Below, one piece after another: positions 1 through 64,000 of a stretch of 64,000 nucleotides of DNA. Where the stretch lies: contig BJHK01000001.1 in assembly GCA_014192425.1 (NCBI GenBank), positions 2,623 through 66,622 on the forward strand, in the 5' to 3' direction. Position 1 is the stretch's first letter; every line of letters starts with the position of its first letter. The notes below the pieces were generated by a model. It saw only the letters and a program-made list of their open reading frames with translations, searched no databases and was not told the DNA's origin. A program made the position numbers and the translations under genes. Source of the DNA: Planctomycetia bacterium. GTDB lineage: Bacteria > Planctomycetota > Planctomycetia > Pirellulales > UBA1268.

Positions 1-83
1 CGCCTCGGCGATCATCGAGACGCAGATCAGCAACTGCCGGCTGTAGGACGGTTGCCGCGACCGCCCTCCTGTGTCCACGATCG

Positions 84-120
84 TTGACAAGGATCATGTC
101 CTTGCTAAGGTAAGGACATG
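84..120 (+). promoter_or_regulatory. candidate promoter and inverted-repeat operator upstream of the first AbrB/PIN pair
   Basis: TTGACA 84-89, 16-nt spacer, TAAGGT 106-111. A perfect 9-bp inverted repeat, CATGTCCTT (95-103) / AAGGACATG (112-120), spans the -10 element and the ATG at 118. Confidence 0.4.
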
Positions 121-405
121 GCAAAGGTCACAAGTAAACTGCAGGTCACGATCCCAAAGGCGATCGCGGATGCGTACGGAATCCGGCCTGGTGCAAGCCT
201 CGACTGGGTTCCGGCCGGGGATTCGATCAGAGTGACTGCAGCCAAACCCGAGTCGGAAGTGGACGTCATACGCCGCCGGCTGGAGGCTTTTGACGAGGCC
301 ACGGCGCGGCAGGCGCTCCGGGATCAGGCCGGCTCGCCGCCGCCCCCAGCGGCCGACCGCGGCTGGACTCGCGAGGATCTCTACGATCGTGGCCGTTCTG
401 GTTGA
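118..405 (+). CDS. AbrB/SpoVT-family antitoxin (VapB-like)
   Basis: 95-aa ORF. The N-terminus KLQVTIPKAIADAYGIRPG is the AbrB/MazE swapped-hairpin motif. It overlaps the downstream PIN gene by 17 nt. Confidence 0.85.
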   Translation: MAKVTSKLQVTIPKAIADAYGIRPGASLDWVPAGDSIRVTAAKPESEVDVIRRRLEAFDEATARQALRDQAGSPPPPAADRGWTREDLYDRGRSG

Positions 406-817
406 TACCAACGTTCTCGTGTATCGCGTCGATCGGCGATTTCCGCAGAAAAGGGCGCGAGCCATGGAGGTGCTCCGGCAGGGGCTTGCCGCCGGCGGGC
501 TGCTCGTTCCGCATCAGGCAGTGATCGAATTTTTCGCCGCCGTCACGCGGCCGCTCCATGGGGGCCAAGCCCTGCTCGGTCGGGCCGACGCGATCCAGGA
601 GACGGAGTCGCTCCTGGAGCAGTTTCCGATCGTCTATCCTGACGAACAAGTCGTTCTCACCGCGCTCCGCGGTATGGCAACCTACGGCCTGTCCTGGTTC
701 GACGCCCATCTGTGGGCCTACGCCGACTCGCGGGGCATCGCCGAGATTCTCAGCGAGGACTTTCAACATGGACGAAAGTACGGCGCTGTCCGCATCATCA
801 ATCCGTTTGCTGATTGA
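389..817 (+). CDS. PIN-domain toxin (VapC-like)
   Basis: GTG at 389 gives VAVLVDTNVLVY, the PIN N-terminal acidic motif. Size (142 aa) and position after an AbrB antitoxin fit. Track ORF 290..817 is over-extended upstream. Confidence 0.85.
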   Translation: MAVLVDTNVLVYRVDRRFPQKRARAMEVLRQGLAAGGLLVPHQAVIEFFAAVTRPLHGGQALLGRADAIQETESLLEQFPIVYPDEQVVLTALRGMATYGLSWFDAHLWAYADSRGIAEILSEDFQHGRKYGAVRIINPFAD

Positions 818-929
818 CTGCGGCTGCCGGGAACTCTTTTGGGCGGGAACGCATCCAAGGCTCCGGTGACAGACGTGCTGGTGGCGGTTGCCGGCCGGGC
901 CCGCGCCGGACCGAGGAAAGCAGCCCTCA

Positions 930-2780
930 ATGCCACATTCACGATTCGCGTTTGCCCTGCTCGTCTTCGCCGCATCGTCGGCGCTGGCCCGCGATGTTCC
1001 CCGTCCGGCAGTTGTGCGGGCCGATGCCGGCGTTGCCGCGATTGCCGACGGGCCGATCCGTGACCCGGCCGGGGTGCAGGGCTATGCGGTCCACGAGTGG
1101 GGCGTGTTCACGATCCAACCCGACCTGGAGATGGCCAACGCGGCGCTGGCCGCCGAATGGGCCGGCTGCCCGCGGGAACTCTACCGCACCGAGCCGCCGA
1201 ACCTGCGGAACCTGCCCTGGCGCGGCGAGGTCGGCAAGCCGCTCGTCTATTTCCACTGGCAGGCAGACGGGCCGCCGCCGGAGCAGGGCCTGACCATGAA
1301 GGTGCGGTTCCCTGCCGGCCGGCCGGTGATCTGGTGGCCGGCGTCGCAGGAAGGTGAGGGAAACCCGCACCGGAAGGTCCATGATTCGCTCTCCTGGCGG
1401 CTGTACCTTCGGCCGTCGCCGGATGGCCCGGCCAACGTCAAGCCACGTGCGCCCGCCGTGACGGCCGACCACTGGTATGCCAAGGCGCGGATGGTAAAGG
1501 CGGAGCCCGTGGTGTCTTGGGGCGGGCACGCACGGGGAGCACACCTCGACGCCGAGCAGTTCGTCTACTACGACGGCCTCATGACACCGCTGGCGTTTCT
1601 CCGGGCCCGCCGCACCGCGACCGGCAACCTCGTGCTCGACAACACGGCCCCCTATCCGCTCCATGAACTGTGGTGCGTCGATCACACGGGCGACACACGC
1701 ACGGGTCCCGGGCCGCGGCTGGCCCGCGTGCCGCTTGTGCCCGTGGGCACGAAGGAGATCGTGCCCGAATGGCGGGTGGTCCCCGCCGCCGACTGGGCCG
1801 CCGCCACGGCCGAGCAATTCGCGGCCGACCTCGAAAAGACCGGGCTGCACGCCGACGAGGCCCGGTCGCTCGTCGCCATCTGGCAACCGGGATTCTTTCA
1901 TGCCCCGGGGCTGACGCTCTTCTATCGGCTGCCGCAGCGGGAGTATGACCGCGTGACTACCATCGCGCTCGACCCCGTGCCGGAGACGCTTGTCCGCGTC
2001 GGGATCGTGCTTCACGCGCACGCGGAGCCTGAGCGGGCCGCCGCGAAACAGCAGTCCGGCGGCGGCGCAGCCACGCCAGCAGAGCTTGCTCGACCTGTCG
2101 GCCCGCAGATGCAGCCGCTGGGCCTCGAAAAAGTACTCACCGTCGCCGAGGCTGAAAAACTGGCCGTAACGAATCACGACCTCTCGCTGTTCGGCCTCTC
2201 CAGCCTGGCGGCCGACGTGGCGGCCACTCTCGCGCCGCATCGCCACACGTTGCGGGCACCAGGCATTGTGCACCTCAACGCCGAGGTCGCCGCGGCGCTG
2301 GCCCGGCATGTCGGGCCGGTCGACCTTCCCGATCTGCGCCGGCTCGAGTCGGTGGACTTGGCCCGCAGACTGGCGATGCAGGACAACGCCTACGCCCTCG
2401 TCGCCGCCTCGGAGTTCGCGCCCGACGTGGCGGCGGCCCTCGTCTCGAGCGAGCACTGGATCGGCCGTCAGCCCCGGCTCGCCGTGCTCTCGCCTGAAGT
2501 CGCGGCCATTCTGGCGGCGTCGCGGAAGTGGGACGGCCAGCTTCCGGGCGTGACGGAGCTCACCGCGGCCGATTCGGTCGCCGTGGCGGCGGCGCTGGCC
2601 ACGCGGCCGGGCGTGCTCGCGCTGCCGAATCTCAAGAAGATCTCACCGAAGACGCTCTCCGCACTGATCGAGAAGCAGGACGTGGAGATCCCCCGGATCG
2701 AGACGTTGGAACTGATCCCCGAGCCGGACGGCAGCCCGACGGATGACTTCGTCGTGCCGGAGGGTTTTCAGCAACGGTAG
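930..2780 (+). CDS. secreted protein of unknown function with C-terminal degenerate Leu/Ala-rich repeats
   Basis: Internal ATG at 930 gives the signal peptide MPHSRFAFALLVFAASSALA. The C-terminal third repeats L-x-x-L-(S/T)-x-(D/E)-VAAALA-x-H/R-x-G-x-L modules. No enzyme motif recognised. Confidence 0.7.
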   Translation: MPHSRFAFALLVFAASSALARDVPRPAVVRADAGVAAIADGPIRDPAGVQGYAVHEWGVFTIQPDLEMANAALAAEWAGCPRELYRTEPPNLRNLPWRGEVGKPLVYFHWQADGPPPEQGLTMKVRFPAGRPVIWWPASQEGEGNPHRKVHDSLSWRLYLRPSPDGPANVKPRAPAVTADHWYAKARMVKAEPVVSWGGHARGAHLDAEQFVYYDGLMTPLAFLRARRTATGNLVLDNTAPYPLHELWCVDHTGDTRTGPGPRLARVPLVPVGTKEIVPEWRVVPAADWAAATAEQFAADLEKTGLHADEARSLVAIWQPGFFHAPGLTLFYRLPQREYDRVTTIALDPVPETLVRVGIVLHAHAEPERAAAKQQSGGGAATPAELARPVGPQMQPLGLEKVLTVAEAEKLAVTNHDLSLFGLSSLAADVAATLAPHRHTLRAPGIVHLNAEVAAALARHVGPVDLPDLRRLESVDLARRLAMQDNAYALVAASEFAPDVAAALVSSEHWIGRQPRLAVLSPEVAAILAASRKWDGQLPGVTELTAADSVAVAAALATRPGVLALPNLKKISPKTLSALIEKQDVEIPRIETLELIPEPDGSPTDDFVVPEGFQQR

Positions 2781-2849
2781 CAGCGGTAGCGGTGGGCTCG
2801 CGCCGGGCTTTCGCTTGACGGAACGACGGTAGAGCAATACCATTCTGGC

Positions 2850-3113
2850 ATGAAAACTACCATCGACGGTGCCGGGCGGGTCGTCGTTCCCAAGGCGGTC
2901 CGTGATCGGCTGGCGCTGACGGCCGGTGTGGAGATCGAGGTCGAGCTCTTCGGGGACGGCGTGCTGCTGCGTCCCGCGGCAGGCGGATCGGCGATCGTCG
3001 TCGAAGACGGTGTTCTCGTCCACCGGGGCGGCGGACCGAACGCGCTCGACGTGGCTGCGTTCATTCGGGCGGCGCGGGCCGAGCACGCGGCGCAGCGTGC
3101 AGGCGGGCGATGA
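2850..3113 (+). CDS. AbrB/SpoVT-family antitoxin (VapB-like), second copy
   Basis: MKTTIDGAGRVVVPKAVRDRLAL motif. ATGA overlap with the next gene at 3110-3113. Confidence 0.8.
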   Translation: MKTTIDGAGRVVVPKAVRDRLALTAGVEIEVELFGDGVLLRPAAGGSAIVVEDGVLVHRGGGPNALDVAAFIRAARAEHAAQRAGGR

Positions 3114-3553
3114 AAGTCCTGTTCGATACGTCGGCCCTCGTCACGGCCGTGGTCAGCCAGTTGCCTCATCATGCCGCGGCTCTCGCCTGCTATCGACGTC
3201 ATCGCAAGTCGGGCCGCGTTCGGTCCGGGTTGTGTACGACGCACGCGCTGGCGGAAAGTTATGCCACGCTGACGGCGCTGCCGCTGTCGCCCCGGATCGC
3301 CCCTGCCGATGCCGTTCGGCTCGTGGCTGAAAATTTCCTCGCACATCTCGACGTCGTGGCCCTCGAGGCCAGTGACTACAAATCCGCGCTGGAGCGGGTG
3401 GCACTGCTGGGGCTGGCCAGCGGCGTGGTCTACGACGCCCTGCATCTGGCATGTGCCGAGCGCCTTGGGTGCGACCGGCTCTACACGTACAACCTCGGCG
3501 ACTTCACACGACTCGTTCCGCGAGGCACGAAGGTCGTCGTTCCTGGCGCCTGA
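3110..3553 (+). CDS. PIN-domain toxin (VapC-like), second copy
   Basis: MKVLFDTSALV N-terminus, later YDALHLACAE acidic motif, 147 aa. Translationally coupled to the antitoxin. Confidence 0.85.
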   Translation: MKVLFDTSALVTAVVSQLPHHAAALACYRRHRKSGRVRSGLCTTHALAESYATLTALPLSPRIAPADAVRLVAENFLAHLDVVALEASDYKSALERVALLGLASGVVYDALHLACAERLGCDRLYTYNLGDFTRLVPRGTKVVVPGA

Positions 3554-3598
3554 CGCCGGGACGGCGGCGCCGGCGCGACCGCCAGCCAGCCAGCCGTC

Positions 3599-4870
3599 TC
3601 ACCCCAGGCTGCCGGCAATGACGCGGCCGGCGCGGAGCGTGGCCACGACACGCGTCGCCGGGTCGAGCGCCGCCGCGGCGGGATCGTCGTGATGATGGAC
3701 CGGCCTGAGCACGACGAGATCCGCCGGCCGGCCCACGGCGATCCGGCCACTTGTCCGCTCGAGCAAGAGCGCCCAGGCGGCGTCGTGTGTCGCCATCGCC
3801 AACGCCTCGTCCGGCCGGGCGAGTCCCGCGTCGACGAGCGTGCGGCACTCGCCAAGCACCGAGAGGTCGGGATTGGACCCGCGGCCGTCGGTGCCGATCG
3901 CCACGCGGACGCCGGCCGCGCGAAACGCCGCCACGGGAGGCAGCACGCCCGACAGGGCCCGCGTCGTCCGCGGGCAGACGACGACCGCGAGCCGGTCGCG
4001 GTGCCGGGCCAGCCGGGCGAGGGCCGCTTCGTCGTCGGGCAAGTGGGTCCCATGAACGATGATCCCGCGCGGTGCCCGGGCCAGCCGCGAGATCCAGTCG
4101 GCCGTGGAGAACAGCCGCGGCGCGGTATCCCTCGGCCAGGCTCCGAGGTCGTCGAGCAGCGTGCGAAAATCGCCGCTCGAGTCCGTGAGCAATCGGGCCT
4201 CGGCCCGGCTCTCGGCGACGTGCATCGCCACCGGCAGCCGGCGCCGGGCGATCTCCCGGGCCACTCGGGCCGCGAGCGGTGCGGCGACCGTGTAGGGGGC
4301 ATGGGGGGAGATGCCGGCGGCGAGGCCCCTGGCGACGAGCCGGTCGAGGTCTGCGGCAAGATTGCGGCTGCCCGGCCCCCCGTCCGCCGCCAGCCCGAGC
4401 GCCTCGCGAAACACCCGCAGCCGCGGTCCGGCCGCGGCATAGGCGGCGATCGCCTCGGGGCCGAAGTCGGTGGCGATCTCGCCGATCGCCGTCACGCCGG
4501 CCGCGGCCGACTCGGCGCAGCCGGCACGGATCGCGGCCGCGACGTCGCCTGCCGAATCCTGCGCTGAACCCTCTGCCCGGCCGCGGCGCAGGGCCACGAT
4601 GCGGCGAATCCACCCCGGCAGGCCGCCGGCAGCGTCGAGCGGCGCGGTCAGCGCGGAAAACTCGAGGTGCGTGTGGGCGTTGACGAGGCCGGGAAGGATG
4701 ATCGCGTTGCCGAGATCGATCACCTGTCGTGCCGGGCCGGCCTGGGCGGGCCGGCCCCGGCCGATCGCCCGAATGCGGCCGGCCTCGACGAGCAACCAGC
4801 CGTTTTCGATCGCCACTCCCATGCCCGGGAGCAGGTGCCGGGCGCGGAGCACGACGCTCGCGGGCGTCAC
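3599..4870 (-). CDS. amidohydrolase-superfamily deaminase (context suggests aminodeoxyfutalosine deaminase)
   Basis: ILPGLVNAHTHLEFS metal-binding HxH motif, 423 aa. 4-nt overlap with the upstream radical SAM gene. Confidence 0.8.
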   Translation of the reverse strand: MTPASVVLRARHLLPGMGVAIENGWLLVEAGRIRAIGRGRPAQAGPARQVIDLGNAIILPGLVNAHTHLEFSALTAPLDAAGGLPGWIRRIVALRRGRAEGSAQDSAGDVAAAIRAGCAESAAAGVTAIGEIATDFGPEAIAAYAAAGPRLRVFREALGLAADGGPGSRNLAADLDRLVARGLAAGISPHAPYTVAAPLAARVAREIARRRLPVAMHVAESRAEARLLTDSSGDFRTLLDDLGAWPRDTAPRLFSTADWISRLARAPRGIIVHGTHLPDDEAALARLARHRDRLAVVVCPRTTRALSGVLPPVAAFRAAGVRVAIGTDGRGSNPDLSVLGECRTLVDAGLARPDEALAMATHDAAWALLLERTSGRIAVGRPADLVVLRPVHHHDDPAAAALDPATRVVATLRAGRVIAGSLG

Positions 4871-6006
4871 GTCGCCGTCGCCAGCACGGGGAGAACCGGC
4901 CCGCGCCGCTCCGCGACAGCCAGTGAGGCGGGCTCGTCCTCGAAGAGTTCGTAGAAGACGTTGCGCCGCCGGGGGATCCAGCCGAGCTCGGAGATCGCCG
5001 AGCGGATCTGCTCGAGCGTCAGGTGGTGGACCGTGCCGGCGGCACTGACGACGTTCTCCTCGAGCATCAGGCTGCCCATGTCGTTGGCGCCGTACAGCAG
5101 GGCGAGCTGGCCGATCTCACGGCCCTGCGTCACCCAGCTCGACTGGATGTTGGCGACGTTGTCGAGATACAGCCGCGCCACGGCCTGCGTCTTCAGATAC
5201 TCGAAGGCGCCGGCCGGGGGGATGTCGGCCATCTCGGTGTTGTCGGGCTGGAACGACCAGCAGATGAACGCGGTGAAACCCCCCGTCTCGTCCTGCACCG
5301 CGCGGATCCGCTCCAGGTGCTCGACCCGCTCGGCAAGCGTCTCGATGTGGCCGAACATCATCGTCGCCGTGCTTCGGCCGCCGAGGGCGTGCCACTGGCG
5401 GTGGACCTCCAACCAGTCGTCGGTCATCACCTTGCCCCGGGTCATCGCCGCCCGGACCCGGTCGACCAGGATCTCGCCGCCGCCGCCGGGGAGCGATCCG
5501 AGGCCAGCCCGGGCGAGCCGCTCCAGCACCTCGCGGAGCGGCCGTTTGGAGATCTTCGTGAAGTGATGGATCTCGGGGGGCGAGAAGCCGTGGACGTTGA
5601 CCTGCGGGAACCGATCCTTGATGTCGCGGAGCAGGTCCTCGTACCACTCGAGCGTGAGCGTCGGATGGAGCCCGCCCTGGAGAAGAATCTGATCTCCGCC
5701 GACGTCGACCATCTCGCCGATCTTCCCCATCAGCGTCTGTCGGTCGAGGACGTAGCCCTCGGGATGCTTCGGCCCCCGGTAGAACGCGCAGAAGTCGCAG
5801 ACCGCGGTGCAGACGTTGGTGTAGTTGATGTTGCGGTCGATGTTGTACGTCCGATACGGCTCTGGATGGAGCCGACGCGTCACGGCGTCGGCGGCCCGGC
5901 CGATGGCGGCGAGTTCGTTCGATTCGAGGAGCCGGACGGCGTCGGCTTCCGCGAGGCGGCGGCCGGCGAGGGTCTCGTCGAGGATCGTGCGGATGGAACG
6001 CATCAT
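4867..6006 (-). CDS. radical SAM enzyme of the MqnE/MqnC family (futalosine pathway)
   Basis: NYTNVCTAVCDFCAF CxxxCxxC cluster. Full-length similarity by eye to aminofutalosine synthase / cyclic dehypoxanthinyl futalosine synthase. Overlaps mqnA and the amidohydrolase by 4 nt each. Confidence 0.85.
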   Translation of the reverse strand: MMRSIRTILDETLAGRRLAEADAVRLLESNELAAIGRAADAVTRRLHPEPYRTYNIDRNINYTNVCTAVCDFCAFYRGPKHPEGYVLDRQTLMGKIGEMVDVGGDQILLQGGLHPTLTLEWYEDLLRDIKDRFPQVNVHGFSPPEIHHFTKISKRPLREVLERLARAGLGSLPGGGGEILVDRVRAAMTRGKVMTDDWLEVHRQWHALGGRSTATMMFGHIETLAERVEHLERIRAVQDETGGFTAFICWSFQPDNTEMADIPPAGAFEYLKTQAVARLYLDNVANIQSSWVTQGREIGQLALLYGANDMGSLMLEENVVSAAGTVHHLTLEQIRSAISELGWIPRRRNVFYELFEDEPASLAVAERRGPVLPVLATAT

Positions 6007-6848
6007 GAACCGTGGCGGGCCGGGGCAGTCCGGGAGGACGCGGCGGCAGGGCCCGCCGGGGCGAGACCGAGCCGGGCGGCATGCCGCTGAAACAGCGCCA
6101 CCGCGTCCCGTTCCCGCGGGCCGAGATCATAGTGCAGATTGTCGGCGAGGTACGAGTGGCACTGGGCGACCGTCAGCCCGTGGGGCGCCGCCTCGGCCGC
6201 AGCGATCGCCGCGAGATTCGCCCGCCCCGCGTCGCGGGCCGCGGCCAGGATCCGGTCGAGGCCTGCCGTGAACGTTCCCCGCCGCGCCGCCCAGACGGCG
6301 AACACGAAGGGAAGCCCGGTCCAGCGGCACCACTCGTCGCCGAGGTCCCAGGCGAGTTGGAACGCCCCGCCATCGGTGCCCCGGCCGATGGCCCGGTCAC
6401 CGATGAGGAGCACGGCGTCGGCCTGACTGTCGCCGAGGCCGCTGCCGATCGGCAGCGTCTCGATCCGCGGCCGGATGCCGAACCGCTCGGCGAGCAGGAT
6501 GCGGGCCAGTGCCGCGCTCGTCCGCGAGCCCTCGTCGACGGCCAGCGTCGTGACGCGATGCACCGCCGTGCGGAAGAACAACTTGACGCTCATCACCGGT
6601 CCCCGACAGGCGATGCAGGCATCCGAGACGACGCGATAGCCGTCGCCGCGAAACAGTTCGACGGTCGGAATCAGGGCGACGTCGAGGCGACCCGCGGCCA
6701 GTTGGTCGGCCAGCCGGCTGGGCAGGTCGAAGCGGACGTCGAGGCCGGCTTGAGAGAGCCCGTGCACCAACGGCCGGGTGTTCAGGTACTGAACGGCCCC
6801 GAGACGGAGCCGGGCGGACGGACCACTCCTCACGTCCGTGGAAATCAT
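6003..6848 (-). CDS. mqnA: chorismate dehydratase MqnA
   Basis: LRLGAVQYLNTRPLVHGL ... LDVALIPTVE ... VVSDACIACRGPVMSVKLF is typical of MqnA. The start is ambiguous (ATG at 6848, 6869 or 6923). Confidence 0.8.
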   Translation of the reverse strand: MISTDVRSGPSARLRLGAVQYLNTRPLVHGLSQAGLDVRFDLPSRLADQLAAGRLDVALIPTVELFRGDGYRVVSDACIACRGPVMSVKLFFRTAVHRVTTLAVDEGSRTSAALARILLAERFGIRPRIETLPIGSGLGDSQADAVLLIGDRAIGRGTDGGAFQLAWDLGDEWCRWTGLPFVFAVWAARRGTFTAGLDRILAAARDAGRANLAAIAAAEAAPHGLTVAQCHSYLADNLHYDLGPRERDAVALFQRHAARLGLAPAGPAAASSRTAPARHGS

Positions 6849-7002
6849 CCTGCCGGCTGCATCGACCATGGCACCCTCGTCCTTCCTACTGGGAAACCGC
6901 AGACGGAGGGGGACGGTAACCAAAATCTGGGGCAGGGAACACCCCGCACTCGAGCGCTGGCGGCTGCCCCGGGCCCCGGCGTGTGGAGGGGCCGGGCGGC
7001 CA

Positions 7003-8784
7003 TCAGGGCTCCAGTCGGCGGAACGCCCGAAGCCCGAGCCGGAGCGGAACGAACGTCGCCAGCAGGCCGAGCAGGCCCACCATGGCGGCGGCGGCCGCCC
7101 AGCCCCACGGCCCCCCCGCCCAGCCGACCAGTCCCGAAGCCGCCCGGCCGGAGAAGGAGGAGAACAGGCTGGCGAGCAGGGCGAAGTGGGTTGGTACGGC
7201 CGCCACGATGACGACCACCATGATGAACAATGAACTGACGACGAGGCACAGCGTGCCCCCGAACCCGGAGGCGATCTTGGCGGCGGACAGCTCGCGGAAG
7301 TCGGGCATCCGGGCCCCGAGGCCGACGGCGATTCCCGACAGGCCGAGGCAGAGCACCACGCAGGTGAACAACTGCAGCACCGTCGCCGCCGCGGGAATGC
7401 CGAGCATCGCGTTGCTGAGCAACACCAGCCCGCAGCAGGGAAGCAGGCTGCCGCCGAAGGAGAAGAGGAATTTCGACCACACGATCTGGTCGCGGTGCAC
7501 CGGCAGCAGGCCGAGGATCCAGAACCGCCGACCCTCGAGGCTGATCATCGGGTAGACGAACCGGGTGGTGAAGGTGGAGAGGATCAGGCCGACGACGGCG
7601 AGGTTGAGAAAGCCGATCATCGATGCGTAGGCGTTGTGGTAGTGGAACGAGCGGAGGTTGAGGAAGTACAGGCCGAGAAGGCCGAAGAAAATCAGGAACT
7701 GCGACCACTGGGCAATGTCGCGGCGAAACAGCCGCAGGTCCTTGACGAGCAGCAGCCGGAGCGGCCGCGTGCGGGCCGAGCCCGCCCAGACCAGGGCCTC
7801 GTCGAGCCACGACACCCGCCGGCGCCGGCGGCGCGGCGCCTCGGCTGCCAGCCCGCTGAAGCCGCGCCGATAGACGAGCCCCGCAAGCCGGCCGGCGAGC
7901 ATGTGGAGGAACAGGGCGTTGGCGACGAGGAGCGAAAGGAACCAGGCCGCCTCACGCAACGCGGCGGCCGCGCGCAGGCCGCCGCGCGAACCCGCAGCGG
8001 CCTCGAGCAGGCCCGAGGCCAGCCACCAACTGGGGAGCAGTTTCTGCTCGGAGAACGCCAGCCGCGAGAAGGTCTGCTCGAACCAGGCGTTGGGCAGGGA
8101 CGTCGCGGCGTCGGCGACATTGCCGCTGGAGATCGACCAGCCTAGCCAGAGCACGGCCGCGCAGCAGGCGACGAGGGCCGCCGTCAGGGCATGGACGCGG
8201 AGCCGCGGCAGCCATGCAACCAGCGCCATGCAGGCGATGCCGCCGACCGCCGTCGGGATGGCGACGAAGGAGAGCATGAACACCGGCAGCATGGCGTAAT
8301 ACGGCCAGCCCGCCCCCTGTTCCATGCCGAAGGCGACGAGCAGCGGGCTGCCGAGGAGCAGGAAACCCCAGCCGGCGAACCACAGCGCCTCCTGCGCCTT
8401 GTGGGCGAAGAGGGCCTCGGCACGGATCGGCAGCGTCATCAGGAGCCTGGCCTCCGTCGAGCAGTACAACCCGCTGTACAGGAGGATCCCGGAGGAGAAG
8501 ACGAGCATCAGCGTCAGCGAGAGGAAGAAGGCGTTGAACAGCAGCGACACGACGTCGGCGTGCAGTTCGCGGAGGAAGCGGAAGCCCTCCAGCGAGAGGA
8601 CGAAGATCGCCCCCCAGAAGATGCAGCTCAACACCGCGGCCAGGCTCATCCGCAGCCGGGCGACACCGAACAGCGAGCGCAGCGTCTCCCAGGCGAGGGT
8701 CGCCCGGAGCCGGAGCAGGAGCCGGGCCTCGGCCTCGGTGGAGAGCAGGCGGACGAAGCCCCCGGCTGGAACGCTCCCCTTCAT
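7003..8784 (-). CDS. large polytopic membrane protein, putative ABC exporter permease (two 6-TM-like halves)
   Basis: 593 aa, many hydrophobic segments, an Arg-rich linker (APRRRRRRVSW) mid-protein. Lies 37 nt downstream of an ABC ATPase gene. Confidence 0.75.
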   Translation of the reverse strand: MKGSVPAGGFVRLLSTEAEARLLLRLRATLAWETLRSLFGVARLRMSLAAVLSCIFWGAIFVLSLEGFRFLRELHADVVSLLFNAFFLSLTLMLVFSSGILLYSGLYCSTEARLLMTLPIRAEALFAHKAQEALWFAGWGFLLLGSPLLVAFGMEQGAGWPYYAMLPVFMLSFVAIPTAVGGIACMALVAWLPRLRVHALTAALVACCAAVLWLGWSISSGNVADAATSLPNAWFEQTFSRLAFSEQKLLPSWWLASGLLEAAAGSRGGLRAAAALREAAWFLSLLVANALFLHMLAGRLAGLVYRRGFSGLAAEAPRRRRRRVSWLDEALVWAGSARTRPLRLLLVKDLRLFRRDIAQWSQFLIFFGLLGLYFLNLRSFHYHNAYASMIGFLNLAVVGLILSTFTTRFVYPMISLEGRRFWILGLLPVHRDQIVWSKFLFSFGGSLLPCCGLVLLSNAMLGIPAAATVLQLFTCVVLCLGLSGIAVGLGARMPDFRELSAAKIASGFGGTLCLVVSSLFIMVVVIVAAVPTHFALLASLFSSFSGRAASGLVGWAGGPWGWAAAAAMVGLLGLLATFVPLRLGLRAFRRLEP

Positions 8785-8821
8785 GCCGCAGCCCGCCCTG
8801 GGAATCCGGGCGCGAGTGCTG

Positions 8822-9580
8822 TCACGGGAGCAGCCCCCCGTGCCCCTCCGGGCCGGTGCGGTCCGCCGTCAGTTGCAGGTACAGCTGCTCGAGGTTCATG
8901 CTCTCCACCGCCACCTGGGCCCGCAGTTCGGGGATCGTGCCGAGGAACCGCAGCCGGCCGTGGACCATGATGCAGACCCGGTCGGCGAGTTCCTCCGCCA
9001 TGGCGAGCGTGTGCGTCGACATGAACACCGTCATGCCCTCGGCGACCCGCTCGCGGAGCAGGTCCTTGACGATCCGCACGCTCCGCGGGTCGAGGCCCAC
9101 CATCGGCTCGTCGAGGACCAGGACCTGGGGGTCGTGGAGCAGCGAGGCGGCGAACACGAGCCGTTGCTTCATGCCGAGCGAGTAGCTCTCGGCGAGGTCG
9201 TCGATGAACTCGCCGAGCTCGAAGTGGCCGATCTCCCGGTCGATTGCCCGGCGGGACGCGGTCCGCGGCATGCCGAACATGTCGGCGATGAAGCAGAGGA
9301 ACTCCCGGCCGGTGAGTTTGTCGTACAGGCAGGGCTCGTCGGGCACGTAGCCGAGCTGCAGGTGGGCGGCCCGCGGGTCGCGGACCGTGTCGTGGCCGCA
9401 GACGCGGATCGCCCCCGCCGAGGGCCGCAGCAGGCCGACGAGCATGCGGATGGTGGTCGTCTTGCCGGCACCGTTCGGCCCAAGGAGCGCGAACAACTCC
9501 CCGCGCGGGATCGACAGCGACAGGTCAGCCACGGCGGTCCGCGTGGCGTACATCCGGCTGACGTGATCGAACTCGATCAT
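8822..9580 (-). CDS. ABC transporter ATP-binding protein
   Basis: ATG at 9580 (MIEFDHVSRMY). Walker A GPNGAGKTT, signature YSLGMKQRL, Walker B VLVLDEP. ATGA overlap with the upstream gene at 9577-9580. Confidence 0.9.
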   Translation of the reverse strand: MIEFDHVSRMYATRTAVADLSLSIPRGELFALLGPNGAGKTTTIRMLVGLLRPSAGAIRVCGHDTVRDPRAAHLQLGYVPDEPCLYDKLTGREFLCFIADMFGMPRTASRRAIDREIGHFELGEFIDDLAESYSLGMKQRLVFAASLLHDPQVLVLDEPMVGLDPRSVRIVKDLLRERVAEGMTVFMSTHTLAMAEELADRVCIMVHGRLRFLGTIPELRAQVAVESMNLEQLYLQLTADRTGPEGHGGLLP

Positions 9581-10548
9581 GGCGCGGCAGGCTCCGGGGC
9601 GGACGATGCAGCGTCGCCAATCGAACCGCGGCCGGGGCCCGCGACCAGGTTCGCCGCGACGTCGGCGGCGAGTTCGGCCGCCGCCTCGTCGTTGCGCCGC
9701 TCGAAGACGAGCCGGGCCGCGAGGATGGACGCCTCTTGGCGAAGCACGCGGCCGGACCTGTCGACCCAGATTCGAAACCGTTGGCTGCCGCGGTTCGTGG
9801 GATCGGGCCGGTAGACGACGACGTGGGTCCAGGTCAGCTGGCCGTCCCAGTAGATCTGCTCCTCGCCGTCGACCTCGGCATGCAGGACTTCGACCGTGGA
9901 GCCGTTGCTGCGCAGCGGACTGAAGATCGACACCTGCCAGCGTCTTCCCGGGAACAGGCCGAGCAGCACCGCCCGGGGGGACAACTCGTCGCCGCTGACG
10001 GCATGCCATGGCACCTGCTGGCGGGTCTCGTAACGCAGTTCGCCCGCCCGGAGGCTGACGGATAGCGTGTCGTCCACCATCGCCCCGGTGAACAGGATCG
10101 GTGCTGCGACGCCCGGAAGATCGACCGCGGCGTCGAATGTCCGCAGCCGGCCGCCGGCATCGAAGCGAAAGCGGCTCTTCGACTCGACGACCATTCCCTG
10201 CCCGCGGATCGCGTGCCCAGGCGGTCGGAGGACGGTGGCCAGCACCTCCGCCGTCCACTTGGGAAGCATGTCGTCGATCGGCACACGGTCGAGGTGGAGC
10301 CAGCTGTCGACAGCGATCTGTCCGTCGTCGAGGCGACGGGATTCGGACAGCGCCCAGCCGAGTGGCATGTCCTTCCAAAGCACCGACCAGGCGACGGGGA
10401 CGGGTGGTTGACCGGCGGCAAGGGAATGGCCGTAGCCCGGCGGTGAGCCGTTCGACAACGAAGGAGCGATCTTCTCCACGAACAGCCAGCCGGTGGCCAG
10501 GCACCAGAGCGCCGCGACGACTACCGAAACCCAAGGCCGCTGCAACAT
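9577..10548 (-). CDS. N-terminally membrane-anchored protein of unknown function
   Basis: 323 aa, a single N-terminal hydrophobic helix (VSVVVAALWCLATGWLFV), then a beta-rich-looking domain. First gene of the ABC operon. No motif recognised. Confidence 0.65.
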   Translation of the reverse strand: MLQRPWVSVVVAALWCLATGWLFVEKIAPSLSNGSPPGYGHSLAAGQPPVPVAWSVLWKDMPLGWALSESRRLDDGQIAVDSWLHLDRVPIDDMLPKWTAEVLATVLRPPGHAIRGQGMVVESKSRFRFDAGGRLRTFDAAVDLPGVAAPILFTGAMVDDTLSVSLRAGELRYETRQQVPWHAVSGDELSPRAVLLGLFPGRRWQVSIFSPLRSNGSTVEVLHAEVDGEEQIYWDGQLTWTHVVVYRPDPTNRGSQRFRIWVDRSGRVLRQEASILAARLVFERRNDEAAAELAADVAANLVAGPGRGSIGDAASSAPEPAAP

Positions 10549-10781
10549 GCCGCCCGTTCCCCGGGGCGGTTCCGGCCCGACAGCAGCGGCGCCGGAACCC
10601 GAGATGGAATCGCTCTACTATAGCGACCTACTGCCAAAAGACCGGATGCAACCGGTCAATCCGCGGAATTCATCGAAACCGAACACGCCTGCCATTGCCC
10701 GCCGGCTCGGGCCGCCATACACTGCCGCCGAGGGGTTCGGTCTTGCGGTCGTGTTCAGCGCCGGCAGACCGGCAAGCGGAC

Positions 10782-11057
10782 ATGTCGAGCCATGAGTGTC
10801 GAGCCACAAGTCACGGCAAGAGTCACGCCATGAGTCACGACCGATCCACGGTGCATTTCCATCAGTCCTGTCCCGTCTGCGGCAGGCAGTTGCGGGTGCG
10901 CGTCAGCCTGCTCGGACAGCGTGTCTTCTGCCAGCATTGCGGCGGTGGATTCGTGGCCGCCGATCCCGAACTTCGCGGCGAGCCGGCCGATCGCGACGAT
11001 CAGGTCGAACGGCTGCTGGCGGCCGCGGCCCGGATGCTCGAGCGGGCGGATCGCTGA
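10782..11057 (+). CDS. small zinc-ribbon protein
   Basis: CPVCGRQLRV...FCQHCGGGF provides two CxxC pairs. Alternative ATG at 10830. The track ORF from 10101 is over-extended. Confidence 0.5.
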   Translation: MSSHECRATSHGKSHAMSHDRSTVHFHQSCPVCGRQLRVRVSLLGQRVFCQHCGGGFVAADPELRGEPADRDDQVERLLAAAARMLERADR

Positions 11058-11100
11058 TCGGCTGATCGATGCCCTCGTTGGCCACCCGGCTGCAGCCGCG

Positions 11101-12426
11101 TCAGGCCGGCGCCGGGCAGCGTCCGGACGTGAGGTCGGCGAGCATTCGCCAGTATCCCGGGAACGTCTTGCCGACGCAGTCCGGGTTTTCGATGACCACT
11201 CCCGGCGTGCGCAGGCCGGCCAGCGCCAGGCTCATCGCCATCCGATGATCGTCGTAGGTGGCGATGCTCGCGCCGTGCAGGGGGCCGGGGTGGATGGTGA
11301 GGCCGTCCGGCCGTTCGTCGACACGGCAGCCGAGCCGGCGCAGCTCACGGACCAGGTCGCCGATCCGGTCGGTCTCCTTGTCGCGGATGTGGGCCACGTT
11401 GTTGATCGCCGTGGGCGTCGTGGCGAACAGGGCCACCGCCGCCAGCGTCGGCACGGTGTCGCTGATGGCGTTCATGTCGATGTCGATGCCGCGGTCGGCC
11501 CGGCCCGCGACCGTGACCGCCCCGTGCGGCGTCGTGGGGCCGGGCTCCTCCCAGGTCACGGAGCAGCCCATCCGTTCGAGCGCGTCGGCAAAGCCGATGT
11601 CTCCTTGCATGCTCGTCCGCGACAGGCCCTCGATGCGGACGCGGCCCCCCGTGATCGCCGCGGCCGCGAGAAAATAGCTGGCCGCCGAGGCGTCGGGCTC
11701 GATCGCGTAGTCGCAGGCCGTGTAGCCGGTGGCGGGAATGACCCATGTGTGCGGGGTCGGCGATTGGCAGCTGCCGCCGAACGACTCCATCACGCGCCGG
11801 GTCATCTCCAGGTAGGGAAGCGACACGAGTCGGCCGGTGAACTCGAGCGTCGTCTCGGCATTCGCACAGGGGGCAGCAAGGGCCAGGCCGCTGGCGAACT
11901 GGCTCGATGTCGTGCCGCGGACGGCGATCCTGCCCCCCGGCAGTCCGCGGGAACGGATCACGACCGGCGGGCAGCCGCCGGGGCTCTCCGCCAGCGCGTC
12001 GATGCCGAGGCTGCGGAGCGGTTCGAGCAGATCGTCAATCGGCCGCTGCCGCATCCGGGGCGTGCCGTCGAGACGGTAGGTGCCGGTGCCGAGGCTCGAG
12101 ACGGCCGACAGAAACCGCATCGTCGTGCCGCTGGCGGCGCAGTCGATCGTGGCGGTCGTGGCCGGGATCGCACCGCCGGCGCCGCCGACGTCGACGATGC
12201 CGGCCTCCCAGTCGGCCGTCACCTCGATGCCGAGCGCGGCGAGGCCGGCAACCATGACCCGCGTGTCCTGGCTGTCGAGGACGCCCTCGAGCCTGCTCCG
12301 GCCGCGGGCCAGCGCGGCGCAGACCAGCGCCCGGTTGGTGATGCTCTTGGAGCCGGGTGGGCGGACGGTGCCGCGCACCGGCGCCATGCAGCAGGGAATC
12401 GGCAGGGCGGGCGTGGCGGTGTCCAT
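11101..12426 (-). CDS. aroA: 3-phosphoshikimate 1-carboxyvinyltransferase (EPSP synthase)
   Basis: PPGSKSITNRAL, DCAASGTTMRFL, RMRQRPI, IRDKETDRI and DDHRMAMS motifs. Start taken at MDTATP (12426); the track ORF extends further upstream. Confidence 0.9.
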   Translation of the reverse strand: MDTATPALPIPCCMAPVRGTVRPPGSKSITNRALVCAALARGRSRLEGVLDSQDTRVMVAGLAALGIEVTADWEAGIVDVGGAGGAIPATTATIDCAASGTTMRFLSAVSSLGTGTYRLDGTPRMRQRPIDDLLEPLRSLGIDALAESPGGCPPVVIRSRGLPGGRIAVRGTTSSQFASGLALAAPCANAETTLEFTGRLVSLPYLEMTRRVMESFGGSCQSPTPHTWVIPATGYTACDYAIEPDASAASYFLAAAAITGGRVRIEGLSRTSMQGDIGFADALERMGCSVTWEEPGPTTPHGAVTVAGRADRGIDIDMNAISDTVPTLAAVALFATTPTAINNVAHIRDKETDRIGDLVRELRRLGCRVDERPDGLTIHPGPLHGASIATYDDHRMAMSLALAGLRTPGVVIENPDCVGKTFPGYWRMLADLTSGRCPAPA

Positions 12427-12539
12427 CGGGGATCGCGGCGTCGGGTTGCGGCCGTGCGGCGGCCGTGGAATGCTCGAACAGCGTACGGGGCCGACCGGTG
12501 CCGGTCCATTGCAGCCATGCCTGCGGCAGCGAGCGAACG

Positions 12540-13781
12540 ATGAACGGGGCGACACGGGGCGGCGGCGGCGTAGGGGCCTATGAGTTTCTCGCCCCGCCGA
12601 AAATCCTCTTCGGAGCCGGGAGGATCGCCGATCTGGGGACGACCGTCGCCGGCCAAGGCCGCAGCGCGTGGATCGTGGCCAGTCCGCGCGGGCTCGCGGC
12701 GGCGGGGGGCCGGGATGCCGTGGCAGCCCTGCTCGCGGCGGCTGGCGTGGCGGCGACGGTCGTGGGACAGGCACGGGGCGAGCCCACCGTGGCCGACGTG
12801 GCCGGCCTCCTCGAACGGCAGGTGCACCAGCCCCGTGACGGCGTCGTCGTGGTGGCGATCGGCGGCGGCTCGGCGATCGATCTCGGCAAGGCGCTGGCTG
12901 GGCTGGTGACGAATGTCGGCGTCACCCAGGCCGGGACCGGAGCGGGCAGCGACACCGACTTTGACGCCGCGGTGGTCGATCGGCTGGAGGGCGTGGGCCG
13001 CGGGCTGCCGCTGACCGAGCCGGTGCTGCCGCTGGTGGCCGTACCGACCACGGCCGGCACCGGCGCCGAGGCGACGCGCAACGCCGTCATCTCCTGCCCG
13101 CGACGCGGCTTCAAACGCAGCCTGCGCAGCCCGCTCCTCGTGCCGCGGGCCGCGCTCGTCGATCCGGCACTGACCCTGACGTGCGACCGCGGCACCACGG
13201 TGGCCGCCGGCCTCGACTGCATCACGCAGCTCGTCGAGTCGTTCATCTCCCGGTTCGCGCAGCCGTTGCCACGGGGGCTGGTGCTGGAGGCGCTGCCCGG
13301 GGCGATCGCCGCGCTGCCGCGCGTCGTCGTCGATCCGGGCGACATCGCCGCCCGGTCCACGCTCGCCCATGCCGCGCTCGTGTCGGGGATGGCGCTGGCC
13401 AACTCGGGGCTGGGGATGGCCCATGGCGTGGCGGCGGCCCTCGGCGTGGAGTGCGGAGCGGCCCACGGCGCCGCCTGCGCGGCGCTCCTGCCGGTGGCGA
13501 TGCGGGTGAACCGGCAGGTCGCCGAACGCGATCTGGCCCGGCTCGAGCGGGCGATCGATCCTGCCGCGGCGGCCGCGGACGGCCCGGCGGCGGATGCGTT
13601 CGTGGTCCGGATCGAGCGGCTGTGCGCTCTGGTCGGCGCCCCCGCGCGGCTCAGGGACCTCGGCCTGCGCCGCGACCGTATCGGCTGGCTGGCCGCCAAT
13701 TCTGGCGGCGCCAGCATGCGCGGCAATCCCGTCGCGCTCGAGGCAGCCGACCTGCTGCCGATCCTGGAGGCGATCTACTGA
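12540..13781 (+). CDS. iron-containing alcohol dehydrogenase family protein
   Basis: AIGGGSAIDLGKA motif and PTTAGTGAE motif, about 413 aa from the ATG at 12540. Divergent from aroA. Confidence 0.85.
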   Translation: MNGATRGGGGVGAYEFLAPPKILFGAGRIADLGTTVAGQGRSAWIVASPRGLAAAGGRDAVAALLAAAGVAATVVGQARGEPTVADVAGLLERQVHQPRDGVVVVAIGGGSAIDLGKALAGLVTNVGVTQAGTGAGSDTDFDAAVVDRLEGVGRGLPLTEPVLPLVAVPTTAGTGAEATRNAVISCPRRGFKRSLRSPLLVPRAALVDPALTLTCDRGTTVAAGLDCITQLVESFISRFAQPLPRGLVLEALPGAIAALPRVVVDPGDIAARSTLAHAALVSGMALANSGLGMAHGVAAALGVECGAAHGAACAALLPVAMRVNRQVAERDLARLERAIDPAAAAADGPAADAFVVRIERLCALVGAPARLRDLGLRRDRIGWLAANSGGASMRGNPVALEAADLLPILEAIY

Positions 13782-13823
13782 TCGAGGATCGCCCCTCGAT
13801 TCGCCGCATCTGCCCGCAAACGG

Positions 13824-15296
13824 TCAGCGGCGCTGCGACGGTCCACTGCGTGGCAGCGGTCCGCGCAGCAGCGGGTCTTCGAGCAGCGTCATGACCAGGG
13901 ACACGTTCTCTCCACCCCGCTGCGCCGACTGCCAGGCGTTGCGGGCGGCGGCCGGATCGGGCTCGGGACGGGTGAGATACCGGGCGCCGATGAACAGGTA
14001 ATTGGCCGCGTGCCCGGCGCCGGCGAACCACTGCTTCGTGATCGTCATCGCGATCGCCTCCGGAACCTCGTCGATGGGGAGGCGGATGTTTTCCCCCTTG
14101 TGCCGGAAGATGAACATTCGATCGTTCACCTCGACGATGGAGATGCGATCCTTGCCGACGTCGAAGTCGCTGCCCATACCGGCCTTCAGCGCCTTGCCGC
14201 GAAAGGAAGCGAATTGCCGGGCATGAGCGGTGAGTTGCTCCCAGGCGGCGACGCGATCGCCGTCGGGGCCGTCGCCGACGGCATCCCGCGCCCGGGCCAG
14301 CCAGTCGTCGGCGCTGGCGAAGTCTTCGGCCGCGAGGGCCACCCGGGCGCCGGCGAGGAACTCGTCGAGCCGGGCGGCGTCGGTCGCGGCAGGCCGCGGC
14401 GACCGCGGGCGAGGCGCCGGTGAATCCGGCTCCGGCTCCGGTACGACGGCGGGTAGCGGCGGATTTGCCGGTTGGGAGGGCGGGCGCGGCACCGTGACGG
14501 ATATTGGTTCGGGGGTGGGCGGGCTGGTCGGCTCGGGGGGCGTTTCGCCCGATGGGCCCCGCGCCGAGACGGGCGGCTGCTCTTCCACCATCCGTGGCCG
14601 GTTCTGCGGCGTGCCGAGCGGCAGGCGCGGCGCGGCGCCGGGCGCCGGCTTTGCCGCAGGTGTGGCGGGCGGGGCGATGGCTTCGCCGATCTGCTCCGCC
14701 TGGTCGCGGGCCAGCGCGATCAGCCGATCGCGGTGTGACAGAAGCTGGCCGCGAAAGGCGATGCCGGCGGCGGCCGCGGCAGCCAGCGTCACCAGCGTGA
14801 GCAGCCACGGCGAGCGCCGAGTCCTCGCGGTCCGCGGCCCGCCGCCAGCAGACGCCAGTTCGGCGGCCGCAGGCACGAGGGGTTGCTCGACCGACCGCGC
14901 GGCGGCCGCGGGCGGCGGAACGGGTGGCGGCGGCGGCGTCCGATCGGGTGCCGCTGCCGGCGGGCGTCGGGCGGCCGGCGCGGCAGGGCTGGCGGGCCGC
15001 GCCAGGGCGCCGGGAGGAGGAGGGGGCGAGAAGCTGCTTCCCGGACGCGCCGGCAACGATGCGAGCAGCCCGTCACGGCTCTCCTCGACCCGCTTCACGA
15101 GCGCCGTGCGTGCCACCGTGAACGGACCTGGATCCAGGCCGCGAAGCCGGGCCAGCCGCTCGTCGGCGGCTTTGATGATGGTCTCGCTGTCGAGTTGTCC
15201 GGAGGAGAGACCGAGCACCAGCCGCGGATCGGCGAGATCAACGGCGTCAAGTCCCAGCCATTCACGGCTCGGGTCGAATGTGCTCGCGGATGACAT
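13824..15296 (-). CDS. hypothetical protein with degenerate J-like N-terminus, Pro-rich linker, one TM helix and an unknown C-terminal domain
   Basis: 490 aa. N-terminus REWLGLD...LVLGL...IIKAADERLARLR resembles the WLGI/J-like openings common in planctomycete proteins. Hydrophobic segment WLLTLVTLAAAAAAGIAF. Confidence 0.65.
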   Translation of the reverse strand: MSSASTFDPSREWLGLDAVDLADPRLVLGLSSGQLDSETIIKAADERLARLRGLDPGPFTVARTALVKRVEESRDGLLASLPARPGSSFSPPPPPGALARPASPAAPAARRPPAAAPDRTPPPPPVPPPAAAARSVEQPLVPAAAELASAGGGPRTARTRRSPWLLTLVTLAAAAAAGIAFRGQLLSHRDRLIALARDQAEQIGEAIAPPATPAAKPAPGAAPRLPLGTPQNRPRMVEEQPPVSARGPSGETPPEPTSPPTPEPISVTVPRPPSQPANPPLPAVVPEPEPDSPAPRPRSPRPAATDAARLDEFLAGARVALAAEDFASADDWLARARDAVGDGPDGDRVAAWEQLTAHARQFASFRGKALKAGMGSDFDVGKDRISIVEVNDRMFIFRHKGENIRLPIDEVPEAIAMTITKQWFAGAGHAANYLFIGARYLTRPEPDPAAARNAWQSAQRGGENVSLVMTLLEDPLLRGPLPRSGPSQRR

Positions 15297-15307
15297 GTGC
15301 TGTCTGT

Positions 15308-15372
15308 CCCACGGGGCGGCCCCAGGCCGCCGACTCGCCCACGGGGCGGCCCTGCCCCAGGCCGACGACTCT
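15308..15372. repeat. two tandem copies of a 30-35-nt GC-rich motif in the ovoA-downstream spacer
   Basis: CCCACGGGGCGGCCCCAGGCCGCCGACTCG (15308-15337) followed by CCCACGGGGCGGCCCTGCCCCAGGCCGACGACTCT (15338-15372). Confidence 0.8.
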
Positions 15373-15386
15373 CCGAGTGTAGCAGG

Positions 15387-17600
15387 TCAGCCCGGCCGGC
15401 GCCGCCAGACCGTCATCTCGGCCAGCGAATGCTGGTGCTTGCGGGCGGTTTCCCGGATGACGAACGGAACGTCCTGGCGGTGCTCCAGCGCAAAGCGGCC
15501 GTGGAGAATCCGCTCGATCCCGGTGAGCGTGTCGAGCGGCTCGCCATGCTCGCGCCGGCCGCCGAGCCACTTGTCGCGGGGGGTGTATTCCTCGAGCCAC
15601 GTGTAGGGGCTCGTGAGCACGAGCAGGCCGCCGGGCACGATCCGGTCGCCGATGAGGTCGAGGAACAGCCGCGGGTCGTAGAGCCGGTCGATGAGGTTGC
15701 CGGCGAAGACGAGGTCGTAGCCGGTGTAGAGCGGCTTGAGGTTGCAGGCGTCCCCCTGCATGAAGGCGACGCGGCCGGCGACGCCGGTCAGCCCGAGCCG
15801 ATCGAGCGACACCGCGTGGGACGCCGTCAATTCCCCCTCCGTGGGCACCTCGTAGAGGACCTCGTCCCCCTGCTGCAGGCGAACGCCCGACTGGATGAAC
15901 CGGGCGGAAAAGTCGAGGGCATCGACGTGAGAGAAATGGCGGGCGAACTCGAACGCCGACCGGCCCACCGAGCAGCCGATGTCGAGGCAGCGCCGGCGGT
16001 TGCCGGCGGGGACGTGCGGGAGCACCGCCTCGACGCAGGCCTGGGGGAAGTTGGGCACGCCGAGCGCCGCGGGCGACCCGTAGTGAAAGTCGAGGTATTG
16101 CGTGACGAGCTGGTCGGTCTCGTAGAGCCGCGCGCCGGCCGTCGTCGCCTCGTTTCCCGGCTCCTCGACGATCGTGCGCAGGCCGGCATGCTGGAAGAAG
16201 TGCCGCCGAAAGGCATAGCGGGCGCTGGCCAGCGCCTCGTTGCCGGTCGAGATCCACGAGCCGCCCATGATGAGGTTATGGCGGCCGTCGAACGTCGGCA
16301 CCGAGAAGTCGTCGTACAACGGATGAATCTCGAAGCCCTTGAAGGGCATGATCGGCGTCCGCGTCCACTGCCAGACGTTCCCGACCACGTCGCAGAACTC
16401 TCCCTGCGGAAAGGCGTCGACCGGGCTGCTCGAGGCGTGGTGGGCCAGGTTGATGTTGCCGGGAGCCGGATCCCAGGTCGGCTGGTCGCCCGGCACGTGC
16501 CGGCGCAGGGCGTGCCAGTGAGCTTCTGTGGGGAGGAGGACGTTCTCTCCGGTCATTCCCCCGAGCCAGCGACAGTAGGCCTGGGCCTCCAGGCAGTTGA
16601 CCTCGACGGGCCAGTCGAGCGGCAGGGGGATCTCCTCGAGCAGGTTTCGCTGCACGCAGCCCGCCGCCGTCATGCGCCAGAACTTCGGATGCTCGGCCTT
16701 CGTGTACCGCAGCCAGCCCTGCCCCTCCTCGGTCCACAGCGACTCATCGCGATAGCCGCCGGCGACGACGAACTCGTGAAACTCGGCGTTCGACACGAGC
16801 TGCCGGGCGGCGCGGAAGGCGGGCAGGTCCACCTCCTCGACGCCGTACTCGTTGTCCCAGCCGTAGGTCTGGTCGTCGGCCCGCTTGCCGAGCCGCACGG
16901 TCTGGGCGGGCACCGGCAGCCAGGGGTTCGGAGGCGCGGGGCCGGTCGCCTGACACGATGCCCAGAGCCGGCGCTCCGCCGCGGTCAACTCCGCCCCGTG
17001 CCGCAGTTCGCCGAGCGGCATGAGCCGCATGATCACCGACGATGTCTCGAGGTGGATCCGCTCGTGCTCGATCCCCATGAGGATCAGCCAGGCGGGCGAG
17101 TTCCACGTGATCGGCAGCTCCAGCGGCATCGATTCGATGAAGCCGTCGACCAGCTCGCGGACCGCGGCCCGGTAGTCGCGGACCGCCTGCACGGAGGGCC
17201 AGTCGTAATGGGCCGTGTTGAGGTCGTCCCACGACATCTCGTCCACGCCGACGGCGAGCATCGCCTCCAGCTTGGGGTCGATGCGACGCGGAATGTGGCG
17301 GCCGGCAGTCAGCTTGTTGACGTAGAAGACGGCAGGATGGCCGTAGTAGAAGATCAGCGGATGCCGGAGCGGCTCGTGCCGCTTGAAGTAGGAGGCATCG
17401 TCGCGGATCAGGTCGAAGAGTTGTTCGTAGAGGCTGCACGTCTGGTGAAAATAGCGGCGGAGTTCGGCCCGCTTGGCGGCGACGGGATCGGCCGCGGCGG
17501 GGTCGGCCGTGAGCAGGGGCGTGCGGGTCGGCGCGAGCGGGGCTTCGAAGTCGGCGAACCGGCCGCGGGCCGGCGGGGCGGTCTGGAGGGCGGGGGCCAT
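15387..17600 (-). CDS. ovoA: 5-histidylcysteine sulfoxide synthase / methyltransferase OvoA (ovothiol biosynthesis)
   Basis: 737 aa, three-domain layout. DinB-like N-terminus with HERIHLE (HxxxHxE iron motif), an FGE-sulfatase-type middle domain, and a C-terminal SAM methyltransferase (CLDIGCSVGRSAFE). Confidence 0.9.
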   Translation of the reverse strand: MAPALQTAPPARGRFADFEAPLAPTRTPLLTADPAAADPVAAKRAELRRYFHQTCSLYEQLFDLIRDDASYFKRHEPLRHPLIFYYGHPAVFYVNKLTAGRHIPRRIDPKLEAMLAVGVDEMSWDDLNTAHYDWPSVQAVRDYRAAVRELVDGFIESMPLELPITWNSPAWLILMGIEHERIHLETSSVIMRLMPLGELRHGAELTAAERRLWASCQATGPAPPNPWLPVPAQTVRLGKRADDQTYGWDNEYGVEEVDLPAFRAARQLVSNAEFHEFVVAGGYRDESLWTEEGQGWLRYTKAEHPKFWRMTAAGCVQRNLLEEIPLPLDWPVEVNCLEAQAYCRWLGGMTGENVLLPTEAHWHALRRHVPGDQPTWDPAPGNINLAHHASSSPVDAFPQGEFCDVVGNVWQWTRTPIMPFKGFEIHPLYDDFSVPTFDGRHNLIMGGSWISTGNEALASARYAFRRHFFQHAGLRTIVEEPGNEATTAGARLYETDQLVTQYLDFHYGSPAALGVPNFPQACVEAVLPHVPAGNRRRCLDIGCSVGRSAFEFARHFSHVDALDFSARFIQSGVRLQQGDEVLYEVPTEGELTASHAVSLDRLGLTGVAGRVAFMQGDACNLKPLYTGYDLVFAGNLIDRLYDPRLFLDLIGDRIVPGGLLVLTSPYTWLEEYTPRDKWLGGRREHGEPLDTLTGIERILHGRFALEHRQDVPFVIRETARKHQHSLAEMTVWRRRPG

Positions 17601-17614
17601 GCGCGAATCCGGGG

Positions 17615-18718
17615 CTATGGGACGGGTGTCAGTTCGTCAACGATAGCACGGCTGGCGAGTCCCTCCAGCAGCCGGTCCGGCACGGGGGAAACGGCCGCCA
17701 GCAGCGATCCGACGACCGCCGCACGGTGGCAGTTGTCGCCGCCGCACAGGGCGTTGGCCCGGATGCCCGCCGCGAAGTCGCCCGCATGCCGGGCGGCCAG
17801 ATACAAGGCCGCCGGGAAGGCATCGTCGATGTAGCAGGCGGGGCTGAGCACGGTCCCGACGACGGCCCTGTCGGGGCATGTGGCCGGGCCGCGGCCGGCG
17901 CGGCGGTCCCAGTCGGCGAGTTTCGCGGCGGACGCCCAGTCGCCGGCCTCTTCGATGATCGTCTCGCGCAGGTCGCGAGGCCCGTCCGGTCGATCGGGCC
18001 GGGTGAGGCGGACGAGGATCCGGGCGAGGGCGTCGGCGGCGGCGAGGACGTCGTCGTCCCGATGGGTGAGCGAGACGTGCAGCCGCACGATCCGGCGGAT
18101 GTCGGGATGCCGGGGCCCAAGGCCGGCGACGATCGCCGGCACGGTGGCGAGGCCGCCGATGTGGACGTCGCGGACGCCGCAACTGATCGGCTTGCGGCCG
18201 CTGCCGAGGTTCGTGAAGAAGTGCCGATGGTATTCCTCGACGTAGGTGTCGCGATGCCGGCCCGGCTCGGTCATGAAGGCCACGTACCGCTCCAGCCAGC
18301 GTTCCGGGTCGTACTCCCGGTCGCGGCGCAAGAGGGCGAACAGTTCCACCGCGAGCCGGTAATTGAGCGTGTTGTCGCCGGCGGCGAGGAACTGGTGGTA
18401 GTGGATGCCGCGCCGTCCCCAGTACTGCGCCTGCTCGCGCAGGATGTCCGCCTCTGGCGTCGGTGGCGTGTAGCTCGATCGCCAGAGGATGCTGTCTGGA
18501 TGTGGCGACCGCGGCGCGAGGTAGGTGGGCGGGACCGCCGGGTCGGCGAGATGCGAATAGTCGCGGTCGAGCGCCGCGGTGTCGTAGTACCAATGGACGG
18601 GCATGGCGACGGCGTCGGCGACGAGGCTGCCGAGGAACGCCTGCAGGCTCGTGTCGGCGCGGTGATCCGCCGGCTGGGAGGGTGCGGACTCGGGTGCGGA
18701 CGTCGAATGGTTCGTCAT
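17615..18718 (-). CDS. ADP-ribosylglycohydrolase-family protein (divergent)
   Basis: 367 aa. The N-terminal LGSLVADAVAMPVHWYY, the mid GDNTLN and the C-terminal CGGDNCHRAAVVGSLLAA align by eye with the ARH-fold metal motifs. Its stop lies 14 nt upstream of the ovoA start, and it has an ATGA overlap with the ABC ATPase. Confidence 0.75.
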   Translation of the reverse strand: MTNHSTSAPESAPSQPADHRADTSLQAFLGSLVADAVAMPVHWYYDTAALDRDYSHLADPAVPPTYLAPRSPHPDSILWRSSYTPPTPEADILREQAQYWGRRGIHYHQFLAAGDNTLNYRLAVELFALLRRDREYDPERWLERYVAFMTEPGRHRDTYVEEYHRHFFTNLGSGRKPISCGVRDVHIGGLATVPAIVAGLGPRHPDIRRIVRLHVSLTHRDDDVLAAADALARILVRLTRPDRPDGPRDLRETIIEEAGDWASAAKLADWDRRAGRGPATCPDRAVVGTVLSPACYIDDAFPAALYLAARHAGDFAAGIRANALCGGDNCHRAAVVGSLLAAVSPVPDRLLEGLASRAIVDELTPVP

Positions 18719-19461
18719 GACAGCGGCTCCCGGCGCAGGAAGGCCCGGACGCGCGGCGCGGCGGGGCGGTCGAAAAAGTCGTCGCTCGGAGCGTGGGCGA
18801 GGACGCGGCCGTCGGCGATGAACGCCACTTCGTCGGCGGCCCGGCGGGCAAAGTCCATCTCGTGGGTCACGAGCACGAATTGCGTGCCGCCCTCCCGCAG
18901 TTCGCCGATCATCGCCAGCACCTCGGTCGCCATCTCCGGATCGAGTGCCGACGTCGGCTCGTCGAGAAACAGCCGCTGCGGGCGGACGACCAGTGCCCGC
19001 AGGATCGCGATCCGCTGCCGCTGCCCGCCGGAGAGTTCGGCCGGCCGCTTGCCGGCGTGTTCCTCGAGCCCGAACCGGCGCAGCGGTTCCCGCACCCGCT
19101 CGGCGGCGGCGGCAGGCGACAGCCCGTGCACTCGGACCAGGGGAAGCAGAAGATTGTCCATGGCGGTGAGATGCGGAAACAGGTTGAATGCTTGAAAAAC
19201 CGTGCCCACGGTGCGCCGATAACCGCCCAGCCCCCGCTCGTCGCGGGGCAGCGGCACGCCGTCGAAGGAAACGCCCCCCGCCACGGGCACGTCGAGCCCG
19301 GCGAGAATCCGCAGGAGCGTCGACTTTCCGCCACCCGAGGGGCCGACGAGGACAAGCGTGCGGATCGGGCCGGTCTCGAGGTCGAGCCGGTCGAGCACGG
19401 TGGCCTGGCCGCCGTCGGGCCGGGGGAACCGCTGCACGAGGCCGTGGATGGAGAGTCGCAT
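18715..19461 (-). CDS. polar amino-acid ABC transporter ATP-binding protein (GlnQ/HisP type)
   Basis: GPSGGGKSTLLR, VFQAFNLFPHLT, LSGGQRQRIAILRAL, LFLDEPTSALDPE. Confidence 0.9.
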   Translation of the reverse strand: MRLSIHGLVQRFPRPDGGQATVLDRLDLETGPIRTLVLVGPSGGGKSTLLRILAGLDVPVAGGVSFDGVPLPRDERGLGGYRRTVGTVFQAFNLFPHLTAMDNLLLPLVRVHGLSPAAAAERVREPLRRFGLEEHAGKRPAELSGGQRQRIAILRALVVRPQRLFLDEPTSALDPEMATEVLAMIGELREGGTQFVLVTHEMDFARRAADEVAFIADGRVLAHAPSDDFFDRPAAPRVRAFLRREPLS

Positions 19462-19476
19462 GGGGGGTGGCGCGGC

Positions 19477-20214
19477 TCAGGCGACCTCGTAGCGCAGGCG
19501 ACGTTCCAGCCAGCGCGAGACCGCGGCCAGCGGGAGCGTGAGGATCAGATAGCCGACGGCCAGCGGCAGGTAGGTCTCCAGCGTCGCGTAGGTGAAGGAG
19601 TTGACCTCCTGGGCGGCGAGCGTGAACTCGGCGATCGAGAGCACGGAGAGTAGCGACGAGTCCTTGACGAGCGAGACGAACTGGCCGGCAACGGCCGGCA
19701 GCACGATCCGCACCGCCTGCGGGAGGACGACGAACCGCTGGATCTGCCAGGGCGAGAGGCCGATCGCCCGGCCGCTGTCGATCTGGGTCCGCGGAATGGC
19801 ATCGATGCCGGCGCGGAAGATCTCAGCCATGTAGGCACCGCTGAACAGCGAGAGCAGGAGAACGCCGGCGACGTAGCGGTTGTGGAGGCCGATGGCCGTG
19901 CCGACGAAGTAGAAGCCGAGGAGCAGTTGGACGAGCAGCGGCGTGCCGCGGATCAATTCGACGTACACCCGGGCCGCGGCCGCGGGGAGCGGGCGTCCGG
20001 AGCGGAGCAGGGCGGCGGCGAGGCTGCCGACGAGCGTGCTGACGACGAGCGCGGCGAGGCTCAACGCCACCGTCATCAGCCAGCCGTGAAAAAGTTTCTC
20101 CCGGTACTCCCACACCCCCGACCAGTTCCAGGCGACGTCGACCCGGGCTGCCGCCAGGGCGACGGCGCCGCCAAGCGCTGCGACGACGATCGTGAAGGCG
20201 AGCCAGCGGGGCAT
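19477..20214 (-). CDS. polar amino-acid ABC transporter permease (HisM/GlnP type)
   Basis: ATG at 20214 (MPRWLAF). YVELIRGTPLLVQL and EAA-loop-like DSGRAIGLSPWQ motifs. The track ORF to 21870 is an over-extension. Confidence 0.9.
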   Translation of the reverse strand: MPRWLAFTIVVAALGGAVALAAARVDVAWNWSGVWEYREKLFHGWLMTVALSLAALVVSTLVGSLAAALLRSGRPLPAAAARVYVELIRGTPLLVQLLLGFYFVGTAIGLHNRYVAGVLLLSLFSGAYMAEIFRAGIDAIPRTQIDSGRAIGLSPWQIQRFVVLPQAVRIVLPAVAGQFVSLVKDSSLLSVLSIAEFTLAAQEVNSFTYATLETYLPLAVGYLILTLPLAAVSRWLERRLRYEVA

Positions 20215-20331
20215 GCGGCGAGGATACCATGTTGGAGAGTCGCCACGGTGGCCGCACGGCGTTTGGCCCGCTGTCTTCGGCAGACGAACACTTTGCGTCC
20301 GATCCTCGTTCCCGCCCGGCGCGTGACTGCC

Positions 20332-21474
20332 ATGAGTTCCACCCCCGTCCGCTGGCTCGCCGAGCAGCTTCCCGCCTGGGAACGTGAGGGGATCGTCACC
20401 GCGGACGGGGCACGGGTGCTCCGCGAGCGATACGCGGCCGAGCCCCGCGGCGGCCTGGCGCAAATGATCGTGGCCGCGATCGGCGCGCTGCTCATCGGCA
20501 CCGGGCTGATCGCGGTGCTGGCCTACAACTGGGACGACTTCCCGCGCTGGGTGCGGCTGTCGCTGGCGCTCGGGCCGCTCGCGGCGTCGCAGGCCGCGAG
20601 CTGGTGGGTGCTGCAGCGCGGCGCGGCCGCCACACGGTGGCAGCGCGAGGCGGTCGCGCTTCTGCAGGCGCTGGCCGTCGGGGCTGCGATGGCGCTCGTG
20701 TCCCAGATCTACAACCTGCCGGGGCAGTGGACCGACCTCGTCTTCTGGTGGTGCGTGGTCGCCGTGCCGCTGGCCTGGGTGCTGGAATCCGACGCCGTGG
20801 CGATCGCCTACCTGCTGGGCATCGCGACCTGGACCATCGCGCAGGCTCGGCCCTTCACCGGCGAGGGGGCCGACTGCCGCATCTGGTATCCGCTCCTCCT
20901 CGCCGGCATCCTGCCCCGCTGGCCGGGCGCCGACCTCCGCGGCCGGCCCCAGCCGGGCAGTCGGGCGGTTCTCGCCCTGTCCGCCCTGGCCGGCCTGATC
21001 GCCGTGGCGGCGGACTCCCGTCAAAGGTTGAACTCCGATCATGCGTCGGTCTGGCTCACGATGCTGACGGCTGCCGCCGTGCTCCTCTTTCCACTCGACC
21101 GGCGGGGGATCGCCGAACCGCTCTCCCGCAAGCCGCAGGTCCTGCTCGGCGGGATCGTGCTCGTCACGCTGGCGCTGGTCGCCAGTTTCGAGGATCCGGC
21201 CCGGGGTCTCCTCGAGGGCGTCGCGCGGGCGATGCCGCTCGGCTGGTGCTGGCTGCTGCTGACGGTCGTGGCGGCCTTCGCGGCCCTGGCCCTGTGGCAG
21301 GGCCGGTACGCCGTGGTGGCGGTCGCGGCACTTGCGGTCGTGCCGCTGCTCGCCGATGCCGATGGCCTGTCGCGGATCGAGTCGCTGTCGCTGGAGCTCG
21401 TGTCGGGCCCGACCGTGATTCGCCTCGTGGCCGGGCAGGGCTGGCGGGAAGACGATGCCGTGACCATCGAGTGA
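20332..21474 (+). CDS. DUF2157-like polytopic membrane protein
   Basis: N-terminus WLAEQLPAWEREGIVTADGARVLRERY followed by many TM helices. It ends at a TGA that is followed in frame by a GDYXXLXY-like tail (next feature). Confidence 0.75.
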   Translation: MSSTPVRWLAEQLPAWEREGIVTADGARVLRERYAAEPRGGLAQMIVAAIGALLIGTGLIAVLAYNWDDFPRWVRLSLALGPLAASQAASWWVLQRGAAATRWQREAVALLQALAVGAAMALVSQIYNLPGQWTDLVFWWCVVAVPLAWVLESDAVAIAYLLGIATWTIAQARPFTGEGADCRIWYPLLLAGILPRWPGADLRGRPQPGSRAVLALSALAGLIAVAADSRQRLNSDHASVWLTMLTAAAVLLFPLDRRGIAEPLSRKPQVLLGGIVLVTLALVASFEDPARGLLEGVARAMPLGWCWLLLTVVAAFAALALWQGRYAVVAVAALAVVPLLADADGLSRIESLSLELVSGPTVIRLVAGQGWREDDAVTIE

Positions 21475-21660
21475 CCATTCGACCGCTTCTACCTCAACGA
21501 GCGGCTCGCCCCCGACGCCGACAGGCTCGTCGCGGAGCGATTCCAGGAGGGAAACAAACCGGTCGCCGAGTGCCGTCTTCTCGACGGCCGTGCCGTGCTC
21601 ACCGACATCCTCGTGGACGGCACGTCGATCCGCGAGGTCGTCCGGCAGCAAAACCGCTGA
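21475..21660 (+). pseudogene. 62-codon in-frame continuation resembling the C-terminal part of a GDYXXLXY-family domain
   Basis: No start codon of its own. Translation PFDRFYLNERLAPDADRLVAERFQEGNKPVAECRLLDGRAVLTDILVDG resembles the FF-x-EG...G-x-x-L tail of GDYXXLXY proteins, which normally accompany DUF2157 genes. Confidence 0.35.
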
Positions 21661-21707
21661 GCCGGCCACGGCCGGAGCTGCCGCCGCAGCGGGGCCGGCC
21701 GCCCGCC

Positions 21708-22481
21708 TCAGAAGAAGAACGGGATCGCGCGATCCTTGAAGTAGGCCTTCTCCGCGGCGAGGAACTCGTCGCCGAGCCGCTCGAAGCCGCCAGCGGCACG
21801 GAACGTCCCCAGGAACTCGTTCACCCGGCGCCTGAGGTTGTCGTCGCCGGGCCGCAGCCCCACCGCCCACGTCTCCTCCCGGAAGGGCGCGAGCAGGGCC
21901 CGCGTCTGCTCGGGGTGCCGCTTGTGATGCTGGTAGACCGAGAGCGGATCGTAGATGAAGGCGTCGGCCTTCCCCTGCACGACCTCAAGGGCCGCCGCCG
22001 ACTCCTTGTCGAGCACGAGCAGGCGGGCCTTCTTGAGGCCCGTCGCGGCGTACTGGTGGCCGGTCGTCCCCTTCTTGACAGCGATCACCCGGCCGGGGGC
22101 GTCGAGGTCGGCAGCGGATTGCAGCGGCGACTTCGCCGCCACGAGGAGCGCCAGCCCGGTCTTGAGATACGGCTCCGAGAAGGCGATCGTCTTCGCCCGC
22201 TCGGGCGTGGCCGTGAGCGACGAGATGATGCAGTCGATCTTGCCCGTCCGCAGCGCGGGGATGAGCCCGTCAAAGGGAATGTTTTCGATGACGAGCTCGC
22301 GGCCGAGGTGCCGCGCCAGTTCCTCCGCCAGCCGGACGCTCACGCCCGTCGGCCGCCCCTGCTTGTCCGTCATCTCGAAGGGCGGATAGGAGAGCTCCAT
22401 GCCGACGCGGAGCGGCGGCTCGGCCGCCGACACGATGGCTGACAAGGCGCAGGTGAGGAACCAGGGAACGAACCGGTGCAT
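21708..22481 (-). CDS. polar amino-acid ABC transporter substrate-binding protein
   Basis: ATG at 22481. Signal peptide MHRFVPWFLTCALSAIVSA. LRVGMELSYPPFE, GKIDCIISSLT and FSEPY motifs of family-3 binding proteins. Confidence 0.85.
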   Translation of the reverse strand: MHRFVPWFLTCALSAIVSAAEPPLRVGMELSYPPFEMTDKQGRPTGVSVRLAEELARHLGRELVIENIPFDGLIPALRTGKIDCIISSLTATPERAKTIAFSEPYLKTGLALLVAAKSPLQSAADLDAPGRVIAVKKGTTGHQYAATGLKKARLLVLDKESAAALEVVQGKADAFIYDPLSVYQHHKRHPEQTRALLAPFREETWAVGLRPGDDNLRRRVNEFLGTFRAAGGFERLGDEFLAAEKAYFKDRAIPFFF

Positions 22482-22519
22482 CGTCGCGTGTCTCCCGAAC
22501 GAGTGGTTTCCGGTGCGGC

Positions 22520-23689
22520 TCAGGCCGCCGGCCGGGCCGCGAGCGCCGTCTCGGGCAGCGGCTCGACCGGATCGAGACGCCCGCCGGGGCCGATGGCGTA
22601 CGTCCGGCCACGCCAGGTTACCGTGCGCACGGCGAACGAGGCGAACCAGCCGACGAAGTAGACCGCATCCTTGAGGAGGATCGCGGCGACGTGCCGCGGG
22701 GCGAGGGCCTGGGCCCGCAGCAGCCGGGCAGCCGAGACCTCGAGGAGGATTTTCAGCGCCGCGACCGCAGGCACGCAGAGGGCGTAGTCGGTGGCGAGGA
22801 GCGGGAGCGTCCAGGGGACGGGGTTGAGGACGAGCTCCAGGGGGTAGGCCCACGGGCAGATGCGGCGGCGCAGCCCGGAGTGGCGCAGGTGCCGCTGCAC
22901 GAGGCCGCACCACGACCAGGCGCGGTGCACGATCCGCACCGGCACCGGGGCGAGCCGCAGCTTCCCGCCGGCCTCGGCCACCAGCCGCGAGAGGACGAAG
23001 TCGTCGGCGCCGTGGTCGCGGACGTCGGCGAAGCCGCCGGCGTCGTCGAGGGCCCGGCGGCGGACCCACTGTCCCTTGGCGTTCACGGCGTGCTGTCCCG
23101 CGACGATCGCGGCGCCGATCGAGAGCAGACCGGCGAACTCGGTGTAGTGCAGGTTCTCGATCGCCGCCGGCAGCGTGCACTCGCCGATGCCGACCACCGG
23201 CTGGTAGACCATCCCCACCCGCGGGTCGGCGAAGCAGGGGAGCACGCGACCGATCTCGTCGGCGGCGACGCGGACATTGCTATCGGAGAGGAGGATCAAG
23301 TCGTGCCGGGCGTGCGGCAGCAGCGACTCGAGAAGCCCGACCTTCGGGCTGGCGGCGTCGCTGTCACCGCCGAGCACGATCGCCACGTCGCGATTCGGAT
23401 ACCGGCGGGCGAGCCTGCGGACGACATCCAGCGCCGGATCGCCGGCATCGGCCGCGCCGAACACGAGCTGCAACGGTTCGTGTGCGAGCAGGAAGAAAGA
23501 CCGGAGGTTGGCCTCGAGGTCCTCGTCGAAGCCGCACAGCGGCTTGAGGATCGTGACGCCTGTGAGGTCGGCGGCAGGTGTGCGGCGCGATCCGGCGCGG
23601 CTCCAGCGGACCGTCACGAGCCACGCGGTGGCGTAGAGGCCGAGGCCCGTGGCGGCGACGGCAAGCAGGCAGGCGGTCAGGGCGGTCAT
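22520..23689 (-). CDS. glycosyltransferase, ceramide-glucosyltransferase-like (GT21/GT2 type)
   Basis: N-terminal TM helix, VTILKPLCGFDEDLEANL opening typical of the family, LLSDSNV acidic motif, C-terminal TM segments. Confidence 0.7.
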   Translation of the reverse strand: MTALTACLLAVAATGLGLYATAWLVTVRWSRAGSRRTPAADLTGVTILKPLCGFDEDLEANLRSFFLLAHEPLQLVFGAADAGDPALDVVRRLARRYPNRDVAIVLGGDSDAASPKVGLLESLLPHARHDLILLSDSNVRVAADEIGRVLPCFADPRVGMVYQPVVGIGECTLPAAIENLHYTEFAGLLSIGAAIVAGQHAVNAKGQWVRRRALDDAGGFADVRDHGADDFVLSRLVAEAGGKLRLAPVPVRIVHRAWSWCGLVQRHLRHSGLRRRICPWAYPLELVLNPVPWTLPLLATDYALCVPAVAALKILLEVSAARLLRAQALAPRHVAAILLKDAVYFVGWFASFAVRTVTWRGRTYAIGPGGRLDPVEPLPETALAARPAA

Positions 23690-23831
23690 CGACTGGCCGG
23701 GCGCGGTCGGCGAGGCTGCGACGGGCCTGACAACCAGGCCCGCGTCCTCCCGGCCGCGGAGCGTAGCGACGGCCGGGGGGGCGGCTCAACGTCGAAAACG
23801 CGAGGGCCCGTCGGCTGCCAACGCCGCTTTC

Positions 23832-24926
23832 CTACGGCGCGGCCTCGGTGAACGGACCCTCGAGGACCGCCTCCGGCTGGTCGCGGCGGCCGTCCGCGTC
23901 GATCACCACCTTGGCCTGGGGGAGGAGCTCCGGCGGAAACCGCCACACGGTGCGGTCGTAGCCCGGGGCGGCGAGATTGACCGAGAGCCGGGGGGGGATC
24001 TCGCGGGCCGTCTCGCCAATCGGGATCGTCGCCGGATCGGCGCCGGCGAGGATGTCGCCCGCGGTCCGCCCGGCGAGCAGGCCGACCTCGCGAAAGTCGA
24101 AGCCGACGTCGAACAGGGTGCCCCGGTTCGGCGCGCCGGGGACGACCGAGAAGACCGGGATCCGGGCCTTGGCCGCCGTCGCGATCACCGACTCGACCAC
24201 GCTGGCGATGGTCGTGTCGCCCGGCACGAAGATCACCTCGGCGCCGCGGGCGATCGTCGCCTGGAGGGCCTCGATCACACCGGCCGAGTTCTCCACCGCC
24301 GCCTCGAGGAGCTCGATGCGCCGGGCGGCGCACGACGCCCGGGCGAGTTCCATGAAGCGGCGCGAGTTGCTCTCGGAGGGATTGTGGGCCACGCCCACGC
24401 GGCGGACCGCGGGATTGACCCGCTGGAGGATCCCGAACGTCGCGTCCACGGGCGCCAGGCTGCCGTAGCCAACGAGGTGCGCCGGGTGCACGAGCGGATC
24501 GGCGCGGTCGAGGCCCACGCCCGCGGAGCAGGGGTCGGCGACCGCCGCGAAGACGTGGCGGATCCGGCCGCGCTTGTTCGCCGTCGCCACAGCCTGCAGC
24601 GACGGTGTGCTCGAGGTGAGCACGATGTCGAACGGGCCGTTGACGATTTCCCGCGCGATGGCGTTGGCCTGGGCCGCGTCGCCCTCGGCGTTGTAGCGCC
24701 GGATCGTCACCGTCCGCCCGTCGCTGAAGCCGCGTTCGGCGAGCCCCTCGATCATGCCGCGGACAGCGTCATCGAGCACGGCCGTGCTCACCTGCTGGAG
24801 CACGGCCACGGCGGGCAGCCGCCGGGCTGCGGCGCCGCGGTCGGTGGCGAGGAGCAGCGCCGAGGCGCCGCCGAGGAGCGCGAGCGTGGGGAGGCACTGG
24901 CGGAGGAACGACACGGGCACGGACAT
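23832..24926 (-). CDS. ABC transporter substrate-binding protein (PF04392-like, unknown ligand)
   Basis: ATG at 24926, signal-like N-terminus. Periplasmic-binding-fold pattern (VAVLQQVSTAVLDDAVRGMIEGL ... IFVPGDTT). Follows the cognate ATPase and permease. Confidence 0.8.
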   Translation of the reverse strand: MSVPVSFLRQCLPTLALLGGASALLLATDRGAAARRLPAVAVLQQVSTAVLDDAVRGMIEGLAERGFSDGRTVTIRRYNAEGDAAQANAIAREIVNGPFDIVLTSSTPSLQAVATANKRGRIRHVFAAVADPCSAGVGLDRADPLVHPAHLVGYGSLAPVDATFGILQRVNPAVRRVGVAHNPSESNSRRFMELARASCAARRIELLEAAVENSAGVIEALQATIARGAEVIFVPGDTTIASVVESVIATAAKARIPVFSVVPGAPNRGTLFDVGFDFREVGLLAGRTAGDILAGADPATIPIGETAREIPPRLSVNLAAPGYDRTVWRFPPELLPQAKVVIDADGRRDQPEAVLEGPFTEAAP

Positions 24927-24940
24927 GGGACGGGCTCCCC

Positions 24941-25813
24941 TCAGGCGTAGCGGTCGGCGAGCGTCCGGGCCGCGGTGTCGTCGAGCTGGTCGGCGCGACG
25001 CAGCCGGTCGAAGCGGTCGGCGAGATCCTCGGCGCCGAGACGGCGCTTGGCGGCTCCGGACGCGTCGATCGCCAGCCGGCCGCGGTGCACGAGCAGCAGC
25101 CGGTCGCCGAGCGACGCCGCCTGGGTAAGCGAGTGGGTCACCATCAGCGCGGTGAGGTTGTCCTCGCGGACGATCCGAGCCGTGGCCTGCACGACCCGGT
25201 CGGCGGCTGCGGGGTCGAGGGCGGCGGTGTGCTCGTCGAGGAGAAGGAGCTCGGGCCGGTGCCAGGTCGCCTTGAGCAGCGTGACGATCTGCCGCTGCCC
25301 TCCGGAGAGCGACCCGATCGGCTGGTCGAGCCTGCCCTCCAGGCCGGGCACGATCGCTGCCAGCCGGGCGGCGGCCTCGGCACGCAGCGACTTCGACGTC
25401 GCCCAGCCGAGACCGGCGGGCCTGCCCCGGCAGGCGGCCACGGCGAGGTTCTCGATCACTGTCAGGCTGCCCGCCGTGCCGGCCCGCGGATCCTGGAACA
25501 CGCGGCCGATGAGCCGGGCACGTTCGTGCTCTTGCCAGGCCGTGATGTCGTGGCCGGCGAGGTGGATGCTGCCGGAGTCGAGACGCACCGTGCCGGCGAT
25601 CGAGCCGAGCAGCGTGCTCTTGCCGGAGCCGTTCGTGCCGACGACGACGACGAACGTGCCGCGCGGCACGGCCAGCGAGATGCCGTCCACGGCGTGGACG
25701 AGCGGTCCGCCCGGGGCGGTGAAGCTGACGCGGGCGGCGCGGAGCTCGAGGTGCGGGGGGGCGTCCGCGGGCGCTGCGGCCGCGGAGCGGGGATCGTGCA
25801 GGGCTGCGGTCAT
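24941..25813 (-). CDS. ABC transporter ATP-binding protein
   Basis: GTNGSGKSTLL, LSGGQRQIVTLL, LLLLDEHTAALD. ATGA-type overlap with the permease at 25810-25813. Confidence 0.9.
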   Translation of the reverse strand: MTAALHDPRSAAAAPADAPPHLELRAARVSFTAPGGPLVHAVDGISLAVPRGTFVVVVGTNGSGKSTLLGSIAGTVRLDSGSIHLAGHDITAWQEHERARLIGRVFQDPRAGTAGSLTVIENLAVAACRGRPAGLGWATSKSLRAEAAARLAAIVPGLEGRLDQPIGSLSGGQRQIVTLLKATWHRPELLLLDEHTAALDPAAADRVVQATARIVREDNLTALMVTHSLTQAASLGDRLLLVHRGRLAIDASGAAKRRLGAEDLADRFDRLRRADQLDDTAARTLADRYA

Positions 25814-26721
25814 CGGGCCACCTGTCTGCGGCCGCGGACCAGGAACCGGGGCGCGACGAGGGCGGCGAGCACGACCGCCGCGGTGGCGGCCTTGAGCCAG
25901 TCCGGATCGAGGCCGGCCCGCAGCGCCGCGGCGACGAGGAGCCGGAAGCTGACGCTGCCGGCGGCCGTCGCCAGCAGGGCCCCGCCGAGCCGCACCTCGC
26001 CGACGAGGGCGTTGCCGAGAAACACGCTCGCCATCCCCCAGACCACCATGCCGATCCCCATCTGCACGTCGGTGAAGCCCTGGTACTGGGCGACGATCGC
26101 ACCGGACAGGGCCGTGAGCGCATTGGCGATCGCCAGGCCGGCCACGGTGAGCAGGCCGGTGTCGCGGCCGAGCGCCCGGGCCATCGTCGGCGTGTCGCCG
26201 CCGGCCCGCATCGCCGTCCCGAGCCGGGTGCGGAAAAACGCCCACAGGCCGACGATCGCGATGCCCACGGTCGCCGCCACGAACAGCAGCCGGGCCAGTT
26301 CGCCCGCCACCTCGGCGGAGCAGCCGAGCGTTGCGCAGGCGGGGGCGAGCAGGCTCTCCGCCCGGTCGAGCAGCGTCACGATGCCCGACAGTGGCACATT
26401 GCTGCGGCCGAGGAGGACGAGATTCACGCTGGCCAGCGTGGTCGTCATGAGGATGCCGGCGAGCAGCGGTTCGATGCCGAGGAAGGCGTGGAGCAGGGCG
26501 GTGCAGCCCCCGGCCGCGGCCCCCGCCGCCAGGGCGGCGAGCGTGGCCGCGGCGGGATCGACACCGGCGGTCAGGAGCACCGCGGCGACGACGGCGCCGA
26601 GCGTGAACGAGCCGTCGGTCGTGATGTCGGGAAACTTGAACAGCCGGTAACTCACGAACACGCCGAGGGCCACGAGCCCGAGCGCCAGGCCGAACGTCCA
26701 GGTCGAGAGCAGCGTGATCAT
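25810..26721 (-). CDS. ABC transporter permease (branched/BMP-type fold)
   Basis: ATG at 26721 (MITLLSTW), about 10 hydrophobic segments. 4-nt overlap with the STAS gene at 26718-26721. Confidence 0.85.
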   Translation of the reverse strand: MITLLSTWTFGLALGLVALGVFVSYRLFKFPDITTDGSFTLGAVVAAVLLTAGVDPAAATLAALAAGAAAGGCTALLHAFLGIEPLLAGILMTTTLASVNLVLLGRSNVPLSGIVTLLDRAESLLAPACATLGCSAEVAGELARLLFVAATVGIAIVGLWAFFRTRLGTAMRAGGDTPTMARALGRDTGLLTVAGLAIANALTALSGAIVAQYQGFTDVQMGIGMVVWGMASVFLGNALVGEVRLGGALLATAAGSVSFRLLVAAALRAGLDPDWLKAATAAVVLAALVAPRFLVRGRRQVAR

Positions 26722-27989
26722 GAGGCCCTCCCTGCGCCGACGACGAGCGGCGCGAACCAGCAGCCGCCGCGGACGAACTCCGACTCGCCGCTGCCCAGCA
26801 CCGGCTGCGGGTCGGCGACGAGGTGCACGACCGCCAGCGGCGCCGACGCCGCGAGGGTATCGATCGTGTCGATGAAGTCGAGCGGTCCGCGCCTGAGGGG
26901 ATGGAGGGGAAAGACCGCCGCGTGCAGGTGGCCGTGGATGGTGCCGGCGGCGTCCAGCGGCCGGACGAAGTCGGCCAGCGGCCCCATCGGGATGCCGCGG
27001 GCGGCCACGCCGGCGACAAGCGCCGTCCGGCGTGCGTGGACGGGTTCGCAGGAGAAGCACAGCCAGCGGGCGGCGACGTCCCGGTCGCCGGACCACGGAT
27101 GGTCGGTCGGCGTCGCCTCGGCCAGCGGACGGATCAGTTCCGCGGCCACGAGGCCGCGCACCTCGACCGCCATGACGACCGCGATGACGTCGGCGGCGGC
27201 GCTGTCGAGGAGGGGGGCGAGGAGGCTGGCAAGCCGCAGGCCGGCGCCGTCGGGCGTCTCGAAGCCGGTCCGGCCACCGGGCACGCCCTGCCAGACGAGG
27301 CCGGAGACAAAAGCCGCGTCGGCCACGAGGTCGCCGCTGCCGACGAGATAATCGACGGCGGCGAATGGCTGCGGCGGGCGGTGGAACACGGCGCCACCGA
27401 CCCCGAGCAGTTCACCGGCCCGAGCGTCGGCTTCGGCCGTGTCGCCGAGTGCGGCCAGTCCGATCGCGCAGGCGTGCCGCGGCAAGGGGCGTCGCACCAC
27501 ACCACCCTGCTGCGGGAAGCCGCGAGTCGTGTCCAGCCCGCCGACGAGTTCGGCCCGCAGCGGTCCGGCCGGGGAAGGCTCCAGGCCCACGAGGTCGAAG
27601 CCGGACACGTGCACGATCGCCGGCCCGGCCGTTCGCGGTCCACTCGTGGTCGGCGTCTCGGGTCTGCGGCCGTCCGGCTGCGGTCCCGCCATGAGGATCG
27701 GCGTCAGCCGGGTCAGGTCGAGTACCTTCCGCACGGGCTCGCTTGCCTGCACGATCAGGCAGCTGCCACCGGCCTGCTTCGCGGCCCGCTGGTTTTCGAA
27801 GAGGACGCGGATGCCCGCCGAGCTCAGGAAGGAGATGGCCGTGAAGTCGAGCTCGACGGCTTGGATGCCGCGACGCAACTCCTCCGCGACGGCCAGGCCG
27901 AGGTCGGAGGCCGATTCGGCGTCGAGCCGGCCGCCGACGGCGAGCACGACCCGGTCGTCCCGCTCATCCCGCACGATCGTGATATCCAT
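26718..27989 (-). CDS. STAS-domain (SpoIIAA-like) protein fused to an uncharacterised ~300-aa C-terminal domain
   Basis: The first ~100 aa (VLAVGGRLDAESASDL ... LDFTAISFLSSAGIRVL ... VRKVLDLTRL) match the anti-sigma-antagonist STAS pattern, including the conserved Ser. The remainder has no motif I recognise. Confidence 0.7.
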   Translation of the reverse strand: MDITIVRDERDDRVVLAVGGRLDAESASDLGLAVAEELRRGIQAVELDFTAISFLSSAGIRVLFENQRAAKQAGGSCLIVQASEPVRKVLDLTRLTPILMAGPQPDGRRPETPTTSGPRTAGPAIVHVSGFDLVGLEPSPAGPLRAELVGGLDTTRGFPQQGGVVRRPLPRHACAIGLAALGDTAEADARAGELLGVGGAVFHRPPQPFAAVDYLVGSGDLVADAAFVSGLVWQGVPGGRTGFETPDGAGLRLASLLAPLLDSAAADVIAVVMAVEVRGLVAAELIRPLAEATPTDHPWSGDRDVAARWLCFSCEPVHARRTALVAGVAARGIPMGPLADFVRPLDAAGTIHGHLHAAVFPLHPLRRGPLDFIDTIDTLAASAPLAVVHLVADPQPVLGSGESEFVRGGCWFAPLVVGAGRAS

Positions 27990-28223
27990 CGCCTTCGGCC
28001 TGCCTCGTCGTTGCGGCGCACGCGGTGCTAACCCGCCGAGAGAACCGGCATAGAGTAGCCGATGGCAGGACCGCCGCGGGGCGAATGTGCCGTGGCGCCG
28101 GTTTGCTGGTTGGGGCCGAAGAACCGCTGTATGCTTTCTGAGAGGTCACATGCTACGCGGCGAATCGCTCGTCCGCGGCCTGTCGCCCACCTCGATCGGC
28201 TGCCGGCCCGCAATTCGCCTGCC

Positions 28224-30218
28224 ATGCCCTCAGACTCCGACATCGATTCCGCTGCTGGCCCGGTCTGTCCTGGTCCCGTCTATCGCGGGCCGCTGCCCCC
28301 CGGCAATACGGTCGAGCGGGCCCCCGTGACCGTCTACGACGCCGCCGGCGAGGCGAGCCGGGCGGTGGCCCAGGAGATCGCCGACCTCGTCGCCGCGCGG
28401 GCGGCGGCGGGCCGGCAGGTGGTCCTCGGGCTGGCCACGGGGAGCACGCCCGTGGGCGTGTATCGCGAGCTCGTCCGGCTGCACCGCGAGGAAGGTTTGT
28501 CGTTCCGCAACGTCGTCACCTTCAACCTCGACGAATACTGGCCGCTATCCCCCGACGCGCCGCAGAGCTACCACCGCTTCATGCGCGAGCAGCTCTTCGA
28601 CCACATCGACATCGAACCCACCGCGGTCCACATCCCGGATGGGACCGAGTCGCGGGCGTCCCTCCTCGACGCCTGCGCCCTCTACGAGGAGCGGATTCGT
28701 GCCGCGGGCGGGATCGACCTGCAGCTGCTGGGGATCGGCCGCACCGGGCATATCGGCTTCAACGAGCCGGGCAGTCCGGTGGAGAGCCGCACCCGTCTGA
28801 TCACGCTCGACCGCGTCACGCGGGCCGACGCGGCGGGGGATTTTTCCGGCGAGCGCAACGTGCCGCGGCAGGCGATCACGATGGGGGTGGGCACGATCCT
28901 CGACGCCCGGCGGATCCTGCTCCTCGCCTTCGGCGAGCACAAGGCGCCCGTCGTGCGCCGGGCCGTCGAGCAGGCCCCCGACCTGCTCGTGACAGCGAGC
29001 GTCCTGCAGCGGCACCCCGACGCCCGCTTCGTGCTCGACCGCTCGGCGGCGTCGCGGCTGTCGCGGTTCGAGTCGCCGTGGCTGGTGGGGCCGCTGGAGG
29101 CGATGGGGCTCGGCTGGACCGAGCCGCTGACCCGCAAGGCGGTGATCTGGCTGGCCCAGCAGGTCGGCAAGCCGATCCTCAAGCTTGTGGACGAGGACTA
29201 CAACGAGCACGGCCTGCAGGACCTGCTCTCGGCGCGGGGCCGGGCCTACGACCTCAACATCGAGGTCTTTCGGGCGCTGCAGGACACGATCACCGGCTGG
29301 CCCGGCGGCCGGCCCGGAAAGCCGCGCCGGATCCGGGGACTGGCATCGGCTGCGGAGGAGTTTCCCAAGCGGATCGTCGTCTTCAGCCCGCACCCCGACG
29401 ACGACGTGATCGGCATGGGGGGAACGTTCATCCGGCTCTGCGAGCAGGGGCATGAGGTGCACGTCGCCTACCAGACGAGCGGCAGCATGGCCGTGTGGGA
29501 CGAGTCCGCCGAGCGGCATGTGGAGTTTGCCGAGGAATGGTGCCGGGCCTTCGGGATCGGCGACGCGGCCGGCACGGTCGCCGGTCACATCCGCGGCCTG
29601 CTCCGCGCCGGCGCTGGCGGCGCGCCCGACGAGGTGCGCACCGTGAAGGCGCTGATCCGGCGGACCGAGGCCCGGGCCGCCGCCCGCTACTCCGGCGTCG
29701 CGCCGGAGCGGATCCACTTTCTCGACCTTCCGTTCTACGAGACCGGTACCGTGCGCAAGCGGCCCGTCGGGGCGGAGGACGTGCGGATCGTGGCCGAACT
29801 GCTCGACCGCGTCCGGCCGCACCAGGTGTATGCCGCCGGCGACCTCGCCGACCCGCACGGCACCCATCGCGTCTGCCTCGGCATCGTGACGAAGGCGCTG
29901 GCGGAACTCGGCGACCGGCCGTGGGCCGAACGCTGCGAGGTCTGGCTGTATCGCGGTGCCTGGCAGGAGTGGGAGCCGCACGAGATCGACATGGCGGTCC
30001 CGCTGTCGCCGGACGAGGTCGAGCGGAAGCGGCTGGCGATCTTCAAGCACGAGAGTCAGAAGGATCGGTCCCTGTTCCCGGGATCCACGGATGCCCGTGA
30101 GTTCTGGCAGCGGGCCGAGGACTGCACCCGGGAAACCGCCCGCCTCTACGACACGCTGGGCCTGCCCGAGTACGAAGCGATCGAGGGCTTCGCGCTCTTG
30201 CAGCACCGCGGGTCGTAG
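28224..30218 (+). CDS. nagB: glucosamine-6-phosphate deaminase (NagB) fused to an LmbE/PIG-L-type deacetylase domain
   Basis: N-half: LGLATGSTPVGVY, TFNLDEY, LGIGRTGHIGFNEPGS. C-half: VVFSPHPDDDVIGMGG and HVAYQTSGS of the LmbE family. Start taken at the ATG at 28224. Confidence 0.85.
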   Translation: MPSDSDIDSAAGPVCPGPVYRGPLPPGNTVERAPVTVYDAAGEASRAVAQEIADLVAARAAAGRQVVLGLATGSTPVGVYRELVRLHREEGLSFRNVVTFNLDEYWPLSPDAPQSYHRFMREQLFDHIDIEPTAVHIPDGTESRASLLDACALYEERIRAAGGIDLQLLGIGRTGHIGFNEPGSPVESRTRLITLDRVTRADAAGDFSGERNVPRQAITMGVGTILDARRILLLAFGEHKAPVVRRAVEQAPDLLVTASVLQRHPDARFVLDRSAASRLSRFESPWLVGPLEAMGLGWTEPLTRKAVIWLAQQVGKPILKLVDEDYNEHGLQDLLSARGRAYDLNIEVFRALQDTITGWPGGRPGKPRRIRGLASAAEEFPKRIVVFSPHPDDDVIGMGGTFIRLCEQGHEVHVAYQTSGSMAVWDESAERHVEFAEEWCRAFGIGDAAGTVAGHIRGLLRAGAGGAPDEVRTVKALIRRTEARAAARYSGVAPERIHFLDLPFYETGTVRKRPVGAEDVRIVAELLDRVRPHQVYAAGDLADPHGTHRVCLGIVTKALAELGDRPWAERCEVWLYRGAWQEWEPHEIDMAVPLSPDEVERKRLAIFKHESQKDRSLFPGSTDAREFWQRAEDCTRETARLYDTLGLPEYEAIEGFALLQHRGS

Positions 30219-30222
30219 CGGC

Positions 30223-30240
30223 GCGGCCTCGGCCGCTTTC
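30223..30240 (+). terminator. candidate intrinsic terminator after the nagB fusion
   Basis: GCGGCC-TC-GGCCGC palindrome (30223-30236) followed by TTT. Lies between convergent genes. Confidence 0.4.
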
Positions 30241-30288
30241 AGGCTCACCCGCCGGCAAGACGGGGTGGCACGGCAGGCATGCGGTGGC

Positions 30289-32040
30289 TCATTCGGACCG
30301 CGGCTGCTTTCCGTCGTTGGCCCGCATGAGCATGTCCCAGACGCCGTCGGCCTCCGTGGATTGAAAGGACGCGTTCGGACCGCCCCCCATGTTGGGATCC
30401 CGGCCCACCTGCCTGCCTTCGGTGTCGGAGTCGGACTTCTCGCGTCGGGATACCGAGTTCTTGATGGGCCTTACCGAGCCGTCGCACATCGCCACCATCA
30501 GGATGTCGCCATGGTTGGCCTGGGAACGTATGGCGGAGCATTCCTGGGGCTTTGGCTGCGACTGGAACATGAACGTGTTGGCAAACTGCAGACCTTTCAC
30601 ATTTCTGGCATCGGACTCCCACTCGATGCCGAAACTGTGAGTCCAGGGCTTCCATTCGACATCTGTCGGACGGGGCATCGTGTTGTCGTCTGGAAATTCA
30701 TTCCAGTTGGTTCTGCCAGCCGAGTACGGATGCGGCTCAATGGCGAGCCGCACGGCACTCGACCTCACGTGTTGCGCTCCTGACGGAATCCACGAGGGGT
30801 CATCCGGATTCATAGCCACGTCGACGACCGTCCCCAGTCGCGGGCTGCTCCAGAATGCCAACCGCGCCATGTCGACGTAGCGATTTACCGGCGTTGGAAA
30901 GCTCGCACCGTCGGCATACACGACCGACGAGCAGTACCGCATCGCCTCGGCGAGGAGGATCGTGTTCGCCTGGCCATCCTTGATGTGGTCGAAGGAACGC
31001 GGTCTCCACGAGGTGATCTCGTAGCGGCCGGTGCCGAACGGACTCAGATGGGCTTGGGGTTCCACTCGTAGGGACGCTTCGGTGCTGGACACGGCCGCGA
31101 ACACGTGCGGGTTGGCGAGGTAGTTGGTTGTCGACCACTGCCGGCCGCCCAGCCATGTGAGCTTGGTGGATGACTCGATCACGCTGTTGTCACCCTTACA
31201 GACGGTGAGCGGCACGCGGATCCCTTCCTGGGCGGCCGGATAGTTTGGGAGGTTGAAATAGGGATAGCGGAAATTTTTGGCCAATCCCAGCCCCCTGTGC
31301 TGGCCGTAGCGAGGGTCAGTCGTGCCGGAGAAATACGGTTCGATCCATCGGGGCGGGGAGACCTGCTGCACTGTTCCGATCTGCGTCGCTTTTGTCCGGC
31401 GCACCGTGTAGGTCGCCCCGTTCATGCCAAAAGCCGTTTCCACGATGGTTTCGTACTTGTACGTTGGAATGGTCGTCGTGCCGCCCGGAGACATGGATCC
31501 GGCAATGAGCATCGTCCCGGAGGAGTTGACATTGCCCTCGACGAACGAATTACCCTCGATCACCGCCACCGAGGGGTTTGTATGCACGTTGAACGTCACG
31601 CCGTCGTCCAACGTCCTCTGCAGCGCCTCTGTCTTTGGGATCATGCCTTCGCCGCGGAGGGCTTCGCCCGGCACGTTCGGCCAATAGCGATACCCCAAGC
31701 AGACCTTCGCTTTGGGAAGTTTGAGGTACTCGGACTGCATCTCGATGTCGGGCAGCACATGGCCGAGCCAGCTGGTGAAGACGGGAGCCGCCCGTTGCGT
31801 CGACTCAAACGGATAGGCACCCCAGAACGGGGGCAGCGACCCGTTGCGGTTGTGAAAACTCGTGATTGCCTTGGCGAGTTGCCGCAGGTTGTTGCCACAG
31901 TCAGTGCGTCGGCCCGCGCTGCGGACCATTTGAACGGCCGGCAGCAGTATGGCCATCAGCCCGGCCAGGATCGCCACGACGACCAGGAGTTCGACGAGCG
32001 TGAACGCTCTCGTGACGCCACGCCGCTTACAGGTTCGCAT
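30289..32040 (-). CDS. DUF1559-family protein with prepilin-type N-terminal cleavage/methylation motif
   Basis: ATG at 32040: MRTCKRRGVTRAFTLVELLVVVAILAGLMAILLPAVQ...CGNNLRQLA, the planctomycete DUF1559 signature. 583 aa. Visibly lower GC than the neighbours. Confidence 0.85.
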   Translation of the reverse strand: MRTCKRRGVTRAFTLVELLVVVAILAGLMAILLPAVQMVRSAGRRTDCGNNLRQLAKAITSFHNRNGSLPPFWGAYPFESTQRAAPVFTSWLGHVLPDIEMQSEYLKLPKAKVCLGYRYWPNVPGEALRGEGMIPKTEALQRTLDDGVTFNVHTNPSVAVIEGNSFVEGNVNSSGTMLIAGSMSPGGTTTIPTYKYETIVETAFGMNGATYTVRRTKATQIGTVQQVSPPRWIEPYFSGTTDPRYGQHRGLGLAKNFRYPYFNLPNYPAAQEGIRVPLTVCKGDNSVIESSTKLTWLGGRQWSTTNYLANPHVFAAVSSTEASLRVEPQAHLSPFGTGRYEITSWRPRSFDHIKDGQANTILLAEAMRYCSSVVYADGASFPTPVNRYVDMARLAFWSSPRLGTVVDVAMNPDDPSWIPSGAQHVRSSAVRLAIEPHPYSAGRTNWNEFPDDNTMPRPTDVEWKPWTHSFGIEWESDARNVKGLQFANTFMFQSQPKPQECSAIRSQANHGDILMVAMCDGSVRPIKNSVSRREKSDSDTEGRQVGRDPNMGGGPNASFQSTEADGVWDMLMRANDGKQPRSE

Positions 32041-32159
32041 GCCAGCCCCTCCTCTAGGAATGAACTGATGCCGGGGACACCTAAGGATCTCATCGGTCGG
32101 CCGGGAGACCCGTCGCCACATCGAATTGTCCGTCTGGCCCGAGGGATCGTCAAGCGGGA

Positions 32160-32248
32160 AAACCAGCGGGCATGGGTGCCGCCTGGCCTCGCCCTCCGGG
32201 CTCGCCAGGCTTTGGCACCGTCCGGTGCCTGGTGCTGGGCGGGAATCG
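32160..32248. repeat. solo degenerate copy of the tRNA-Arg-associated repeat unit
   Basis: AACCAGCGGGC (32160-32171) plus 63 nt (32181-32243) identical to the array units at 40839-41716, same orientation. Homology runs up to the ISAs1 left end. Confidence 0.85.
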
Positions 32249-33372
32249 CAGGGCCGACGCAAACTTTACGCCGGGATTTGCAGGACTGTGAAGAGGTAGG
32301 CGGGATTCCAGCCGGCCATCCTTCGCCGCATGGCGATGCTTTCCTTGTCGTTGACCTGCTTCAGCAGGCTGATCGCGAAGCGTGTGAGCCAGGCGATATT
32401 GTCAGCCAAGAGGCGATTACGGACGCGACTTTCGTCCTCCCTGAAGGTAACGTCCAGACACCAATGCAACGTGTTCTCGATACCCCATTGTCCGCGGACG
32501 TTTGCTGCGAACTGCTTGATGCCTACGCGGAGTGAGCTGATGGAGTACCGCACGTCGTGGGTCGTCCTGTCCGCTTGAGTGCTCGTCCGGATGGCCACGC
32601 CGATCGTTCTCATGCCCTTCCAGTGTTGCTGGCCCGGCAGATCGGCAGGCACCGACATCTGACAGTAGGTGATCTCGTCCGTTCGCCCGTGTCCCTTGAC
32701 CGTCTCGGTGTGCGTGCGGAGCCCCGGGGAGGAAAAGTCATTTTCCACGTGCGCGTCGAAGCACTCCACGACAGCGTCGTGCAGCGCTTCCTGGTTGCCT
32801 TTCAGTGTCAGGACGTAATCTCCGCCGCCCTCGATGATCTTGGCGGCGATCGTTTTCTGACACCCGGCGGCGTCGATCGTGACGATCGATCCCTTGACGT
32901 CGATGGCAATGATCTCACGCTCCCCGTCCTTGCGGTTCGCGGCCAGCCGGCGGATCCAGTTCTCAAAGCAAGCCTGAAAGGCAGCCGGCTTCAAAGCCAT
33001 CAGCACGCCACCGATTGTGTCGTGTGCCGGCGCTCCATTGGGCAACTGCAAACGGTTCCTCAACCAGTCCGCGTTGCTTTCCGCCCACCGCCCGATCGCT
33101 TTGGGTCCTGCCGCGCCCGCGATGACCGCCATGATGCAGATAACCACCAGGTCGCTCAGAAGGTGCAGGCGGTTGATGTGCGATCGAGGATCCGGCAGGA
33201 CTGCAACCTCCTCCAAAATGCTTTTGACATCCATGTCCAGAACGACTTCGGTATTCCCTGGCACAGCTGTATCTCCGGCGACGGCTTCGAGGGAAACTCC
33301 TGACGAAGCCAATCATCGCCGCTACAGGCTTGCCGCGCCAGCCGAGATTGCCCAGAGTGCGCGCCGGCCCTG
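32249..33372 (-). mobile_element. ISAs1-family insertion sequence, internally deleted
   Basis: Candidate imperfect terminal inverted repeats: CAGGGCCGACGCAAAC (32249-32264) and the reverse complement of 33357-33372, CAGGGCCGGCGCGCAC (13/16 match). One transposase ORF. No target duplication seen. Confidence 0.7.
32266..33234 (-). pseudogene. ISAs1-family (H-repeat type) transposase with an in-frame internal deletion
   Basis: DPRS...HLLSDLVVICIMAVIAGA, GGDYVLTLKGNQ and RGQWGIENTLHWCLDVTFREDESR match ISAs1. IAIDVKGSIVTIDAAGCQ joins two motifs that are, from memory of family members, roughly 55-60 aa apart. The track ORF extends to 33312. Confidence 0.65.
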
Positions 33373-33386
33373 GGGCGTCACCGGTC

Positions 33387-34454
33387 CTACACTTCTACTG
33401 AAGTGTCGCCAGCGGGTGTGACCGGGTCCACGCCGACGGGGATACGTTTGATGCGCCGGGCCGCCTGCACGATGTGAACGACCTGATCAAGGACGACCGC
33501 CACCAGGATCACGGCGCCGACGATGATGAACGTCCAGTTCGGGTTCAGGCGCCACAACCGCGGAATTCCGCCGTCGTCGTCGTAACGGAGCTGGAACATG
33601 TTGATGCCGTTGTCGATGACCCGCATGATCGCCGAGCCGATGATGATGCCCAGCACCGTTCCCTCGCCGCCGCGCAGGGAGCAGCCGCCCAGCACCACGG
33701 CCGCGATCGCGTAAAGCTCGTACGCGACCCCGACCTGTTGCGACATCTGGCCGATGTACGCCGCGTAACAAACGCCCGCGATCCCCGCCAACCCCGACGA
33801 GATCACGTACGTCAACGTTTCGACCTTCTTGACGTTGATACCCGAATACTCGGCCGCGTCGCGGTTGCCGCCGATGGCGTACACATAGCGGCCGAATACC
33901 GTGAAATGCAGGACGTAGGTCCCGATACCCGCCACCATCAGGAACATCAGGAACGGATAAGGCACCAAGGGATCGCCGCTGATCTGGAGCAGACCGCCGT
34001 TGGCCAATCCCAGCAAAGGGGATCTGCCCATGCTCAGCGTTCCGCCCTCGACAATGGTCTGTGAAACGCCGCGGACCAGCAGCATGCCACCCAGCGTGAC
34101 GATGAATGGTTGCAACTTCAGGCGCGTGATCAGGAGGCCCTGCGTCAGCCCGACCAGCAGCGCGGCGGCAAGCGCCATACCGATCCCCAACCACAGCGGG
34201 TAAGCCAGGCCGCCGGTCGCATGCGACGACATCTTGGCGATGATGACGCCGGTTAGACCGACCACGGAGCCGACCGACAGGTCGATTCCGCCAGCGATGA
34301 TCACGAACCCGATGCCAATCGCGTAGATCCCCAGCATCGAAATCTGTCGCAACGTATTGATGGCGTTCGATGGCCCCAGAAAATCAGGGTTCGAGATGAA
34401 AAGCACCAGGCACATCACGACCAATGCCACGAACATGCCCAACTCGCGTCTCAT
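33387..34454 (-). CDS. sugar ABC transporter permease (RbsC-like)
   Basis: 355 aa. GIDLSVGSVVGL and typical ribose/monosaccharide permease pattern. ATGA overlap with the ATPase at 34451-34454. Confidence 0.9.
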   Translation of the reverse strand: MRRELGMFVALVVMCLVLFISNPDFLGPSNAINTLRQISMLGIYAIGIGFVIIAGGIDLSVGSVVGLTGVIIAKMSSHATGGLAYPLWLGIGMALAAALLVGLTQGLLITRLKLQPFIVTLGGMLLVRGVSQTIVEGGTLSMGRSPLLGLANGGLLQISGDPLVPYPFLMFLMVAGIGTYVLHFTVFGRYVYAIGGNRDAAEYSGINVKKVETLTYVISSGLAGIAGVCYAAYIGQMSQQVGVAYELYAIAAVVLGGCSLRGGEGTVLGIIIGSAIMRVIDNGINMFQLRYDDDGGIPRLWRLNPNWTFIIVGAVILVAVVLDQVVHIVQAARRIKRIPVGVDPVTPAGDTSVEV

Positions 34455-36010
34455 GCGGCTGCCCCTTCGGTTGTGCCCGTCATCAACGAGGCGATTCGTT
34501 CCTGTGTCAGCTCCGCGCGTGTCAGCACGCCCTTGATCTGTCGCTCGTGCATGACCACCACGCGATCACTCATGCCGATCACCTCCTCCATGTCCGAACT
34601 CACCATCAGAATCGTGATGCCGGCATCGGCCAGCGCCGCGACGTGGCGGTAGATCTCCGCCTTCGCGCCGACGTCGATCCCGCGCGTCGGCTCGTCCAGG
34701 ATCAGCACCTTGGGGCTCATCGCCAGCCATTTGCCCAGCACCACCTTCTGCTGATTGCCGCCGGACAGATTCACGACCCGCTGGCGGATGCTGGGTGTCT
34801 TGGTACGCAGCCGCGCGACTTCCGACTCGGCCACGCGCTGCTCGGTCGCGCGATCCAACAGGCCCCAACGGTTGTAGTTGGCGATGTTCGGCAGCGACGT
34901 GTTCTCGGCGACCGACATCGGCAGCACCAGGCCGTGGCGTTTGCGATCCTCGGGCGCCAGGTAGACGCCGCGATCGATGGCGTCGCGCGTGTTGCGCGGC
35001 AGAAAGGCGGCGCCGGCAAGGACCATCGAACCCCCGCGGGCGGGGGTCGCTCCGAAGATGCTCTGCATCAGCTCGGTGCGGCCCGCGCCAACCAGACCCG
35101 CGAAGCCCAGGATCTCGCCCCGGCGCGCCGTGAAGGTCACGCCCGCGGGAGCGCCGGGGACCAGCAGCTCCTTCACCTCCAAAACGGGTTCGATGCCGGT
35201 TTCGGCGGTGCCCCCCGGGACAGGCTCTTCCTCCCGTCTTGGCTTCTTGGGCGGGAAGTACTGATTCGACAGCTCGCGCCCCACCATCAGGGCCACGATC
35301 TTGTCGTGGGTCGCCCCCGCGCGCGCAAGATCCCCGATGTAGCGTCCGTCCCGCAGGACGGTGATGCGATCGGCAAGGTCCAGCACCTCCTGCATCCGGT
35401 GCGAGATGTAGATGATGCCGATCCCCTCGCCGCGCAGCTGCTGGATGATCTTGAACAGTTGTTCCGATTCGCCCGATGTCAGCGACGATGTCGGTTCGTC
35501 CATGATGATGATGCGCGCGTTGACGGACAGCGCCTTGGCGATTTCGACCATCTGCATCTGTCCGGCCGTCAAGGTCGAGACCGCGGTGGTGGGCGGTCGT
35601 TTCAGCCCCACGCGGGCCAGCAGCACCGCCGCCTTCTGGTTCATGTCCCGCCTGCCCAGCGGCCTCAGCATGCCAAGCCCGCCCGCCTGTTCGCTGCCAA
35701 GGAAGATGTTGGAGGCGATGTCCAGGTTCGGGGCCAGCATCAGCTCCTGATGGATCAGCGCGATGCCGCGGCGTTTGGCTTCGCGCACTCCCGTCAAGAC
35801 CACCGCCTGGCCGTCGATGACGATCTGTCCCTCGTCGGGCGGGTAGGCCCCGCCCAGGATCTTCATCAACGTGCTCTTGCCCGCGCCGTTTTCTCCCATC
35901 AGCGCCAATACCTCGCCCGCGGCCAGGGACAGCGACACCCGGGAAAGCGCGGTGACGCCTGGAAATCGCTTGGTGATTCCGCTCATTGCCAGCAGGGCAG
36001 GGGCCTCCAC
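34451..36010 (-). CDS. sugar ABC transporter ATP-binding protein, duplicated ATPase (RbsA/MglA-like)
   Basis: 519 aa with two nucleotide-binding halves (GENGAGKSTLMK / LSGGNQQKVVL etc.). Confidence 0.9.
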   Translation of the reverse strand: MEAPALLAMSGITKRFPGVTALSRVSLSLAAGEVLALMGENGAGKSTLMKILGGAYPPDEGQIVIDGQAVVLTGVREAKRRGIALIHQELMLAPNLDIASNIFLGSEQAGGLGMLRPLGRRDMNQKAAVLLARVGLKRPPTTAVSTLTAGQMQMVEIAKALSVNARIIIMDEPTSSLTSGESEQLFKIIQQLRGEGIGIIYISHRMQEVLDLADRITVLRDGRYIGDLARAGATHDKIVALMVGRELSNQYFPPKKPRREEEPVPGGTAETGIEPVLEVKELLVPGAPAGVTFTARRGEILGFAGLVGAGRTELMQSIFGATPARGGSMVLAGAAFLPRNTRDAIDRGVYLAPEDRKRHGLVLPMSVAENTSLPNIANYNRWGLLDRATEQRVAESEVARLRTKTPSIRQRVVNLSGGNQQKVVLGKWLAMSPKVLILDEPTRGIDVGAKAEIYRHVAALADAGITILMVSSDMEEVIGMSDRVVVMHERQIKGVLTRAELTQERIASLMTGTTEGAAA

Positions 36011-36021
36011 GGTGACTTGCC

Positions 36022-37014
36022 TTACGAGGACTTCTTCATCTCGGCCAACTTAGCCTTGAACGCCGCGACGTTCGTCTTGTCGATGACCTCGACACCGGTG
36101 TCGATGATCCGCGTGGGCGGCAGCGCCGCCTTGGCCGCGTCGCCCTTGGTCGCCAGTTCGTGCATCCACTTGGCGGACAGGTATCCGAACATGAACGGCT
36201 TTTGTACCACCGTGACCTGAATGGATCCGCTTTCGATTCCGTCCAGCGTGCCGTCGTCCTCGTCGAACACAGCCGCCAGCACCTTGCCTTTCTTGCCAAG
36301 GCCACTGAGCGCGGCGGCAATGGCCGTGCCGTTGTAGTTCCACAGCCCGACGACCATCGCCAGATCCGCGTTCGCGTTGACAATGTCCTCGACGTTCGAG
36401 CGGGCCTTCGCCCGATCCGTGTTGTCCTCGCGCTTGTCGATGATGTTGATGTTGTGCCCGGCGATCGCGTCCTCAATCCCCTTCAATCGTTGCGACGCAT
36501 TGTCGGCCGAGAACATGCCGACGAACACGGCGATCTTGCCGCCCTTGGGCAACAGCTTCACGATCTCGCCGCCCAGCGCCTTGCCCGCGTCGTAGTTGTT
36601 GGTGCCGATTTACAGCAGGCGCTTGGACTTGTCGGCGTCCGAGTCAAACGTGATCAGATTGGTCTTCGGCGCCAACCGGTCCAGCACCGGCGTTTGATCG
36701 GCGGGCGCTATCACGCTGACCGCCACCGCGTCGTAACCCTGGCTGACCAGGTTCTGCATGATCTGATTCTGATCCTCGGGCGTTCCGTTGGGGGGCATCT
36801 TGATGTCCACCTGGACCTTGGCCTCGGCCTCGTACTTGTGAATCCCGGCGGCGGCAATCTTCCAGAACTCGCTGGGGTTGTTGGTGACGAACGCCAGCTT
36901 GACCAGCTTGGCCCCGCCACCGCCTCCCGTGTTGCGGTTGCAGGCGGCGGCCGTCAGCATCGCCACGGCCAGAAACGCGAAGCAAATGGGAATCAACACT
37001 GATTTCGTTCTCAC
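36022..37014 (-). pseudogene. sugar ABC substrate-binding lipoprotein (RbsB-like) interrupted by one in-frame TAA
   Basis: GTG at 37014 preceded by GAGGAGG. Lipobox LTAAAC. Track ORFs 36610..37059 and 36022..36561 are in the same frame, separated only by TAA at 36610-36612 (..KSKRLL*IGTNNYDAGKALGGEIV..). Confidence 0.8.
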
Positions 37015-37117
37015 GGGTCGCCTCCTCGGGTTCGGGTGTCGCCAACGGCTGGGTGCCAACGGCCTGTAGTGTACGTCGGACCCACGATTCGATGTTGCCT
37101 GGTGTTACGCTTTCCTT

Positions 37118-37293
37118 GTGACCATCTACGACGAGTTGCGGGGTCTCATCCAGTCCCTCGACCGTGCGCGGGTGGATTACGCCCTGATCGGCGGGCTGGC
37201 CGTCGCCGTCTGGGGCGCACCACGCGCAAGGCACGCGCCGCCCGTCCACAGGACATCATGGACATCCAGAACCTGACGGATATCGACCGGTGA
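37118..37293 (+). pseudogene. remnant of a nucleotidyltransferase-like gene
   Basis: VTIYDELRGLIQSLDRARVDYALIGGLAVAVWGAPRA in one frame and ..RPQDIMDIQNLTDIDR in another. The N- and C-terminal motifs are brought together by a deletion and frameshift. Confidence 0.35.
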
Positions 37294-37502
37294 GCGTCGA
37301 AATGTCGTCCAGCGCGATCGAAGCGCGCCTGCGAGAGGCGAGCCGGCTCGCGGGATCCTTGCGGCCCGAGGAGCGGCTTGCCACGAAGATCGGCCTCACT
37401 CACGCCGATGTCGCCCGGCGCTTGAAGGAGGCATCCGATCTCTTGGACCTCTGTCGCGCGCTTGCCCGGGCGGGCGCCACGACCCGGGCCGTTGGGCCAT
37501 GA
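37290..37502 (+). CDS. small hypothetical protein
   Basis: 70-aa ORF overlapping the preceding remnant by 4 nt. No motif recognised. Confidence 0.25.
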   Translation: MSVEMSSSAIEARLREASRLAGSLRPEERLATKIGLTHADVARRLKEASDLLDLCRALARAGATTRAVGP

Positions 37503-37547
37503 ACCGCGCGGTTTCTTTGTCCGCGCGTTTCCGGTTCGCGCGTGGCA

Positions 37548-38129
37548 TCAACGGGAGGTCAATGTGTCGATGCGACCCAGTTCGTCGCTGCTGAAGTCCA
37601 GAGTCGCCAGCGCCGCCACGTTCTGTGCGACCTGTTCGGGGCGGGTCGCGCCCATCACCGCGGACACCATGCCCTTGTGGCGCAAGATGAAGGCCAACGC
37701 CATGTGCGCCAGCGTCTGTCCCCGGGCGCGGGCCAGATCGTGAAGGCCGCTCAGGATGCGCTTCTTTTCGGCCCTGGATTTCGATGTCACCCGGGCCGCT
37801 GCCCATTCGCGGGCCGGGCGGCTGTCGGCGGGCACGACGTACAACGCCTTGCCCTGTTCGACCAGGGTATCGAGCGCACCCATCGTTTCCTCCAACGGCG
37901 TGTGTGGATCAGGACGGTGCGAATAGAAGATGTCGAAATACGCGACGCCCGTGCGCTTCACCGACTGGTCGCAACTGGCGATGATGTACTTGCGCGAGCC
38001 CCATTTGCATCGGTCGCCGGCGAATGCATGGGGCATCTGGTCCTGGGCTTGTTCCGTCAAGCCGGGATGATACCGTTCACCGTCAGAAGGATGAGGGAAC
38101 ATGACCAACACCATCAGCGCGGAAGACAA
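37548..38129 (-). pseudogene. aldo-keto reductase (YghZ-like) fragment
   Basis: WGSRKYIIASCDQSVKRTGVAYFDIFYSHRPDPHTPLEETMGALDTLVEQGKALYV and RGQTLAHMALAFILRHKGMVSAVMGATRPEQV match AKR blocks. About 100 aa between them and the N-terminal part are missing. Confidence 0.6.
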
Positions 38130-38913
38130 AAACCTCGGTGCGAGCTCCGCTTCGGCGCCGCGATTCGACGTCGCCGGTCAGGTGGCGCTGGTCACCGGCG
38201 CCGCGCGCGGCCTGGGAAACGCGATCGCGATCGCGCTGGCACAGGCGGGCGCCGACATCGCGCTTGGCTTGCGCGACGTCAGCTCAGGCGGTGAACTGGT
38301 GGAGGCGATCAAGGGCACCGGTCGGCGCGTGTTGCCGCTGCAGATGGACGTCACGCGGCGCGAGCAGATCCAGTCCGCCGTCGCCCAGGCCGAGCGCCAT
38401 TTCGGACGCATCGACATCCTGGTGAACAACGCAGGCATCGGTCCGCCCAACCCGGCCGAAGACGTGACCGAGGAGGATTTCGATCTGACGCTGGCCGTGA
38501 ATCTGAAGGGGACGTTCTTTGTCAGTCAGGCGGTGGGGCGCGTGATGATCAAGAACCGCTTCGGAAGGATCATCAATCTCAGCTCGCAGGCCGGGTTCGT
38601 GGGTTTGCCGACGGAGTCCGTCTATTGCATGACCAAGGCCGCGATCGCGCACCTGACCAAATGCCTGGCCGTCGAATGGGGGCAACACGGCATCACCGTC
38701 AACGCGGTGGCGCCGACGTTCATCCGGACCCCGGGCACCGTGAAATGGCTGAAGGACGATGCCTTTCGAAACGACTTGCTGGCCAAGATCCCACTGGGAC
38801 GGGTCGGTGATCCCATCGACGTGTCGGGCGCGGTGGTGTTCTTGGCGTCGCCCGCGGCGGCGCTGATCACCGGCACCACGCTGATGATCGACGGTGGTTT
38901 CACGGCGCGTTGA
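38101..38913 (+). CDS. short-chain dehydrogenase/reductase (SDR) family oxidoreductase
   Basis: VTGAARGLGNAIA (TGxxxGxG), NNAG, and the S...YCMTKAA catalytic motif. 270 aa. Confidence 0.9.
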   Translation: MTNTISAEDKNLGASSASAPRFDVAGQVALVTGAARGLGNAIAIALAQAGADIALGLRDVSSGGELVEAIKGTGRRVLPLQMDVTRREQIQSAVAQAERHFGRIDILVNNAGIGPPNPAEDVTEEDFDLTLAVNLKGTFFVSQAVGRVMIKNRFGRIINLSSQAGFVGLPTESVYCMTKAAIAHLTKCLAVEWGQHGITVNAVAPTFIRTPGTVKWLKDDAFRNDLLAKIPLGRVGDPIDVSGAVVFLASPAAALITGTTLMIDGGFTAR

Positions 38914-39169
38914 GCATCAAACAAGCCGGGGGTTCGACCGGTGTTGCATGAAGGTGCTGAACATGAGCCGAGCGAAAGGCCTTCGAGGATCCTGGAGTTT
39001 CCGCATGGTGCTTCTGTGCGGCGCCGCGGTCGGCTGCAGTGCCGGTCAGACGACGCCTGGCGGTGACGCCGGGGGGTCACGGAGAGCACCAAGGCGTGTC
39101 CTGTGCGACACAGATTCTTGGGCACGGCACGGCACGGTCCTGCGTGTGCCCGCTGCGGGCGATTGGGCG

Positions 39170-39277
39170 CGCGTGAATGTTGATCACGGGCAGATCGTGG
39201 GGAGTCATCTGGACGCCATCGCGGTCGTCGTGGACCTGCAAGAGCTCACCCCATTCAGTAGGCGGGCCGCGCACCCG
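39170..39277 (-). mobile_element. isolated C-terminal fragment of an IS91-family transposase gene
   Basis: RGPPTEWGELLQVHDDRDGVQMTPHDLPVINIHA parallels the tail at 40500-40608 (ARGPPTDWGELVQAHDDREAVQVSPDELSVIDIHSL) but lies on the opposite strand. Confidence 0.5.
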
Positions 39278-39315
39278 GGACGGACCTGCAACCGGCCCAA
39301 CGGCATCATGCGGCC

Positions 39316-39573
39316 ATGCCATTCCGCCTCGCCGCCATCGCCGCCATGCTCGTTTCGGTTCCGCTTCACGCCGCCGAACCTGCCCCGCTCAAACCGATCC
39401 GCGTGATCCTCGTCGGCGACTCAACCGTCACCGACACGGCCGGATGGGGCACAGGCCTGGCGACGTTGGTCCGACCGGAAGCGACCGTCGTGAATCACGC
39501 CCGAGGCGGCGCGAGTACGAGCGCTACGCCGCCGCCGGGCTCCGCCCCGCGGTATCCGCCCGCCACGGGTTAG
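39316..39573 (+). pseudogene. N-terminal fragment of an SGNH/GDSL hydrolase (rhamnogalacturonan acetylesterase-like)
   Basis: Signal peptide then IRVILVGDSTVTDTAGWGTGL...VVNHARGGAS (blocks I and II). The frame then degenerates into Pro/Ala-rich sequence and stops. Confidence 0.5.
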
Positions 39574-39799
39574 AGGCCCGGTTTCTGAGTCGTGGCCACG
39601 GTGCTCGGCGAACGCCGGCGGCACGGGCCTGACCGGCCGCCGCCTCGGCATGCCCCCGATTCGTTTGCTCGGCCGACGAGCCTTGCGATCGGCTGGTGGC
39701 GAACCGCTCCGTCCCGCGGAGAGTGTACGGCCGTGTACTCCTGCCGTCCACCTGCCGGTCCGCCCATGGTTGCCGCGGTCACAGGGTTTCCCGCGCGAA

Positions 39800-40608
39800 G
39801 CCGACGCCGCCCGCGCGGTCTGCATGGCGTGCCGCACGGGATTCGTCGCGGCCTTCTCCTGCAAGGGCCGCGGCGTCTGCCCGTCCTGCAACGGCAGGCA
39901 CATGGCACAGACGGCGGCGCATCTCGCCGATCACGTCATCCTGCCGGTGCCCGTGCGGCAGTGGGTGATCTCCGTGCCGAAGCGATTGCGGGACATGCTG
40001 GCCGACCAACCCCGAGCCGTCGCCGCACGATCCGCTGGTTCAGGCTTGCGGGCCTGCTCGACGCTGCGGCCGCCGCCGACATGCTGGCCTGGGAGAACAG
40101 CGGATTTTCAGGAGACGCGAGTGTCAGGATCGCGCTCAATAGACCGCGACGTGCCGAGCTATTTTCAGAGTCTGGAACACCTGCTGCGGTATTGCGCCCG
40201 CCCGCCCTTCGCGCTCGAGCGACTCGAATCAAAAGCCCCGCTCGCACGACACGTCGCGAATCGCCTGGGCGAAACTCCTGGCCCGGGTGGGTGAGGAGTT
40301 TCCCCTCGAGTGCCCAGCGTGCGGCGGCGACATCCGGCTGATCGCGTTCAGACTGCTTTCCGAGTGCGAAACCATCCCTGGCCTTCGCACTCTTGGCAAC
40401 CTCCGGTTGCTGCGGACTTCCTGTCCGCGAGCCGGGGCCGATCCGGAAGATTCTCACACACCTCGGCGAACCACTCGAGCCACCACCAGTCTCGCCGGCC
40501 CGGGGACCGCCCACCGACTGGGGCGAGCTTGTCCAGGCTCATGACGACCGCGAAGCGGTTCAGGTGTCGCCCGACGAGCTGTCCGTGATCGACATCCACA
40601 GCCTCTAA
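39800..40608 (+). mobile_element. IS91-family transposase gene remnant (several deletions and frameshifts)
   Basis: CMACRTGFVAAFSCKGRGVCPSCNGRHM...LPVPVRQWVISVPKRLR (zinc-binding N-terminus), WENSGFSGDASVRI, LEHLLRYCARPPFALERL, PLECPACGGDIRLIAF and ILTHLGEPLEPPPVSPARGPP are spread over three frames in ~0.8 kb instead of ~1.2 kb. Confidence 0.6.
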
Positions 40609-40838
40609 GCCGTGCCGGACGCGAGGTCAAACCAAAGCCCCCAGGCGGCCGAACTCGGACAGCCTCCGCACTGACGCCAGAAAAATGCCACTCCAGAGGG
40701 GAGGGCAGCCGTTCCGGGAGCAGCTGATCAGGTGCCGGAAAACGCGGCACCAGCCTCACCAGCCGCCCATCGGCTCGGAAATGCCTGTCGACATGGTTGC
40801 GGAAGTGCCATTGACCGGACTACCCTTCTTAAAACAAG

Positions 40839-41716
40839 TGCGCCCGGGTGGACTCGAACCAGCGGGCTATCTTCACGCCCGGCCTCGCCCTCCGGGCTCG
40901 CCAGGCTTTGGCACCGTCCGGTGCCTGGTGCTGGGCGGGCATCGTGCCCACCAGTCTGACGCAGTACGCCCGGGTGGACTCGAACCAGCGGGCTATCTTC
41001 ACGCCCGGCCTCGCCCTCCGGGCTCGCCAGGCTTGGCACCGTCCGGTGCCTGGTGCTGGGCGGGCATCGTGCCCGCCAGTCTGACGCAGTACGCCCGGGT
41101 GGACTCGAACCAGCGGGCTATCTTCACGCCCGGCCTCGCCCTCCGGGCTCGCCAGGCTTTGGCACCGTCCGGTGCCTGGTGCTGGGCGGGCATCGTGCCC
41201 ACCAGTCTGACGCAGTACGCCCGGGTGGACTCGAACCAGCGGGCTATCTTCACGCCCGGCCTCGCCCTCCGGGCTCGCCAGGCTTGGCACCGTCCGGTGC
41301 CTGGTGCTGGGCGGGCATCGTGCCCGCCAGTCTGACGCAGTACGCCCGGGTGGACTCGAACCAGCGGGCTATCTTCACGCCCGGCCTCGCCCTCCGGGCT
41401 CGCCAGGCTTTGGCACCGTCCGGTGCCTGGTGCTGGGCGGGCATCGTGCCCACCAGTCTGACGCAGTACGCCCGGGTGGACTCGAACCAGCGGGCTATCT
41501 TCACGCCCGGCCTCGCCCTCCGGGCTCGCCAGGCTTGGCACCGTCCGGTGCCTGGTGCTGGGCGGGCATCGTGCCCGCCAGTCTGACGCAGTACGCCCGG
41601 CTGGACTCGAACCAGCGGGCTATCTTCACGCCTGGCCTCGCCCTCCGGGCTCGCCAGGCTTGGCACCGTCCGGTGCCTGGTGCTGGGCGGGCATCGTGCC
41701 CACCAGTCTGACGCAG
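40839..41716 (-). repeat. tandem array of seven 125/126-bp units, each = tRNA-Arg 3' 26 nt + 99-100-nt hairpin-rich module
   Basis: Unit boundaries 40839, 40965, 41090, 41216, 41341, 41467, 41592, ending at 41716. Strictly alternating A (126 bp) and B (125 bp) variants. See findings. Confidence 0.95.
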
Positions 41717-41790
41717 TACGCCCGGCTGGACTCGAACCAGCGACCCTGGGATTAGAAATCCCATGCTCTATCCGACTGAGCTACGGGCGC
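41717..41790 (-). tRNA. tRNA-Arg (anticodon TCT)
   Basis: 74 nt folded by hand: acceptor GCGCCCG/CGGGCGT (G1-U72 wobble), D arm GCTC-AGTCGGATA-GAGC, anticodon arm TGGGA-TTTCTAA-TCCCA, T arm GCTGG-TTCGAGT-CCAGC, discriminator A. No encoded CCA. Confidence 0.9.
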
Positions 41791-41956
41791 GAAGCGGGAC
41801 GCATCCCCCGGCCAAAGGCGACGGGGTGCTCCACCCTCCAAATACTACCACGCGACCACGATGGGCGGGCCCGCTGGGCCGCTTCACGGCCGCCTTGATC
41901 GCGGTCAGCGCGAGCAGCGCCGCCTTCATGAGCGGGATAAGATCGGGCATCTTCAT
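41768..41956 (-). CDS. possible small ORF with strong Shine-Dalgarno that reads into the tRNA-Arg gene
   Basis: AAGGAGGT 4 nt upstream of the ATG at 41956. Product MKMPDLIPLMKAALLALTAIKAAVK... The frame only closes 23 nt inside the tRNA gene. Confidence 0.25.
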   Translation of the reverse strand: MKMPDLIPLMKAALLALTAIKAAVKRPSGPAHRGRVVVFGGWSTPSPLAGGCVPLRARSSVG

Positions 41957-42103
41957 CACGACCTCCTTGGCATGGTTGGGCAGGCACGTCCTGCCCGGCA
42001 CGCCCGCACGATATACAAGGCGTTTCGGACCGGCTTTCACGCCCGCGGCCGAGCGCGCGGCCGGAACCGAAATCACCCTTCGCCGCTCGCGGAGACCAGC
42101 GCC

Positions 42104-42244
42104 ATGCCAACGCGATACTGGATCATCCTCGCCCTCAGCCTGCTCGCCGGGATCGCGGTCCTGTTCTCGCGGCCCACCGGCCGCAAGCCGCGGTCCAGCG
42201 TTCCGTGGCGCGGGCAGGTCAAGCCGCCCCCGCCGCCGCCGTGA
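42104..42244 (+). CDS. possible 46-aa single-pass membrane peptide
   Basis: MPTRYWIILALSLLAGIAVLFSRP... followed by a Pro-rich tail. GGAGA about 9 nt upstream. Confidence 0.3.
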   Translation: MPTRYWIILALSLLAGIAVLFSRPTGRKPRSSVPWRGQVKPPPPPP

Positions 42245-42285
42245 CCGGGGCGCCTGGCGCGTTCGCCGCGGCTGAGCGTTGGGTC

Positions 42286-42768
42286 CTACACCTTGACGAA
42301 GCCCTGGCGGATGCCGTCCAGGTAGCGCTGCCGCATGCTGCCCAGCAGCATTCCAAGGTAGGCGTTGGCGCCGAGCGAAAGAAACAGCGCCATCAGGCTC
42401 GCCAGCAGCCAAGGCAGCAGCGAACTCGGCTTCACCGGCTGCTTCACGGTGCTGTCGACGGTGGCCATCGTGGACAGGCCGGCCGGCTGCACGGGCAGGC
42501 GGTCGCGCGGCCGGCTCGCCGCATCGCGCACGAGCCGATCCGTCGGCGGCGGCCAGTTGTCGGCGACGAAGATCCTCACGCGCCGGACGTCGCGGGCGTC
42601 GGCGGGCACTTCGCTCGTGAACTGGTACGGGCTGGCATTGCGAACCACGTCTGGCTCAACGCGAACGAGGTATTCGCCCCCCGCGCCGTCGGCGGCCGGC
42701 ACGTAGGCCGCCTCGATGCCCGAGAGCAGGAACGCCGCCGTCAGCAACAGGGAGTCGAGGGTCATCAA
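42286..42768 (-). CDS. hypothetical protein with N-terminal signal-like and C-terminal TM segments
   Basis: 160 aa. MMTLDSLLLTAAFLLSGIEA at the N-terminus, LLPWLLASLMALFLSLGANAYLGMLL near the C-terminus. Confidence 0.55.
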   Translation of the reverse strand: MMTLDSLLLTAAFLLSGIEAAYVPAADGAGGEYLVRVEPDVVRNASPYQFTSEVPADARDVRRVRIFVADNWPPPTDRLVRDAASRPRDRLPVQPAGLSTMATVDSTVKQPVKPSSLLPWLLASLMALFLSLGANAYLGMLLGSMRQRYLDGIRQGFVKV

Positions 42769-42789
42769 CGGTTCTCCGCAAGGATCGGG

Positions 42790-43914
42790 TCAGAAGGATT
42801 TCAACGTCCCGGCGGCCTTCTCTGCAACTCCAGCCCGCGGCGGTTCCCGCGGCCCCTGGTTTTCCCCGGTTTCCGCCGGGACAGAGCCGGCGGCCATCGT
42901 GTCGAGCTCCACCTGAAGCATGGTCAGGGCTGCCTGCAGGAAGGCCACCGCAATCGGGCCGACGAAGATCCCGATCGGCCCCAGGGCCCCGACGCCGCCG
43001 AGCACGCTGAGCAGGGCGAGAAGCGGATGGAGCTTCGACTGGCCCTGGAGGACCATCGGCTTGACCACGTTGTCGATCGTGGACACGACGCACAGCCCCC
43101 AGGCGACGAGGCCGGCCGCCGCCCACGTGTCCTTGACGAAAAACAACAGGTACAGGCTGGCCGTCACCCAGACGGCAGCCGCGCCCACGAACGGCACGAG
43201 GGCGCCGAAGAAGGTGAGGATCGTGAGCAGGAAGACATTTCCCAGGCCGGCCCAGGCGAAGCCGATCCCGGCGAGCAGCGCCTGCACGAGCGCCCCGAGC
43301 AGTGTCGAACTGACCACGGCCCGGCTCACCTCCTCGAACTCCTCGAGCAGCTGCCACTGGTAGCGGGTGTCGAGCGGCACGAGGCGGGTGACGCCCTCCA
43401 GCATGCGCCGGCCGTCGGCGAGGAAGTAGAACAGGCTGACCGTCATCACGAGCAGCCCGATGACGAGCTTGAGGAGCACGACCGGCGCCCGCTTGACCAC
43501 CGGGCCGATCCCCTCCTCCGCCAGCCGGCCGATCTCGGCGTTGACGCTCTCCGCCGTGAGCTGCAGCCCCGTCGCCTCGCCGACCCGGGCCACGAGCCCG
43601 TCGAGCACCGCCGGGTCGAGCCGGAGGCCGCCCGGCGCGTGCACGAGCTTCGAGGCCTCGCCGACGGCACGAAACAGGAGCAGCGACACCGGGGCGAGCA
43701 CCAGCAGCAGGACGAACGCGGTCGTCAGCGCCGCCGCCACCCACTCGGGCATCCGCAGGCGGTCGCGCAGCCGGCGGTGCAGCGGGCCGACGATCACGAC
43801 CAGCATCGCCGCCAGGAGCAGCGGCAGGAGGAAGGCCGCCATGACCCGCAGCGAAAGCAGGCCGAACACGGCGACGAGGCCGAGGATCATGCCGAGCGAG
43901 ATGAGCCTGGTCAT
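42790..43914 (-). CDS. AI-2E family transporter (PerM/UPF0118)
   Basis: ATG at 43914, ~8 TM helices. FGALVPFVGAAAVW and IDNVVKPMV motifs typical of the family. Confidence 0.85.
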   Translation of the reverse strand: MTRLISLGMILGLVAVFGLLSLRVMAAFLLPLLLAAMLVVIVGPLHRRLRDRLRMPEWVAAALTTAFVLLLVLAPVSLLLFRAVGEASKLVHAPGGLRLDPAVLDGLVARVGEATGLQLTAESVNAEIGRLAEEGIGPVVKRAPVVLLKLVIGLLVMTVSLFYFLADGRRMLEGVTRLVPLDTRYQWQLLEEFEEVSRAVVSSTLLGALVQALLAGIGFAWAGLGNVFLLTILTFFGALVPFVGAAAVWVTASLYLLFFVKDTWAAAGLVAWGLCVVSTIDNVVKPMVLQGQSKLHPLLALLSVLGGVGALGPIGIFVGPIAVAFLQAALTMLQVELDTMAAGSVPAETGENQGPREPPRAGVAEKAAGTLKSF

Positions 43915-44124
43915 GGAGGGCTTCCGAATATGGACCGAGGAACCGCGGGGGTGTGCCCCAAAGTCTATCTGTCCGTGGAAAAAGCCAGCCGTGGCCTTTT
44001 CCCCCGTGGTCGATCGCAGGATACGCCGCGGGTTTCCTGGGTCGACGGTCGCCGCATCGTGCGGCGGCAGACTTGTTCCACAGTCTGCCATGGAGACGAC
44101 ACGCTGCGGGGCAGGCGCGGCCCG

Positions 44125-44847
44125 TCAGGAGACGGCTGCGCGGGCCGGCGCCGGCCACGAGTCCGGGAGCGGCACCTCGGCGACGACGTCGGCGCCGGTG
44201 TCCGGGTCGCGGAAACCGATCCGCCAGGCGTGCAGGGCGATCGGCGGCTCGATGCCCGCTTCGGCGGCCGGGCCGCTCCAGTCGGTGTCGGCGGCCGGAT
44301 CGTAGAGCCGGTCGCCCACGATCGGCAGGCCGCGGGCCGCGGCCTGCAGCCGCAGTTGATGCATCCGCCCGGTGCGCGGCTCGAGCCCGAGGATGGCGCG
44401 GCCTGCTGCGGGGACGTCGGCGGCGAGCGTCCGTGCCACCGTCAGGGCCAGCTTCCCCTCCGCCGCATCCGCCAGCCGCGCGCGGGCCTCGTCCGGTACC
44501 TTCACGACCTGGTCGTGCCATTCCGCGCCGGCAGCGGACGGCGGCAGATCGCCGCGGCACTCGACGATGGCCAGGTAGTGCTTGGCGACCAGCCGGCGCT
44601 CGAACTGCCGCGACAGCTGCCGGGCCGCGCGGGGCGTGGCGGCCATCAGCAGCACGCCCGACACGGCCCGGTCGAGACGGTGCGGGATGCCGAGGTAGGC
44701 GCCGGGGGCGAGCCGGCCGCGCAGCCAGCGCTCGACCGAGTCGATGCCCGGTGGCGCCTGCGTCGCCAGGCCCGGAGGCTTGGCCAGCGCGATCACGCCG
44801 GAGCGTTCGAACAGCACCCGAGGTTCGTGCATCGGCGTCGATTCCAT
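44125..44847 (-). CDS. RluA-family pseudouridine synthase
   Basis: GIPHRLDRAVSGVLLMA catalytic Asp motif, KHYLAIV and HQLRLQAA motifs. 240 aa. Confidence 0.85.
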   Translation of the reverse strand: MESTPMHEPRVLFERSGVIALAKPPGLATQAPPGIDSVERWLRGRLAPGAYLGIPHRLDRAVSGVLLMAATPRAARQLSRQFERRLVAKHYLAIVECRGDLPPSAAGAEWHDQVVKVPDEARARLADAAEGKLALTVARTLAADVPAAGRAILGLEPRTGRMHQLRLQAAARGLPIVGDRLYDPAADTDWSGPAAEAGIEPPIALHAWRIGFRDPDTGADVVAEVPLPDSWPAPARAAVS

Positions 44848-44894
44848 GGGGACCGGGGCACTCCCGGCGGCGGCGGGCAGCGTAGCAGACGACC

Positions 44895-45401
44895 GTGGTC
44901 AGGCACCGGCCCGACGTCGTGCTGCTTGACGTGCGGCTCGGAGACGAGGACGGGCTCGACGCGATCGGCCCGCTGCGCGACGCGGCCCCCGGCGTCCGCG
45001 TCCTGATCCTGTCGGCCTTCGACAACCCCACGTACGTCGCCCGGGCGGCCTCGGCTGGAGCCCACGACTACCTGTCCAAGACGATCGGCCGGGCCGCCCT
45101 GATCGAGGCGGTCACGAGTGCAGCCCGGGGCACGATTCCGGCCCGCACAAGTGCGCTGCGCAAGGTTTCGGCCGCGATTGCCAACCGTGACCTGCCCGCC
45201 GGAGCCGACGTGCCGCTGACGCCGCGCGAGACTCAGGTGCTGCGGTCGCTGGCCATGGGGCTTTCCAACCGCGAGATCGCCGCCACGTTCGGGATCAGCG
45301 TGGAGACGGTGAAGGAGCACGTGCAGAACCTGCTGCGGAAGACCGCCCTCGGCGATCGCACGCAGGCGGCGGTGTGGGCCATCCGGCGCGGCCTCGCCTG
45401 A
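44895..45401 (+). CDS. LuxR/NarL-type response regulator lacking the N-terminal third of the receiver domain
   Basis: Starts (GTG) at ..RPDVVLLDVRLGDEDGL, the beta3 phospho-acceptor region. C-terminal HTH LTPRETQVLRSLAMGLSNREIA. In-frame stop at 44883-44885 just upstream. Confidence 0.7.
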   Translation: MVRHRPDVVLLDVRLGDEDGLDAIGPLRDAAPGVRVLILSAFDNPTYVARAASAGAHDYLSKTIGRAALIEAVTSAARGTIPARTSALRKVSAAIANRDLPAGADVPLTPRETQVLRSLAMGLSNREIAATFGISVETVKEHVQNLLRKTALGDRTQAAVWAIRRGLA

Positions 45402-45444
45402 GCGGCGGTCTGGACACATCGGCCGGGCCGGCCGACGGCGGTCG

Positions 45445-47694
45445 CTACCGCGGGCGGAAGCAACGGCCGAGCGGGCCGACGAGCATCGCGGGCAGGAGCA
45501 CGAGGTCGCCGGCCAGCGCCGCAGCGAGCAGGACCGCGAGCATCCAGGCGAAGCGGCTCGTCGGCGCGAACGAACTGGCCGCGAACACGAGCAGGCCCAG
45601 CCCGCAGACGAGCGTGCTCTGGGCCATCGCCCCGGCGCAGTGGCCGAATGCCTGCCGCACGGCATCGTCGGCCGTATGCCCTGCGTCGCGGCCGCGCCGG
45701 AAGAAGGTGAGAAAGTGAAGCGTGCCGTCGATCGCCATGCCGAGCGCGATCGAGGCGGTCATCACGCTGCCGATGTCGAGCGGCCGCCGTGTCCAGCCGA
45801 GGAGACCGAAGAGGAGGATCATCGGGAACACGTTGCTGATCATCGCCACCAGGCCGGCCGCGATGCCGCGCTCCACGACCATCATCACGACCGTGATCAG
45901 CAGGCAGGCCGAAAGAAAACTGCTGAACAGGTCACGGAGGAGCGTGTTCTGGATGGCGTGAACGAGCGGCATGACGCCGGTGCAGGTGGCGGTGATGCCG
46001 CGGGACGCGCCGCCGGCCGCGGCGACGAGCGGGGCGACCTCGGCCCGGACGCGGTCGAGGAACACGCCGTAGTCCAGATCCTCGAGCGCGGGGACGCGGG
46101 CCGTGACCCGCCAGACCTCGCCCGTGGGCCAGGCGCGGACGTACTTGAGGTCGTCCACGGCGGCGAGGTCGCGGGCCAGCCGCGTGGCGCCGATCGCGCG
46201 GCGGAGCGTGGAGCGGATGCCGCGGTCGCCGGTCTCCGGGGGCAGGAAGGTCGCCGCCGAGACGACGCCGGAGACGCCGGGGAGCGCGGCCAAGCGCGCG
46301 GCAACACCGCGGGTGATGTCGAGCCGCTCGGTCGCTCGGACGTCGTGCCCGGGGGCGAACGTGAGCATGACCTCGATCGGCACGAGCGGGCCGATGCTGC
46401 GCTCGATCCAGGCGTAGTCGCGGATCACCCGGCTCTCGGGGGTGAACAGCGTGTCGATGCGGACCGAGGTGCGGACGTGCGGCAGGCCGAGGGCGGCGAA
46501 CGCGAGGGCCGCGAAGAACGCGAGCACGATCGGCGTCGGCCGGCGGATGACAGCCTCGGCGAGCGGCCCGGCCCAGCGCGGGGCGGCCGCGGCCGCGGCC
46601 GCGCCTGGGGGCCAGCGGGCGAAGATCCCGGGAAGCACGAGGAACATCGTGGCCAGCGTGGCGAGCACGCCGAGGGCGGCGTGGAAGCCGAAGACGCGGA
46701 TCGGCTCGAGCTCGCTGACCACCAGCGAGGCGAGGCCGATGGCGGTGGTGCCGGACGACAGGCTGCAGGGCAGCCAGCCGAGCCGCAGGCCGCGGGACAC
46801 GAGATCGCGGGCCGGGCCCGCCGCCCGGGCCTCGACGAGGTAGTTCATCAGGTGGATGCCCCCCGACACGCCGAGCACGAGCACGAGCACCGGCATCACG
46901 ATCAGCACGGGGTTCATCCGGTCGCCGCAGGCGTGGAGCGTGAGGAACGAGAAGCCGACGCACCACAGCGAGACGACGAACACGAGGCAGGCGTAGGGGA
47001 GCGAGCCGAGCGACCACCAGGTGAGCGCCAGGATCACGAGGGCGGCCGGCGCGGCGAACTGGCGCATCGAATCGGTGCTCGCGGCATCGACGGTCGCGGT
47101 GTCGACGACCGGCCCGGCCATGCGCAGGGCGTCCCGCTCCACGCCGGCGGCGGCGAGCGTGTCGCGAATCCAGGGCACGGCGCGGCGCCGGTCGGCGATC
47201 CCCGCGGCCGTGAACCCGATCACCGCGCAGGTCGTGTCGCCGTCGGGGCCGACGAGCATCCCGCGCAGCCGCTCCACGGCCGTCGCCCGGTCGAGCGCCA
47301 GGGGGGGCGCGGTGAGGTTGTCGACGGCGACCGCGCCGGTGGCGACGCCCGTGAACCAGGGCTGTCCGGCGGCGTCGCGCGGTGCATCCGGCCCGCTGGC
47401 CGCCGCGAGGAGGTGTTCCAGGGCCGGGTGCCGCAGTCCACAGCCGGGCCACGACACGACGGCCACGTCGCCGCTTTCGAACTGCCTGGTGAACTCGGCG
47501 TAGTCGTGCCGCGGGCCGAAGGTCAGCGGCACCCAGTCGAGCGGCGTGGTGGCGTCGACCGCGAGCACGGCGAGGGCCGCGCGGACGATGAACGGCACGG
47601 CGGCGAGCATCGCTGCGAGCGTCGCCAGGCTGACGACGAGGGCCCGTGAGGCGGGAGCCGCGGCGGGCTGCGAGGGCGATGGCGGGCGGGGCAT
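45445..47694 (-). CDS. MMPL/RND-superfamily membrane transporter
   Basis: 749 aa, two 6-TM-like bundles separated by soluble loops. Sterol-sensing/MMPL-like pattern (GVSGGIHLMNYL, IALGMAIDGTLHFL). Confidence 0.8.
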   Translation of the reverse strand: MPRPPSPSQPAAAPASRALVVSLATLAAMLAAVPFIVRAALAVLAVDATTPLDWVPLTFGPRHDYAEFTRQFESGDVAVVSWPGCGLRHPALEHLLAAASGPDAPRDAAGQPWFTGVATGAVAVDNLTAPPLALDRATAVERLRGMLVGPDGDTTCAVIGFTAAGIADRRRAVPWIRDTLAAAGVERDALRMAGPVVDTATVDAASTDSMRQFAAPAALVILALTWWSLGSLPYACLVFVVSLWCVGFSFLTLHACGDRMNPVLIVMPVLVLVLGVSGGIHLMNYLVEARAAGPARDLVSRGLRLGWLPCSLSSGTTAIGLASLVVSELEPIRVFGFHAALGVLATLATMFLVLPGIFARWPPGAAAAAAAPRWAGPLAEAVIRRPTPIVLAFFAALAFAALGLPHVRTSVRIDTLFTPESRVIRDYAWIERSIGPLVPIEVMLTFAPGHDVRATERLDITRGVAARLAALPGVSGVVSAATFLPPETGDRGIRSTLRRAIGATRLARDLAAVDDLKYVRAWPTGEVWRVTARVPALEDLDYGVFLDRVRAEVAPLVAAAGGASRGITATCTGVMPLVHAIQNTLLRDLFSSFLSACLLITVVMMVVERGIAAGLVAMISNVFPMILLFGLLGWTRRPLDIGSVMTASIALGMAIDGTLHFLTFFRRGRDAGHTADDAVRQAFGHCAGAMAQSTLVCGLGLLVFAASSFAPTSRFAWMLAVLLAAALAGDLVLLPAMLVGPLGRCFRPR

Positions 47695-47783
47695 CGGCGG
47701 ACGCGGCGGGGAAGCGATTCGGGGGGCGCTGGACCGCCCGACTATACACCAGGCACGCGGCCGATTCCCGGACGCCTTTCGCT

Positions 47784-49067
47784 ATGATGAACGGCATGAA
47801 GACGTTTCAGGTCGTGTCGATGGTGATGCTGGCAGCGACGCTCGCCGGCGACGGTTCCGCGTCGGCCGGCGACTGGCGGCACTGGCGCGGGCCGCTCGGA
47901 ACCGGCGCCGCGCTCGACGCCAATCCCCCTGCGCGGTTCGACGCCAGCCGGGGCGTCCGCTGGAAGCAGGAGATCCCCGGCCGCGGCTCGTCGTCGCCGA
48001 TCGTCTCCGGCGCCGACGTGTTCGTGACGACGGCCGTGCCGGTCGAGGGGCAGGCAGGGCAGTTCGACTTCCGGCTCATCTGCCTCGACCGTGCGGCCGG
48101 GAAGGAACGCTGGTCGCGGTCGTGCGTGAAGGCCGTGCCGCACGAGGGGACGCACGAGACCAACGGCTACGCGTCGGCCTCCCCCTGCAGCGACGACACC
48201 CACGTCTACGCCCACTTCGGATCGCGCGGCACGTTTTGCTTCACGCTCTCCGGCGACCTGGTCTGGCAGCGTGACCTGGGCGACATGCGGGCCCGGCACG
48301 GGTTCGGCGAGGGAAGCTCGCCGACGCTGGCCGGCGACCTCCTGCTCGTGCCCTGGGATCACGAGGGGCCGTCGTTCCTCGCCGCGCTCGATGCCCGTAC
48401 CGGCCGGACGGTGTGGGAAGTGCCCCGCGCTGAAAAAACCTGTTGGGCGACGCCGCTCGTGGCCAAGGATTCGGCGGGCGTTCGGCAGGTGGTCATGAAC
48501 GGTCAGGCAGCCGCGCGGGGCTACGACCTGCAGACCGGCAAGGAGTTGTGGCGGTGCGCCGGGCAGACGGAGCGGCCCTGCGCCACGCCGGTCGCGGCCG
48601 GCGGCGTCGCCTGGGTGGGGAGCGGGTTTCGCGGCGCGTTCCTCGGCGCCTTCGATCTCGCCGGCCGCGGTGATCTGGTCGGCGGTCGGCACGTCCGCTG
48701 GACGATCGCCAAGGACACTCCCGACGTCGCCTCGCCGCTGCTCTCCGGCGACCGCCTCTACTTCTACAAAGAGAAGTCCGGCCTGCTCTCCTGCGTGGCA
48801 GCCGACTCGGGCCGGGCCCACTACGAAGCACAGCGGATACCCGGCCTGGGCCGGACCTACGCCTCGCCCGTCGCGGCGGGCGGGCACGTCTACCTCAGCG
48901 ACCGGAGCGGCCGAATCATCGTCATCGCGGACGCCCCAACGCTCGAGGTGATTGCCGACAACGACATGGGCGAGGGGGTGGACGCCACGCCGGCGCCGGC
49001 CGGCCCCGACCTGTTCATCCGCGGCGAGCGGCACCTGTTCTGCGTGTCGCGCGAGCCGGCACCGTAG
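47784..49067 (+). CDS. PQQ-like beta-propeller repeat protein, secreted
   Basis: Signal peptide then DWRHWRGPLGTG and repeated ..SSP.V.G..V.. blades. Confidence 0.8.
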   Translation: MMNGMKTFQVVSMVMLAATLAGDGSASAGDWRHWRGPLGTGAALDANPPARFDASRGVRWKQEIPGRGSSSPIVSGADVFVTTAVPVEGQAGQFDFRLICLDRAAGKERWSRSCVKAVPHEGTHETNGYASASPCSDDTHVYAHFGSRGTFCFTLSGDLVWQRDLGDMRARHGFGEGSSPTLAGDLLLVPWDHEGPSFLAALDARTGRTVWEVPRAEKTCWATPLVAKDSAGVRQVVMNGQAAARGYDLQTGKELWRCAGQTERPCATPVAAGGVAWVGSGFRGAFLGAFDLAGRGDLVGGRHVRWTIAKDTPDVASPLLSGDRLYFYKEKSGLLSCVAADSGRAHYEAQRIPGLGRTYASPVAAGGHVYLSDRSGRIIVIADAPTLEVIADNDMGEGVDATPAPAGPDLFIRGERHLFCVSREPAP

Positions 49068-49079
49068 GACGGAGTCTGC

Positions 49080-49541
49080 ATGACGCCCCAGGCATTCTTT
49101 CAGGTCACGAACACGCTGGCCCTCGTGGCCTGGATCCTGCTCGTGCTCGCTCCGGGCCGCAAGGTCGTGGCGGGGCTCTTGTGCGCGATCGTCGTGCCGG
49201 GGCTGCTCAGCTTGGCCTACGTGGCCGTGATCGGCTGGAAGCTCGCCGCCAACGGTTTTCCGGGGGAGGACGTCACGACCCTCGCCGGCCTGCGGACGGT
49301 GTTTGGTGACGACTGGGTGCTGGCGGCGGCGTGGACCCACTACCTCGTCTTCGACATGGTCGTGGGCGCCTGGATCGCCCGCGACAGCGTCCGGCTGGGA
49401 ATCCCCTGGTGGTCACGGACCGTGGCCCTGCTGCTCACGTTCCTGGCCGGGCCGACGGGTTTTCTCGTGCACGTCTGCGCCCGATCGTGGCTTCGCCGGA
49501 TGGCGAACGTCGACGACGCGCAAGCCGACAGTGCGGCTTGA
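49080..49541 (+). CDS. DUF4281 (ABA4-like) membrane protein
   Basis: 153 aa, 4 TM helices. FQVTNTLALVAWILLVLAP and WTHYLVFDMVVGAW pattern. Confidence 0.65.
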   Translation: MTPQAFFQVTNTLALVAWILLVLAPGRKVVAGLLCAIVVPGLLSLAYVAVIGWKLAANGFPGEDVTTLAGLRTVFGDDWVLAAAWTHYLVFDMVVGAWIARDSVRLGIPWWSRTVALLLTFLAGPTGFLVHVCARSWLRRMANVDDAQADSAA

Positions 49542-49575
49542 AAAGAAGGGAAATGCCCCGGAAGTTCCCCGCAAG

Positions 49576-49649
49576 TGCCCCGTCTTGGACTCGAACCAAG
49601 AACCCTCTGATTAAGAGTCAGATGCTCTGACCAATTGAGCTAACGGGGC
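49576..49649 (-). tRNA. tRNA-Lys (anticodon CTT)
   Basis: 74 nt folded by hand: GCCCCGT acceptor, D arm GCTC-AATTGGTCA-GAGC, anticodon arm TCTGA-CTCTTAA-TCAGA, T arm CTTGG-TTCGAGT-CCAAG, discriminator A. Confidence 0.9.
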
Positions 49650-49804
49650 TGAGATCCCCGTTTTACCGCTGCCGCTCGACGGCGGCAAGGGGCTGCCCGC
49701 CGTGCCGCGAAGCCGCGCCGCGTTGCAGGGATCCGGGCGCTACGGCTACATTTCCGCTCGCGCCGCCGAACGGCGGCGCGACATCCACGCGGAGGTACCT
49801 GCAG

Positions 49805-50629
49805 ATGGGCAGATTCGACGGCATGAAGGGACTCGTGCTCGGCGTCGCCAACGATCATTCGATCGCCTGGTCGATCGCCAAGGAAATCCTCGCGGAGGGC
49901 GGGCAGATCGGCTTCTCGCACCTGCCCGATCGTCCCGACGACGACCGGCAGCGGAACCGGCGCCGCGTTGCCCTGCTCACCGACCCGGAGCCGAATGCGA
50001 AGTTCCTCGTGCCGATGGACGTCTCCAGCGACGAGCAGATAGCCGCCGTCATCGACCGGGCCCGGCAGGATTTCGGCACGATCGACTTCCTCGTCCACTC
50101 GATCGCCTACGCGCCGCTCGAGGATCTCAAGGGGGAGACCACCGACTGCAGCCGCGAGGGTTTTCGGATCGCGATGGAGACGAGCGCCTACAGCCTGCTC
50201 GCCGTCGGCCGGCTGGCCCGCGGCATCCTCGCCAAGGAGGCGTCGATCCTCACGCTCACCTACTTTGGCGGTGAGAAGGTCGTGCCGGGCTACAACATCA
50301 TGGGGGTCTGCAAGGCTACGCTCGACGCCTGTGTGAAGTACATGGCCTATGACCTCGGCCCGGCCGGCATCCGCGTCAACGCGGTGAGCGCCGGCCCGCT
50401 GCGGACGCTCGCCGGCCGCGGCGCGGGTGTCGACGAGATGCTCGGCCTCTACCAGCACATGTCGCCGCTGGGACGCAACGTCACCCACGAGGAGGTCGGC
50501 AAGGCCGGGGCCTGGCTGTTGTCCCGCGAGTCACTGGGCATCACCGGCGAGATCCTCCACGTGGACGCAGGCTACAACGTCATGGGCTCGCCGGGCCGGC
50601 TCCTCGACCTCGTGCCCAAGCCGGAGTGA
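49805..50629 (+). CDS. fabI: enoyl-[acyl-carrier-protein] reductase (NADH) FabI
   Basis: GVANDHSIAW, HSIAYAP, YNIMGVCKATLDA (Y-x6-K) and NAVSAGPLRTLA motifs. GGAGGT SD upstream. Confidence 0.9.
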   Translation: MGRFDGMKGLVLGVANDHSIAWSIAKEILAEGGQIGFSHLPDRPDDDRQRNRRRVALLTDPEPNAKFLVPMDVSSDEQIAAVIDRARQDFGTIDFLVHSIAYAPLEDLKGETTDCSREGFRIAMETSAYSLLAVGRLARGILAKEASILTLTYFGGEKVVPGYNIMGVCKATLDACVKYMAYDLGPAGIRVNAVSAGPLRTLAGRGAGVDEMLGLYQHMSPLGRNVTHEEVGKAGAWLLSRESLGITGEILHVDAGYNVMGSPGRLLDLVPKPE

Positions 50630-50702
50630 CGCTGCGGCGGCAGGCATGGCCGCGGCTGGCATGGGCTGCGCGGCCCACCGGCCGGTGCGGCCGGACGCAC
50701 GG

Positions 50703-50963
50703 TCAGGGCGGGTCGTGGCCGCCGGGATGCCAGGGATGGCAGCGGCAGATGCGGGCCAGCCCGCGCAGGCTGCCGCGAACGGCGCCGTATTTTTCCACAG
50801 CCTGCCGGAAGTAGACGCTGCACGTCGGCTCGAACCGGCAGGTGCGGCCGAGCAGCGGACTGAGGCAGACCTTGTAGACGGCCACGAGGGCGATGAGGAC
50901 GACCGCCACGGCACGGTCACAGCCCTGGGCGAACCGGCGGACACATGCCGCGACGCGGTTCAT
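50703..50963 (-). CDS. yidD: membrane protein insertion efficiency factor YidD
   Basis: YKVCLSPLLGRTCRFEPTCSVYFRQAVEKYG...RICRCHPW signature. 4-nt overlap with rnpA. Confidence 0.85.
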   Translation of the reverse strand: MNRVAACVRRFAQGCDRAVAVVLIALVAVYKVCLSPLLGRTCRFEPTCSVYFRQAVEKYGAVRGSLRGLARICRCHPWHPGGHDPP

Positions 50964-51385
50964 CGGCGCCGCCTCGGTGGTGCGGGGCCGCCCGTGACCG
51001 GCGCCGTGCGGTCGTGCCCCGGCCGGGCCACGACCCTGGCGGCGAGCGACCCGATCCAGTCGGCGACCTGCCGCGTGCCGGCCGCGCCGGCGGGAGGCGG
51101 GCCCGAACGCACGACCACCACGAGGTCGTTCCCCGCGGGCAAGGCAGTCCGCACCGCGCGGTAGGCCTCGCGAAGCCGGCGCTTCCAGCGGTTGCGGACC
51201 ACGGCCGAGCCGATGCGGCGCGACACCGACATGCCCAGCCGCACTGGCGCGCCGGGGAGGGCGTTCTTCGCCGCGTAGAGCACGAGCGGTCCGACGGAGG
51301 CGCTTCTCCGCGCGGCGTAGACGCGGGCAAAATCCGCCGGCCGTGTCAGCCGGGACGACCGCGGCAGTCCCGCCGCCGGCGTCAC
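50960..51385 (-). CDS. rnpA: ribonuclease P protein component
   Basis: SRLTRPADFARVY...RLGMSVSRRIGSAVVRNRWKRRLREAYR (RNR motif). GTG start at 51385 chosen; it overlaps the upstream stop as GTGA. Start uncertain. Confidence 0.75.
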   Translation of the reverse strand: MTPAAGLPRSSRLTRPADFARVYAARRSASVGPLVLYAAKNALPGAPVRLGMSVSRRIGSAVVRNRWKRRLREAYRAVRTALPAGNDLVVVVRSGPPPAGAAGTRQVADWIGSLAARVVARPGHDRTAPVTGGPAPPRRRR

Positions 51386-52380
51386 CACCGCAGCGCCGTC
51401 CGCGGCGCCGCCGCCCCGGCCGCAGCGCAGGCCTTCGCGGCCTCGAGCAACGGGGCGAGTGCCGCCGCGTCGGCCCCCTCCGGGAGGGCGATCTGAACCT
51501 CGGCGATCAGGTCGCCGCGCGAGCCGTTGGCATGCCGCACTCCCATGCCGGCCGCCCGCAGTCGCCGCCCTCCGGACGTCCGCGGCGGAATGCGCAGCGC
51601 GATCGTGCCCCACGGCGTGGGGACGTCGACCTTGGCGCCCTCGATCGCCTCGGCGAGCGTGACCGGCAGCGTCACGTGCAGCGTGTCGCCATCGCGCCGA
51701 AACACGGGGTGCGGTTCGACGTGGACCTCGAGGAGCAGGTCCCCCGCCGGGCCGCCGCCGCTGCCCGGCTGGCCCTGGCCGCGTAGCCGCATCCGCGCCC
51801 CGTCGGGAAGTCCCTGCGGGATCGTCACGCTGATCGTCTCGGTCTTGCCGTCGCGGTCGAGGCGGACGTCGGTCTTGCCCCCCTCGATGGCGAGCGCGAA
51901 CGGCACCGCGATCCGCGCCGTGACGTCGGCGCCAGGTTGCTGCGCCGGCTTGCGTCGGCCCCGGCCCGCACGCGTGCGGCCGGCGCCAGCCCCTCTGTCG
52001 CCAAACAGGCCCTCGAACCCGCCGGCGCCGCCGAACAGGCTCTCCAGGTCGATCTCGCCGCCGCCGGGGAAGCCGCCCCCCGCGCCCGGGACCGGTCCGC
52101 CCGCCCAGCCGCCGGCCTGGCCTCCCGCGCCACCGGCACCCACGCCCTCGAAGGCGCTCCCGTAGCGGTCGTACATCTCACGCTTGCCGGGATCGTTGAG
52201 AACGTCGAACGCCGACTGCACCTGCTTGAACTTCCCCTTGGCGGCCTCGTCGTCGGGGTGCAGGTCGGGGTGATACTTGCGGGCCAGTTCGCGGTACGCC
52301 TTGCGGATGTCCTCCGCGGAGGCCGTCCGCGGCACGCCGAGCGTTTGGTAGTGATCCTCTGCCATCGATCGATTCCGCAT
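51382..52380 (-). CDS. J-domain co-chaperone without zinc finger (CbpA/DnaJ class II-like)
   Basis: DHYQTLGV...AYRELARKYHPDL (HPD), G-rich linker, DnaJ C-terminal beta domains. No CxxCxGxG repeats. Confidence 0.85.
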   Translation of the reverse strand: MRNRSMAEDHYQTLGVPRTASAEDIRKAYRELARKYHPDLHPDDEAAKGKFKQVQSAFDVLNDPGKREMYDRYGSAFEGVGAGGAGGQAGGWAGGPVPGAGGGFPGGGEIDLESLFGGAGGFEGLFGDRGAGAGRTRAGRGRRKPAQQPGADVTARIAVPFALAIEGGKTDVRLDRDGKTETISVTIPQGLPDGARMRLRGQGQPGSGGGPAGDLLLEVHVEPHPVFRRDGDTLHVTLPVTLAEAIEGAKVDVPTPWGTIALRIPPRTSGGRRLRAAGMGVRHANGSRGDLIAEVQIALPEGADAAALAPLLEAAKACAAAGAAAPRTALRW

Positions 52381-52491
52381 CCCGGGGGACCCCGCCCCGC
52401 GCGACGAATTCTAGCAAAGCCGCGGCCGGGTCTCGGGAGCGATTGTCGTGCGGCGCGGCGCCGGGGGAAAGGGGGACCGCGGGTCGGCGGG

Positions 52492-54108
52492 TCAGGCGGC
52501 GGAGAGCCGCGGCGGCCGCGCGTCGGCAGTGTTGTCAACGGCGATCACGTCGAGGGCCCGGAGGAGGAGCGCCTCGCGGTTCGCCAGCGCGGCCGGCTCG
52601 CTGGCGCCGATGAACGTCCCCTCGATCTGCACGCGGACGCCGTCGGCGACCGGTTCACCGAGCCGCACCGTCGAGCCGGCATGGTCGAGCCCGGGGTGGG
52701 CGGCGACGATCTGCCGGAGCCTGTCGAGGCGACGTGCCAGGGCCGCCGGCCCGTGGGCGGTCGGCAGCGTGAGGACGATGGACAGGGGGATCCGGTTGCG
52801 GCAGGAATAGTTGACGAGCTGGCTCTTGGCGAACTCGGCGTTGGGGATCGTGATCAGCGACTGGTCGGTGCCCCGGATCCGCGTCGACCGCAGGCCGATC
52901 CGCTCCACCCGGCCGCGGATCGCGCCATACTGGCACTCGTCGCCGATCCGCACCGGCTTGTCGGCGAAGATCACGAGTCCGGCGATCAGGTTCTCGACGG
53001 TGTACTGCGAGGCGAGGGCGATCGCCAATCCGCCGGCGCCGAGTCCCGCCACCAGCGGCGTGACCGGCACGCCGAGCGAGTCGGCGGCGGCGATCAGGAT
53101 CCAGACGACGATCAGGAACCGGCCGACGCTGCTGGCCAGCCGCACGAGCTGCCCCTCGATCGAGTCCTGGCCGATGCGACGCCAGCCCAGCAGCCGCTCG
53201 GTGGCCCAGGCGACGACGTCGAGAACGCCGATCACGACGCCGACGAGGGTGATCAGGTGGGTGACCACCTTGGCGGCGATGATCGTGTCGCCGGTGAGCC
53301 GAATCTGCGTGCTGCACAGGTAGTCGATGGCCGAGCCGGCCGCAACGAGCGCCGCCGGGAGGAAGAGCCGCTCCAGCGTCCCCGGCGTCGTGACATCCCG
53401 CGCGGCGCAGCGCACGCTCCAGGCGCCGGCCAGGAGCCCGGCCGCGGTCGCCGCCACGAGGAGCGTCGCCAGCCACTGCCAGATCGTCTCCCCTCCCACG
53501 ACCGCGTGCGCCCAGGCAGGCAGCGCGCGGATGAGCCGCTCGGGGATCATCGAGCCGCCGAGCTGGATGTAGGCATCGAGCAGTCCCGGGCTGCCGGCGT
53601 CGGGCCGGTAGGGAAGGTGCCTGGCGGCCTTGTAGAACTCCTCGGCGCGGGCCACCGTCTCGGTGGAAAAGACGAAGTCTCCGGCCCGGGGGCCGGAGGC
53701 GAGTTTCACGAACACGATCTCCGTGCCCGGCAGCCGCCAGCGGTCGATGCCCTCGGCTTTGACGCGGGCGGCGTCGGGGATCGTGTCAGGGGCGGGGAAC
53801 GCGATCCGGTCGAGCACCTCCTTGAGGAGGACCGCGGACTCGCGGCCCTTGGAGTCGAGGAGTGCGGGCGGCACGGCCGAGAGATCGAGGCAGGAGAGGC
53901 CGCGCCGGATGAGCCGGGTGTTTTCCTCGCGAACAGCCCGTTCCCGATTGATGCGGTCGAAGTTGGCGGCGACCCGGTCGACCATGGTGCAGAAACCCTG
54001 CAGCGTGGCCCGGGGACTCGACAGGTCGAGCGGGGCCAGCGGTCCCTCCTCGGCGGCGTGGGCCGCGCCGCATGCGAGGATCGCGACGGCGAGCGCAGCC
54101 GAGAGCAT
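52492..54108 (-). CDS. mechanosensitive ion channel (MscS family) with large N-terminal periplasmic domain
   Basis: LAIALASQYTVENLIAGLVIFADKPVRIGD...IRGRVERIGLRSTRIR is the MscS core. Start at MLSAALAV (signal-like); alternatives at 54168 and 54225. Confidence 0.85.
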   Translation of the reverse strand: MLSAALAVAILACGAAHAAEEGPLAPLDLSSPRATLQGFCTMVDRVAANFDRINRERAVREENTRLIRRGLSCLDLSAVPPALLDSKGRESAVLLKEVLDRIAFPAPDTIPDAARVKAEGIDRWRLPGTEIVFVKLASGPRAGDFVFSTETVARAEEFYKAARHLPYRPDAGSPGLLDAYIQLGGSMIPERLIRALPAWAHAVVGGETIWQWLATLLVAATAAGLLAGAWSVRCAARDVTTPGTLERLFLPAALVAAGSAIDYLCSTQIRLTGDTIIAAKVVTHLITLVGVVIGVLDVVAWATERLLGWRRIGQDSIEGQLVRLASSVGRFLIVVWILIAAADSLGVPVTPLVAGLGAGGLAIALASQYTVENLIAGLVIFADKPVRIGDECQYGAIRGRVERIGLRSTRIRGTDQSLITIPNAEFAKSQLVNYSCRNRIPLSIVLTLPTAHGPAALARRLDRLRQIVAAHPGLDHAGSTVRLGEPVADGVRVQIEGTFIGASEPAALANREALLLRALDVIAVDNTADARPPRLSAA

Positions 54109-54275
54109 GCCGCGCCGCTTCGGCAGCGCCGGGGTATGAACGAACAGGCGCGGCACGACGAGCGGCATCGGCGGGGTCCCGGCCACGGCGGGGCATGCCG
54201 CGGGCAGGTGGGGAGATACCAGCACGCCCGCCAGGGAGCAAGGTTTCCTGTCTTGCCAGGTCCCGCGCCGCCGCG

Positions 54276-56438
54276 TCAGCCTCCCGCGGCGGCCTGCTCC
54301 GCGGCATTCGTCGCCGCAACGGTCCGCTGCTCGAGCAACTCAATCTGGCAGCGGCGGGCCGGTTCCCCCGCTGCCGGGGAGAGCAGGTGGAACACGCCGC
54401 CGGCATCGAGCCGCCGGGCGCGGGTGTTGTCGGCCAGGTAGACCGGCACGATCTCGCGGAGCACTCGGTCGCGCAGTTCGGGATCGAGCAGCGGAAACAT
54501 CACCTCCACGCGCCGGAAGAAATTCCGCGGCATCCAGTCGGCGCTGGAGAGGAACACCCGGGCGTCGTCGTCGGGTCCGAAGACGTAGATCCGGCTGTGC
54601 TCGAGGAACCGATCGACGATGCTGTGGACGCGGATCGTTTCGCTGAGGCCCGCCACGCCCGGCCTCAGGCAGCAGATGCCGCGGGCGATGATGTCGATCG
54701 GCACGCCGGCCTGGCTGGCCCGATAGAGGGCCTCGATGACCCGCTGGTCGACGAGCGAGTTGAGTTTGGCGAAGATCCGGGACGGCCGCCCCGACCGGGC
54801 CCGCTCCGCCTGCTCGTCGATGAGTTCGAGCGTGCGCCGGTGGAGGTCGGTGGGGGCGACGATCAGCCGGCGCCAGGCATGCCCCTGCGAGTAGCCGGTG
54901 AGCAGGTTGAACAGCGCCGAGGCGTCCTCGGCCACCGCCTCGTCGGCCGTGAACAGGCCGAGGTCGGTGTAGGTGAGGGCGGTGGTCGGGTTGTAGTTGC
55001 CGGTGCCGAGGTGCACGTAGCGGCGCAGCCCCTGCCCCTCCTGGCGAACGACGAGCGACACCTTGCAATGCGTCTTCAGGTCGAGGAAGCCGAACACCAC
55101 GTGGACGCCTGCCCGCTCCATCTGGCGGGCCCAGCTGACGTTGTTGGCCTCGTCGAACCGGGCCTTGAGTTCGACGAGGGCGGTGACGTGCTTGCCCGCC
55201 TCGGCGGCCGCGATCAGGGCCCGGGAGATCGGCGAGTCGCCGCTGGTCCGATAGAGCGTCTGCTTGATGGCCAGCACCCGCGGGTCGTTGGCGGCGCTGG
55301 TCACGAACTCAACCACCGGATCGAACGAGTCGTAGGGATGGTGGAGGAGGATGTCCCGCTGGGCGATGGCGGCGAAGATGTCGGGGCCGCGCCGCTCCAG
55401 GCCGCGCGGCACGCGCGGCACGAACGGCTTGTCGTGGAGCCGCTCGTAGCCGGGGAGCCGGTACAACTCCCAGATCGCCGTCAGGTCGAGCGGGCCGTCG
55501 ATCCTGTAGACCTCGCTGTAGCGGTCGGCCTGGCCGTCGTCGGCCCCCTGCAGGCCTTCGTCGTCGATGATCATCCGCGTGATCGCGTCGTCGGCCTTGG
55601 CGGCGACCTCGATCCGCACCGCCTGCCCGCGCTGCCGGGCCTTGAGCCGGTCCTCGATGAGCCGGAGCATGTCGTCCGACTCCTGCTCGAGGAGTTCGAG
55701 GTCGCTGTCGCGGGTGATGCGGAAGGCGGTCCAGGACTCGATCTCGAAGCCGCCGAAGAGCTCCGGGAGCCGGGCCGAGACGAGGTCCTCGAGGAGCATG
55801 AAGGGCATCGTGCCCGGCTCGCCGCCGCCGACCGCGACGATCCGCGGCAGCACCTGCGGCACCTGCACGACGGCGAACATCCGCTTCGGCCCCAGCCCCT
55901 CGGAGCGGGCGAGCATGACCCCGAGGTACAGGCCGCGATTGTGGTAGCGCGGTGAAGGATGGGCCGGATCGACGGCCATGGGCGTGAGGATCGGCAGGGC
56001 GCGCTCGCGGAAGAAGCGGTCGACCCGCTCGCGCTGTTCGGTGTCGAGCGCGTCGTAGCGCAGGAGCCGGAAGCCCTCCGCCTCGAGCGCCGGGGCGAGG
56101 CTTTCGCGCAGGCAGCGGTACTGCCGGGCGACGAGTTCCTGCGTCCGCCGGGCGATCGCCTTGAGTTGCTCCAGCGCCGTTAGGCCGTCGGGGGAGTAGT
56201 CCTGCGGGGCGCTCTCTCCGAACGCCTGCTCGCGCAGGCCGGAGACCCGGACCATGAAGAACTCGTCGAGGTTCGAGCTGCAGATGGCGATGAACTTGAG
56301 TCGCTCGAAGAGCGGGTTGTCGGCGTTCTCCGCCTCCTCGAGGACGCGGACGTTGAACTCCAGCCAGCTCAGCTCCCGGTTCAGGAAGCACTCCGGCCCC
56401 ATGTCGCCCGACACCGCACCATCCTGACCGTCGCTCAT
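54276..56438 (-). CDS. ppk: polyphosphate kinase 1
   Basis: FLNRELSWLEFNVRVLEEA, NLDEFFMVRV, HCKVSLVVR and the two PLD-like C-terminal domains. About 720 aa. Confidence 0.9.
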   Translation of the reverse strand: MSDGQDGAVSGDMGPECFLNRELSWLEFNVRVLEEAENADNPLFERLKFIAICSSNLDEFFMVRVSGLREQAFGESAPQDYSPDGLTALEQLKAIARRTQELVARQYRCLRESLAPALEAEGFRLLRYDALDTEQRERVDRFFRERALPILTPMAVDPAHPSPRYHNRGLYLGVMLARSEGLGPKRMFAVVQVPQVLPRIVAVGGGEPGTMPFMLLEDLVSARLPELFGGFEIESWTAFRITRDSDLELLEQESDDMLRLIEDRLKARQRGQAVRIEVAAKADDAITRMIIDDEGLQGADDGQADRYSEVYRIDGPLDLTAIWELYRLPGYERLHDKPFVPRVPRGLERRGPDIFAAIAQRDILLHHPYDSFDPVVEFVTSAANDPRVLAIKQTLYRTSGDSPISRALIAAAEAGKHVTALVELKARFDEANNVSWARQMERAGVHVVFGFLDLKTHCKVSLVVRQEGQGLRRYVHLGTGNYNPTTALTYTDLGLFTADEAVAEDASALFNLLTGYSQGHAWRRLIVAPTDLHRRTLELIDEQAERARSGRPSRIFAKLNSLVDQRVIEALYRASQAGVPIDIIARGICCLRPGVAGLSETIRVHSIVDRFLEHSRIYVFGPDDDARVFLSSADWMPRNFFRRVEVMFPLLDPELRDRVLREIVPVYLADNTRARRLDAGGVFHLLSPAAGEPARRCQIELLEQRTVAATNAAEQAAAGG

Positions 56439-56673
56439 CGCCAGACCACTCCACTCCACGCATTCGGCACCCGCCGTCGCGACGAGTCTACCCTGTCGTG
56501 CGGTTTGGTCTTCCCCGGGGCCGGCCGGCCGCCCCGTGGCGGCTCAGCGGGGCGCACGTGGCGGGCACACGGCCGCGGCTGCGAGTACCATGATTTGCCG
56601 TTCGCTGGGCGGCGACCTGCGCGGGTCTGTCGACAGCCGGCACGCCTGTCACCGTCCGTGGAACACGTGACCG

Positions 56674-57714
56674 ATGCGGTTTTTCCCCCCTCTCGACCAC
56701 GGGCAACGCCGCGGGTTTCCTGGCGCGCGGGCCGTCGCATCCAGCCCGGACGGATCTGCGCCACGGTCTGGCGCTGCCCCCGACACGCTTGCCGTGATCC
56801 AGGGTGCGCTGACGAGCATCCCCCTGACCTGCCCGCGCTGGGGCCGCGGCTGGTGCGTTGCCGCGGCCTCGATCCTCGAGGCGTCGGCGCCGAAGGCGGG
56901 CAACGTGCATCCCGGGGCGTCGTTCGCCGATCTCTTCCACGACGACTTCGTGGCCGCCGCGCTGGCGATCGCGCCGGTGTTCGAGGCGGCCGCAGCCGCG
57001 CCGGTCGGCGTTCCCGTGCGCGCGGCCGTCGAGGCGTCCGCCGCGGTGACGCGGTCGAACGCCAACCTCGGGATCGTGCTCGCGCTGGCGCCGCTGGCCG
57101 CTGTGCCGCGCGAGGCCGGTAGCGCCGCGCAGGCGATCGGGAACGGCGCCGTCGAACGGGTGCTGGCCGGGCTCACGCCGGCCGATGCCGCGGCCGTGTG
57201 GCAGGCGATCGCGGTCGCGCGTCCCGGCGGCCTGGGAACGAGCGCGCGGTTCGACCTCGACGGGCCGCCGCCGGCGGACCTGCGGGCCGCGATGGCGCAC
57301 GCCGCCGACCGTGACCAGATCGCTGCCCTCTGGGCGCGGGGCTACGCCGGCCTGCTCGCCGGACCGGCCGCCGACCTGGCCCGCGAGTTCGCGGCCGGCG
57401 CCGGACTCGCCGACGCGATCGTCCGCGCCCACGTCGTCCAGTTGGCCCGTGAACCCGATTCGCTGATCGCCCGGCGCCACGGGCCGGCGCGGGCGGCGGA
57501 GGTCTCCCGCGCGGCGGCGGCCATCCCCCTCGCGACCGCGGCGTGGCGGACCGCCGTGGCGGACTTCGACGGCGGCCTGCGTGCGGCCGGAGTGAATCCG
57601 GGCACCAGCGCCGACCTGATTGCGGCGGCGCTGTACATTCTTCTCGACGACGCCGGCCTGCGTGACCGGTGCGGCCTGTCCCGACTTCTCGCCCCGGTGG
57701 TCGCAGAGCGATGA
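56674..57714 (+). CDS. CitG/MdcB-family triphosphoribosyl-dephospho-CoA synthase-like protein (H4MPT-cluster type)
   Basis: EASAPKAGNVHP, NANLGIVLALAPL, PDSLIARRHG and NPGTSADLIAAALY blocks. ATGA overlap with the next gene. N-terminal start uncertain. Confidence 0.75.
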   Translation: MRFFPPLDHGQRRGFPGARAVASSPDGSAPRSGAAPDTLAVIQGALTSIPLTCPRWGRGWCVAAASILEASAPKAGNVHPGASFADLFHDDFVAAALAIAPVFEAAAAAPVGVPVRAAVEASAAVTRSNANLGIVLALAPLAAVPREAGSAAQAIGNGAVERVLAGLTPADAAAVWQAIAVARPGGLGTSARFDLDGPPPADLRAAMAHAADRDQIAALWARGYAGLLAGPAADLAREFAAGAGLADAIVRAHVVQLAREPDSLIARRHGPARAAEVSRAAAAIPLATAAWRTAVADFDGGLRAAGVNPGTSADLIAAALYILLDDAGLRDRCGLSRLLAPVVAER

Positions 57715-58214
57715 ACGAGCGTTTCAGCATCCAACTGCGCAAAGCCGTGCACGTCTTCGCCGCCGGGCACTTCATCACGCTCACGGACGACCTCTGTGAG
57801 GCGGTCCACGGCCACAATTGGACCGTCGGGGTCGATGTCGAGGCCGAACCAGACGCCCACGGGATGGTCGTGGACTTCATCGCCCTGCGCGACCTCGTGA
57901 CGCGGATCGTGAGCCGGCTCGACCACCGCATGCTCCTGCCGGCCGACAATCCGCTGCTCGAGGTGACGACAGCGGACGGACCGACTGGGCGGGCCGAGAC
58001 GACGGTGCGGTTTCAGGACCGGCGCTGGGTGTTCCCGGCCGACGAGTGCGTGGTCCTGCCGATCCGCAACACGACGGCCGAGTGGATCGCCCGCTGGATC
58101 GGCATTGAACTGCTCGGGGCCTGTCCCGCCGCCGGCATCGCCGAGCCGCGGGTGCTGCGGGTCGCGGTCGACGAGTGCCTCGGCCAGTCGGGCGTCTGGG
58201 AACGGGGCCGCTGA
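57711..58214 (+). CDS. 6-pyruvoyl-tetrahydropterin synthase family protein (PTPS/QueD-like)
   Basis: FAAGHFI...CEAVHGHNWTVGV...GMVVDF...LDHRML motifs. 167 aa. Confidence 0.85.
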   Translation: MNERFSIQLRKAVHVFAAGHFITLTDDLCEAVHGHNWTVGVDVEAEPDAHGMVVDFIALRDLVTRIVSRLDHRMLLPADNPLLEVTTADGPTGRAETTVRFQDRRWVFPADECVVLPIRNTTAEWIARWIGIELLGACPAAGIAEPRVLRVAVDECLGQSGVWERGR

Positions 58215-58265
58215 CCGGGCGGCGGACCTGCGCGGTGGGCTTTGGGACCCCGGCGGCGGTGAAGC

Positions 58266-59774
58266 ATGCATGACCGACGGCTCAGTCTGACGACGTTCGT
58301 TCTCGCCATCGTTGCCATCGGCCCTGGCTGCGCGCCACGGATCACGCCGACAGACGCGGCTCGCATGAACACCTTCACGCTGCAGGCGGCCGCGGCCCAG
58401 GCGTCGTCGCTCGAAGACTCGGCATTCTTCTTTCTGGCCGCGCAAATGCGGTACAAGATCGATCGCCAGGTGTACCCTTCAGCGCAGACCGGCGCGGACG
58501 ATCCCGCGGTCCTGAAGTCGGCCATGAACGCAGTGATTGGCCAGGCCATCATGTCCAAGGTCGCTGCCGATCCAACGGCCCGCGGCAAGGCGCTCGCCAG
58601 GCTCGCGGGATGGTTTCCGGAATTTCCCGCCGGCTACGCCCCGGGCTGGAAGTTCACAAAGCAGCTCGACGCCGCCGCGACGGCGAAGGTGATCGAGTCG
58701 GTTCGAGCCGACGTCCTCAAGGCACTGAAGGCCCAGAACAGGCTCGCCGACGATGACGAACACGGAAGGCTCTCGAAAGAACTCGCCGCCGCCGCAGGCG
58801 AAGTGAATCGACTGGAATCACTCGCGGCCAAGAGTCGGCCCCTGCCGGACCAGTTGCGGGATCAGATCATCTCGGCCCACCGGCGGGCAACGGATATCGC
58901 CGAGCGCATGAAAGACATCGAATTTCACCTGCTGCCCGACTCCCGCTGGCATGCCCGCATCGGCTGGAAAGCGGAGGAGTTTTTCGCGAACGAACAGGTG
59001 ATCGCCCTGTGTAAGGCGATCGAGGCCGACGAACTGGCGACCATGCGGGAACTGATCGCCGCGGGCGTCGACGTGAATGCGGTCGGCAAAAACGGCATGA
59101 CGCCGCTCCTCTGGGCCTTCCCGGATCGAAAACTCGAGCGGTTCAGGCTGCTCCTCCAGCACGGAGCGAATCCCAACGTTCCGCTGACCGGCGACGTCGG
59201 CCTCAAGGACAAGGCGTTCCATCCGTACGTCAAAGGCGGCGCGTCGTTCCTCGACCGCGGATGCCATGAAGGCCATACCGTCATGCTGTTGGCATGCCGA
59301 TCACCCGTCGGCGAGTACTTTCAGGCCGTCATGGAACATGGTGGCGACGCGACGCTCGCCGATACGAAGACCGGCGAGGTGCCGCTGGACATCGTCCTCG
59401 ACCGGTACATTCCCGACTCGCGACAGCGGGTCGAGGTGCTGCTGCGGCATGACGTCGCCCTCGACCGCCACTCGCCGTGGCGTTCGGCATCCCCGCTCGT
59501 CGCGGCGTTTGACAACGGCCACTACGACGTGGCCGTGCTGTTGCTCGAGTCCGGCGCCGACCCAACACTCGTCCATCCGAACTTCGGGCGACGACTGATT
59601 CACGAAATCGCCCGGAGCCTGCAGCCCGACGCCGCGGGCCGCGTCCGTGCCATCGACGAAACCCTGCAGTCGCTCATCGACAAGCTGGCTGCGCGGGGAG
59701 AAACCCTCGCCCAGGCGGAGATGGATGTGAAGGAGCGCAAGGCCAAACGGCCGCCCGTTCGCGGGCGTGAATAG
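58266..59774 (+). CDS. probable lipoprotein with C-terminal ankyrin repeats
   Basis: LAIVAIGPGC lipobox-like signal. GMTPLLWAF...LLLQHGANPN and further ANK-like repeats. Somewhat lower GC by eye. Confidence 0.75.
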   Translation: MHDRRLSLTTFVLAIVAIGPGCAPRITPTDAARMNTFTLQAAAAQASSLEDSAFFFLAAQMRYKIDRQVYPSAQTGADDPAVLKSAMNAVIGQAIMSKVAADPTARGKALARLAGWFPEFPAGYAPGWKFTKQLDAAATAKVIESVRADVLKALKAQNRLADDDEHGRLSKELAAAAGEVNRLESLAAKSRPLPDQLRDQIISAHRRATDIAERMKDIEFHLLPDSRWHARIGWKAEEFFANEQVIALCKAIEADELATMRELIAAGVDVNAVGKNGMTPLLWAFPDRKLERFRLLLQHGANPNVPLTGDVGLKDKAFHPYVKGGASFLDRGCHEGHTVMLLACRSPVGEYFQAVMEHGGDATLADTKTGEVPLDIVLDRYIPDSRQRVEVLLRHDVALDRHSPWRSASPLVAAFDNGHYDVAVLLLESGADPTLVHPNFGRRLIHEIARSLQPDAAGRVRAIDETLQSLIDKLAARGETLAQAEMDVKERKAKRPPVRGRE

Positions 59775-59852
59775 CGCGGGATGACGACAGCCGAGCGTCC
59801 GCCCATGACTCGGGGTCGGTTCAGCGTCGCATCCGACCGGCCCGGCCACGGT

Positions 59853-60524
59853 TCAGGCGTCGGCGACGAGCAGCCGGCCGGCGGCGTCGAGAGACAGCGA
59901 CAGCGGCCGGTCGCCGAGGACGATGCGCATCAGGCCGGCGCCGGCCGGATTCGCGTCGACGCGGCCGATCGTCCCCAGCCCGAGCCCCGACTCGGTCAGG
60001 TAGCGCAGGAACTCCGAAGACTGGTCGAGCACCCGGGCGAGCCTGAAGCCTTTGCCGGCGGTGCATTCGGACAGCGGCCGCATCGGCATGTCATCGCCGT
60101 CGGGAAGCGACAGGGCATCGGCCCGTGGGATCGGATCGCCATGGGGGTCGACCTCGGGCCGGCCGAGGAAGGCGTCGATGCGGTCGATGAGCAGGTCGCT
60201 GACCGCGTGCTCGAGGTGCTCCGCCTCGTCGTGGACCTCGTCCCAGGTGAGCGAGAGCGTCTTGAGCAGGAACAGCTCGATGAGCCGGTGGCGCCGGATC
60301 ATGCGCAGGGCGAGCACCTTGCCGGCGCGGGTCAGGGCGACGCCCTCGTAGGGGCGATGCGTGGCGAGCCGGGCGGCGTCGAGCGTCTTGAGCATGCTCG
60401 TCACCGTGCCGGGCGCCACGCCGAGCGCGTTGGCGATCTGGCCGGTGCTCGCCGGCCGGCCCGACTGGGCCGCAGCGATCTGGTAAATCGTCTTCACGTA
60501 GTTTTCGACCGTCAGGCTGGGCAT
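59853..60524 (-). CDS. DtxR/MntR-family metal-dependent transcriptional repressor
   Basis: ENYVKTIYQI...TGQIANALGVAPGTVTSMLKTL wHTH, RHRLIELFL dimerisation/metal region, C-terminal FeoA/SH3-like domain. 223 aa. Confidence 0.85.
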   Translation of the reverse strand: MPSLTVENYVKTIYQIAAAQSGRPASTGQIANALGVAPGTVTSMLKTLDAARLATHRPYEGVALTRAGKVLALRMIRRHRLIELFLLKTLSLTWDEVHDEAEHLEHAVSDLLIDRIDAFLGRPEVDPHGDPIPRADALSLPDGDDMPMRPLSECTAGKGFRLARVLDQSSEFLRYLTESGLGLGTIGRVDANPAGAGLMRIVLGDRPLSLSLDAAGRLLVADA

Positions 60525-60639
60525 CGGGCTGCCTCAGGATTCGGAGGGCGAATTGGCGGGGCGCGTTGTCGGCCCGGCGGACGACCGTCATTATGGCCTC
60601 CCGTCCCACACGATCCGATACCGGCCCCGGAGACCGACC

Positions 60640-61626
60640 ATGCACCTCAACGGCGCGGCCCTCGCGATCGCCGAACCGCTCTGTGCCCGCCCCGCAACCG
60701 TCGGCGCCGCCCTGCACGTCGTCGGCGGCGCCCGTGTCCTCGATTGCGGCGTCGCCGCGGCCGGTGGCAGCGAGGCGGGGCTGGGGATGGCGCGGGTCGC
60801 CCTCGGTGGCCTGGGGAGCGTCACCTTGGAGCCGGCAGCTCGGCCCGGCGCGGCGCCGCTGCCCGGTTGGCCCGACTGCCCGTGGCCCGTCGTCACCGTC
60901 TCCAGCGATGCGCCCGTCGCCGCCTGCCTGGCTGCCCAATATGCCGGCTGGCGGGTCAAGGAGGCGGGCTACTTCGCGATGGCCAGCGGCCCGATCCGGG
61001 CGGCGATCGGCCGCGAGGAGCTGTACGACGACATCGGCATGCGCGAACGGTCGCCGTCGGTCGTCGGGCTGCTCGAGACCGACAGGCTGCCACCGGCGGA
61101 GGTCTGCCGCCGGTTGGCGGCCGACGCCGGCGTGCCCCCGGAGCACCTGCTGCTGCTCGTGGCGCGAACGGCGAGCACGGCGGGCACGCTGCAGGTGACC
61201 GCGCGGTCGCTGGAAACCGCGCTCCACCAGCTCCACGAGTTGAAGTTCGACCTCGGCAGGATCCGGCGCGGCGGCGGCCGGGCCCCGCTGCCGCCCGTGC
61301 CGGAGCCGGCCGACGACCTGGTGGCGATCGGCCGCACCAACGACGCGATCCTCTACGGCGGCCACGTCGTGCTCGAGGTGACGGGGGACGACGACAGCCT
61401 GCGGGCGGTCGGGCCGCGGGTGGTGAGCCGCGGATCGGCATCTCACGGCGAGCCGTTCGCCAGCCTGTTCGCCAAGGCGGGGGGCGACTTCTACGCCCTC
61501 GATCCCGCCCTGTTCGCGCCAGCCGTCGTCGAGTTCGTCAACGTCGACACGGGCGTTCGGCACCTGTTCGGCGGCCTCGAGCCGCTGGTCGTGGCCCGGT
61601 CGTTCGGCGGCGACACGGGGGCCTGA
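60640..61626 (+). CDS. mch: methenyltetrahydromethanopterin cyclohydrolase
   Basis: VLDCGVAAAGGSEAGLGMARVALGGLGSV, ACLAAQYAGW, FAMASGP and GRTNDAILYGG blocks typical of Mch. ATG at 60640. Confidence 0.85.
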   Translation: MHLNGAALAIAEPLCARPATVGAALHVVGGARVLDCGVAAAGGSEAGLGMARVALGGLGSVTLEPAARPGAAPLPGWPDCPWPVVTVSSDAPVAACLAAQYAGWRVKEAGYFAMASGPIRAAIGREELYDDIGMRERSPSVVGLLETDRLPPAEVCRRLAADAGVPPEHLLLLVARTASTAGTLQVTARSLETALHQLHELKFDLGRIRRGGGRAPLPPVPEPADDLVAIGRTNDAILYGGHVVLEVTGDDDSLRAVGPRVVSRGSASHGEPFASLFAKAGGDFYALDPALFAPAVVEFVNVDTGVRHLFGGLEPLVVARSFGGDTGA

Positions 61627-61629
61627 CCG

Positions 61630-62505
61630 ATGCGCGTGGCCGTGGTTGGGGAGCCCGGCGGGTGGCACGTGGGCCGGATCGTCGCCGCGCTCGCCGCCCG
61701 TGGGCACGAGGCGAGCGTCGTCCCCTGGGCCACTCTCGGTGCCCGCATCTCGCGCGACGGCGACACGTTCCTCCCCGAGCCGCTCGCCGGCAGCGACGTC
61801 GTCGCCGTCCGCGGCATGCCCGGCGCGGGGGGCCATGCGGCCCGGCTCGAGGATGTCGTGTTTCGCATGGACGTCCTCGCAAGGCTGGCCACCCGGGGCA
61901 CGCGGATCGTCAACAGCCCGCGGGCACTGGAGGTGGCGATCGACAAGTACCTGTCGCTGTCATTGCTCGCCGCCGCGGGCCTCCCCGTGCCGGCAACGCG
62001 GGTCGCTCAGGGGGCCGCGGCAGCGGTCGCAGCCGCCGCTGAGCTGGGAACACCCTGCGTTCTGAAGCCGCTCTTCGGCTCACGGGGACGCGGAATCGAA
62101 CTGCTCGAAAGCCCCCAAGCGGTTGCGGCCGCGGTCGCCGCCACCGGCACGGTCGCCTACCTCCAGGAGTTCGTGCCCCACGAGGGCTGGGACGTCCGCA
62201 TTCTGGTGGTCGGGGCCGAACGGTTTGCGATCCGCCGCGTGGCTCCCCCGGGGGACTGGCGGACCAACGTCTCGCTGGGAGGCCGCCCTGAGCGGTTCGA
62301 GCCGCCGGCAGACTGGGTAAGTCTGGCGGTTCGAGCGGCGGCCGCCGTGTCGGCGGAAGTGGCCGGGGTGGACATTGTTCCCGCCCGCGACGGGCGCGTG
62401 CTCGTCCTCGAGGTGAACGCCATCCCCGGGTGGCGCGGCCTCGAAGCCGCCACCGGTCGCGACGTCGCCGCGGCGCTGGTCCGGCACCTCGAGTCCGGTC
62501 TCTGA
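61630..62505 (+). CDS. RimK-type ATP-grasp ligase (MptN-like, H4MPT glutamylation candidate)
   Basis: IVNSPRALEVAIDKYLS, VLKPLFGSRGRGI, WRTNVSLGG, GVDIV...LEVNAIPGW. 291 aa. Confidence 0.8.
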   Translation: MRVAVVGEPGGWHVGRIVAALAARGHEASVVPWATLGARISRDGDTFLPEPLAGSDVVAVRGMPGAGGHAARLEDVVFRMDVLARLATRGTRIVNSPRALEVAIDKYLSLSLLAAAGLPVPATRVAQGAAAAVAAAAELGTPCVLKPLFGSRGRGIELLESPQAVAAAVAATGTVAYLQEFVPHEGWDVRILVVGAERFAIRRVAPPGDWRTNVSLGGRPERFEPPADWVSLAVRAAAAVSAEVAGVDIVPARDGRVLVLEVNAIPGWRGLEAATGRDVAAALVRHLESGL

Positions 62506-62566
62506 ACCGGTTCCTGATTCAGCCGACCACAGGACAGGCATGAGGAAGACCACACAGGACAGGGGC

Positions 62567-62710
62567 GGCCGGAGAGGACAGGCATCGAGGGGCCGGAGAG
62601 GACAGGCATCGAGGGGCCGGAGAGGACAGGCATCGAGGGGCCGGAGAGGACAGGCATCGAGGGGCCGGAGAGGACAGGCATCGAGGGGCCGGAGAGGACA
62701 GGCATCGAGG
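62567..62710. repeat. six perfect tandem copies of a 24-bp unit GGCCGGAGAGGACAGGCATCGAGG
   Basis: Read directly. Unit starts at 62567, 62591, 62615, 62639, 62663 and 62687. One to two degenerate copies precede it (62527-62566). Confidence 0.95.
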
Positions 62711-62998
62711 GAGGGGCAGAGGGCGCAATACCGGGGGCGTCACGACCCGGACATTTGGCAGATGCGAAACGGAAGGCCTGCCTACAAACGAGGCACGAAC
62801 ACCGCCGCCCGAAAAGGAGGCAGCGCTGCACGGAAACAAGGCGAGGCTTTGCGTGCAGTCGCAAGTCGTTATGCGACAAGGAGTTGCAGATTTCGCTTGA
62901 CGGCCGGCAAGAGTTTCCGCGGTTGGGCGTCCAGGGCCGGCAACGAGTCGGCTTCAAAGGGCGGCCATTACCAAGCCATCCCCGTCAAGGAATCGACG

Positions 62999-63466
62999 AT
63001 GCCAGCGAAGGCGACCCTCAAGCTCCCCCGATCCTCGTCCCCCGAGATCCGCTCCGTCCTCGGCGTGGCCGAGCGGCTCCATGCCATGAATCCGGAGTGG
63101 GTGGTCTTCTTCAGGGAGATCCTCGGAATCGACGGGGTCGTGCGCCGCAGCTTCCGGACCGCTGACGGCATGCGGGCCTTCGAGTGCTCGCCGGAATATG
63201 CCCGGATCAAGGAGATGCTCGACGATCTCCGGCAGCGGCCCACGGCACCGGCGGCCGGCGACCGGGAGGTGCAGCGGGTGGTCACGGTCCGCATGCCCCG
63301 GTCGCTCCATGAGTCTCTCAAGAACGAGGCCGACGATCTGCGCGTGAGCATCAACACGCTGTGCATCGCGAAGCTCATGAAGCTGCTCGATGCCCAGGAC
63401 CGGCGGAATCTCGAGGACATGCAGGCCGCCTCCGAGCCGGCGGGCCGTCCGCGCCGCGCCCGCTGA
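62999..63466 (+). CDS. hypothetical protein with C-terminal ribbon-helix-helix (Arc/CopG/HicB-like) DNA-binding motif
   Basis: ATG at 62999 with AAGGA upstream. C-terminus RVVTVRMPRSLHESLKNEADDLRVSINTLCIAKLMKLL fits beta-strand/helix/helix of RHH proteins. The track ORF from 62540 is over-extended through the repeat. Confidence 0.6.
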   Translation: MPAKATLKLPRSSSPEIRSVLGVAERLHAMNPEWVVFFREILGIDGVVRRSFRTADGMRAFECSPEYARIKEMLDDLRQRPTAPAAGDREVQRVVTVRMPRSLHESLKNEADDLRVSINTLCIAKLMKLLDAQDRRNLEDMQAASEPAGRPRRAR

Positions 63467-63486
63467 ACGGGCGCGGACCGGGAAAG

Positions 63487-63934
63487 CGGGGGACCGGAGC
63501 GGGCCTGTAAGCCGGGTTCTGTCCCTCGCAGGGCGAGGGAGGCGACCATTTCTCTACGGCCGCGGTTGCCCGCGGCCTCCAGCAGCCGACCCGGAAGCGG
63601 GGGCGAGACGGGCCGCCTCGCGCCGGGATGGCCCCTGACGGGGTCGTCCCGAACTTCTTCCTGCTTGGCCTTGCTCCCGATGGGGTTTACCGAGCCAGAC
63701 CGGTCACCCGGTCTGCTGGTGAGCTCTTACCTCACCGTTTCACCCTTACCTGACGGGCGAACCCGCCGGGCGGTTTACTTTCTGTGGCACTGTCCCTGGC
63801 CTCGCGGCCGGTGGGCGTTACCCACCATCGAGCCCTGTGGAGCCCGGACTTTCCTCCCGCCCGCTGCCCGTCGCGCCCACTCCCGGGACGCGGCGGGCAG
63901 CGGGCCGGCGATCGCCTGGCCCACTCCGATCCAC
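63487..63934 (-). ncRNA. rnpB: RNase P RNA, bacterial type A
   Basis: The reverse complement contains GGAGGAAAGTCCGGGCTCCACAGGGC, CAGTGCCACAGAAA, GGTAAGGGTGAAACGGTGAGGTAAGAGCTCACC, GGTAAACCCCATCGGGAGCAAGGCCAAG and ACAGAACCCGGCTTA. A 15-bp P1 forms between 63918-63932 and 63494-63508. Ends are approximate. Confidence 0.93.
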
Positions 63935-64000
63935 CAGTTCCATTCTACCCCATTGCGGCGGCGGACGGGCCACTGCAGCAAGTTGACCGTGCCGGCATCC

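Follow-up and report, generated by a model that had tools for sequence, protein, structure and literature searches.

A tandem array of tRNA-Arg(UCU) 3′ ends and trailers in an uncultured freshwater planctomycete

We propose that a seven-unit tandem array lying directly behind a tRNA-Arg(UCU) gene in an uncultured freshwater planctomycete is a strain-variable local amplification of the last 26 nt of that gene together with its own 99-nt 3′ trailer, a reading to which we assign a probability of roughly 0.7. By anatomy, the array is a tandem repeat of the tRNA-end-plus-trailer type found at the tyrT locus of Escherichia coli, and not a new kind of element. We see no sign of mobility or of a dedicated system; the array acts like a minisatellite at a recombination-prone tRNA locus. 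It offers a clean natural example of the birth and growth of a minisatellite at a tRNA gene: one-, two- and seven-copy states all survive among related strains, and the join that founded the array can still be read in the sequence.

Anatomy of the array

The DNA analysed, hereafter the window, is a stretch of 64,000 nt with a G+C content of 70%. It carries a planctomycete-typical DUF1559/N-methyl protein, and homologues of the neighbouring genes are annotated to Planctomycetia MAGs; an exact-product lookup for a 160-aa neighbour gene returned no match. The intact tRNA-Arg(UCU) gene occupies positions 41717 to 41790 on the minus strand, where an earlier note, made from the sequence, had placed it. 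ARAGORN and Rfam (RF00005, 70.9 bits) agree on this tRNA-Arg(TCT), with a start at 41716/41717 and an end at 41790. The tRNA has a G1-U72 pair and the T arm GCTGG-TTCGAGT-CCAGC.

Tandem Repeats Finder reports a single array at 40837-41742 with a period of 125 and 7.2 copies (98% matches), or alternatively a period of 251 and 3.6 copies (99%), the latter being the higher-order period that the earlier note had recognised. Its unit coordinates, its alternation of 126-nt A and 125-nt B forms and the two differences between them (AAA/AA and T/C) are likewise exact by sequence. The seven units of 125/126 nt comprise three near-identical 251-bp dimers, each made of one A and one B (40839..41591, minus strand), and one distinct proximal unit. 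Read in the orientation of the tRNA, each unit begins with 99 or 100 nt of GC-rich, structured sequence and closes with 26 nt copied from the tRNA end, which take in the T arm, the 3′ strand of the acceptor and the discriminator. At 0-1 mismatch, the last 26 nt of the tRNA occur eight times in the window, against none expected in shuffles.

At the tRNA-proximal end, unit 7 (41592..41716, minus strand, 125 nt) joins a trailer copy to 26 nt that match the tRNA 3′ end exactly. This unit was rightly described as an A/B hybrid that keeps the true T-stem base, and it carries GGCCAGGC, like the single-copy relatives described below, differing there from GGCCGGGC. The T-stem mismatch variant CCACC is present in all three dimers, that is, in units 1-6. 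Dimer 1 departs by one base from dimers 2 and 3, which do not differ from each other; this points to a very recent expansion at the level of the dimer and bears out the earlier suggestion of recent amplification or homogenisation. The deviating base is C72 in the distal-most tRNA 3′ end copy (40839..40864, minus strand; CCACC, C72). This copy marks the end of the array, and the same junction is found in L028, one of the fetched loci, which are numbered with an L throughout. It reads ...CGGGCGCA, in contrast to ...CGGGCGTA in the tRNA and the other units. C72 was considered as the ancestral tRNA end and rejected, since all relatives have T72. Between the array and the relocated segment described below lie 17 nt (40822..40838; ACCCTTCTTAAAACAAG on the plus strand), bounded by the point at which homology with L027 stops, 40821; this stretch had no other match in the fetched loci or viral contigs. 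The junction between tRNA and array reads CCAGGGTCGCTGGTTCGAG, the internal junction GATAGCCCGCTGGTTCGAG and the distal junction GGGCGCACTTGTTTT.

Neither ARAGORN nor Rfam, even at E ≤ 1, made a call on the units, and a cmscan of 40700-41900 at E ≤ 1 recovered the tRNA and one chance hit only. With none of the seven units called as a tRNA, the array is not a tRNA gene array; nor is it CRISPR, given that the 125-nt units repeat whole at 98-100% identity, without unique spacers. Both exclusions had already been made by eye. A protein-coding repeat was also rejected, because the 251-nt period is not divisible by three.

The repeated module and its relatives

The 99-nt module had been presented as cargo-like, lying beside a core of the kind used by integrases. 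In L001, tRNA-Arg is followed by one module running into ...GGCGGCACCCATGCCCGCTGTTTTCCC and then by the DUF1559 gene. Two further loci reached via flanking proteins, L024 (a 41-kb contig) and L025, are also single-copy, and L003 has two modules, linked through a tRNA-end copy in just the way seen in the window. In L001, L024 and L025, the DUF1559 gene comes just after the single trailer, whose end is formed by a terminator-like hairpin and a run of T. Flanking genes are common to these four loci and the window, with nucleotide identities to the window of 96-98% for L001 and L003, and DUF1559 protein identities of 91% for L024 and 84% for L025. Since the module occurs once behind tRNA-Arg in relatives, the comparison identifies the 99 nt as the native 3′ trailer of tRNA-Arg in this lineage and a single copy as the common state of this trailer. 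The notion of cargo is not sustained: the module is single in relatives, and its boundary is a microhomology junction. The strain-to-strain comparison of copy number that the earlier note had called for gives one copy in L001, L024 and L025, two in L003, and seven plus a truncated eighth in the window, the single-copy contigs being short-read assemblies in which repeat collapse is possible in principle.

A more distant species (L004, L005, L007 and L020, the last a GTDB representative) has a rebuilt tRNA with its own clean terminator. Its order is rebuilt tRNA, an island of about 1 kb, the former tRNA 3′ portion, now displaced (nt 32-74), a module homologue of 80% identity and the DUF1559 gene. 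The trailer homologue follows the old tRNA part, which argues that the trailer is a component of the tRNA locus itself, rather than of an element. Transporter homologues of 76-80% identity (L016-L018) were tried for deeper synteny and set aside, the tRNA being absent at that position.

A repeat search of the window confines the module to the tRNA-Arg locus. Among 241 million metagenome records, a module 23-mer has just two true loci, both at tRNA-Arg, and a degenerate module pattern matched one species among 185,579 genomes, again at tRNA-Arg. L002 was discarded as a chance 23-25-nt match within unrelated DNA. The exact 23-mer had no match in the GTDB representative genomes, so the source species is not represented there. 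Because the module always lies at tRNA-Arg in these scans, it is not a dispersed repeat, and the earlier dismissal of a dispersed REP-type sequence is upheld for the window and the collection scans.

These independent loci also bear on whether the array is an assembly artefact, with a true locus of one or two units inflated by the assembler. Seven copies are seen in a single assembly, and short-read contigs from relatives stop at the tRNA or within the repeats. However, the internal junction is present in L003 and the distal junction in L028, both independent contigs. L028 comes from another sample; its match to the distal junction is exact, and the contig stops after 57 nt of array. Linkage of the A/B differences, together with proximal and distal units that are each distinct, further gives the array an internal order unlike random inflation. 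We find an artefact hardly credible.

On the evidence of these sequences, the tRNA-Arg locus is a real hotspot of integration and rearrangement in relatives, and many related contigs break inside tRNA-Arg. The remnant island of about 1 kb at 8465-9521 of L004 (also in L005, L007 and L020), with a DUF4160/DUF2442 pair and its own clean terminator, is a classic anticodon-loop integration scar. In L006 (8391-8700; ERZ27247975 k141_2847857), the match to tRNA-Arg ends at nt 40, within the anticodon loop, and unrelated DNA with a GIY-YIG gene follows; there is no tRNA call, and the gene seems to have been interrupted, or replaced without rebuilding. The tRNA-Arg(UCU) of L001 (45-119) has the T arm GTGGG-TTCGACC-CCCAC, although the surrounding DNA is 96% identical to the window. 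This allele resembles the displaced old 3′ part of L004, which suggests that the tRNA 3′ half has been swapped in the lineage.

Integrases could themselves have driven the accretion of units, with the 26-nt copies serving as att cores and repeated integration and excision multiplying a miniature, integrase-less element resembling a CIME. The hotspot status of tRNA-Arg accords with this, as do the L004/L020 island with its displaced 43-nt tRNA 3′ part and the seemingly interrupted or swapped genes of L006 and L001. Att cores often span the T arm and the acceptor 3′ strand, the very parts that are repeated here. Like the attL/attR repeats of integrase islands and CIME remnants, moreover, the array sets direct copies of these parts downstream of an intact tRNA, and the same tRNA-Arg is targeted by islands in related strains. 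Nevertheless, we judge accretion by integrases very unlikely. No foreign DNA lies between the tRNA and its repeated 3′ end: the 99 nt between the cores are the native trailer, single in L001, L024 and L025, and not element DNA. Further, microhomology to the trailer end lies right at the left edge of the repeated tRNA segment, the crossover in relatives lies in the anticodon loop and not at nt 48, and neither an integrase nor other element genes appear among the ORFs scanned, from about 26.7 to 47.7 kb. Three viral-contig scans (module core, distal junction and distal flank) were without hits, giving no hint of a phage attP. A tRNA 3′ end that recurs downstream of its gene is not necessarily the scar of an integrase, which matters for the automatic calling of island boundaries from such repeats.

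Junctions, interruption and a proposed route to the array

Local tandem amplification, our preferred reading, draws on the sequence at the joins. Across the junction, internal units read ...GGCG TGAAGATA GCCCGCTGG TTCGAGTCC..., the terminal trailer copy of the window reads ...GGCG GCACCCAT GCCCGCTGG TTTTCCC, that of relatives ...GCCCGCTG TTTTCCC, and the tRNA itself ...CCCAGGGT CGCTGG TTCGAGTCC.... Every internal junction has the form GCCCGCTGG|TTCGAG, in which the descending arm of the trailer hairpin is joined to the tRNA T stem at CGCTG(G)TT. The spellings are GCCCGCTGGTTCGAG in internal units, GCCCGCTGGTTTTCCC in the terminal copy (GCCCGCTGTTTTCCC in relatives) and GTCGCTGGTTCGAG in the tRNA; in internal units, the GCC to the left of CGCTGG is of trailer type and everything to the right of GGTT is of tRNA type.

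The ancestral state, as single-copy relatives display it, is a tRNA, one trailer with a terminator-like hairpin and T run, and the DUF1559 gene. From the junction, we infer that the first duplication arose when the descending arm of the trailer hairpin, ...GCCCGCTG(G)TTTT, recombined, unequally or by slippage, with the 5′ T-stem strand of the tRNA, ...GTCGCTGGTTCGAG. At the founding join the two would have had 5-8 nt in common, CGCTG(G)TT, as expected of microhomology recombination. This would have placed a second tRNA 3′ end and trailer behind the first, the T run of the now internal copy being replaced by TTCGAG. Once two 125-nt direct repeats existed, copy number could shift by unequal crossing-over or replication slippage, and the latest steps probably amplified the 251-bp A+B dimer three times.

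One part of the sequence complicates this history. Just upstream of the junction, an 8-nt block in the hairpin loop reads TGAAGATA in the internal copies of the window and TGAACACA in that of L003, whereas every terminal copy has GCACCCAT. The block is almost wholly different between internal and terminal copies, which a simple recent duplication fails to explain. L003 and the window have the junction and most of this odd loop block (TGAACACA versus TGAAGATA) in common, which places the duplication before their split. Copy number has gone up since that split and possibly, in others, down again. Both the CCACC/C72 variants and the 17 nt would be accounted for by a second tRNA gene carrying such an end; no such gene (reading ...TTCGAGTCCACCCGGGCGCA then CTTGTTTTAAG) was found in the fetched loci or viral contigs.

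In the window, an IS-bounded rearrangement of 8.6 kb separates the array from the terminal trailer copy. From 32247 towards lower positions, L001 and the window align collinearly (96% identity), which indicates that the window keeps this copy at 32161-32247 (minus strand; repeat family D1). It is 5′-truncated, lacking the first ~21 nt, and ends in a terminator-like CCAGGCGG-CACCCATGC-CCGCTGG hairpin followed by TTTT (about 32159-32186). Next to it lies the gene for the DUF1559 / N-terminal-methylation protein (30289..32040, minus strand; Pfam), which is the immediate downstream neighbour of the trailer in relatives and is syntenic in L001, L003, L024 and L025. Adjoining the truncated end is an IS with a DDE transposase (DDE_Tnp_1 and DDE_Tnp_1_assoc in Pfam; 32249..33375, minus strand), its ends being approximate, read by eye from imperfect terminal inverted repeats. 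The same IS abuts the truncated trailer in L021, L022 and L028.

Beyond the IS, a relocated chromosomal segment (33376..39079), identified from Pfam and the comparison with L027 and L028, contains ABC sugar-transporter genes, an aldo-keto reductase fragment and a short-chain dehydrogenase. It is followed by debris of IS91-family transposase genes (39080..40821; Pfam E = 1.3e-09, six-frame reading and inverted repeat), in which a Zn_Tnp_IS91 domain spans 39650-40294 (+), pieces of the C terminus reach to 40605 (+) and a further C-terminal fragment lies inverted at 39080-39388 (-). L027 carries window positions 34133-40821 at 99.9-100% identity in another context, diverging at 40821, after which PSCyt/DUF1501 genes follow; L028, from a different sample, has the same interrupted arrangement as the window. 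Because the segment 34133-40821 is found elsewhere in L027, the interruption is an IS-associated relocation of chromosomal DNA and not an integrase island. In the proposed sequence of events, this IS-bounded 8.6-kb rearrangement would have come later, severing the array from the terminal trailer copy and its terminator.

Several observations concern the segment itself. Its periplasmic sugar-binding protein gene (36022-37059, minus strand) is split into two ORFs in the window and L028 and is intact, at 330 aa, in L027, L029 and L030, which looks like recent pseudogenisation of the relocated copy. A 108-nt inverted repeat (39173-39280 / 40492-40599) corresponds to two opposed C-terminal fragments of the IS91 transposase, and a 421-bp stretch at 39443-39863 is absent in L027 and L029. 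Low G+C was rejected as a marker of foreign DNA, since the native DUF1559 region is equally low and 34133-40821 lies in another chromosomal context in L027. IS91-type rolling-circle transposition was likewise rejected as the source of the array, which is situated past the end that follows the transposase gene downstream; L027 homology stops 17 nt before the array. The tetranucleotide rule of IS91 (PMC3189936) does not explain the unit boundaries.

The tyrT precedent and a possible trailer RNA

The earlier note knew of no described class that fits the array; a precedent exists, however, in the tyrT-tyrV locus of E. coli K-12. There, Tandem Repeats Finder and reading of the sequence show 3.1 copies of a 178-bp unit directly behind tyrV; the final 19 nt of tRNA-Tyr, AATCCTTCCCCCACCACCA, close each unit. 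The K-12 locus is annotated with the sRNA RttR and tpr, a gene for a small protamine-like protein. All 5,426 complete E. coli genomes match the tyrT locus, and among 20 listed, between 0 and 4 annotated RtT features lie under the match, which suggests that RtT copy number varies between strains. This apparent polymorphism of the tyrT-tyrV trailer (L026 705-1263 in K-12) is seemingly little discussed.

The two loci are alike in that head-to-tail units, each a trailer plus a copy of the tRNA 3′ end, directly follow the tRNA. Both are locus-specific and not dispersed, and both vary in copy number among close strains. In contrast, the planctomycete unit is 125 nt against 178 nt, with seven copies and a dimeric higher-order period, and its 26-nt copy of the tRNA end has no encoded CCA. 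There is no similarity in sequence or to the Rfam model, the RtT covariance model finding no match in 40700-41900 by cmscan at E ≤ 1. The array would therefore work like the tyrT locus without belonging to the RtT family. An RNA product and tpr are on record for E. coli, the tyrT repeat having a documented stable RNA product (PMC3318445, citing Bosl and Kersten 1991), and not for the planctomycete array.

If the trailer were itself a functional RNA, the locus would parallel the poorly understood RtT repeat of E. coli and provide a second system for its study. The three GC-rich hairpins described earlier are indeed predicted, though folding of the unit only modestly beats shuffles (z = -2.05 on the tRNA strand, -0.88 on the other). 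For tRNA and trailer together, z = -2.3. None of 24 predicted pairs shows a compensatory, two-sided change among eight sequences, seven of which are nearly identical. The A/B difference that was said to preserve a wobble pair is real, but the T/C change is a one-sided G-U/G-C switch and no pair is compensatory. The L004 trailer core shows about 80% identity, against 84-87% for neighbouring genes, and the adjacent intergenic DNA mostly aligns poorly. Conservation on a par with genes amid poorly alignable intergenic DNA is compatible with constraint, without proving it, and the trailer may thus be functional.

Transcription is a second consideration. Internal copies keep most of the hairpin stem and lose the T run, and transcription from the tRNA promoter would thus probably read through the array. 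Such read-through across units is, judging from sequence, likely a by-product of the array. It could alternatively be the point of the array, with one long transcript from the tRNA promoter amplifying the dosage of a trailer RNA like E. coli RtT or a 3′-ETS RNA; the copies of the tRNA 3′ end would act as processing punctuation, so that each unit frees one RNA of ~99 nt and copy number sets the amount. The missing terminator T run makes read-through plausible, the core is conserved at about 80% in L004 amid intergenic DNA that aligns poorly, the tRNA and trailer fold better than shuffles, and one repeat unit at E. coli tyrT encodes the sRNA RttR (PMC3318445; annotation). Yet the predicted pairs lack compensatory changes, Rfam yields no match at E ≤ 1, the RtT family included, and units 1-6 have a C-C mismatch in the T stem while the minimum-energy fold has no tRNA-like minihelix of T arm and acceptor, so processing of the tRNA type is not favoured. 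We consider this dosage function unlikely.

Quite unlikely, too, is the fuller proposal that the trailer is a functional tRNA-linked small RNA of this lineage and the array a naturally evolved polycistronic cassette, with tRNA-end copies as punctuation and copy number as dose; if true, the tyrT/RtT arrangement would have been invented a second time, independently, in a distant phylum. The known RNAs from the 3′ external transcribed spacers of tRNAs, such as the 3′ETS-leuZ sponge of E. coli, are single-copy and defined by their partner sRNAs. The planctomycete module resembles them as a structured segment downstream of a tRNA that would possibly be co-transcribed with it, and differs from them in its array form and lack of homology.

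Elsewhere in the window, a perfect tandem repeat of six 24-nt copies (62567-62711, 100% identity) lies at the 5′ end of an ORF at 62540-63466 (+), where it would encode RGRRGQAS six times. It is situated just upstream of a full-length bacterial class A RNase P RNA gene (63492-63927, minus strand, 265 bits).
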